From the NCBI GenBank assembly GCA_046533775.1, contig JAWDOO010000002.1, positions 60,001 to 92,000 of the forward strand: a DNA stretch of 32,000 bases. The letters are read 5' to 3'. The translations under genes and the position numbers were made by a program. Shown piece after piece: positions 1 to 32,000 of the stretch. How positions within the stretch are numbered: position 1 is the stretch's first letter; the number at the start of each line of letters is the position of its first letter. The notes under the pieces were generated by a model that worked only from the letters and a program-made list of their open reading frames with translations, did no database searches and was not told the DNA's origin. This DNA comes from Candidatus Nanopusillus sp. Its GTDB lineage: Archaea; Nanobdellota; Nanobdellia; Nanobdellales; Nanobdellaceae.

Positions 1-699
1 ATCATATAATATAATCTTTGAAACCCTCTTTATCCAATCAGAATCACTCTTTATATTATATTTTTCCCTTAATTTAATAAATAAATCTCTTATATTTTCT
101 ACATTTATATTATAATATTCTTCAAATGGTTTTTTACCTATCTTTTTATATAAATAAAAAACTGCCTTTTCTGGATATTCTAATTTATCTATATCATATG
201 CTCCCAAAATTGATAATAAATATTTATTTTTTGTTTCAACAATACCTGGAGAATCAATTAAATAATATTTTCTAGATAGTTTAATTATTTGTAAATGCTT
301 TGTAAATCCTGGTTTTGGAGAAGTACCAGCACTTCTCCTTCCAACTAAAATATTTACTATTGAAGATTTTCCAGTATTTGGATATCCAAATACTCCAATA
401 TATGCCTTTTCATATTTCTTTCCAACTTTTTTTATTGCTTCTCTTAATTTTCTACTTCCTTTTCTATATATTGCCGACATATATACTGTTATATATTCTT
501 TACTAAATTCTTCTATTACTTTCTTTAAAAAATCTTTACTTACCAAATCAGATTTATTTAAAACTAATATTAGGTCCTTATTTTTATTTTTTATATATTT
601 TTCTATATATTTTATTCTACATAATTTTGGAAACCTTGCATCCAATATTTCAAGCAATATATTAGATTTATTTATTAATTCTTTTATTTTAATATCCAT
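1..699 (-). CDS. Circularly permuted ribosome-biogenesis GTPase (YlqF/RbgA/MJ1464-like); C-terminus runs off the window start
   Basis: The minus-strand frame is open from ATG (697-699) to position 1; it is missing from the ORF track because it is open-ended. My translation reads MDIKIKELINKSNILLEILDARFPKL..LVLNKSDL..GVFGYPNTGKSSIVN..TSPKPGFTK..LIDSPG. This gives the permuted motif order G4 (NKSD), G1 (GxPNxGKS), G2 (PGFT), G3 (DSPG). Confidence 0.65.
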   Translation of the reverse strand, partial: MDIKIKELINKSNILLEILDARFPKLCRIKYIEKYIKNKNKDLILVLNKSDLVSKDFLKKVIEEFSKEYITVYMSAIYRKGSRKLREAIKKVGKKYEKAYIGVFGYPNTGKSSIVNILVGRRSAGTSPKPGFTKHLQIIKLSRKYYLIDSPGIVETKNKYLLSILGAYDIDKLEYPEKAVFYLYKKIGKKPFEEYYNINVENIRDLFIKLREKYNIKSDSDWIKRVSKIILYD

Positions 700-757
700 A
701 ATTAAAATATTTTAGAAATATAAAATAATATATTTTTTTAAAAATTGTTGATATAAA

Positions 758-765
758 TTTATAAA
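758..765 (+). promoter_or_regulatory. TATA-box-like TTTATAAA, 30 nt upstream of the ATG at 788
   Basis: Exact TTTATAAA at 758-765. The same octamer recurs at the same spacing upstream of other start codons in this window. Specificity is low in DNA this AT-rich. Confidence 0.35.
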
Positions 766-787
766 TTAATTTAAACAATAATAATAT

Positions 788-982
788 ATGGCAGCTAGAC
801 AAAGAAAAACATTAAAAGAACTTTTATTGGAATTATTAAAAACTCCAAAAACCATTGATGAAGTAATAAAAGCTGTAAAATCTAAAAGACCAAGAACAAG
901 AGTTAGGGTTATAAAAGCATTAGTATCAAGATTATTAAGGGAAGGATCAATAAAGAAAGTAGGAGATAAATTACAAGCATAA
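788..982 (+). CDS. Small basic protein, possibly a winged-helix DNA-binding protein
   Basis: 64-aa ORF, Arg/Lys-rich and noticeably more GC-rich than its flanks. The pattern TIDEVIKAVKS..RVIKALVSRLLREGSIKKVG resembles a wHTH recognition helix plus wing. No family assignment is possible by eye. Confidence 0.4.
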   Translation: MAARQRKTLKELLLELLKTPKTIDEVIKAVKSKRPRTRVRVIKALVSRLLREGSIKKVGDKLQA

Positions 983-1195
983 AAAATTTAGAGTTTTTAT
1001 TTATTTTAAATTTTTAAAAAATAAGGTAGTAGATTCTTTTCTTCTAATATATCTGCTAACCATTTTAAATCAAATTTTCTAACTTTTCAATTGTAGGTCA
1101 TTTACTAATTGCTTCAATATTTTTTGCATCGTCTTTCCCTACAATTGATGATATTTAATATTTTAAATTATGTTTGATAAAATAATAGAATTATT

Positions 1196-1203
1196 TTTAT
1201 AAA
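1196..1203 (+). promoter_or_regulatory. TATA-box-like TTTATAAA, exactly 32 nt upstream of the ATG at 1228
   Basis: Exact TTTATAAA at 1196-1203. The spacing is identical to the boxes upstream of 8161 and 23513, and to tRNA-Ala and 5S relative to their mature 5' ends. Confidence 0.4.
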
Positions 1204-1227
1204 GAATGAAAAAATAATAGAGTTATT

Positions 1228-2478
1228 ATGAAATATATAAATAGAGAAATAGAAGAGAAAATAAATAAACTTATTGGAAGAAAAGAAATAATTGGAATAA
1301 GAGGACCTAGACAAGCTGGGAAAACAACATTATTAAAGAATATTTATGAAAAAATCAATGAAAATAAGGTATATATTGATATGTATATAGATGAATATAG
1401 AAAAAATTTTGAAGAAAATTATATGGATTTTATTAAAAGATATAAAGATGAAAAGAAATTGTTTCTTTTTTTAGATGAGATTCAAAAATTAAAGGATGGT
1501 GGAAAAATATTAAAAATAATATATGATAATTTTAATGATATTAAAATTTTTATATCTGGATCTTCTACATTAGAAATTAATACAAAAATACTTCCAGATT
1601 TAGTTGGAAGATTAATATTATTTACTTTATATCCTTTTAATTTTTATGAATTTTTATTATCAAAAGATAAGGGACTTGCAAATTTAGTAAAAGAAAAAAG
1701 AGAGTCTTTAAGAGGATTTTTAGAAAATGATAATGAAATTAAAAAACCATCTTTTAATGAAGAAATAGTAAAATATCTAAAAGAATATTTAATATACGGA
1801 GGATATCCTGAAATTGCTATAGCGAAAGATTTTGAAGAAAAGAAGATATTATTAAAAAATTTGTATAATTTATATATTGAAAAAGATATTGTAAATTTCT
1901 TCCATATCTATGATTCTTCAAAATTTATAGATCTTACTAAATATTTATCCTTCATAATAGGAAATATTCTAGATATTTCTTTAATTTCTAAAGAATTAAA
2001 AATAAGTTACAGAAAAGTTGAAAATTATATAACAATACTAAAGCATACATATATAATAGATTTAATTGGACCTTTTCATAAAAATATTGTAACAGAATTA
2101 AAGAAAGCTAAAAAGATATATTTTATAGATTTGGGTTTAAGAAATTCTGTTATAGATAATTTTTTAGAATATGATAAAAGAACAGATAAAGGACAATTAT
2201 TAGAAAACTTTGTTTATATAGAATTGTTAAAAAATTTTTCAGATTGGAAAATAAATTATTGGAGAACAACTGGAAAGGCGGAAATAGATTTTATTTTAAC
2301 AAAGGAAAATAAAGTTATTCCAATAGAAGTAAAAACATCTAAAAGAATTAATAAAGGTTTTTATACATTTATTAAGAGATATAAACCGGATAAAGGATTA
2401 ATAATAACTCTAAATGAATTTGATATAAAAGATATTTATAATACAAGAGTATATACTATTCCAGCATATTATATATAA
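1228..2478 (+). CDS. AAA+ superfamily ATPase of the archaeal COG1373 / DUF4143 type
   Basis: N-terminal Walker A (GIRGPRQAGKTTLLK) and Walker B-like (LFLFLDEIQ). The long C-terminal region ending KAEIDFIL..IPIEVK resembles the restriction-endonuclease-like tail typical of this family. Confidence 0.65.
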   Translation: MKYINREIEEKINKLIGRKEIIGIRGPRQAGKTTLLKNIYEKINENKVYIDMYIDEYRKNFEENYMDFIKRYKDEKKLFLFLDEIQKLKDGGKILKIIYDNFNDIKIFISGSSTLEINTKILPDLVGRLILFTLYPFNFYEFLLSKDKGLANLVKEKRESLRGFLENDNEIKKPSFNEEIVKYLKEYLIYGGYPEIAIAKDFEEKKILLKNLYNLYIEKDIVNFFHIYDSSKFIDLTKYLSFIIGNILDISLISKELKISYRKVENYITILKHTYIIDLIGPFHKNIVTELKKAKKIYFIDLGLRNSVIDNFLEYDKRTDKGQLLENFVYIELLKNFSDWKINYWRTTGKAEIDFILTKENKVIPIEVKTSKRINKGFYTFIKRYKPDKGLIITLNEFDIKDIYNTRVYTIPAYYI

Positions 2479-2479
2479 A
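2472..2479 (+). promoter_or_regulatory. TATA box TATATAAA, 32 nt upstream of the tRNA-Ala mature 5' end
   Basis: TATATAAA at 2472-2479 overlaps the stop codon (2476-2478) of the upstream ATPase gene. The spacing matches the mRNA boxes and implies a leaderless or near-leaderless tRNA transcript. Confidence 0.4.
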
Positions 2480-2503
2480 CTTAAAGGATATTTAGAATTT
2501 ATT

Positions 2504-2575
2504 GGGCCCGTAGTCTAGTCGTAGGATGTCGGCCTGGCTAGCCGGAGATCCCGGGTTCAAATCCCGGCGGGTCCA
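2504..2575 (+). tRNA. tRNA-Ala (anticodon GGC)
   Basis: Manual cloverleaf: acceptor GGGCCCG/CGGGTCC with the G3:U70 Ala identity pair, and D stem GTCT/GGAT. The anticodon stem is TCGGC/GCCGG with loop CTGGCTA (anticodon GGC). The T arm is CCGGG-TTCAAAT-CCCGG, with discriminator A. No CCA is encoded. Position 37 is U, which is unusual. Confidence 0.88.
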
Positions 2576-2721
2576 TTATTTACCAAATCCCCTTTCCCTT
2601 TTCTTATAACATCCAATTGAATTTATAAAATATTCTTTTGTAATTTTTGGCCAATATTTTTCTATAAAATATAATTCATAATATGCAGTTTTCATTATTT
2701 TTCCATAAAATATTTACTTAG

Positions 2722-2739
2722 TAGGATTACTAGGATTAC
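2722..2739 (+). repeat. Perfect tandem duplication of a 9-mer, TAGGATTAC x2
   Basis: taggattac at 2722-2730 and again at 2731-2739, about 38-55 nt upstream of tRNA-Gly. Confidence 0.6.
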
Positions 2740-2776
2740 AAAGTTTAATAATATTAACCTTATTAAAATATATATT

Positions 2777-2847
2777 GCACCCGTCGTCTAGTGGCAGGAT
2801 GCGGGCCTTCCAAGCCCGCGGCCCGGGTTCAAATCCCGGCGGGTGCA
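2777..2847 (+). tRNA. tRNA-Gly (anticodon UCC)
   Basis: Acceptor GCACCCG/CGGGTGC. The anticodon stem is CGGGC/GCCCG with loop CTTCCAA (anticodon TCC). The variable loop is 4 nt and the T arm is CCGGG-TTCAAAT-CCCGG, with discriminator A. No CCA is encoded. Confidence 0.92.
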
Positions 2848-2926
2848 TAATTTATTTTTTAAGAGTATATCTAAATATTTACCTTGCATTATTAATTTAT
2901 TAATTATAAAAGTTTACATAAAATGT

Positions 2927-4225
2927 ATGGATATTATTATAGGAAGATCATTAGATGATTTAGAAAAATATGGATTAAAAGGCTCAATTTTCATAGGTAA
3001 AGAATATATAAAAATGGAAAATGCTTTATCTTTAGCAAATACGGTTTATCTAGATGTAAATCTTCCACATTTAATATTAATTGCTGGAAAAAGAGGACAA
3101 GGAAAAAGTTATACATTAGCTTCAATATTTGAAAGTTTATCAGATCTTGAAAAAGATTTATTAAATAACTTCTCCGGACTAATATTTGATACAATGGGAA
3201 TATTTTGGACAATGAAATTTCCAAATTATAGAGATGCTGAATTATTGGAAAAATGGGGTTTAAAACCAAAATCAATAAAAAATTGTAGAATACTAGTTCC
3301 TAAAGGTTTATTAGATGAATATAGAAATATAAATATTCCTATAGATGATGTTTTTCAATTAAATCCTGCAGATTTATCGGGAATTGAATGGGTTCTAACA
3401 TTTAATTTAGATCCAACATCAAATATTGCATTATATATACAAAAAATTATAAAAAGAATGAAAGAAAATAATAATGGATATTCTATACAAGATATAATAA
3501 GTTATACAGAAAAATTAGATATAGATAGTAATATGAAAAATGCTATAACCACATACTTTGAAAATGCAGATGGTTGGGGATTATTTTCTGAAAAAGCTGA
3601 AAGTATAAGAAATTTAACAAAGCCAGGTTATATAAATATATTAGATATATCCCTATATACTGCAATAACTGGTGGATGGTCAATAAAAAACTTAGTAATT
3701 GGATTAATATCTAAAAAAATATTTTACCAAAGATTAATATATAGAAAGGTAGAAGAATTAGAAGAAATATATATTTCAAAAGAATTAGGTACAAGAGAAT
3801 TTCCATTAATATGGATTGCAATTGATGAAGCACATGAAGCACTTCCGAACGATTCAATTACACCAGCAACAGAACCATTAATACAGATAATAAGAGAAGG
3901 AAGACAACCAGGTATAACATTAGTATTGGCAACACAGCAACCTGGTAAAATGCATACAGATGTAATTACTCAAAGTGATATAGTTATATCACATAGAGTA
4001 ACTGCAGAAAAGGATTTAAAATCCTTAAATGAAATAATGAAGAATTTTACTGCACAGGATATTGATATATATATGAATGATAATTTACCAAAGAAAAAAG
4101 GTGCTGCTTTAATTTTAGATGATAAATCTGAAAAGATATATCCTGTTCAAATGAAACCGAGAGTTTCTTGGCATGGGGGTTCAGATCCAACTTTAATTAG
4201 AAAGAGATTATGGCTAGAGGGATAG
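2927..4225 (+). CDS. HerA/FtsK-superfamily (DUF87-like) P-loop ATPase
   Basis: Walker A is LILIAGKRGQGKSYT and Walker B is LIWIAIDEAHEALP. The signature REGRQPGITLVLATQQPGKMHTDVITQSDIVISHRVTAEKDLKSL closely follows the HerA/DUF87 pattern (rEGRK.G..l.l.sQrP..l...vlsQ....i..R..n..D). I moved the start to ATG 2927, because the ORF-track GTG start at 2843 overlaps tRNA-Gly. A TTTATTAA box lies at 2896-2903. Confidence 0.7.
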   Translation: MDIIIGRSLDDLEKYGLKGSIFIGKEYIKMENALSLANTVYLDVNLPHLILIAGKRGQGKSYTLASIFESLSDLEKDLLNNFSGLIFDTMGIFWTMKFPNYRDAELLEKWGLKPKSIKNCRILVPKGLLDEYRNINIPIDDVFQLNPADLSGIEWVLTFNLDPTSNIALYIQKIIKRMKENNNGYSIQDIISYTEKLDIDSNMKNAITTYFENADGWGLFSEKAESIRNLTKPGYINILDISLYTAITGGWSIKNLVIGLISKKIFYQRLIYRKVEELEEIYISKELGTREFPLIWIAIDEAHEALPNDSITPATEPLIQIIREGRQPGITLVLATQQPGKMHTDVITQSDIVISHRVTAEKDLKSLNEIMKNFTAQDIDIYMNDNLPKKKGAALILDDKSEKIYPVQMKPRVSWHGGSDPTLIRKRLWLEG

Positions 4226-6390
4226 TAAAGGAAATAGAAGGTATAATTGCAATAGTAATTTTTATTTCATTTTTAACATTTTATTTAGCAATATATAGAG
4301 AATATATAATAAACAATATTAATAATTATAATCAAATAAATTATTATAATAATTATATAAACAATATATTGAATTCAATTGAAACTAAATATTATTTACT
4401 ATCATTAAATGTTTCAATACCATTATCTATGTATTATCAATGTTTACAAAATTCTCCAATATATTATAATTTAAATAATGAATTTGCATATAATGATTTT
4501 TGTACATCATTTCCAATATATTATCCATTAAATATATCCTTTTTAACAAACTATTCTGGTGTATTAAATAATACAAATAATACATATCTAGATCCAAATG
4601 TTGGAATATTCTTTTATGCAAATTTTCTAAATTTTAATACAAGTAATAATCAACCTCAATATGTTTTAATTAATATTTCAAATCCTTCAAACCAAAATTT
4701 AATTAATTATCCAATATTTATAACTTCCACTGATATTTTTTATTGGTTACAAAATGGTTATAATCTATCTGTAAAGGATTTAAATGGAAATAATTATTAT
4801 TTTTGTTATTTAAATAATAATTTAAGTTGTAATAGTTTCAATAATGATGCCTATGGAATCTGGGTTAGTTTAAATATATCTCCATATGGTTATATAATAT
4901 TAAATATTTCTCCAATAAATGGGATAAATAGTTATTCAGTTGATGGAAAAGAAATATTTCCAGTATATGATAATTTTAGTTATCAAAACTATCAACAGTT
5001 TAGTCAATATTGGACAAACAATACTCCTATAAGTATTTCATATATGAATCCGGGAGATGATATTTATAGTACACAGTATAATACTTTTACAATTACTTAT
5101 AAAAACAGCATTTCAAAAGGTAATTATTTAATATTATTTAATATTCAAAATACTGGTTATTATAATGCTTATATAAAATTAGGAGATAATTGTAATATAA
5201 ATCTACCATCTTCTGGAAATTCAAATTCCTTATATGTTTATTATTGTTATAATGATGACAACAATGCTAATTTACAAATATATGGTCAAAATATTAATGC
5301 ATATTATATAAATTTAATTCCCTATAATGTAATACCAAATATAAAAATAATTTATCAACCAAATTTTACTTATAATTATAAATTTATTATAGGTCCGAAT
5401 TTAACTTATGATTTTTCTCAATATAATGATTTAGGCAGTGGAAACATTTTATTATTGAATTCTAATGGTAACTTCGCAATATATAATAATAATTTAGCAT
5501 ATTTTTCTTATCTAACAGATATATATGGCAATGAATATTATTCTATTCCAACAACCCTTTTAAATGCATGTTCTTTATATTTGATAATCGGATTTTCATT
5601 TTATAATTCTGAATACGAGCCTTATAATTTAACTCCCTATGTTTACAATGACTCATTAGCTTTATTATATCTATATAATTCCACAAATCTATCTATAAAG
5701 GATATAATATTTTCTAATACTTATTGGTATATATTTAATACTCAAAAATACTATAATTCAAATAACATGATATTCTGGAATACTTCACAATCTATCTATG
5801 GTTTTATTTTGAATTCTACTAACTTTTATAATAAACTATTCAATCTAAACAATTTATATAACGGATATTTATATTATGAATACGGTAATGGTATAATATT
5901 AAGAATATATATACAAACTATTGGTTGTTTTGGATATTTAAATTCTATATTATATACAAATTATAATCCTATAATAAGCATTTCTTATATTTCGTCATAT
6001 GACAATTATAATAATCTCTATTTCTTAAATGCAACATTAGATAATAGTTATAATTATCAAAATTATTACTTCTATCTATATTCAAATCCAAATTTAGATA
6101 AACAGACAGCAATATATTTAGCATTTTCTACTCAAATTCCATATATTGAAATAAATTATATCAAACCAATAAATGTAATAAATATAAATAATTTAGTTAA
6201 TTTATCCGAAAATTATCAAAATGTATATTTTTATTTTAATAATTTAAATATAACAATATTTAATGGGACAATATATCAGGGAAATATTGTAAATAATTAT
6301 AAATATTCAGAAAACTTTAATGTATATGTTTTAAATAATACAATGATAAATACATTATATAAAGATCAATTAACAATATATATAAAATGA
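4210..6390 (+). CDS. Large N-terminally membrane-anchored, Asn/Tyr-rich putative surface glycoprotein
   Basis: The N-terminus is MARG-IVKEIEGIIAIVIFISFLTFYLAIY, a short basic leader followed by one hydrophobic helix. The remaining ~700 aa are dominated by N, Y, I, L and S. They carry about two dozen N-x-S/T sequons by my manual count and very few Lys or Glu, unlike the K/E-rich cytosolic proteins here. It overlaps the upstream ATPase gene by 16 nt. Confidence 0.6.
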   Translation: MARGIVKEIEGIIAIVIFISFLTFYLAIYREYIINNINNYNQINYYNNYINNILNSIETKYYLLSLNVSIPLSMYYQCLQNSPIYYNLNNEFAYNDFCTSFPIYYPLNISFLTNYSGVLNNTNNTYLDPNVGIFFYANFLNFNTSNNQPQYVLINISNPSNQNLINYPIFITSTDIFYWLQNGYNLSVKDLNGNNYYFCYLNNNLSCNSFNNDAYGIWVSLNISPYGYIILNISPINGINSYSVDGKEIFPVYDNFSYQNYQQFSQYWTNNTPISISYMNPGDDIYSTQYNTFTITYKNSISKGNYLILFNIQNTGYYNAYIKLGDNCNINLPSSGNSNSLYVYYCYNDDNNANLQIYGQNINAYYINLIPYNVIPNIKIIYQPNFTYNYKFIIGPNLTYDFSQYNDLGSGNILLLNSNGNFAIYNNNLAYFSYLTDIYGNEYYSIPTTLLNACSLYLIIGFSFYNSEYEPYNLTPYVYNDSLALLYLYNSTNLSIKDIIFSNTYWYIFNTQKYYNSNNMIFWNTSQSIYGFILNSTNFYNKLFNLNNLYNGYLYYEYGNGIILRIYIQTIGCFGYLNSILYTNYNPIISISYISSYDNYNNLYFLNATLDNSYNYQNYYFYLYSNPNLDKQTAIYLAFSTQIPYIEINYIKPINVININNLVNLSENYQNVYFYFNNLNITIFNGTIYQGNIVNNYKYSENFNVYVLNNTMINTLYKDQLTIYIK

Positions 6391-6707
6391 GAAGCTGGAT
6401 AATTTTAGTAGAACTAGCATTTTCAATAATATTATTAACATTTTTCTTTTTATATATTTATTACGGCAAATCTAGCAATTATAATATTTATAATTTTGAT
6501 CCAAATAATTTAATTTACTTAAATTCTTCATGTAATAATAATTTATATATATATGAAATAATAAACCTAACAAGTAACAATATTACAATATGTTACTTTG
6601 GAAAACAAGTAAATTCAACATATATAGAAAATTATGAACCAATATTTGAATATTTATATGCAGGCCAAAATTATTTTAATCCATATATATTAATTATATT
6701 TGGATGA
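6387..6707 (+). CDS. Small pilin-like secreted or membrane protein
   Basis: MRS-WIILVELAFSIILLTFFFLYIYY has a 3-aa leader followed by a hydrophobic helix with Glu at +6. The body is N/Y-rich with sequons (NSS, NLT, NIT, NST). ATGA overlaps at both ends suggest translational coupling. Confidence 0.5.
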   Translation: MRSWIILVELAFSIILLTFFFLYIYYGKSSNYNIYNFDPNNLIYLNSSCNNNLYIYEIINLTSNNITICYFGKQVNSTYIENYEPIFEYLYAGQNYFNPYILIIFG

Positions 6708-7144
6708 AATCTCAATATATATTATTAGCAACAATTGCAATTATTATTATTTTATCTTTTATTACATATTATAATCTCTCTCCAATAAATAATATTAATC
6801 CAAATTTGATAGGAGAGAATTTTGAAGACCAAATAATATATATATATCAAAATTTTGGTTATAATTATATATCTAATTATACATTATATTTTGAAAATTA
6901 TACAAATGAAATTAATTATAATTTTTCTTTCATTTGTATATCTTCATATAATTTATCAATTCAAGAATGTAATGGAAATAATATAAATTGTTGTTATTAT
7001 TTTAAAGGATTTTTTATTGTAAATCAAAGTATATTAAAATATTGTAATGAAAACTTTATTTTATATAATCCACCAAATTGGATTTGTTTTTGTTATAATG
7101 TAAATAATTCTAATAGTTATTATATTAATTTCTTTTGTGTCTAA
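6704..7144 (+). CDS. Small pilin-like, Cys-rich secreted or membrane protein
   Basis: MKS-QYILLATIAIIIILSFITYY leader plus hydrophobic helix. The body is N/Y-rich with about 9 Cys and several sequons (NLS, NYT, NFS, NQS, NNS). Confidence 0.5.
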   Translation: MKSQYILLATIAIIIILSFITYYNLSPINNINPNLIGENFEDQIIYIYQNFGYNYISNYTLYFENYTNEINYNFSFICISSYNLSIQECNGNNINCCYYFKGFFIVNQSILKYCNENFILYNPPNWICFCYNVNNSNSYYINFFCV

Positions 7145-7611
7145 CATAAACTAATATATAAACCAGATTCATTCTTATCTAATAATAAACATAAATTATT
7201 TGTAATTGTAAGACTAGAACTATTTAATATATTAAATGGAATTGTATTAATAGTAAAATTATATTCATAATCATATACAGATAATTGAGTTATATTTAAA
7301 TTTATATATGGCGGAACTTGTAAAGAATAATTTACAGTAGAATAATATATACACATTATTTCCCCCGGATAAATATATATGATTGTTTTTGATGGTAAAT
7401 TATCATAAACTTTATAATTACATGAATAACAAGATCCAATTGTCTCTATTTGATAATTTAAATTTGTTAATAAATTTACAATATATTTTAAGTTTAATTC
7501 ATCCTGTTGATTCTGAACTGCTAAATGAACAAAATATAATACAAAAGACAATATAGAAAGAGCAAATGCAGTATATATTAAAAATTCAATCCATAAACTT
7601 ACACCTCTCAT
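7141..7611 (-). CDS. Small pilin-like secreted or membrane protein, encoded downstream of rps19e
   Basis: MRG-VSLWIEFLIYTAFALSILSFVLYF is the best class III signal-like N-terminus in the window: [KR]G, then a hydrophobic helix with Glu at +6. The body is N/Y-rich with sequons (NYS, NIT, NFT, NSS, NES) and 6 Cys. Its ATG overlaps the rps19e stop (ATGA). Confidence 0.5.
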   Translation of the reverse strand: MRGVSLWIEFLIYTAFALSILSFVLYFVHLAVQNQQDELNLKYIVNLLTNLNYQIETIGSCYSCNYKVYDNLPSKTIIYIYPGEIMCIYYSTVNYSLQVPPYINLNITQLSVYDYEYNFTINTIPFNILNSSSLTITNNLCLLLDKNESGLYISLC

Positions 7612-8117
7612 GAAACAGATTTTATATAATCAATTAAATTCTTATTTTCATTATTTAATTCTTTATATATTTCATTAGCTAATTTATCTAATAAACTTCT
7701 TCCATTATTTGTTACAATTCTTCCTTTTTTCTTTCCTTCATTTATTTTCATAACCAATCCAGCATTTTCCAATTGATGTAATATTTCTCTTATTAATTTT
7801 CCATATCCTCTTACAACTTTTCCAGGTTCCATTCCTCTTTTTCTCAATCCAGAATATTTTCTTCTTAATCTGGAAATACCAATTGGTCCATATAAATATA
7901 CTTTTCTTAAAATTGATGCTGCTCTATAATACCACCATCCAGGTCCTCCATTATAATCTACATCCGCTGGAAAATCTGGATTCCTTTCTTTATCTGGCCC
8001 TGTTTTAATAAAAAATGCCCAACTTGGTGGTTTTATTATATCTTTATAATTTTCGAATAAATATTTAGCTAATCTTTCTACAAATATTTGACCATTTACA
8101 TCTCTTACAGATACCAT
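7608..8117 (-). CDS. rps19e: 30S ribosomal protein S19e (eS19)
   Basis: VSVRDVNGQIFVERLAKYL..PSWAFFIKTG..ERNP..WWYYRAASILRKVYL.GPIGISRLRRKYSG matches the eS19 family pattern. I placed the start at ATG 8117, because the ORF-track start at 8126 is a TTG. Confidence 0.9.
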   Translation of the reverse strand: MVSVRDVNGQIFVERLAKYLFENYKDIIKPPSWAFFIKTGPDKERNPDFPADVDYNGGPGWWYYRAASILRKVYLYGPIGISRLRRKYSGLRKRGMEPGKVVRGYGKLIREILHQLENAGLVMKINEGKKKGRIVTNNGRSLLDKLANEIYKELNNENKNLIDYIKSVS

Positions 8118-8128
8118 AATATGCAATA

Positions 8129-8136
8129 TTTATAAA
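8129..8136 (+). promoter_or_regulatory. TATA-box-like TTTATAAA, exactly 32 nt upstream of the rpl37ae ATG
   Basis: Exact TTTATAAA at 8129-8136 in the divergent rps19e/rpl37ae intergenic region. Confidence 0.4.
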
Positions 8137-8160
8137 ACATTTTTAAAATATATGTAAATT

Positions 8161-8379
8161 ATGAGTCATACTAAATTATTGGGTCCTGTTGCAAGATTTG
8201 GTTCTAGATATGGAAAAGGTATAAGAGAAAATTTAGTTGAGATTGAAAAGAAATATAGAAATAAAAAATTAAAATGCCCTTTTTGTAATAATATATCAGT
8301 AAAGAGATTATCTTATGGAATATGGTATTGTACACATTGTGGCAAAAAATTTACCGGAAAAGCTTATAGTATACAATGA
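8161..8379 (+). CDS. rpl37ae: 50S ribosomal protein L37Ae (eL43)
   Basis: GPVARFGSRYGKGIRE..KYRNKKLKCPFCN..VKRLSYGIWYCTHCGKKFTGKAY, including the C4 zinc ribbon characteristic of eL43. Confidence 0.9.
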   Translation: MSHTKLLGPVARFGSRYGKGIRENLVEIEKKYRNKKLKCPFCNNISVKRLSYGIWYCTHCGKKFTGKAYSIQ

Positions 8380-8516
8380 CCCAATATATTTGTATAAACT
8401 GTAAAAGAATAATAGATGGAGAAACTGCATTAAAAAAGGTTAAATGTATATATTGTGGATCAAAGATATTAGTAAAATTAAGACCAAATACAATTAAAAA
8501 AATAAAAGCTGTATGA
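8376..8516 (+). CDS. rpoP: DNA-directed RNA polymerase subunit P (RpoP/Rpb12), 46 aa
   Basis: Not in the ORF track because it is under 60 aa. My translation is MTQYICINCKRIIDGETALKKVKCIYCGSKILVKLRPNTIKKIKAV. It has a CxxC..CxxC zinc ribbon and the Y.C..C / C..CG..IL.K.R pattern of RpoP. ATGA overlaps occur at both ends. It sits in the conserved position after rpl37ae. Confidence 0.7.
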   Translation: MTQYICINCKRIIDGETALKKVKCIYCGSKILVKLRPNTIKKIKAV

Positions 8517-8713
8517 AAATAATAATTAGTATTGAAGATAAAGATTTAATAGATATATTAAAATTTTTAGAATCTCAAGAAGGAATAAAAATCGAAGATA
8601 ATAGTATAATAATTAATAAAAAAGATATATCAAAGGCAAGAGCCCAGATGAATTTAATATTTAGACTATTAAAGATATATGATAATCTTAACAGATTCTT
8701 GTCCAGTTTGTAA
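8513..8713 (+). CDS. Possible short KEOPS subunit Pcc1-like protein
   Basis: IEDNSIIINKKDISKARAQMNLIFRLLKIYDNL resembles the Pcc1 C-terminal pattern (..l.i.a.d...lRA.lNs.lR.l...). The neighbourhood (rpl37ae, rpoP, prefoldin beta) is where Pcc1 is commonly found in archaea. At 66 aa it is shorter than typical Pcc1. Confidence 0.4.
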   Translation: MKIIISIEDKDLIDILKFLESQEGIKIEDNSIIINKKDISKARAQMNLIFRLLKIYDNLNRFLSSL

Positions 8714-9167
8714 TTCAAAAGATATTGAAATAAAGACAGTTGAATATGATTTTCCAGAGATAGGTAAGTCATTACTTTATGTATTTAAATGTAACTCTTG
8801 CAATTATAGAACATTTGAAATAATACCGTTAGAAGATAGAGGTTATATAAAAATAGAATATAAAATAGATAGTAAAGAAAAGGCAAGAAAATTATTTTTA
8901 AAATCTCCTTATGCAAAAATAATATTAAAAGAAATTGAAATAGAAATAACTCCTGGCATTGAATCAAAATTTGAGATTAGAGCGATAGATGATTTTTTAA
9001 TGAATATAAAAAACAATTTAGAAAGCTTTAAAGTATTATATTCTGATGATAAAGAAAAATATAACAAAATAATAGAAAAAATAAATTATATAGAAGATGT
9101 ATTAAATAATAAAAAGGAATTAACTATAATAATAGAAGATGAAAAAGGATTATCAAAAATATATTAA
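8679..9167 (+). CDS. ZPR1-type zinc-finger protein (COG1779)
   Basis: An N-terminal CPVC..(x24)..CNSC zinc finger is followed by a beta-rich module (YIKIEYKI..LFLKSPYAKIILKEIEIEITPG..FEIRAIDDF). This is typical of archaeal single-module ZPR1 homologs. Confidence 0.65.
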   Translation: MIILTDSCPVCNSKDIEIKTVEYDFPEIGKSLLYVFKCNSCNYRTFEIIPLEDRGYIKIEYKIDSKEKARKLFLKSPYAKIILKEIEIEITPGIESKFEIRAIDDFLMNIKNNLESFKVLYSDDKEKYNKIIEKINYIEDVLNNKKELTIIIEDEKGLSKIY

Positions 9168-9556
9168 GGTTGTTGATCTTCTTGTTTTACTTCTTCAACT
9201 GCAGACATTTGGTGTCCTCTCCAGATTCTTACATATGGTGGTGTAGCAATGATCCAATCTTTACTTACAGCAGCTATATCTCCACCAATTGCATCTACAA
9301 CAGACTTAATTCTAGATACAACTCTTTTTACTTCTACAAGATCTTTACCAGTATTTAATCCGGATATATCAACAAATACTATATAATTTCTTTCCCTTAA
9401 TGAATCTACAACTGCTTTAACTTCTGACGGATCCTTTATCCTAAATACTCTAACATAAATTTTTACCTCCTCAGCCTTCTGAGTGGGTATTACCTCCACA
9501 TACTGATCAGAAGTTTCTTTCTTCTTTGACTTAAATATGTTTCCTAAAGATACCAT
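9164..9556 (-). CDS. sepF: Cell division protein SepF homolog (DUF552)
   Basis: The core is YVRVFRIKDPSEVKAVVDSLRERNYIVFVDISGLNTGKDLVEVKRVVSRIKSVVDAIGGDIAAVSKDWIIATPPYVRI. It follows the SepF pattern (Dv..i...lr.G..v.v.l..l.......R..d.l.G...a..G.i..i......tP..V.i). Confidence 0.6.
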   Translation of the reverse strand: MVSLGNIFKSKKKETSDQYVEVIPTQKAEEVKIYVRVFRIKDPSEVKAVVDSLRERNYIVFVDISGLNTGKDLVEVKRVVSRIKSVVDAIGGDIAAVSKDWIIATPPYVRIWRGHQMSAVEEVKQEDQQP

Positions 9557-9625
9557 ATAAATATATATTTCTCTACCATTTTTATATCTTTGGTTAATAT
9601 TTTTGATTATCTTTTATGATATTAT

Positions 9626-9982
9626 TTATTTAGATTGTAGATTAGATCTTTTTAATAAATCATTTAATTCTTTTGTTAGAGAATTTAATTTTTCTTTATA
9701 TATATCAGACTGCTTTTTTAACTTTTCTGCTTCAACCTTTAATATTTCTTTGTCTTCACTTAACTTATTTATCAATTCTTTTTTATCCTTTTCTATTAAT
9801 ACATTTCCTATCATAAAATAAACTTTTTTATCATCTGGTAAATTTGATAATTCTTTTAATGCGTTCTCTGTTTCAGCTAAGTCTTGTAAAACTTTTTGTC
9901 TTTTATTTTCTATTAATAAATATGCTTGTCTTAAATTTTCAAACTCTTCATACTTTGATGTTATTTCTTCCTCACTAACCAT
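9626..9982 (-). CDS. pfdB: Prefoldin beta subunit
   Basis: 118 aa with a coiled coil, central beta hairpins and a second coiled coil. It has the characteristic VYFMIGNVLIEKDK motif. Confidence 0.8.
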   Translation of the reverse strand: MVSEEEITSKYEEFENLRQAYLLIENKRQKVLQDLAETENALKELSNLPDDKKVYFMIGNVLIEKDKKELINKLSEDKEILKVEAEKLKKQSDIYKEKLNSLTKELNDLLKRSNLQSK

Positions 9983-10011
9983 TTTTATATATTATAAAAT
10001 TCATTTAAAAA

Positions 10012-11724
10012 TTATTTGTGCATATATATTAAGTAATCCTTTTCCCTTTTAAAGAATCCATACCTTATTCCATGAATTACCTCCCCATCTTTTGTTAACT
10101 CTAATATATACTTTTCTGCAATTGTATTTATTATGCCATCTTTTTCCCATACTTTTATATTAATCTTATATTCTTCAGGTACCCATTGGACAATTTTTGC
10201 ATTCAATTTTTTTGCATCTTCTATACTATCTGATAAATATCTAGCAATAATATAATCATCCTTTTTATCTATTATTTCAATATTAAATCCTTCAAATAAT
10301 CTTAAATATTTATTATTTATATCATTTATATCTATATAAATTATATTAGATTTTATTATAAATTCTCTATATCCCAAATCTACTTCTGGATGATTTTTAA
10401 CTTTTATTATTTTATTTAATGGTAAATCTTTTACTATAACTTTTACAGGATTTCTTATTATAAAAAATCTCTTAGCCTTTTTATCATATATTTCCCTATT
10501 ATATGTATATATTTTATCCCAATTTATAATTACATCTACAGGATTTAGACCTATTTCTAAAATATATTTTCTTATTGCCTCTCTATCAATTCCCCTTCTT
10601 CTTAATCCTCTTAATGTTGGTAAAAATGGGTCATCCCATCCAGATATTTTTCCTTCCTTTATTAATTTCCTTATTTCAGATTTATGCAATGGTAAATCTT
10701 TTACTAATAGAGCTCCATAATTTATTATTGTTGGAAATTCCCAACCAAAATATTCATAAATATATTTTTGTTTATATGCATTTACTTCATGTTCTTTCAT
10801 TCTCAAAACATGTGTTATTCCCATTAAATGATCATCTATAGATACAGAAAAATTATATGTAGGCCATAACCAATATCTTTCTACATAATTTTTTCCATAC
10901 TTTTTTAATAAATATGGATGTGGATTTTTGTTTGGATTAACAATTCTAAATGCAATCCAATCTCTTACAGATGGATTTGGATGATTTAGATCAGTTTTAA
11001 TTCTTATTACTGCTTTTTCTTCATCATAATATCCATTTAACATTTTTTCAAATTGTTCTAAATGCCATTCTGATTCTTTCGATCTATATTCTGTAGGAAT
11101 TCCTTCTGCTCTATATTTTGATATTATTTCTTTTGGAGAAAGATCCACGTATGCAAATCCTTTTTCAATTAATTCTTTTATATATTTATAATATATATCT
11201 AATCTTTCAGATTGTATATAAAATTCATCTACCTTATCATTTATTAACCATTCAACATCCTCTTTTATCGATTCATATACATCTGGATCTGGCTTTTTAA
11301 CCTTTGGATCTGTATCTTCAATCCTTAATATAAATTTTCCTTTATACATTTTTGCATATTCATAATTCAATATAATTGCTCTTGCATGACCTATATGTAA
11401 ATATCCTGAAGGATTTGGAGCAAATCTTGTCTTAACTTTACCTTCTATTGCATTCTTTAATTCTGGTAATCCTTTTCTTTCCTCTTTTTTCTTTTCTTCT
11501 AATAGCTCTGGATATTCTTTTAACAATATATTATAAGCTTCTTCTCTGGATATATTAGCCAAATTATTTATTTCTTCTTTAACTTTTGGAATTATTTCCT
11601 TTATGTTTTTCTTTAAATCAGGATTTTCATATACTATTTTTGATACAACAGAATTTAAATTTACATTTCCATACTTATATTTATTATATAATACCCATTT
11701 TTTTATTAATTTATTTATATCCAT
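10012..11724 (-). CDS. gltX: Glutamate--tRNA ligase (archaeal-type GluRS)
   Basis: Class I HIGH region RFAPNPSGYLHIGHARAIILN. The 570-aa length and the IEDTDP and WPTYNF motifs are typical of archaeal/eukaryal Glx-tRNA synthetases. Confidence 0.85.
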   Translation of the reverse strand: MDINKLIKKWVLYNKYKYGNVNLNSVVSKIVYENPDLKKNIKEIIPKVKEEINNLANISREEAYNILLKEYPELLEEKKKEERKGLPELKNAIEGKVKTRFAPNPSGYLHIGHARAIILNYEYAKMYKGKFILRIEDTDPKVKKPDPDVYESIKEDVEWLINDKVDEFYIQSERLDIYYKYIKELIEKGFAYVDLSPKEIISKYRAEGIPTEYRSKESEWHLEQFEKMLNGYYDEEKAVIRIKTDLNHPNPSVRDWIAFRIVNPNKNPHPYLLKKYGKNYVERYWLWPTYNFSVSIDDHLMGITHVLRMKEHEVNAYKQKYIYEYFGWEFPTIINYGALLVKDLPLHKSEIRKLIKEGKISGWDDPFLPTLRGLRRRGIDREAIRKYILEIGLNPVDVIINWDKIYTYNREIYDKKAKRFFIIRNPVKVIVKDLPLNKIIKVKNHPEVDLGYREFIIKSNIIYIDINDINNKYLRLFEGFNIEIIDKKDDYIIARYLSDSIEDAKKLNAKIVQWVPEEYKINIKVWEKDGIINTIAEKYILELTKDGEVIHGIRYGFFKREKDYLIYMHK

Positions 11725-11725
11725 C

Positions 11726-11929
11726 TTATAATACTCTTATTGCCCACTTACCCTCTTTTAAATTTAATTTTTTAGAAAATTCAGAATTTTCTTGATTTAC
11801 AATTATAATAAATCCAGAATAATCTTCAGATAAATCTGTAGAACCACAATATGGACATCTTTCTACATCTTTATCAATTATTGCCTTACAATTTCTACAT
11901 ACTTTTCTTTTTGATTTTCTATACGCCAT
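11726..11929 (-). CDS. spt4: Transcription elongation factor Spt4 (RpoE'')
   Basis: 67 aa with a zinc ribbon CRNC..CPYCGS followed by LSEDYSGFIIIVNQENSEFSKKLNLKEGKWAIRV. This is the canonical Spt4 pattern and the canonical position downstream of rpoE'. Confidence 0.8.
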   Translation of the reverse strand: MAYRKSKRKVCRNCKAIIDKDVERCPYCGSTDLSEDYSGFIIIVNQENSEFSKKLNLKEGKWAIRVL

Positions 11930-12474
11930 TATTTACCAGATTTTTTCTTTTGTTCAAGCCATTCCAATTTTCCCAATCCTGGTTGTTTCATTGTCATTGC
12001 AATTCTTACATTAGATACACCTTTATAACTTACTGTAACTATTCTTGCTTTTACTATATCATTTACTTTCAATACTTTTCTACTATTCTTTCCAATTAAA
12101 GCTTCTCTTCCAGAAACTGATACCTCATCATCCATTATTTGAGAAATATGAACCAATGCATCTATAGGTCCTATATTTATAAATGCTCCAAATTCTGTTA
12201 TAGATGATACAAATCCATATGTTAGTTCAGAAATAATTGGAAAATATGAAATTGCAGTAAATTTTACCTTATAATATACTCCTCCATCTTCAAAAACCAT
12301 TATACCTTCAGATATTTCGTCTATGGATTTTATTGTTACAATTATACCATATTCTTTTCCACCCATTCCAACATAATTATTTAATAATATTTTTTCTATC
12401 ATTTCATTTACATTATCTGTTATTTCATTTGGTGACACTCTTACCACATCATATATTTGAACTTCATAAAACAT
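11929..12474 (-). CDS. rpoE: DNA-directed RNA polymerase subunit E' (Rpb7 homolog)
   Basis: The N-terminal Rpb7-like domain (MFYEVQIYDVVRVSPNE) is followed by an S1 domain (GFVSSITEFGAFINIGPIDALVHISQI). It is followed by spt4, as in most archaea. Confidence 0.8.
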   Translation of the reverse strand: MFYEVQIYDVVRVSPNEITDNVNEMIEKILLNNYVGMGGKEYGIIVTIKSIDEISEGIMVFEDGGVYYKVKFTAISYFPIISELTYGFVSSITEFGAFINIGPIDALVHISQIMDDEVSVSGREALIGKNSRKVLKVNDIVKARIVTVSYKGVSNVRIAMTMKQPGLGKLEWLEQKKKSGK

Positions 12475-12485
12475 TATTAGAATGA

Positions 12486-12505
12486 TTTTATAAATTTTTA
12501 TAAAT
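12486..12505. promoter_or_regulatory. Tandem duplicated TTTTATAAAT, giving two palindromic TTTATAAA boxes in a divergent intergenic region
   Basis: ttttataaat at 12486-12495 and again at 12496-12505, between rpoE' (ATG at 12474, minus) and the primase gene (ATG at 12543, plus). The second box lies about 30 nt from the rpoE' ATG. Confidence 0.35.
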
Positions 12506-12542
12506 CTTTGTAATTTTTATTTTTTTGCAATAAAAAAATATT

Positions 12543-13934
12543 ATGGGTATAATGTTAAATAATTTAATTAAGTTCTATCAAAATAATAAAGAAATTTTAG
12601 AAGATATGGTAAAAATTTCACAGAATAGAGAAGTTGGATATTTATTATCAAATAATAATTTTGGACATAGACCATCAAAAATAGAGACAGAAGATGATAT
12701 AATAAATTATATTAAAAAAGGTGCTATTTCATTTCATATATCAATTGAGAGATGGATTGATCTAAATATTTTGAGTGAAAAAGTTTCAAAAAAAGATTTG
12801 AATGAATATAGATTGGGATGGGATTTCATAATAGATATAGATGCAAAATCTTTGGATCTATCAAAGGTTACTGCAAGAGTTATTTTTGATTATTTAAAAG
12901 AAAAAAATATTAATCCAATATATATTAAATATTCTGGGGGAAAAGGTTTTCATATAGCAATTCCTTGGGAAATATTTCCAGAAACAATAAATATATATAA
13001 AAAAGATAATTTTGTAGAAGAAGAGACAAGGAAATTATTCCCAGATCTTGCAAGGATATTGGCATTATATATATCAAAAGAAATAGAAGAGAAATTAAAG
13101 AAAATAATATTATTAAAATTTAGTGAAGATGAATTGAAAAAATATGGTATAAATGATATAGAAAGATTTAATCCATATGATATAATTGAAATAGATACAA
13201 TATTAATATCATCAAGACATTTAATTAGATGTTTATATTCAATAAATGAGAAAACAGGAAATTTATCTATACCAATAAAGGAAAATTATATAGAAAAATT
13301 AAATCCTGAAGATTCTAATATAAATAATTATTCATATGAAGGTATACCATATTTAACTGAAGATTTAGAAAGAAAAGAATCTAAAGAATTAAAAAAGCTA
13401 ATTAACGATTCATTATTATGGAAAATAAAAAATGAATTTGAAGTAATAAAATTTAGCAGATTGGCAGAAAATTATAAAAATCAGGAAGAAATTGAAGAAG
13501 CAAAGAAGGATGTAGAAGAAATAAAGAAAAGAAAGATAGAAATAAATGAAGATTTATTCCCTCCATGTATAAAAAATATATTAAATAATAAAGAAATGGA
13601 TGATGGAAGGAAAAGATCCTTATTTATATTAATAAATTTCTTTGCAAATATTGGATGGAATTGGGATAAAATTGAAAAATATATAAAAGAATGGAATGAA
13701 AGTTTACAGGATCCTTTAAAAGATAGATATATAGAATATCAATTAGAATGGCATAAGAAATTATATAAAAATAATAAAAAATATTTAACCCCAAATTGCA
13801 ATAATGAAATATATTATAAGGATATTGGAATATGTACTCCAGATAATATTTGCTCATTAATTAAAAATCCTTTATCATATCCAATTAAAAAAATTAAAAG
13901 TACAAAATCTTCTCAGGATTCTCAAAATAATTAA
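12543..13934 (+). CDS. priS: DNA primase: PriS catalytic domain fused to a PriL-CTD-like Fe-S domain
   Basis: PriS motifs are present: GWDFIIDIDA (DxD), SGGKGFHIAIPWE and RHLIRCLYSINEKTGNLSIPI. The C-terminal part FPPCIKNIL..GRKRSLFILINFFANIGW plus CNNEIYYKDIGICTPDNIC gives four Cys in the PriL C-terminal 4Fe-4S arrangement. Confidence 0.8.
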   Translation: MGIMLNNLIKFYQNNKEILEDMVKISQNREVGYLLSNNNFGHRPSKIETEDDIINYIKKGAISFHISIERWIDLNILSEKVSKKDLNEYRLGWDFIIDIDAKSLDLSKVTARVIFDYLKEKNINPIYIKYSGGKGFHIAIPWEIFPETINIYKKDNFVEEETRKLFPDLARILALYISKEIEEKLKKIILLKFSEDELKKYGINDIERFNPYDIIEIDTILISSRHLIRCLYSINEKTGNLSIPIKENYIEKLNPEDSNINNYSYEGIPYLTEDLERKESKELKKLINDSLLWKIKNEFEVIKFSRLAENYKNQEEIEEAKKDVEEIKKRKIEINEDLFPPCIKNILNNKEMDDGRKRSLFILINFFANIGWNWDKIEKYIKEWNESLQDPLKDRYIEYQLEWHKKLYKNNKKYLTPNCNNEIYYKDIGICTPDNICSLIKNPLSYPIKKIKSTKSSQDSQNN

Positions 13935-14280
13935 TATAAAACTTTATTTCATCAATATGCTTTCTTAAATCTTCAACCTCTCTTACTCTAAAATATTTAA
14001 AGAATCTTTTCCTTTCAATATCATTTATAATTATTCCATCAGATTCTAGTAAATTTCTTACATATTTATATAAAATTTTTCCCTTATTATCATTATCTGT
14101 TAATATAATTGCTTCTCTATAATTTAAAAATATCCCATCATCCTTTCTTAATTCATATATTGTATATACATTATTAAATCCAAATTCTCTTAATACTTCC
14201 TTATCCTTTCTACCCTCCACAACTATAATTGAATCCTTTTTCTCCCTTAACCTATGTAAAAAAGATATTATCCTATACAT
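13894..14280 (-). CDS. Small Toprim-domain protein (COG1658 / RNase M5-like)
   Basis: Toprim signature: IIVVEGRKD (conserved Glu) and AIILTDNDNKG (DxD). It is 128 aa. Its 3' end overlaps the primase 3' end by 41 nt on the opposite strand. Confidence 0.65.
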   Translation of the reverse strand: MYRIISFLHRLREKKDSIIVVEGRKDKEVLREFGFNNVYTIYELRKDDGIFLNYREAIILTDNDNKGKILYKYVRNLLESDGIIINDIERKRFFKYFRVREVEDLRKHIDEIKFYINYFENPEKILYF

Positions 14281-14324
14281 TATAAAAAGTTTAACTTTTA
14301 ATTATTAAAGTTTTTTTATTTATT

Positions 14325-14810
14325 ATGCCACCAAAGGAAAGGATTGTTGATGGTAAAATATTCTCATATACTGGATTAATTGACTTTCAAAAATTCTATA
14401 AATCAATGAAAGAATTTTGGGATAATAAAGGATTTGACTTCTTTGAAAATAAACATGAAGAAAAAGTAAAAGATGATGGATCTAGATCTATAAATTTAGA
14501 ATGGCATACGGAAAAGAAAATAACAGATTACGTAACATATAGCTATGATATAAGTATTTCAATAGATACATTAAAATTATTAGATAATATGAAACAGTAT
14601 GCAGAAAATCTAAATATAAAAATAAATGGAGATTTAATAACTGATTATCAAAAATATTTTGGAGACAAACCATTCAATATATTTCTTAGAGGATTATTTG
14701 AAAAGTATTTATATGATAGCGAATTAAAGGATCATAAGAAAAATGTTGGAAAAATTGCAGATGATTTTCTAAATTTAGCAAAAGATTTTACAGCATCATT
14801 TAAATTATGA
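14325..14810 (+). CDS. Hypothetical protein (161 aa)
   Basis: Clean ATG-initiated ORF with K/E/D-rich cytosolic composition. I recognise no motif. Confidence 0.5.
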   Translation: MPPKERIVDGKIFSYTGLIDFQKFYKSMKEFWDNKGFDFFENKHEEKVKDDGSRSINLEWHTEKKITDYVTYSYDISISIDTLKLLDNMKQYAENLNIKINGDLITDYQKYFGDKPFNIFLRGLFEKYLYDSELKDHKKNVGKIADDFLNLAKDFTASFKL

Positions 14811-15349
14811 CCTGGGAAACAATATATAAAACAAGAGTAAGATCAAAAATAAAATTTATTCCACAGGATTTTTATGAGAAATTTAAAAAATTCCTTGAAA
14901 GCGATAAATGGGAAGGAATATTTAAAAAAGATAGATATGAAAAATATTATTTTCATAGATTAACTCCAGAAGGTTTATTATTTATAGAAGCTAAATGGGA
15001 GGGTTATAAAAATTATTGGAAAGAAGAACCAAAGATTGATTGGAAAATTGAATTAACAATTATTATTAATGCTTATAATATAAATACATCTGTTGGTGAT
15101 TTAGATATAAGTATAGAAAGTTCACATAATATAGAAGAATTTAAAGATTTTGATATAAGTAAAGCTAGTGGAACCGAAAAAATATTATTGCATCTTGGAT
15201 TTTCAAAAGTATTAAGTTCTTTAAAATCTAATCTAGAAAAAGTTAGAGGAAAAAAGAAATTAATAGATATGTCTGGAAGGGATTTATATAATGATTCTGA
15301 AAAGATAAAAAATTTTGTACTAGATTATTTCAAATTATATAAATATTAA
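14807..15349 (+). CDS. Hypothetical protein (180 aa)
   Basis: ATGA-coupled to the previous ORF. Its layout is loosely similar (F.kF.k..e....W, then alternating beta-like segments). I recognise no motif. Confidence 0.5.
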   Translation: MTWETIYKTRVRSKIKFIPQDFYEKFKKFLESDKWEGIFKKDRYEKYYFHRLTPEGLLFIEAKWEGYKNYWKEEPKIDWKIELTIIINAYNINTSVGDLDISIESSHNIEEFKDFDISKASGTEKILLHLGFSKVLSSLKSNLEKVRGKKKLIDMSGRDLYNDSEKIKNFVLDYFKLYKY

Positions 15350-15723
15350 ATATTAAAAATTTCAATGTTTAATTCTTTTGCCTTATTTATTATTTGTTCT
15401 CTTTTTCTTTTTCCAACATTAGAAGCAATTATTGCACATTCTTTTTCTTTATCTATTTTTTCCAATTCCTCTATATTATGTACTAATACAGGTTTCTTAC
15501 CATTTGGTAATAGTCCTTTTACTTCTCTAGGAGAACCATATCCAACCTCTACCATAGAAACCCTACTTTTCAATTTCCTTCTTATCTTATTATGTATGCC
15601 TCTTGGTCTTCTCCAAGATTCTTTTTTATTTCTTAATTTTATTACTTTCCACCATTGAAATCTAAGATAATCTGGTTTTTTCCTCTTAATTATTTTTCTT
15701 AATTTTAATAATTTATTCATCAT
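15346..15723 (-). CDS. rpl32e: 50S ribosomal protein L32e (eL32)
   Basis: KPDYLRFQWWKVIKL..SWRRPRGIHNKIRRK..VEVGYGSPREVKGLLPNGKKPVLVHN matches the eL32 pattern. It lies downstream of rpl6, as in the conserved operon. Confidence 0.85.
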   Translation of the reverse strand: MMNKLLKLRKIIKRKKPDYLRFQWWKVIKLRNKKESWRRPRGIHNKIRRKLKSRVSMVEVGYGSPREVKGLLPNGKKPVLVHNIEELEKIDKEKECAIIASNVGKRKREQIINKAKELNIEIFNI

Positions 15724-16253
15724 GGTTTTTGGATAATATAAATTCCATCTTGGAACTTTCTTAAATCTTTTTCCTTTGGTTTTACTGAATTTTCTATTGA
15801 TCCTGCTAAATTTCCTAATAATTCTATATCATGTCCCTCTAATGTAATCTCATTTTCATTTAATGTAGCTTTTACTCCTTTAGGTATTTCTATTTCTTTT
15901 ATATCTCTTCCACCCATGTAATTTTCAATTATTAATTTATTATTTTGTAATTTTAATTTTAATGGAAAGTGTATTGAAATACCCTTTAATTTATATACAA
16001 AACCTTTTGTTACACCTTCAATATCGTTTTTTATATGCGCAATCATTGTATTCATATCTCTAATTATTTTCTTTGATGGAAAATATGCTTTAAATATTAT
16101 CTTATTTTCTTTTATTTCAATAATAATATTTCTATTGTTTATATTTCTATATTTTTCTCCTTTAGGTCCCTTTATATATATTTTTCCATCTTCTATTGAT
16201 ATATTTACACCATTTGGTATTTCTACATAATCTATCATAATTGGAAGTCTCAT
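15720..16253 (-). CDS. rpl6: 50S ribosomal protein L6 (uL6)
   Basis: VEIPNGVNISIEDGKIYIKGPKGE.. shows the duplicated uL6 fold pattern. It is 177 aa. Confidence 0.85.
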   Translation of the reverse strand: MRLPIMIDYVEIPNGVNISIEDGKIYIKGPKGEKYRNINNRNIIIEIKENKIIFKAYFPSKKIIRDMNTMIAHIKNDIEGVTKGFVYKLKGISIHFPLKLKLQNNKLIIENYMGGRDIKEIEIPKGVKATLNENEITLEGHDIELLGNLAGSIENSVKPKEKDLRKFQDGIYIIQKP

Positions 16254-16284
16254 CTTATCTTTATATTATAAAAAATATTAAAAA

Positions 16285-16815
16285 TTATTCTTTTACAATA
16301 TTTACACCAAAATTGTTTTTTAAATATTCTATAACTTCCTCTTTTGTAGTTCTATGTCTTTCAGGTATTTTTGACCTCTTAATTCTTCTATACATTACTC
16401 TATATCCAGGTCTCCTAACGGTTACTATAACATCCATACCATATATGCCAATTGATGGATCATATTTCATACCTGGTATCCATACATATTCTTTTATTCC
16501 AAATCCAAAGTTTCCATATTTATCAAATTGTGATTCTTTTAATGTATTATTTACTGCTTTTAACAACCATCTCAATGTTTCTTCAGCTTTTTTACCTCTT
16601 ATTGTTAATTTGACTCCAATTTCCAATCCTGGTCTAATTCCCCATGCTTGTACCCTTTTCTTTGCCTTTGTTCTAACAGGTTTGAGATCTGGAAACATCT
16701 TTTTTAATAATTTTTCCGCCTTTTCTAAAGGTTCACCAGGTTTACCCACCCCAATATTTATTGTTACTTTATCAATAATAATTCTCCTCATTATATTATT
16801 TTTATTTGAATTCAT
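16285..16815 (-). CDS. rpl5: 50S ribosomal protein L5 (uL5)
   Basis: IIIDKVTINIGVGKPGE..AWGIRPGLEIGVKLTIRGKKAEE..FGFGIKEY..PGMKYDPSIGIYGMDV matches the uL5 pattern. Confidence 0.9.
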   Translation of the reverse strand: MNSNKNNIMRRIIIDKVTINIGVGKPGEPLEKAEKLLKKMFPDLKPVRTKAKKRVQAWGIRPGLEIGVKLTIRGKKAEETLRWLLKAVNNTLKESQFDKYGNFGFGIKEYVWIPGMKYDPSIGIYGMDVIVTVRRPGYRVMYRRIKRSKIPERHRTTKEEVIEYLKNNFGVNIVKE

Positions 16816-17543
16816 CTTACAGTAATTAAAGGTTTATCTTCGCCTATTACAACCGAATAATCAAATATTGTTTCTTCTTTTTTGTTATTATCTATATTTA
16901 TATATTCTATAAATCTTGTATGTCCAAATGGTTTTCTAAATATTTTTATATTTTCTAATTTTCCAATTGTACTTACTTTTGCTCCATAGAATATGTATAT
17001 TAAATTTCCCTTATTCATTTTTATTATCTTTTCTATCTTATTTTCTTTTGTATTAAATAGTATACTATCTCCTGTTTTTATATCTTTATCATCAATTATA
17101 AAATTCCTTCCATCAATTCCAGTAACCTGTATTTTCCCCCCATTAACAAGATTTTTCCTCACAATTTTTATTATTTTCAAATCCTTTTCTTGTTCTGGAA
17201 TTTCAACCAATTTTAATTTTAAATTATTAGACATAACAACCCTATAATTTTTATTTAAATCTTTAATTGATATAACATCAAATAATCCAACATTATATCC
17301 CAAATCTTTTATCTTCTTATTATTTACCAAAACTTTTTCATTTTTTAATAGGTATTTTGCTTCCTTCTTATTTTTTACAATATTCAAATAATCCCTTAAC
17401 CATAATAATATTGGCATACCATATTCAAACTTATATCCATTTGTTTCTGGTCTAATAATCCAATAATATTTCTTTCTACTTATTGGCCATGTTTTTGGTA
17501 TTGTAATATTTCTTAAATGCCTTTTATTGGAAACATGAGCCAT
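16812..17543 (-). CDS. rps4e: 30S ribosomal protein S4e (eS4)
   Basis: HLRNITIPKTWPISRKKYYWIIRP..G.H....MPILLWLRDYL shows the eS4 N-terminal signature, followed by an S4 domain and a KOW-like domain. It is 243 aa. Confidence 0.9.
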   Translation of the reverse strand: MAHVSNKRHLRNITIPKTWPISRKKYYWIIRPETNGYKFEYGMPILLWLRDYLNIVKNKKEAKYLLKNEKVLVNNKKIKDLGYNVGLFDVISIKDLNKNYRVVMSNNLKLKLVEIPEQEKDLKIIKIVRKNLVNGGKIQVTGIDGRNFIIDDKDIKTGDSILFNTKENKIEKIIKMNKGNLIYIFYGAKVSTIGKLENIKIFRKPFGHTRFIEYINIDNNKKEETIFDYSVVIGEDKPLITVR

Positions 17544-17580
17544 TTTATTATTTTTTAATAACTATTTTTAAAATATTTTC

Positions 17581-18105
17581 TTATTTAAATTTTTTATTTA
17601 ATTCAATTACTTTTGCCAATTCATCTTCTTTTACTGAGAAATTATTTATCAATTGATTTATTAATTCTTCTATTTTATTTTCTTCAATATTTTTTGTCTT
17701 CATTTTTCTTTTTATAATTTCTATTCTTTTCTTATCCTTTAAATTCAACCTTAATATCAATAATTTTGAACTATGAATAGGTCTATAAACTTCTCTATTT
17801 GCCTTATTCGTAAATTTAGCATTATCTATATATACTTTATATCTTTTTCTATCTATATAGATTACAAATCCTTCAGTATTTCTATATTTACCTCTTAAAA
17901 TTTTAACATAATCTCCAACCCTTAAAGGTAAAGAATTTATTTTAATTAAATTTTTTATATCTTTTGATAACATTGAAGAAATTATTTTACCTCTAATATG
18001 TAAAGGTGCATTTATTATATATTTTCTCTGTTTTCTAGAACTTTTAGAAGATTTCCATGACGAGCTCCAATCTTTATAATCAATATTTTTTATTTTTAGA
18101 ACCAT
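17581..18105 (-). CDS. rpl24: 50S ribosomal protein L24 (uL24), with terminal extensions
   Basis: SSRKQRKYIINAPLHIRGKIISSMLSKDI and the KOW motif VGDYVKILRGKYRNTEGFV are present. At 174 aa it is longer than the ~120 aa typical of archaea, and the extra C-terminal ~45 aa form a K/E-rich helix. Confidence 0.85.
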   Translation of the reverse strand: MVLKIKNIDYKDWSSSWKSSKSSRKQRKYIINAPLHIRGKIISSMLSKDIKNLIKINSLPLRVGDYVKILRGKYRNTEGFVIYIDRKRYKVYIDNAKFTNKANREVYRPIHSSKLLILRLNLKDKKRIEIIKRKMKTKNIEENKIEELINQLINNFSVKEDELAKVIELNKKFK

Positions 18106-18106
18106 T

Positions 18107-18511
18107 TTATATAACTATACTTGCAATTTTTCCAATTTCTGGCCATCTTTCAACAACCTCTCTTGCTACTGGTCCTCTAATAATTGTACCTGCTGGTGTT
18201 CCTGTTTTTTCATCTTTTATAATTACACAAGCATTATCCTCAAACCTTATTCTTGTACCATCCTTTCTTCTATATTCTTTTCTTTGTCTAATTATAACAG
18301 CTTTCATAACCTTTCCAACTAATGATAAATCCCCGTCTATTATTGATACAGAAACCATATCAGCAACTCCTGCTTTAGCATATCTTCTCTTTACACCTTT
18401 ATATCCAACCACAGAAATCACCTTTGCTAATTTTGCCTTTGAATTATCTGCAACCTTTAAAATCGTACCAACAGTAATTCCCCTAGTTACTTTTGCACTA
18501 ATTGGTTTCAT
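18107..18511 (-). CDS. rpl14: 50S ribosomal protein L14 (uL14)
   Basis: KVADNSKAKLAKVISVVGYKG..RRYAKAGVADMVSVSI..KAVIIRQRKEYRRKDGTRIRFEDNACVII matches the uL14 pattern. Confidence 0.9.
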   Translation of the reverse strand: MKPISAKVTRGITVGTILKVADNSKAKLAKVISVVGYKGVKRRYAKAGVADMVSVSIIDGDLSLVGKVMKAVIIRQRKEYRRKDGTRIRFEDNACVIIKDEKTGTPAGTIIRGPVAREVVERWPEIGKIASIVI

Positions 18512-18843
18512 TTTTTACTAATTACAACAAAATTTATTGTTTTTGATATTGGCCTTGTCTCTCCAATAATAACTTCATCCCCTTCTTTTATATCTAAACA
18601 TTTTGGAACATGAGCTTTAATTTTTGATCTTTTTATCATATATCTTTCATATTTTGGAATATAATAATATCTATAAAATGTTATTAAAGCAATTCTTCTC
18701 CTAATTCTCTCAACTTTTCCTTCAAATAATAATCCTCTAATTCTTATTTCTCCATGCCATGGACACTTTTTATCATCACAAACTTTTTCAGGTGGATTTA
18801 TACCTTCAATTCCAATATCCTTAGCATAAGTCTTTTGTACCAT
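18508..18843 (-). CDS. rps17: 30S ribosomal protein S17 (uS17)
   Basis: CPWHGEIRIRG..FEGKV...R......T....YYIPKYERY..R.SKIKAH.P.CLDIKEGDEVIIGETRPISKT matches the archaeal uS17 pattern. Confidence 0.9.
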   Translation of the reverse strand: MVQKTYAKDIGIEGINPPEKVCDDKKCPWHGEIRIRGLLFEGKVERIRRRIALITFYRYYYIPKYERYMIKRSKIKAHVPKCLDIKEGDEVIIGETRPISKTINFVVISKK

Positions 18844-18886
18844 TTTATGATTAAATTATAAATAGATTTAAAAATAATATTTCTAG

Positions 18887-18943
18887 AAAGATGATGATGG
18901 ATCAACGATCTGAATAGTGATGATTGATGGGCAAACTGAAAAT
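18887..18943 (+). ncRNA. C/D-box sRNA (2'-O-methylation guide)
   Basis: The architecture is textbook. It runs C box ATGATGA (18891-18897), 12-nt guide TGGATCAACGAT, D' box CTGA (18910-18913) and 4-nt loop ATAG. It continues with C' box TGATGA (18918-18923), 12-nt guide TTGATGGGCAAA and D box CTGA (18936-18939). It lies in the 100-nt spacer between two minus-strand genes. An ATTATAAA box at 18855-18862 predicts a 5' end near 18887. Confidence 0.75.
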
Positions 18944-19876
18944 TTATAAAATTTTTAATAATATTTCTAATCCTTTTTCAATATAATCTTCGTTTATTTT
19001 ATCAATAGTATCTGCTTCTGAATGATAGAATTTTATCCAATCATTAGTAGATTCCGATATCTGTATAGATTTTTCATATAAATATTCTGACATTATTGGA
19101 AATGCTTCTTTAATATAATCTTTTGTTAATGTTGGCTTTGAATGTCCAAACATATCATATACAATAATCTTTTTGCTTTTTTCTAATATTTCTTTATATT
19201 CATATTCAAAAACTCTATAACCATATCCCCAATAATATGGTCTATCATATGATAATTCTTCACAACCTGAAAATACTATTAGATTTTCTTTAATATTTAT
19301 TTTATTATTTATTATTCCATATAATAAAGTTGCTGTTCCTGAAGAATTATCCAAAGCCCCATTAAATATTGTATCAAAATGTGTAAAAATTATATTTTTT
19401 GGATTTTCTATATTTCCAACTAATATATTTTCATTTTTTATTAACTTTCTTTTTACATTAACATAGACCTTTATTTCTTCTGAATTTATAACCTTAATTA
19501 AATCTGATTTTTTTATATTTATTACTGGAAAATCATAGAAAATTACCCCAGAAAATGCATCATAATACTGATTATAATTTATATGAGGTATATTTATTTC
19601 TTGATTTATATTTTGACTTGAATATATATTTTTCTCTTCAAAATATCCGGAAACAAAAGAATTTGGCTTTCCAATTATTTTTTCTCCATTATCTAAAATT
19701 ATATATGATCCTTCATCAAAAGGTATAGAAACATAAAAATATTGATCAAAAAAATCTATTCCAACTTTCTCTAAATTTTCTTTTATGTATTTAGATGTAT
19801 TATTTAGAGATTCTTCATTATTCCTTGGAGAAAACTTTTCCAAATCTTTAATTATATCTATTATTTTATATTCCAT
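18944..19876 (-). CDS. M28-family (aminopeptidase-like) zinc peptidase homolog
   Basis: IIFTHFDTIFNGALDNSSGTATLLYGI follows the M28 H.D....GA.DN.SG.A.LL motif. It is followed by FSGCEELS (E-E metal/catalytic pair position) and a late FYHSEADT (H..D). Confidence 0.55.
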   Translation of the reverse strand: MEYKIIDIIKDLEKFSPRNNEESLNNTSKYIKENLEKVGIDFFDQYFYVSIPFDEGSYIILDNGEKIIGKPNSFVSGYFEEKNIYSSQNINQEINIPHINYNQYYDAFSGVIFYDFPVINIKKSDLIKVINSEEIKVYVNVKRKLIKNENILVGNIENPKNIIFTHFDTIFNGALDNSSGTATLLYGIINNKINIKENLIVFSGCEELSYDRPYYWGYGYRVFEYEYKEILEKSKKIIVYDMFGHSKPTLTKDYIKEAFPIMSEYLYEKSIQISESTNDWIKFYHSEADTIDKINEDYIEKGLEILLKIL

Positions 19877-20915
19877 ATATATTTCTTATAGCATCTATAA
19901 TCTTCTTAATTTCATCTTTACCTATAAATTCTACATAACTATCTTCACTAATTATTTTTCTCTCTATTAGTTTTTTCTCATCTACTTCTAATAGTAGTAT
20001 ATCATAACCTGTTCCCTCCTTTGCTTTTCTATAGAATTCTCTTATCTTTTGATCTACTGATGATTTTCCAGGATCTTCTTCTAGTAATATATATCCACTT
20101 CCAGAATATAATGCTAAGGCTATATATGAGTTCATTTTCTCTTCTTTTTTATATTTTTCATTTTCTTCTTTATAAATATGACTTCCATCATATATTCTAA
20201 ACCTTAATTCTTTTTCTTTATATTTGAAAGTTAATTCATATCCAGATATATCAAATTCATCTCTATTTACTAACTTTATTTTATCTTTAAATTTATCTAT
20301 TTTATAATTATCAATTCCAAAAATATATCTAGATACTTCAACTATATAATATAATGTTGTTAATCCCCAAAAGTCTAATATATTTACTCTACCATCTTTT
20401 ACTTTTCCTTCATTTATTAAATAATTCAGAGATACTTTCATATATTTTAATTGTGTTTCTTCTATCATTTTACTTATTTTATTAACATCTAAATATATAT
20501 CGCCTATTCTACCATTATATTCTCTTAATTCTCTCATTGATTTAACTGCTGCTATAGGGTATTGCGATTTACTATATAATATTTGAGGTCTAACAAATAT
20601 TCTCTTTTCAATATTACTCCAAGAAAATTTATCATCTCCCCACTGTAGGATATCTAAAATTACATCTTTTACTTTATCTCCAAATTCATCCTTTATCTCT
20701 TTAGTATCTACTATCTTTTTAATATATAATAATGCTAATATTGTTTCTATATTGTATGGTGCTATTTGCCTTGCAAACATAAACTTTAAATCCTTTTTCT
20801 TTCCGTCTTCACCTAATTTTTGTAAAATCTCGTCTAAACTTATCTTCTCATATCCATAAAACTCCATTCCGTCCCCCCTCAGAATGGTACGAGTCCATGG
20901 TAATATAATTTTCAT
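19866..20915 (-). CDS. Hypothetical protein (349 aa from ATG 20915, or 333 aa from ATG 20867)
   Basis: Long clean ORF that overlaps the peptidase gene start by 11 nt. I recognise no motif. The first 16 codons cover a GC-rich hairpin island next to the 5S gene. The internal ATG at 20865-20867 is preceded by GAGGGGGG (SD-like), so the shorter form is at least as likely. Confidence 0.5.
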   Translation of the reverse strand: MKIILPWTRTILRGDGMEFYGYEKISLDEILQKLGEDGKKKDLKFMFARQIAPYNIETILALLYIKKIVDTKEIKDEFGDKVKDVILDILQWGDDKFSWSNIEKRIFVRPQILYSKSQYPIAAVKSMRELREYNGRIGDIYLDVNKISKMIEETQLKYMKVSLNYLINEGKVKDGRVNILDFWGLTTLYYIVEVSRYIFGIDNYKIDKFKDKIKLVNRDEFDISGYELTFKYKEKELRFRIYDGSHIYKEENEKYKKEEKMNSYIALALYSGSGYILLEEDPGKSSVDQKIREFYRKAKEGTGYDILLLEVDEKKLIERKIISEDSYVEFIGKDEIKKIIDAIRNIYGI

Positions 20916-20934
20916 AAAAATTTTTAAAAATTTT

Positions 20935-21049
20935 GTCGGGCGGCTTCCGTGCTTTCCCGGCCATTGCCAGTACTCACACGGACGTGGGCCGGCTTAACTT
21001 CCGTGTTCGAAATGGGTACGGGTGTTTCCCGGCCACTTTGGCCGCCCTA
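20935..21049 (-). rRNA. 5S rRNA (orphan; no 16S/23S in the window)
   Basis: The reverse complement reads GGGCGGCCAAAGUGGCCGGGAAACACCCGUACCCAUUUCGAACACGGAAGUUAAGCCGGCCCACGUCCGUGUGAGUACUGGCAAUGGCCGGGAAAGCACGGAAGCCGCCC. It has terminal helix I (GGGCGGC/GCCGCCC) and the conserved CGAAC..GGAAGUUAAGC and GUACUGG segments. It is very GC-rich in an AT-rich context. The ends are approximate (+/- 3 nt). Confidence 0.85.
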
Positions 21050-21070
21050 AAATTATCTTTAAAATAAATG

Positions 21071-21079
21071 TTTTTTAAA
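21071..21079 (-). promoter_or_regulatory. TATA box TTTAAAAAA, 32 to 24 nt upstream of the 5S rRNA 5' end
   Basis: The reverse complement of 21071-21079 is TTTAAAAAA. It overlaps the Rpp21 stop codon (21075-21077). The spacing is the same as for the mRNA and tRNA boxes. Confidence 0.4.
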
Positions 21080-21383
21080 CCTTTCTTATTATAAACCTCT
21101 TTACTCTATTACAATATAAACATTTATATATAATTCTACCCTTTCTTATCCTTATTTGTAATGTTTTTCCAACGATCCATGGGGTATAACATTTTTTACA
21201 AAATTTATTCCTCAATTCTTTGGGTAATTTTATTCTTGCCTTATTTTTTATCTTCCATAATATAAATATATATCTCCTAGCTAGATCAATGTTATCTATA
21301 TTTTCTATAGCTAATTTATACAATTCAAAAATTCTTCTTTTTGCTATATTTTTATAGGTTGTATTGTATTTCCTTTTCTTCAT
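21075..21383 (-). CDS. rnp4: RNase P protein component 4 (Rpp21/Rnp4)
   Basis: IAKRRIFELYKLAIEN..DLARRYIFILWKIKNKARIKLPKELRNKFCKKCYTPWIVGKTLQIRIRKGRIIYKCLYCNRVKRF shows helical N-terminal repeats plus the CxxC..CxxC zinc ribbon of Rpp21. I set the start at ATG 21383, because the ORF-track start at 21392 is a TTG. Confidence 0.7.
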   Translation of the reverse strand: MKKRKYNTTYKNIAKRRIFELYKLAIENIDNIDLARRYIFILWKIKNKARIKLPKELRNKFCKKCYTPWIVGKTLQIRIRKGRIIYKCLYCNRVKRFIIRKV

Positions 21384-21702
21384 TCTTATCAAGATTTTTT
21401 ACATAAAATATAATATTATCTCCCAAATGATGATTTATCTTTGGTATTAAAACTTCAATAGTTTCTTTCCTATATTTATCTATAGATATTATTATTGGAG
21501 AAATTAAATTATAACGCATTCTAAATTTTAATGCTTCATATTGATCTTCTATATTTATATATTTAGTTCCTATTTCAAATCTTCTAACATAGGGAGAATG
21601 ATTTTTAATTATAATTAAAACCTTCTTTTCATAAATTATATTATTTACATCAAAAGATGTTTTTATTTCTACATTCCATACATCTTTTAATTCTTCGCTC
21701 AT
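21352..21702 (-). CDS. Hypothetical protein (116 aa)
   Basis: ATG ORF coupled by an ATGA overlap to pth2 upstream and overlapping rnp4 downstream. I recognise no motif. Confidence 0.45.
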   Translation of the reverse strand: MSEELKDVWNVEIKTSFDVNNIIYEKKVLIIIKNHSPYVRRFEIGTKYINIEDQYEALKFRMRYNLISPIIISIDKYRKETIEVLIPKINHHLGDNIIFYVKNLDKNEEKEIQYNL

Positions 21703-22052
21703 AATAGTTTTAATGAACCAGTTACTTTATTAATCTTTTCTTCAATATCTGGGCCAATACCTATACAAGTAATGGTCCCTGGCTCTAACTGTGTTAATCC
21801 GGCATCTTTTATTAAAACAGTATTTAAATTTAATGATATAGATTGATTATATATACTCATTAATTCATCTAAACTTTTTACATATAAAACAATTTTCTTT
21901 GCACCTTCTTCTCTCCATTTTTTTACTATATCTTTATCCTTTTCTAATTGATTTAAAACAGCTTCAACGGCAGCATGAGCTACTTGAGCACATAATTTTC
22001 CCTTTCCAATATCTAAATCCTTTCTTACTACAATTACTAATTTATATACCAT
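21699..22052 (-). CDS. pth2: Peptidyl-tRNA hydrolase, archaeal type (Pth2)
   Basis: KLVIVVRKDLDIGKGKLCAQVAHAAVEA..KKWREEGAKKIVLYV..LIKDAGLTQLEPGTITCIGIGP is the canonical Pth2 sequence pattern. It is 117 aa. Confidence 0.88.
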   Translation of the reverse strand: MVYKLVIVVRKDLDIGKGKLCAQVAHAAVEAVLNQLEKDKDIVKKWREEGAKKIVLYVKSLDELMSIYNQSISLNLNTVLIKDAGLTQLEPGTITCIGIGPDIEEKINKVTGSLKLL

Positions 22053-22404
22053 CCAATTCCTTTAATTTTTCCAATAATAATTTATATCTATAATTATCTA
22101 TCTTTTCATTTATATATTCTTCATTTAATTTTTTGCTTATTTCACTTATCTTTTTATTTATCTCATCTAATAAATTATATATATTTTTTATATCATTTGA
22201 AATATTATTATACTTATCTTCTAACAAATTTAATCTATCTTCTATTTTCTTATTTTCTACTTTACTATTTTCAATTTCAGATTTTAATTTATCTATATCT
22301 TCTTTTATACTATCCAAATATTTTTTAAAACCAAATAGAACTTCATTATATTTTTCAAATTCTAGTAAATTGTTAATTATTTTATCATAATCTATATCAC
22401 TCAT
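22042..22404 (-). CDS. Hypothetical coiled-coil protein (120 aa)
   Basis: Heptad-like K/E/I/L/N-rich sequence throughout. It overlaps pth2 by 11 nt. Coding status is less certain in DNA this AT-rich. Confidence 0.4.
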   Translation of the reverse strand: MSDIDYDKIINNLLEFEKYNEVLFGFKKYLDSIKEDIDKLKSEIENSKVENKKIEDRLNLLEDKYNNISNDIKNIYNLLDEINKKISEISKKLNEEYINEKIDNYRYKLLLEKLKELDGI

Positions 22405-22438
22405 ATAATTTAATATTTTTTAAGTATTGATAAAAATT

Positions 22439-22960
22439 ATGATAATTAGACTCCATCAAGCATTATCATCATTTATAACCTATATTATATTTTTCTATAT
22501 ATTTAATTTTGACAAGTTATCTTCAATAATTATATCAATAATTGTTGGACTTATTTGTGTAATACCTGATTATGATTTTAAAATTTATAACTGGGCAAAT
22601 AAACAATATAAAAATATAAATAAATCAAAAATTTTAAAATATCTATTATATCCATACTATCTATTTATTTTATTTTTATTAAAATTATTTAAACATAGAG
22701 GATTTACTCATTCAATATTCCCAGTAATAATATTTTTCCTTTTAGGATTATTTATAATGAAAATATTTTATTTATTTTCTTTAGCATTTTTATTACATAT
22801 TATTGAAGATTCATTAACAGTTTCTGGAATTACTCCATTATATCCATTATCAAACTATAAATTTGTTATACCAATTTTAAATAATAGAAAAAATAGAAAA
22901 TTACAAGAATATCTATCTTATATAATTTATATTATGTTTTTTGCAATAATTTTGTTATGA
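22439..22960 (+). CDS. Membrane-bound metal-dependent hydrolase, YdjM/DUF457 family
   Basis: Several TM segments with the conserved HRGFTHS and HIIEDSLTVSGI.PLYPL motifs. I set the start at ATG 22439, because the ORF-track start at 22427 is a TTG. Confidence 0.55.
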   Translation: MIIRLHQALSSFITYIIFFYIFNFDKLSSIIISIIVGLICVIPDYDFKIYNWANKQYKNINKSKILKYLLYPYYLFILFLLKLFKHRGFTHSIFPVIIFFLLGLFIMKIFYLFSLAFLLHIIEDSLTVSGITPLYPLSNYKFVIPILNNRKNRKLQEYLSYIIYIMFFAIILL

Positions 22961-23487
22961 GGATATTTATAGCAATAGATTTACCAGAAAGAATAAAAGA
23001 TGAAATAGAGAAAATTAGAAAAGGTTTAAGGGGTATATATGGAAAACCTGTTGAAAAAGAAAATTTTCATATAACATTAAAATTCATTGGAGATGTTCAA
23101 CCAAATATATTTGAAAAAATAAAGGAAGAATTAAATAATGTAAAATATAATAAATTTAGTATAAAAATTGGTAATATTGGAACTTTTGGAGATAGAGTAG
23201 TTTGGATAGGTGTATATGAGGGATATGAAAATATAATTAATTTACATAATTTAATAGATGAACAATTATATAAAATAAAAATTGATAAAGATTATAATTT
23301 TTCCCCACATATTACATTATATAGAATAAAAGAAATATTAAATAAAAAAGAATTTAAAGAATCAATTGAAAAATTATCTAAATATATATCTGATGATATT
23401 TTAATAGATAGATTTTATATAAAACAAAGTATATTAAGACCTGAAGGTCCATTATATATAAATATGGCAGAATACAAATTATTATAA
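22957..23487 (+). CDS. thpR: RNA 2',3'-cyclic phosphodiesterase (ThpR/LigT, 2H phosphoesterase)
   Basis: MRIFIAIDLP.. N-terminus and two H-x-T-x motifs (FHITLKF and PHITLYR) at the expected spacing. It is 176 aa. Confidence 0.75.
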   Translation: MRIFIAIDLPERIKDEIEKIRKGLRGIYGKPVEKENFHITLKFIGDVQPNIFEKIKEELNNVKYNKFSIKIGNIGTFGDRVVWIGVYEGYENIINLHNLIDEQLYKIKIDKDYNFSPHITLYRIKEILNKKEFKESIEKLSKYISDDILIDRFYIKQSILRPEGPLYINMAEYKLL

Positions 23488-23488
23488 A
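23481..23488 (+). promoter_or_regulatory. TATA-box-like ATTATAAA, exactly 32 nt upstream of the rpl40e ATG
   Basis: ATTATAAA at 23481-23488 overlaps the thpR stop codon. Confidence 0.35.
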
Positions 23489-23512
23489 TATTATTGATAA
23501 TCTATTTTTATA

Positions 23513-23710
23513 ATGGCTTCAAACTTATTACCAGAAATTAAAGCAAGGAAATTTGATAGGATATTTATATGCAGAAAATGTGGAGCTAGGATTAGAGCAA
23601 ATCCTGATAAAGTAAGGGCTGGTCTTGTTAGATGCAGAAAATGCAAATCAACAGCACTAAGACCAAAGAAATCAGAAATTACATTAGTAGCAGGAAAAAC
23701 TACTAAATAA
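23513..23710 (+). CDS. rpl40e: 50S ribosomal protein L40e (eL40)
   Basis: ICRKCGARIRAN...A..CRKCKSTALRPKK shows the eL40 zinc-ribbon pattern. It is 65 aa. Confidence 0.85.
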   Translation: MASNLLPEIKARKFDRIFICRKCGARIRANPDKVRAGLVRCRKCKSTALRPKKSEITLVAGKTTK

Positions 23711-24814
23711 ATGAGTTATAATTTATATATATCAAATAGTAGTGCTCTTAGCATATTAATAACTTTTTTAGTTATTAATATAATATTTATATTTTTAAAA
23801 ATTTTTAAAAAAGAAAACACAGATTATAAATTTATTTATGGAATGTTCAGGACAAAAAAATTAATAGAAATAATGAAAAAAATCTCTAATACAAAATTTT
23901 CAAAATTTTTATCAATATCATCATTAATTTTGGGTCCTATATTAATAACTTTAGCAGTTTTCTTCTTATTTTTTGGAATTTTAACAAAAACCCCAACATA
24001 TGCCCCAGCATTGCCTGGTATATCATATGGTCCTATAACATTGCCTGTAATACAAACAATAATTTCAATCTTTATAGCAGCTTTTATACATGAATTTGCT
24101 CATGGTATTTTAGTATATAAAAATAATCTAGATTTAAAATCTTGGGGATTCTTTTATTTAGGACCTTTAATAGGTGCCTTTGTAGAACCAGATGAGAAAG
24201 AAATTGAAAAATTAAATAAAAAAGAACAAATAAAGATATATAGCGCTGGTGCTGCTATAAATATAATTGCTGGATTAATTTTTTTATTTTTATTTTTATT
24301 TTCTTTATATATAATTTCTATATTTAATCTAGTAACACCATATGTAAAAATATTATACACCCTACCAAATACATATGCATATAATGTTATCCCAAATAAT
24401 ACAATTTTATATTCTATTAATGGAAATCAAATATTATACTTAAATCAAATTGAAGGGATTTTAAATAATACCAAACCTGGAGAATATATTTTATTAAATA
24501 CAAGTGCTGGATTATTTAATATTGAACTAACTAATAAAGATGGCAAACCATTTATAGGAATTGTAGTTGAACAAGAATATAATTATAAAATTCCTGGAAT
24601 TGATTTTATTGAATCATTATTATTCTGGTTATTTGTAATAAATGTTGGACTTGGTATAGGTAATATGATACCAATATATCCTTTAGATGGGGGTAAAACT
24701 ATGAAATCTATATTGGAAATATTTTTAGATAAAAAAGAGTCCAGAATAATTTCTTTATCTTTATCAATAATATTATTAGCCCTAATATTATATAATATAT
24801 CGTTTATTCTCTAG
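23711..24814 (+). CDS. Site-2 protease family (M50) intramembrane zinc metalloprotease with an inserted PDZ-like region
   Basis: HEFAHGIL (HExxH) lies in a TM segment. The second motif VINVGLGIGNMIPIYPLDGG (NxxPxxxLDG) is present, along with multiple TM helices. Confidence 0.75.
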   Translation: MSYNLYISNSSALSILITFLVINIIFIFLKIFKKENTDYKFIYGMFRTKKLIEIMKKISNTKFSKFLSISSLILGPILITLAVFFLFFGILTKTPTYAPALPGISYGPITLPVIQTIISIFIAAFIHEFAHGILVYKNNLDLKSWGFFYLGPLIGAFVEPDEKEIEKLNKKEQIKIYSAGAAINIIAGLIFLFLFLFSLYIISIFNLVTPYVKILYTLPNTYAYNVIPNNTILYSINGNQILYLNQIEGILNNTKPGEYILLNTSAGLFNIELTNKDGKPFIGIVVEQEYNYKIPGIDFIESLLFWLFVINVGLGIGNMIPIYPLDGGKTMKSILEIFLDKKESRIISLSLSIILLALILYNISFIL

Positions 24815-25376
24815 AAACTTTTCTCATAAATATTTTATCTGTTAATAAATTATATATATCTCCAACATAATCTACTTTTCTTCTTATATCATAATTTTTA
24901 AATTCCATATACAACATATTTTTATATATTTCATATATAATTTCCCTAGCTTTTTCTGCAAACTCTAAATTATTCTTTAACATTTCTTCTATTGATTTTC
25001 TATATAATTCTCCAACAAAATCCATCAATCCCATAACATATGAATACTCATCAACATTTAATTCATCATTCTTTGGTATTCTATTATTTAATATAAAATT
25101 ATAGAATATTTTTGCTTCCGCATATTCCTGATAATTTATTAAAGCATTATTATATAATCTTGGTTCTTCTCTCACAATTTTATCTATTTCTTCTTTATAT
25201 TTATCCATTTCAACCATGTATTCATTTGCAGATTTTATATCACCTCTTATTACTGAATATATTATTGATTTTGATGTTCTATTTAATTTTACTCCCAATT
25301 CAACTATTTTATCTTTTTTATTTTCAAATTCTTTAAATTTTTCTTTTAGATTTTCTATATATTCCTTTTCTATCAT
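24804..25376 (-). CDS. Translin-family protein (COG2178)
   Basis: YQEYAEAKIFYNFI..DEYSYVMGLMDFVGELYRKSIEEMLKNNLEFAEKAREIIYEIYKNM..FKNYDIRRKVDYV follows the translin pattern (QEy.EA...........Yl.Gl.D..GEL.R.......gd...a.........y..l......lR.K.D). Confidence 0.6.
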   Translation of the reverse strand: MIEKEYIENLKEKFKEFENKKDKIVELGVKLNRTSKSIIYSVIRGDIKSANEYMVEMDKYKEEIDKIVREEPRLYNNALINYQEYAEAKIFYNFILNNRIPKNDELNVDEYSYVMGLMDFVGELYRKSIEEMLKNNLEFAEKAREIIYEIYKNMLYMEFKNYDIRRKVDYVGDIYNLLTDKIFMRKVSRE

Positions 25377-25380
25377 TCTT

Positions 25381-26502
25381 TTATTTTGAAAATAAATGTT
25401 TTATATACATTGTAGCAAAGGAACCCTTATCTAAGATAAAAGAAATTATAATAGTATTATTATTTATATTATATTCTAGATTTTTTATTTCTGAAAGAAT
25501 ATTTCTTTCTGTTGATAATAATGTTAAAGATGGCTTATCTTCAAATTTTAATTCTTCATAATTTATTCCTTCTTCTTTTAATATATCTCTATATATATTA
25601 TTATCTTTTATATCATATCCAACCAATGGGAATTTTATATCTTTTAATTTTTCAATTTCTTTTTTATCCTTAATTATATAAAATTTCCCAATTTTTGTTT
25701 CTATAAAATATTCTTCTCCATAATTATTTTTTATATAATTAGATAATAATTTATTCCATAAATATGATTGATATGAGTGAACAAACATCTTTAATAATCT
25801 CTTTGGTATATATTTTAATGCTCTTTTATAATTTTCTTCTCTTGATAAATAATTTAATAATGATCTTTCAATATCTAAATAATTTGGAAATATTTTTAAT
25901 GCCTCCCTAAATTTACCCCAATTTTCATATAAGAATTTTCTTGCCCTTATTGCATCTTTATTTTTTTCATTTTCATAATCCGTTAAAAATAATTTTATTG
26001 CATTCTCATAATCTCTCTTAATTATATATTTCCCAATTATATAATTATTTCCTCTATTTCCAAATCTTTGATCATCAAAATAATTAAAATAATATCTATC
26101 AAATATTTCTATATTTTTATTAAATATGTTAATTTCTTCATTGCTCAATTCTCTTATAGTTATTCTAAAATAGTTATATTTTATATCAGAAATCTTTAAT
26201 GGTTCATCATAAGATCCAACATATTTTAAATATATATTCCCAAAATTATATTCATCTTTAAACTCATTAAAATTTCTTATTGCAATATATTGCTCTGATA
26301 ATGTATTTTTATCTTTTTCTCCTGCAAAATATATTTTTCTTTTTGAAATATGTAACTTTCTTGCAATTATTTTAATTGCATTTATTGTATTTATATTTCT
26401 TTTCCTCATTAAAAAATATCTAAATGTTTCTCCCTCTTTCTTTTTATCTAAATCAATTATTTCTTTAACAATAAAATCTTCTGGTTTTTCTTTTATTTTC
26501 AT
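25381..26502 (-). CDS. truD: tRNA pseudouridine(13) synthase TruD/Pus7
   Basis: PEDFIVKEI at the N-terminus, the catalytic-Asp motif IYFAGEKDKNTLSEQYI, and YFDDQRFG (the NYFG.QRFG motif). Confidence 0.8.
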   Translation of the reverse strand: MKIKEKPEDFIVKEIIDLDKKKEGETFRYFLMRKRNINTINAIKIIARKLHISKRKIYFAGEKDKNTLSEQYIAIRNFNEFKDEYNFGNIYLKYVGSYDEPLKISDIKYNYFRITIRELSNEEINIFNKNIEIFDRYYFNYFDDQRFGNRGNNYIIGKYIIKRDYENAIKLFLTDYENEKNKDAIRARKFLYENWGKFREALKIFPNYLDIERSLLNYLSREENYKRALKYIPKRLLKMFVHSYQSYLWNKLLSNYIKNNYGEEYFIETKIGKFYIIKDKKEIEKLKDIKFPLVGYDIKDNNIYRDILKEEGINYEELKFEDKPSLTLLSTERNILSEIKNLEYNINNNTIIISFILDKGSFATMYIKHLFSK

Positions 26503-27654
26503 TTATATTCTAAATTCCCATTCCCACATTTCCTTTGCTAACTTTCCATCATACATAAACTTATCAATATTAATATTCTTTTTTCTTTCTTGTATATTAC
26601 TTAAAAATTCCCATATTTTTTTAGCAGTATATTCTTTCAATTCTCCTGTTGTTAATTCTCCCATTATATATTTCTCTCTTATTTCTTTTAATTTATAGTC
26701 ATCTTCTTCAAATAATACGGATAACCAGAAATATGAAACATCAATATCTGGATTTCCTCCATATTTTCTATGTTCTTCTAATGTACTTCTACCACCAGAA
26801 AATGCATATTTAAATATTTTATATTTTATCGTATCATAATCGTCATCAATAAATATAGCAGATTTTGGATCTGAAGCACTCATTTTTGTATATGGACCCT
26901 GCAATCCCCATACAAATTTTGATAAAATTGTAGAAGCTTTATAATATCCAAATTTTTCTGCAATATCTCTTTGTAATCTAAAATATGGATCTTGATCAAT
27001 TCCACAAGGAATTAAAGGGATATTTCTTTCAAAGAATGTTGGAACAATTTGCAATGCAATATAAAATGGTAAACCAATTGTTGAATTATCATCAAATCCA
27101 AAAACAGATTTTGCAGTATTTAGATTTATTTCTCTTGCAATATAAATTGCAGCTTTATACATGTTTTTTATATATTCAGAATCTATAAATATGAATGTTT
27201 TATCCGGATCAAATCCAAGAGAAGCTATTGTTTTTGCATCTTCCAATGCATATTCTCTTATTTCTTCATAATTATCTGCCTTTTTTTCCCAATATTTTTC
27301 TTCATCTGGTATTTGTATATATACATTTACATTAAACTTTTCTTGAAACCATTTAGTTAGTAAAAATGGAATTAGATGACCAATATGCATTTTACTTTTA
27401 GAAGGTGCTCTTCCAGTATATAAGAAAAATCTTTTTCCTTCATTATATTTATTTAATAATATATCAAAATCTCTATGTGCATAGAAAAATTTTCTCCTTA
27501 ACAAAACATGTAAATCTCCTGTTATATATTTTAAATTATTTAATATAACATCATCAATTTCTTTTACACCAAAGAATTTTATTAATTTTTCATAATCTTT
27601 TTCTTCCTTTACATTTGCATCATATATATTTATAATATCTTTATATTCATTCAT
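26503..27654 (-). CDS. trpS: Tryptophan--tRNA ligase (archaeal/eukaryal type)
   Basis: YTGRAPSKSKMHIGHLIPF (HIGH region) and KMSASDPKSAIFIDD (KMSAS). It is 383 aa. Confidence 0.85.
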   Translation of the reverse strand: MNEYKDIINIYDANVKEEKDYEKLIKFFGVKEIDDVILNNLKYITGDLHVLLRRKFFYAHRDFDILLNKYNEGKRFFLYTGRAPSKSKMHIGHLIPFLLTKWFQEKFNVNVYIQIPDEEKYWEKKADNYEEIREYALEDAKTIASLGFDPDKTFIFIDSEYIKNMYKAAIYIAREINLNTAKSVFGFDDNSTIGLPFYIALQIVPTFFERNIPLIPCGIDQDPYFRLQRDIAEKFGYYKASTILSKFVWGLQGPYTKMSASDPKSAIFIDDDYDTIKYKIFKYAFSGGRSTLEEHRKYGGNPDIDVSYFWLSVLFEEDDYKLKEIREKYIMGELTTGELKEYTAKKIWEFLSNIQERKKNINIDKFMYDGKLAKEMWEWEFRI

Positions 27655-27686
27655 TTATCAAATATCAAAATTAATTATATAAATAT

Positions 27687-27770
27687 GCCGCGGTGCCCGA
27701 GCGGACAAAGGGGTATGGCTCGAGACCATATCCCCGAAAGGGGGCGTGGGTTCAAATCCCACCCGCGGCG
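27687..27770 (+). tRNA. tRNA-Ser (anticodon CGA)
   Basis: Acceptor GCCGCGG/CCGCGGC. The anticodon stem is TATGG/CCATA with loop CTCGAGA (anticodon CGA). The long variable arm is TCCCCGAAAGGGGGC and the T arm is GTGGG-TTCAAAT-CCCAC, with discriminator G. Confidence 0.9.
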
Positions 27771-27778
27771 TTTATAAA
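27771..27778 (+). promoter_or_regulatory. TATA-box-like TTTATAAA, 30 nt upstream of the ATG at 27801
   Basis: Exact TTTATAAA begins on the nucleotide after the tRNA-Ser 3' end. Confidence 0.35.
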
Positions 27779-27800
27779 AATTTAAATTCAAAAATATGAA

Positions 27801-28400
27801 ATGAATGAAAATTTATTAGAATTCTTAAATAGTTTAAATATTTATTCAAAGATTACATATATATCAAGTATTTTGGGTTTTTCATCATATTTATTATTTA
27901 TAATTCTCTCTTTTTTCTCTACATATAATACTACTATGAGTCCATTTACATTAATATTTAGTCCATCTCTATCCTTATCCATATTATATATTTTCCTTAA
28001 TTTAATTAATCTAGGGACAATTTTAATTATATTAATTATTATTTCTATTATTTCATATTTTATATCTATAGAATACTTAAAGAAGATATTTAGGATAATT
28101 GAAAAAATAATAAATAAAGAATATTATCCAAATAATTTGTTTTCAATGATATATATAGGAATACTAATATCTATTTTTATTACATATCCTGGTTTAATAA
28201 TTATTGGTATATCAAATTATTTAATATTAAAGAAATTATATAATGTTGTTGTTCATTTAAATAATCAAAATATAAATAAATATTTTAAAATATCTATAAT
28301 GGGGTCTATATTTCCATTATTATTAATATTATCATTTATTGGATTTTATTATATTAATAGAGAATTAAGTAAATATAATTTAAATAGTAATTCTTTTTAA
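27801..28400 (+). CDS. Hypothetical polytopic membrane protein (199 aa)
   Basis: About 5-6 hydrophobic segments (for example ILGFSSYLLFIILSFF, ILIILIIISIISYFI, MIYIGILISIFITYPGLIIIGI, GSIFPLLLILSFIGFYYI). I recognise no motif. Confidence 0.5.
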   Translation: MNENLLEFLNSLNIYSKITYISSILGFSSYLLFIILSFFSTYNTTMSPFTLIFSPSLSLSILYIFLNLINLGTILIILIIISIISYFISIEYLKKIFRIIEKIINKEYYPNNLFSMIYIGILISIFITYPGLIIIGISNYLILKKLYNVVVHLNNQNINKYFKISIMGSIFPLLLILSFIGFYYINRELSKYNLNSNSF

Positions 28401-28919
28401 TTCTTCTTCTATTTCTTTTAATTTTTCTCCCAAATTATATATAGAATCTCTTCCCTTTACAGTTATTAAATTTCTATCTACTACATAATCTGCATTTGTT
28501 ACTAATTTTACTCCAAAATCTGGAAAAAATTTTAAATATTGCGGATATTCATCATAATTATATGTTATTGTTCTTCCAGCCAATAAACCAGATTTTAAAA
28601 AAGCTATTTGGGATAGAGAAGATAATATAACTGTCCTATATGAATTTATAAATCTTGTAAATATTGCTTGAGATTCTACACTTAAAAATTCTTTGTATCC
28701 TTCATCAGAAATATATATTAACCTATCAAAATGGTTTTCTTTCATTAAAAATATTTCATGTATATCAAAATCTGGTAATACTTTACTTTTATATTTTCCT
28801 ATTCCAATTTTTCTATTTTTTATAGCAATATATGTTCTACCATCCAATATATCTAAAAAGTTAAAAAGATCGTCTTCATCAAATCCTTTGCTTGATAATA
28901 TTATTAAATTCATTTTCAT
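28380..28919 (-). CDS. DJ-1/PfpI-fold protein lacking the nucleophile Cys
   Basis: It aligns by eye to PfpI. NLIILSSKGFDEDDL resembles the N-terminal strand/helix, and VILSSLSQIAFLKSGLLAGRTIT occupies the v.aiChGp..L..aGlL.Gr..T nucleophile elbow with Ser in place of Cys-His. YVVDRNLITVKG resembles vV.Dgn.iTs.g. Confidence 0.5.
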   Translation of the reverse strand: MKMNLIILSSKGFDEDDLFNFLDILDGRTYIAIKNRKIGIGKYKSKVLPDFDIHEIFLMKENHFDRLIYISDEGYKEFLSVESQAIFTRFINSYRTVILSSLSQIAFLKSGLLAGRTITYNYDEYPQYLKFFPDFGVKLVTNADYVVDRNLITVKGRDSIYNLGEKLKEIEEELKRITI

Positions 28920-28983
28920 TAGATATATAAGTATCTTCTAATATATTAAAATTTTTATTTTCCAACATCTTTTAAATTGATAT

Positions 28984-30666
28984 ATGCAAAACATAAAAAT
29001 TGATGATTTAAGGAATGAAAATATTGAGGATAATAAACATAAAATATTAGAAATAAAACTTATATTAGATAATCCAAATATAAAAATGGAACAAATATAT
29101 TTTTGGCTTGTAGATTTTATTAGAGATAGTTTAAAAATGGATATTAATAAATTATCAGATGATTTTACATCATCTGTTGCATCTTCATTTTTTGGAGAGA
29201 TGGGTCAAAGATTATCAAATGTATTAAATAATGCAAGATCATTGGCAGAATTAATTAATGCATTGACAAGAACAATTATTTCTATTTTAAATGAATATAA
29301 ACAGCTTTATTCAATATATGTTTTATACGAAAATTTATTATCAAAAAATAAAGAAGAAGCTATTGCAAGTTATACAGAATTAAAAGATAGATGGTTATCT
29401 TATGTTGATTCTACAAGGGGTGCAGGTGCTTTAAGGAATTTACAAACATCAAGGTTTCCAAGTATTGTAGATCTATTTTTTCTAGCAGAGCTAAAATCTG
29501 AATTAGAAAAACTTAAGAATAAAAAATTAATAGGAGAAGAATTATATAATGAATTATTTAATAATCAAGAAAATACTGTTCCAAGAGATTTAAATGAATT
29601 ATTTAATAATGGGATAATAAATAGAAGAATATATAATTTATTAAATAGTAGATTAATAGATTTTTATAGTTGGCTTGAAAATAATAAAAAAGTTTTATAT
29701 GATAGAATAATTTTATTAAAATCTTATTTAAAACATGAATTAAGCTCATTATTATATTATGTTGAATTTGCAAAACCATATTTTAAATTTGCAAGAAAAT
29801 TATTACAAAGTCCTGATCAACCTGTAGATGTTGTAAATGCATTTGAAACAGCAATTATAAATATTTCATTAATAGCAAATCAAAATGAGATAAAAGTAAA
29901 AGAATATAACGAAAAAGAAGGAAAAGAAATAGAAAAGTCTTATATACCATTATATGAAATTGATATGAAAGCAAGAGCAATACCCACTGTAGTTGGAAGA
30001 ACAGATTCATATACAAGAATGTATTCTTTCTTAGGAAGGATTGATATAGTACTTAGAGCATATTTAGTTGAAAAAGAAGAATATGATTCAATAATAATAA
30101 ATCAGGAAAGTGAAGATTTAACATATATAACTGGATTAACAGATGATTATATAAAAAGTATGTCTGATTTAATTTTAGAAACATTTTTATATGATATAAT
30201 AAAAAGTGATGAAAATTTATTAAAAATAGTTGCTGAAAAATCTAATGTAAAACCAGAAGAAATAAAAAATGACCCTTATAAAATAAGATGGACAAGGGAA
30301 CTTTTAGAAGAATTAGAAAAAGATGAAAAAATAAAAAGAGCATTATCAAGTATTACATGGATAAAAAAATATCTTGAAAGTGAAAAAAAAGAGAAAAAAG
30401 AAGATAAAAAGGAGGAAAAGAAAGAAGAAAAAAAAGAATCAAGTATTTCATTAATATTCCCAAATTTAGGAAATATTATAATATGGTTACTTAAATTTAT
30501 ATCAACTTTTGGCAAAGATATCACAAGTATTGAAAAAAATATAAAAAAGAAAAATATTGAAGAGGAAAAAAAATCAATAATTGATGAAACAAAAGAAAAG
30601 ACAATAGATACTGCATGGAAAATATATATGACATTTAAAAAGACATTCGGTATGTTAAATTATTAA
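28984..30666 (+). CDS. Hypothetical 560-aa protein: helical, with a KE-repeat linker and a C-terminal hydrophobic segment
   Basis: Long clean ATG ORF. It has a low-complexity stretch EKKEKKEDKKEEKKEEKKE followed by a hydrophobic segment ISLIFPNLGNIIIWLLKFISTFG. I recognise no catalytic motif. Confidence 0.55.
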   Translation: MQNIKIDDLRNENIEDNKHKILEIKLILDNPNIKMEQIYFWLVDFIRDSLKMDINKLSDDFTSSVASSFFGEMGQRLSNVLNNARSLAELINALTRTIISILNEYKQLYSIYVLYENLLSKNKEEAIASYTELKDRWLSYVDSTRGAGALRNLQTSRFPSIVDLFFLAELKSELEKLKNKKLIGEELYNELFNNQENTVPRDLNELFNNGIINRRIYNLLNSRLIDFYSWLENNKKVLYDRIILLKSYLKHELSSLLYYVEFAKPYFKFARKLLQSPDQPVDVVNAFETAIINISLIANQNEIKVKEYNEKEGKEIEKSYIPLYEIDMKARAIPTVVGRTDSYTRMYSFLGRIDIVLRAYLVEKEEYDSIIINQESEDLTYITGLTDDYIKSMSDLILETFLYDIIKSDENLLKIVAEKSNVKPEEIKNDPYKIRWTRELLEELEKDEKIKRALSSITWIKKYLESEKKEKKEDKKEEKKEEKKESSISLIFPNLGNIIIWLLKFISTFGKDITSIEKNIKKKNIEEEKKSIIDETKEKTIDTAWKIYMTFKKTFGMLNY

Positions 30667-30690
30667 ATTCAGAAATATCATTATATATAA

Positions 30691-32000
30691 ATGGATAATG
30701 AAGATAAAAAATATCCAAAAGAATTATATAATAGAAGGATATCTACTAGCACAAGTCCTCAAAACGTAAATCAATTACAAGAATATTTATCAAAAATATC
30801 TGCTGGATATCCTGGAGTAGAAATACAAACATTTAATTTTTCCGGACAATGGTCAAGAATACCAAGGCAAATATTTGAAGAAATTGCAAGAAATGCTAAG
30901 ATAAATAATGTAGAAGTTACAATTCATGCTCCTGAACAAGATTTTCAATTACCTGCGACAGATCAAAAATTGAATATAGAAGAAAATAATATAAAACAAA
31001 TGGCCTATAAAGCATCAGTAATATTGGAGAGTGCAGAGATAATGTCAAAAATTTATGGAGAACCAATTAAAGTAAACATGCATGCCGGGGATGTTGCGCT
31101 AACAGAATGGGATGAAGATTTTGAAAGGAGATTAAAAGATGAATTATTAAAGAATGAAGAATTTAGAAAATCTTTTGCAGAAAAATTATATAGATTGGGA
31201 TATATAACGTCAGAACAATATGGTATATTAACTAGTAAAAATATTGATAGAGAAACATTGGAAAAGAATGTACCATCATGGGCTTTTGCAAAACAGGAAG
31301 CCGCATATATTCATTTAAATGGAAATTACGAATATATGGGATCTGTTATGCCTGGAAGATATTTATCTGGTGCTGTAGAAAGGGCAAGAAAACTTAATGT
31401 TGTTGATGAAATTTATAAAGAAAATGAAAAAGTTTGGATGAATATATTTAATGATATTGATAAGGATTTTAATGCAATAAAAAGATTATTAAATAACAAT
31501 TACTTAATAACCTATTTTGGATATAGTACTGTAGATCAGGAAAAAATAGGAGAATTTTTATACGATCTAAAAAGATATAGATCATTTTTAGAAAAAGTAA
31601 AAGAATATATTGATACAATAGAGGATAATATAAATGATATTGCAGATGAAAATTTAAGAAATGCCGCAAAAAATAGGATATCACAATATAAACAATATCT
31701 TGAAGAAAACTTGAAGAATATAGAAAATTATGAATATGAAATATCAAAATTTGCAAAAGAAGTTGTACAAAACAATAATAGTCCTACATATAGAGACTAT
31801 TTTAGGGATAAAATGTTTGATTTTATAAATAATATAAGTTCATCTATAACAAACACAGATCATTTATTGTCCCAACTAAAAAATACGGTATTTTCAGAAT
31901 TTCCAATCCCAATTGTAAAACCATATCAAGAAGTTGCAACAAAAACAGCTCCAGAAGTAATAGCTGAAGGAGTTAGAATGCTAATTGAAAGGGAAATAAG
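30691..32000 (+). CDS. Large hypothetical protein, 5' part only (436+ aa, runs off the window end); N-terminus resembles a xylose-isomerase-like TIM barrel
   Basis: I translated it manually from ATG 30691 to 31998 with no stop; it is missing from the ORF track because it is open-ended. The N-terminus reads GYPGVEIQTFNF..IPRQIFEEIARNAKINNVEVTIHAPEQDFQLPATD..ILESAEIMSKIYGEPIKVNMHAGDV. This follows the AP-endonuclease-2 / sugar-phosphate-isomerase TIM-barrel pattern (G..gvEl...ak..gl.i..HAP...l.s.d.....A..lGa..vv.H.G). The rest is a long helical region. Confidence 0.6.
   Translation, partial: MDNEDKKYPKELYNRRISTSTSPQNVNQLQEYLSKISAGYPGVEIQTFNFSGQWSRIPRQIFEEIARNAKINNVEVTIHAPEQDFQLPATDQKLNIEENNIKQMAYKASVILESAEIMSKIYGEPIKVNMHAGDVALTEWDEDFERRLKDELLKNEEFRKSFAEKLYRLGYITSEQYGILTSKNIDRETLEKNVPSWAFAKQEAAYIHLNGNYEYMGSVMPGRYLSGAVERARKLNVVDEIYKENEKVWMNIFNDIDKDFNAIKRLLNNNYLITYFGYSTVDQEKIGEFLYDLKRYRSFLEKVKEYIDTIEDNINDIADENLRNAAKNRISQYKQYLEENLKNIENYEYEISKFAKEVVQNNNSPTYRDYFRDKMFDFINNISSSITNTDHLLSQLKNTVFSEFPIPIVKPYQEVATKTAPEVIAEGVRMLIEREI

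Follow-up and report, generated by a model that had tools for sequence, protein, structure and literature searches.

The question raised by this locus is whether a HerA-like ATPase and the four putative surface proteins encoded next to it form one apparatus, or whether they are separate entities which lie side by side on the chromosome. The initial annotation had proposed the former, a HerA-clade motor with pilin-like substrates. Reanalysis of the window (the whole stretch of 32 kb) confirmed the five open reading frames described there, the overlaps between them, the motifs of the ATPase and the common N-termini (Table 1). The length of the ATPase is counted from an internal ATG, which was taken as the start because a tRNA-Gly ends at 2848; two tRNA genes lie directly upstream of the cluster.

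Table 1. Genes and features of the locus, with positions in the window.
Feature	Position	Strand	Remarks
HerA-like P-loop ATPase gene	2927..4225	+	432 aa; Pfam DUF87 and HerA_C
Large surface protein gene	4210..6390	+	726 aa; candidate adhesin or large pilin-like subunit
Large protein, codons 1-31	4210..4302	+	leader M-x-[KR]-G, invariant Glu10, hydrophobic helix
Small pilin-like gene, 106 aa	6387..6707	+	N-terminus MRS-WIILVE...; passes class-III-like filter
Small pilin-like gene, 146 aa	6704..7144	+	N-terminus MKS-QYILLA...; 8 invariant Cys
Small pilin-like gene, 156 aa	7141..7611	-	N-terminus MRG-VSLWIE...; convergent to the 146-aa gene
Ribosomal protein S19e gene (outside the module)	7608..8117	-	Pfam Ribosomal_S19e, E 1.6e-41

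The five consecutive reading frames overlap, in order, by 16, 4, 4 and 4 nt. The genes for the ATPase, the large protein and the 106-aa and 146-aa proteins are co-directional and probably form one transcript. The 3' end of the S19e gene, which is upstream of the 156-aa gene on the same minus strand, overlaps the start of the latter by 4 nt and thereby places it in the S19e transcription unit; this arrangement of the two genes is also seen in L001, L085 and L134. Because overlap occurs in 18 of the 39 pairs of adjacent genes in the window, S19e and the 156-aa gene among them, it is uninformative here on a coupling of the ATPase with the pilin-like proteins.

Studying the four non-ATPase proteins reveals exactly one hydrophobic segment in each, located at the N-terminus. 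The large protein begins with MARG-IVKEIEG... and the small ones as listed in Table 1; common to them is a short basic leader of 3-4 residues (K/R at -2, mostly G/S at -1), followed by a helix of about 22 residues. In about 90 N-termini of orthologues, position 2 is always K/R, with G/S as the next residue in about 95%, while now and then the -1 residue is N, T, D, V or I. Class-III-like N-termini, which had been suggested for all four, were recovered for the three small proteins, the only window ORFs of at least 60 aa to pass a strict filter; the large protein with its 4-residue leader is not among them. A Glu at +6, previously noticed in two of the proteins, is invariant in the 106-aa and 156-aa families and, after the 4-residue leader, in the 726-aa family as well, which makes three families out of four. 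An acidic residue inside the N-terminal helix is typical of type IV pilins but unusual for Sec anchors. The leader style is the same as in the archaellin-like protein of Nanopusillaceae (Pfam Arch_flagellin-like; 3-residue leader, MKG-I) and in their DUF2341 protein (MKT-N).

The four proteins also share their composition, with 11-19% N, 11-15% Y and only 4-7% K+E, compared with 8-32% K+E in the other 35 proteins of the window. They carry 3.2-4.8 sequons per 100 aa (0-1.4 in the other window proteins), a density above that of shuffles of their own composition (z 1.7-3.0). Across orthologues eight Cys are invariant in the 146-aa protein, four in the 156-aa protein, two in the 106-aa protein and four in the large protein. 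Curated models of pilins and archaellins give no match to any of the four, and the three small families show no detectable kinship to one another beyond the helix. With leader, single helix, composition, Cys and sequons, the common architecture described before is confirmed, and the sequences support an assignment of the four as pilin-like surface glycoproteins. The dN/dS values of 0.12 (106-aa), 0.20 (146-aa), 0.24 (726-aa) and 0.28 (156-aa), as against 0.055 for the ATPase, indicate that these are real but fast-evolving genes; all five genes are under purifying selection.

The 726-aa protein has 26 sequons and a beta-rich, Cys-containing, sequon-dense ectodomain, and its family is confined to Nanopusillaceae, L009 and L133. 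With a pLDDT of 41 its AF2 model is unreliable; it has a long helix at the N-terminus and then beta structure, and lends no support to a pilin fold. In the 106-aa protein, orthologues of which were found in L005, L006, L008 and L085, the residues R2, W4, E9, C49 and C69 are invariant, and in the alignment of the 156-aa family E9, C61, C64, C141 and C156. The 146-aa protein is matched by a homologue from L133, which starts with MKSQ (hhalign E 6e-6, 85% probability).

The five genes are conserved across Nanopusillaceae (Nanopusillus, Nanobdella, YN1, NZ13-N). The initial annotation had left the conservation of the cluster to be checked, and the five-gene order is indeed shared by Nanobdella, NZ13-N, one more Nanopusillaceae MAG and about 25 contigs from Nanopusillus populations. 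Synteny of the cluster with S19e, L37ae, SepF and GluRS is likewise conserved; its adjacency to tRNA genes is not conserved in relatives. The genes of the ATPase and the large protein remain adjacent, overlapping by 4-28 nt, in Nanopusillaceae, L133 and L009, although their flanks have otherwise been rearranged there; this retained pair could reflect selection for co-expression. In the sister lineage L133 the order is M48, ATPase, a 541-aa homologue of the large protein, 92 aa and 130 aa (MKSQ...), and directly after the 130-aa gene follow two T2SSF genes and one T2SSE gene. In L134 and L009 a pair of archaellin-like and DUF2341 genes lies beside the cluster.

The placement of the ATPase in the HerA clade is upheld. 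Its motifs GKRGQGKS, IDEAHE and REGRQPG...SHR are invariant within the family, and it scores 41.5 bits with Pfam DUF87 (cut-off 23.2) and 24.5 with HerA_C (cut-off 22). The best 50 PDB matches found by Foldseek are all HerA DNA translocases, with 4d2i and 9x1m at the top (Sulfolobus HerA, Thermococcus HerA-NurA), and no similarity to PilB, VirB4 or FtsK folds is found among these 50. A check for hydrophobic segments found no TM segment; the ATPase is soluble, with a mini N-terminal beta-barrel and a RecA-type core (AF2 model, pLDDT 90). Distant relatives carry fused wHTH DNA-binding domains, and from its relatives we infer that the substrate is DNA. However, a membrane protease (M48/HtpX) is a recurrent neighbour of the ATPase in other orders, which does not suit a DNA role. 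In N. acidilobi the orthologue is Nps_02800 (arCOG00284), and a separate true HerA (arCOG00280) and NurA are both encoded elsewhere in that genome; therefore the ATPase is a paralogue and not the repair HerA. The initial annotation would have been refuted by a grouping with HerA proteins that have NurA/Mre11/Rad50 partners elsewhere, together with no conserved linkage to the downstream genes; this applies only in part.

Members of the arCOG00284 family, 45-50% identical, occur in at least 588 genomes of Nanoarchaeota. The ATPase is single-copy and vertically conserved across the phylum, and it diverges in step with the ribosomal proteins next to it. Pilin-like downstream TM genes are absent at about 75 of the 84 sampled loci, where the neighbours vary, and in Nanoarchaeota the ATPase is almost always solitary. 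The proposed synteny with pilin-like genes thus holds in Nanopusillaceae and, for the pair, in L133 and L009, but not at most of the sampled loci. Woesearchaeales, Pacearchaeales and related groups keep the ATPase at 45-50% identity without pilin-like neighbours, and in a lineage where it is 58% identical it overlaps a radical-SAM gene, not a pilin-like one. T2SSE or A24 genes occur near it in other orders at 2-4 of 82 loci, about the frequency expected by chance.

With moderate confidence we regard the four proteins as a type-IV-pilin-like set of adhesin and minor pilins, and the upstream HerA-like ATPase as a separate, co-located entity. This lineage-specific, previously unannotated set at 4210-7611 would comprise a large adhesin-like subunit together with three small ones resembling minor pilins; all four would enter the membrane by their N-termini and carry disulfide-bonded ectodomains, to which AglB presumably attaches N-glycans. 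Their extraction from the membrane and their polymerisation would then fall to a conventional type IV pilus machine with a T2SSE ATPase and a TadC platform, and the product likely forms or caps a thin adhesive filament for host contact. As noted before, neither PilB/FlaI nor PilC/FlaJ genes are found in the 32-kb window. The reading as a system that lacks such components is not supported, since N. acidilobi has canonical T2SSE and TadC genes elsewhere (FlaI/FlaH, a second VirB11-type ATPase and two TadC genes), and in L133 such genes adjoin the homologous pilin-like ones. Ordinary pilus machinery encoded elsewhere is thus the more likely assembler. The ATPase may be an NTP-driven hexameric translocase with DNA as its substrate, and its probable co-transcription with the pilin-like genes would stem only from an inherited, tightly packed gene order. 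Makarova et al. found no prepilin peptidase in two nanoarchaea and consider large DUF2341 proteins to be putative adhesins of the pilus tip. Of the genes suggested earlier for a search, Nanobdella has aglB/D/E, and the gene table of N. acidilobi names no A24 prepilin peptidase. GlcNAc occurs on the surface of N. acidilobi.

Less probable, yet the strongest of the alternatives, is that the four are signal-anchored (type II) or Sec-exported surface glycoproteins, uncleaved and non-polymerising, host-recognising or S-layer-associated, whose pilin likeness is limited to a short N-terminal anchor, the ATPase being unrelated. The missing matches to pilin models, the variable -1 residue, the lack of kinship among the small families and the peptidase not reported in nanoarchaea all agree with this. 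N. acidilobi has dozens of single-TM proteins without assigned function, so that a run of four is not special per se, and rapid diversification is known for hypothetical external proteins of Nanoarchaeota, in keeping with the dN/dS values of 0.12-0.28. However, plain anchors would account poorly for the invariant acidic helix residue in three families, the strongly constrained [KR][GS] dipeptide, a leader identical in style to that of the archaellin-like protein, and homologues adjoining T2SSF/T2SSE in L133 and archaellin-like and DUF2341 genes in L134 and L009.

We consider it rather unlikely that the ATPase serves, as motor or accessory ATPase, a non-canonical apparatus built with the four proteins, be it a surface filament or a device for attachment or transfer; examples would be the filament or portal in the attachment organelle of Nanobdellales, or a competence-like DNA-uptake device combining a DNA pump with a pseudopilus. 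Accessory RecA-fold ATPases do occur in pilus-like machines (ArlH in the archaellum, CedB in Ced), and the attachment organelle with its 8-nm filament, the nanotubes and a second, 15-nm appendage are structures to which such genes could belong. The probable common transcript, the retained pair with the large protein, T4P-related genes next to the ATPase in three lineages and its distinctness from the repair HerA would also suit such a coupling. But a family of at least 588 genomes, about 75 of 84 loci without pilin-like neighbours and a HerA DNA-translocase fold speak against a role as pilin motor, and neither a membrane segment nor a PilB, VirB4 or FtsK fold match among the top 50 connects the ATPase to a pilus. 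Canonical T2SSE and TadC are available in these genomes, overlap is the norm here, and the 156-aa gene is coupled to S19e, not to the ATPase.

Finally, it is highly improbable, and close to refuted, that the cluster is what remains of an integrated virus or plasmid with a packaging ATPase and four structural glycoproteins: the two upstream tRNA genes, weak partial PHROG matches of the ATPase to terminase-, FtsK- and Zot-like families and STIV B204 at E about 0.005-0.03 in PDB sequence searches stand against the vertical inheritance of the ATPase, the conserved synteny without conserved tRNA adjacency, the lack of any att-like repeat (as already reported) or compositional anomaly, the four proteins without meaningful PHROG matches, a best IMG/VR match only 26% identical, and A32-like packaging ATPases at E about 1e-2 and TM 0.22-0.25, compared with 1e-16 for HerA.

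The cluster is best read as four genes that would encode unannotated, lineage-specific type-IV-pilin-like minor subunits together with an adhesin-like large subunit, a set probably served by canonical pilus machinery, and, co-located with them, a distinct HerA-like paralogue whose function is probably DNA-related. All five open reading frames described in the initial annotation are present in the window, where the G+C content is about 22% throughout, and the overlaps between them are also as described: 16 nt between the ATPase and the 726-aa gene, 4 nt each for the 106-aa and 146-aa genes, and again 4 nt for the convergent 156-aa gene. Because the tRNA-Gly gene ends at 2848, the internal ATG at 2927 was taken as the start of the ATPase gene. 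The 78-nt spacer 5' of it is about 80% A+T and contains several TATA-like strings, which are not interpretable as promoter signals. Overlaps of 1-41 nt are found in 18 of the 39 adjacent gene pairs of the window, convergent pairs included, and functionally unrelated neighbours are among them (S19e/156-aa, ZPR1/SepF and the hypothetical o180/L32e). Therefore overlap is no evidence of functional coupling in this genome.

Coordinates of the features discussed, in the window and in homologous loci around relatives of the ATPase
Sequence	Feature	Coordinates	Strand	Length
Window	AAA_14 + DUF4143 ATPase	1228-2478	+	416 aa
Window	HerA-like ATPase	2927-4225	+	432 aa
Window	Large protein	4210-6390	+	726 aa
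Window	Repeat copy in the 726-aa gene	4759-4810		52 nt
Window	Small protein	6387-6707	+	106 aa
Window	Small protein	6704-7144	+	146 aa
Window	Repeat copy in the 146-aa gene	6947-6998		52 nt
Window	Small protein	7141-7611	-	156 aa
Window	S19e	7608-8117	-	
Window	Protein with Lys/Glu repeat	28984-30666	+	560 aa
L009	M48 metalloprotease	5141-6001		
L133	M48 metalloprotease	5881-6741		
L133	Counterpart of the 106-aa gene	9621-9899		
L047	First of two tandem ATPase paralogues	4641-5969		

The gene order ATPase, large protein, 106-aa, 146-aa, 156-aa (reverse strand) and S19e is conserved in several relatives, a point for which the initial annotation had proposed a check. In Nanobdella (AP019769) the four genes that follow the ATPase lie at 551,061-554,360. 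The order is kept in full in Nanobdella aerobiophila, NZ13-N, another Nanopusillaceae MAG and Nanopusillus population contigs, and the counterpart in N. acidilobi is the run Nps_02800-02825, where the gene table assigns the ATPase orthologue to arCOG00284 and lists the next four genes as single-TM unknowns. None of the five orthologues (Nps_02800-02820) was detected in the published shotgun proteome of N. acidilobi; the adjacent S19e was detected. For the four non-ATPase proteins this result is uninformative, because they are K/R-poor predicted glycoproteins and the digestion was with trypsin. For the ATPase it suggests a low abundance.

The four non-ATPase proteins differ clearly from the rest of the window. 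In a Kyte-Doolittle scan each of them has a sole hydrophobic segment, which is N-terminal, and the ATPase has none. They contain 11-19% N, 11-15% Y and 4-7% K+E, compared to 8-32% K+E in the 35 other proteins of the window, and carry 3.2-4.8 N-x-S/T sequons per 100 residues versus 0-1.4 elsewhere, a density which also exceeds that of shuffles of their own composition (z 1.7-3.0). The cysteines invariant across orthologues (eight in the 146-aa, four in the 156-aa, two in the 106-aa and four in the large protein) fit disulfide-bonded ectodomains. Comparison with 20-26 population contigs of Nanopusillus gives dN/dS values of 0.24 for the 726-aa, 0.12 for the 106-aa, 0.20 for the 146-aa and 0.28 for the 156-aa protein; the value for the ATPase is 0.055, and those for S19e, L37ae and ZPR1 are about 0.1. 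The four are real genes, which are under purifying selection and evolve faster than their neighbours. The same fast-evolving pattern is known from the 'hypothetical external' proteins of Nanoarchaeota (Jarett et al. 2018).

Of the window ORFs with 60 aa or more, the three small proteins alone pass a strict class-III-like filter (K/R, then G/A/S within the first residues, followed by an uninterrupted hydrophobic stretch). Across about 90 orthologue N-termini K/R is invariant at position 2, or at position 3 for the large protein. In about 95% of these N-termini G or S comes next; N, T, D, V and I are rare in this place. An invariant Glu is found six residues past the putative cleavage point in the 106-aa, 156-aa and 726-aa families. 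In L134, the locus of another Nanopusillaceae MAG, a protein recognised by Pfam as archaellin-like begins MKG/IATVISYVLLF..., and the adjoining DUF2341 protein begins MKT/NSIIIG.... Because these leaders are alike, the 3-residue leader appears to be this lineage's version of the class III signal. Of the class III N-terminus proposed initially, the leader and the single helix hold, and the three small proteins pass the filter, but none of the four proteins matches a Pfam or NCBIfam pilin or archaellin model at E<=1 (e.g. Arch_flagellin PF01917). This profile does match neighbours elsewhere, namely a 152-aa protein in L134 and a 146-aa protein in L009, a locus from a further lineage. Taken as a whole, the reading of the four as pilin-like glycoproteins is supported, and it is further strengthened by the related loci.

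The 726-aa protein of the window is 100% identical to an NCBI MAG protein. Across relatives the large protein ranges from 534 to 755 aa, and it diverges much faster than the ATPase (53% versus 89% identity in YN1). Its AF2 model, built from a 32-sequence alignment, places helices at 2-36 and 40-58 ahead of beta strands, and is unreliable (pLDDT 41). A PDB profile search with the family gave noise only. DUF2341 is found at a non-significant Pfam E of 3.1, in two out of 14 family members, and residues 148-226 align in register to the DUF2341 region of the L134 protein, likewise not significantly (hhalign E 0.1). With these values we do not claim DUF2341 membership. A metagenome scan with the large-protein alignment returned only close Nanopusillus relatives (78-91% identity), which are usable for dN/dS and not for distant contexts. 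Within the window, a repeat search found a 52-nt stretch, 73% identical between its two copies, encoding a motif common to the 726-aa protein (YNLSVKDLNGNNYYFCY) and the 146-aa protein (YNLSIQECNGNNINCCY). Either common descent of the two proteins or a swap of domains between them could have left this repeat.

The three small families show no paralogy signal beyond the N-terminal helix. The same holds for the comparison of the 156-aa protein with the archaellin-like neighbours in L009 and L134, so that homology to these was rejected. In L133, a locus of a sister lineage (GCA_054017035.1), a 130-aa protein begins MKSQ and matches the 146-aa family (hhalign E 6e-6, 85% probability). The L133 counterpart of the 106-aa protein begins MLQVLEAAIAI..., without the 3-residue MRS leader and with the Glu kept in register; outside the helix, hhalign finds no significant homology (E 0.023). 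A leaderless counterpart would fit a leader that is a dispensable, removable peptide.

No T2SSE or T2SSF genes are present in the 32-kb window. Such machinery can be found in related loci. In L133, where the ATPase is 67% identical, the order is M48 peptidase, ATPase, a 541-aa homologue of the large protein, a 92-aa and the 130-aa protein, directly followed by a pair of TadC-type T2SSF genes and one T2SSE gene of the PilB/FlaI type. In L009 the genes after the ATPase and the large protein encode an NTPase, an archaellin-like protein and a second pilin-like protein, and then a DUF2341 protein begins. L134 has homologues of this pilin-like and DUF2341 pair immediately upstream of its ATPase. N. 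acidilobi has, at other loci, FlaI/FlaH, a second VirB11-type ATPase and two TadC genes. Its gene table names no A24 (PibD/FlaK) prepilin peptidase. Two nanoarchaea were already known to have no recognisable prepilin peptidase (Makarova, Koonin and Albers 2016, PMC4858521), yet functional archaella are made by Nanobdella, and two T4P systems plus an archaellum were described for Nanoarchaeota (Jarett et al. 2018). The genes aglB/D/E are present in Nanobdella, and surface GlcNAc has been shown for N. acidilobi.

The four proteins resemble archaeal T4P loci with DUF2341 adhesins (Methanococcus Epd-type and euryarchaeal clades; PMC4858521), which also combine one large with several small proteins, have an N-terminal hydrophobic helix preceded by a basic leader of few residues, and encode predicted glycosylated, beta-rich ectodomains. 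Large DUF2341 proteins are likely pilus-tip adhesins (Makarova et al. 2016, PMC4858521). The adjacency of T2SSE/T2SSF in L133 and of archaellin-like and DUF2341 genes in L134 and L009 adds to this likeness. However, the leader of only 3-4 residues and the conserved Glu at +6 are different, none of the four proteins gives a significant hit to a pilin, archaellin or DUF2341 model, the Nanopusillaceae motor and platform genes are found elsewhere with the HerA-like ATPase standing first in the operon, and nanoarchaea are not known to encode a prepilin peptidase.

The ATPase lies above the Pfam gathering thresholds for DUF87 and HerA_C, and the HerA/DUF87 signatures noticed initially (Walker A GKRGQGKS, Walker B IDEAHE and REGRQPG...SHR) are confirmed and invariant in the family. 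Its AF2 model is confident (pLDDT 90, pTM 0.90), and in a Foldseek search it groups with HerA, as had been considered from the outset: the best 50 PDB matches are all HerA, headed by S. solfataricus HerA 4d2i (E 1e-16) and T. kodakarensis HerA-NurA 9x1m (TM 0.67), with no PilB, VirB4, TrwB, TraG-like or FtsK structure among these 50. A32-like viral packaging ATPases match the model only at E ~1e-2. A T2SSE domain was found neither by Pfam nor by NCBIfam; the pilT_fam match (E 0.022) is confined to the P-loop, and GspE gives E ~0.9.

Compared to the HerA of HerA-NurA end resection (S. solfataricus 4D2I; T. kodakarensis 9X1L/9X1M), the ATPase shares an N-terminal beta-barrel (HAS-type), the RecA core and the DUF87 and HerA_C signatures, and its best full-length fold matches have TM 0.59-0.67 over 440-470 columns. 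On the other hand it is only 18-19% identical and 70-150 residues shorter, and falls below the HerA equivalog cut-offs (NF040937, 31.1 bits vs 800; NF040819, 29.5 vs 970). In about 90 loci no nurA, mre11 or rad50 gene neighbours it, and a separate true HerA and a NurA exist in the same genome family: N. acidilobi has, besides Nps_02800, the arCOG00280 HerA Nps_01240 and the NurA Nps_03440, both detected in the proteome. Judged from these comparisons, the ATPase is a distinct, phylum-wide paralogue and not the repair HerA, and a 'HerA helicase' annotation of the arCOG00284 gene is misleading.

Relatives of the ATPase were found in at least 588 species-level genomes by a genome scan, and an exhaustive profile search gave 400 cluster representatives at E<=1e-30. 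Family members from Woesearchaeales, Pacearchaeales and related groups are 45-50% identical. The downstream protein with an N-terminal TM is found only in the Nanopusillaceae loci and L009 among 84 loci. In the other loci the neighbours vary (DnaG, RFC-like ATPase, FEN-1, PpiD-like rotamase, tRNA synthetases), and one lineage, with an ATPase 58% identical, shows instead a 4-nt overlap of the ATPase with a radical-SAM gene. In more distant members the whole ATPase module is fused to a C-terminal DNA-binding wHTH (P0234 and P0236, the latter from Diapherotrites) or to DUF835 (P0244, P0273), and a Lokiarchaeota relative (P0229) has 925 aa with a 270-aa N-terminal extension. The fold matches and the wHTH-fused relatives point to a putative DNA-directed ring translocase.

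Several homologues in the profile search (P0174-P0189, P0248) are interrupted by inteins, hence their 580-1370 aa. The insertions lie near profile positions ~60 (just past the P-loop) and ~317, and in P0248 Pfam finds Intein_splicing and LAGLIDADG domains. In one marine Nanoarchaeota MAG (L047) two ATPase paralogues stand in tandem, the second ORF starting 22 nt downstream of the first.

The initial annotation had proposed the HerA-like ATPase as a motor for the four pilin-like proteins in place of PilB and PilC. This is not supported, given a solitary ATPase present throughout the phylum, its HerA and DNA-translocase affinities and the availability of T2SSE and TadC genes for the pilin-like proteins. 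For the same reasons we consider any functional coupling between the ATPase and the pilin-like proteins unlikely. In its favour, the ATPase and the large protein are adjacent and overlap in three lineages with different flanks, and T4P-related genes adjoin the pair in all three. However, the overlaps carry no weight where almost half of the adjacent pairs overlap, and in other orders T2SSE or A24 genes are near the ATPase at about chance frequency. The overlap itself may also make the two genes hard to separate.

The nearest precedent for a coupled system is the Ced/Ted DNA import of Crenarchaeota, where the HerA/VirB4-clade ATPase CedB occurs with small membrane or pilin-like proteins. To our knowledge this is the only described archaeal FtsK-HerA/VirB4-clade ATPase that works with a pilus-like structure. 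The ATPase studied here differs from it, as the NCBIfam CedD model gives 15.3 bits against a cut-off of 600 and the cluster has no polytopic CedA-like protein.

A broader variant, in which the arCOG00284 ATPase works at the membrane with pilin-like proteins in Nanoarchaeales and with an M48 protease in other orders, as the motor, or an accessory ATPase, of an envelope apparatus not yet described, seems improbable to us. Under it, the apparatus might be the attachment organelle of Nanobdellales, with its filament or portal as the candidate part, or else a device in which a pseudopilus is coupled to the translocation of DNA or protein from the host. In 16 of 82 Nanoarchaeota loci, roughly ten times the chance expectation, an M48 (HtpX-like) membrane metalloprotease is found at a distance of 0-2.2 kb from an arCOG00284-type ATPase, in at least four arrangements. 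In L009 and L133 the two genes overlap at the start of the ATPase; the other loci listed with this neighbour are L010, L023, L026, L028, L034, L042, L045, L049, L054, L059, L065, L068, L073, L081 and L083. The recurrent neighbour hints at a membrane or protein-quality-control link, ill-suited to a purely DNA role, and the association is worth a separate study.

A role in defence was rejected. PADLOC mad8 matches the ATPase (E 6e-23), as do HerA models, and HerA partners of anti-phage systems (Sir2-HerA, DUF4297-HerA, TdpAB) are matched, in sequence and in fold, second only to archaeal HerA proteins, but no Sir2, DUF4297 or nuclease partner adjoins the ATPase, and unlike patchily distributed defence islands it is phylum-wide, single-copy and in conserved housekeeping synteny. 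The virus or plasmid remnant considered as an alternative was rejected, as neither an integrase nor a duplicated att site nor a viral hallmark gene was found, and occurrence on viral contigs was not seen either.

We return to the interpretation of the four genes as lineage-specific pilin-like subunits, placed beside a probably DNA-related ATPase. Cultivated Nanobdellales (Nanobdella, YN1, YN4) possess an attachment organelle with an 8-nm filament, nanotubes and a second, 15-nm appendage, no genes having been described for any of them, and for one clade of nanoarchaeal type IV pilus ATPases no pilins could be identified (Makarova et al. 2016, PMC4858521). Because the operon is conserved, fast-evolving and glycoprotein-like, its products are candidate subunits and a candidate adhesin for these envelope structures, and these candidates can be tested in existing co-cultures.

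Two further genes of the window may be mentioned. Just upstream of the two tRNA genes, the 416-aa AAA_14 + DUF4143 ATPase matches the PADLOC candidate defence family PDC-S01 (E 6e-88). In the 560-aa protein, which has no Pfam match, a Lys/Glu repeat (EKKEKKEDKKEEKKEEKKE) precedes a hydrophobic stretch close to the C-terminus.
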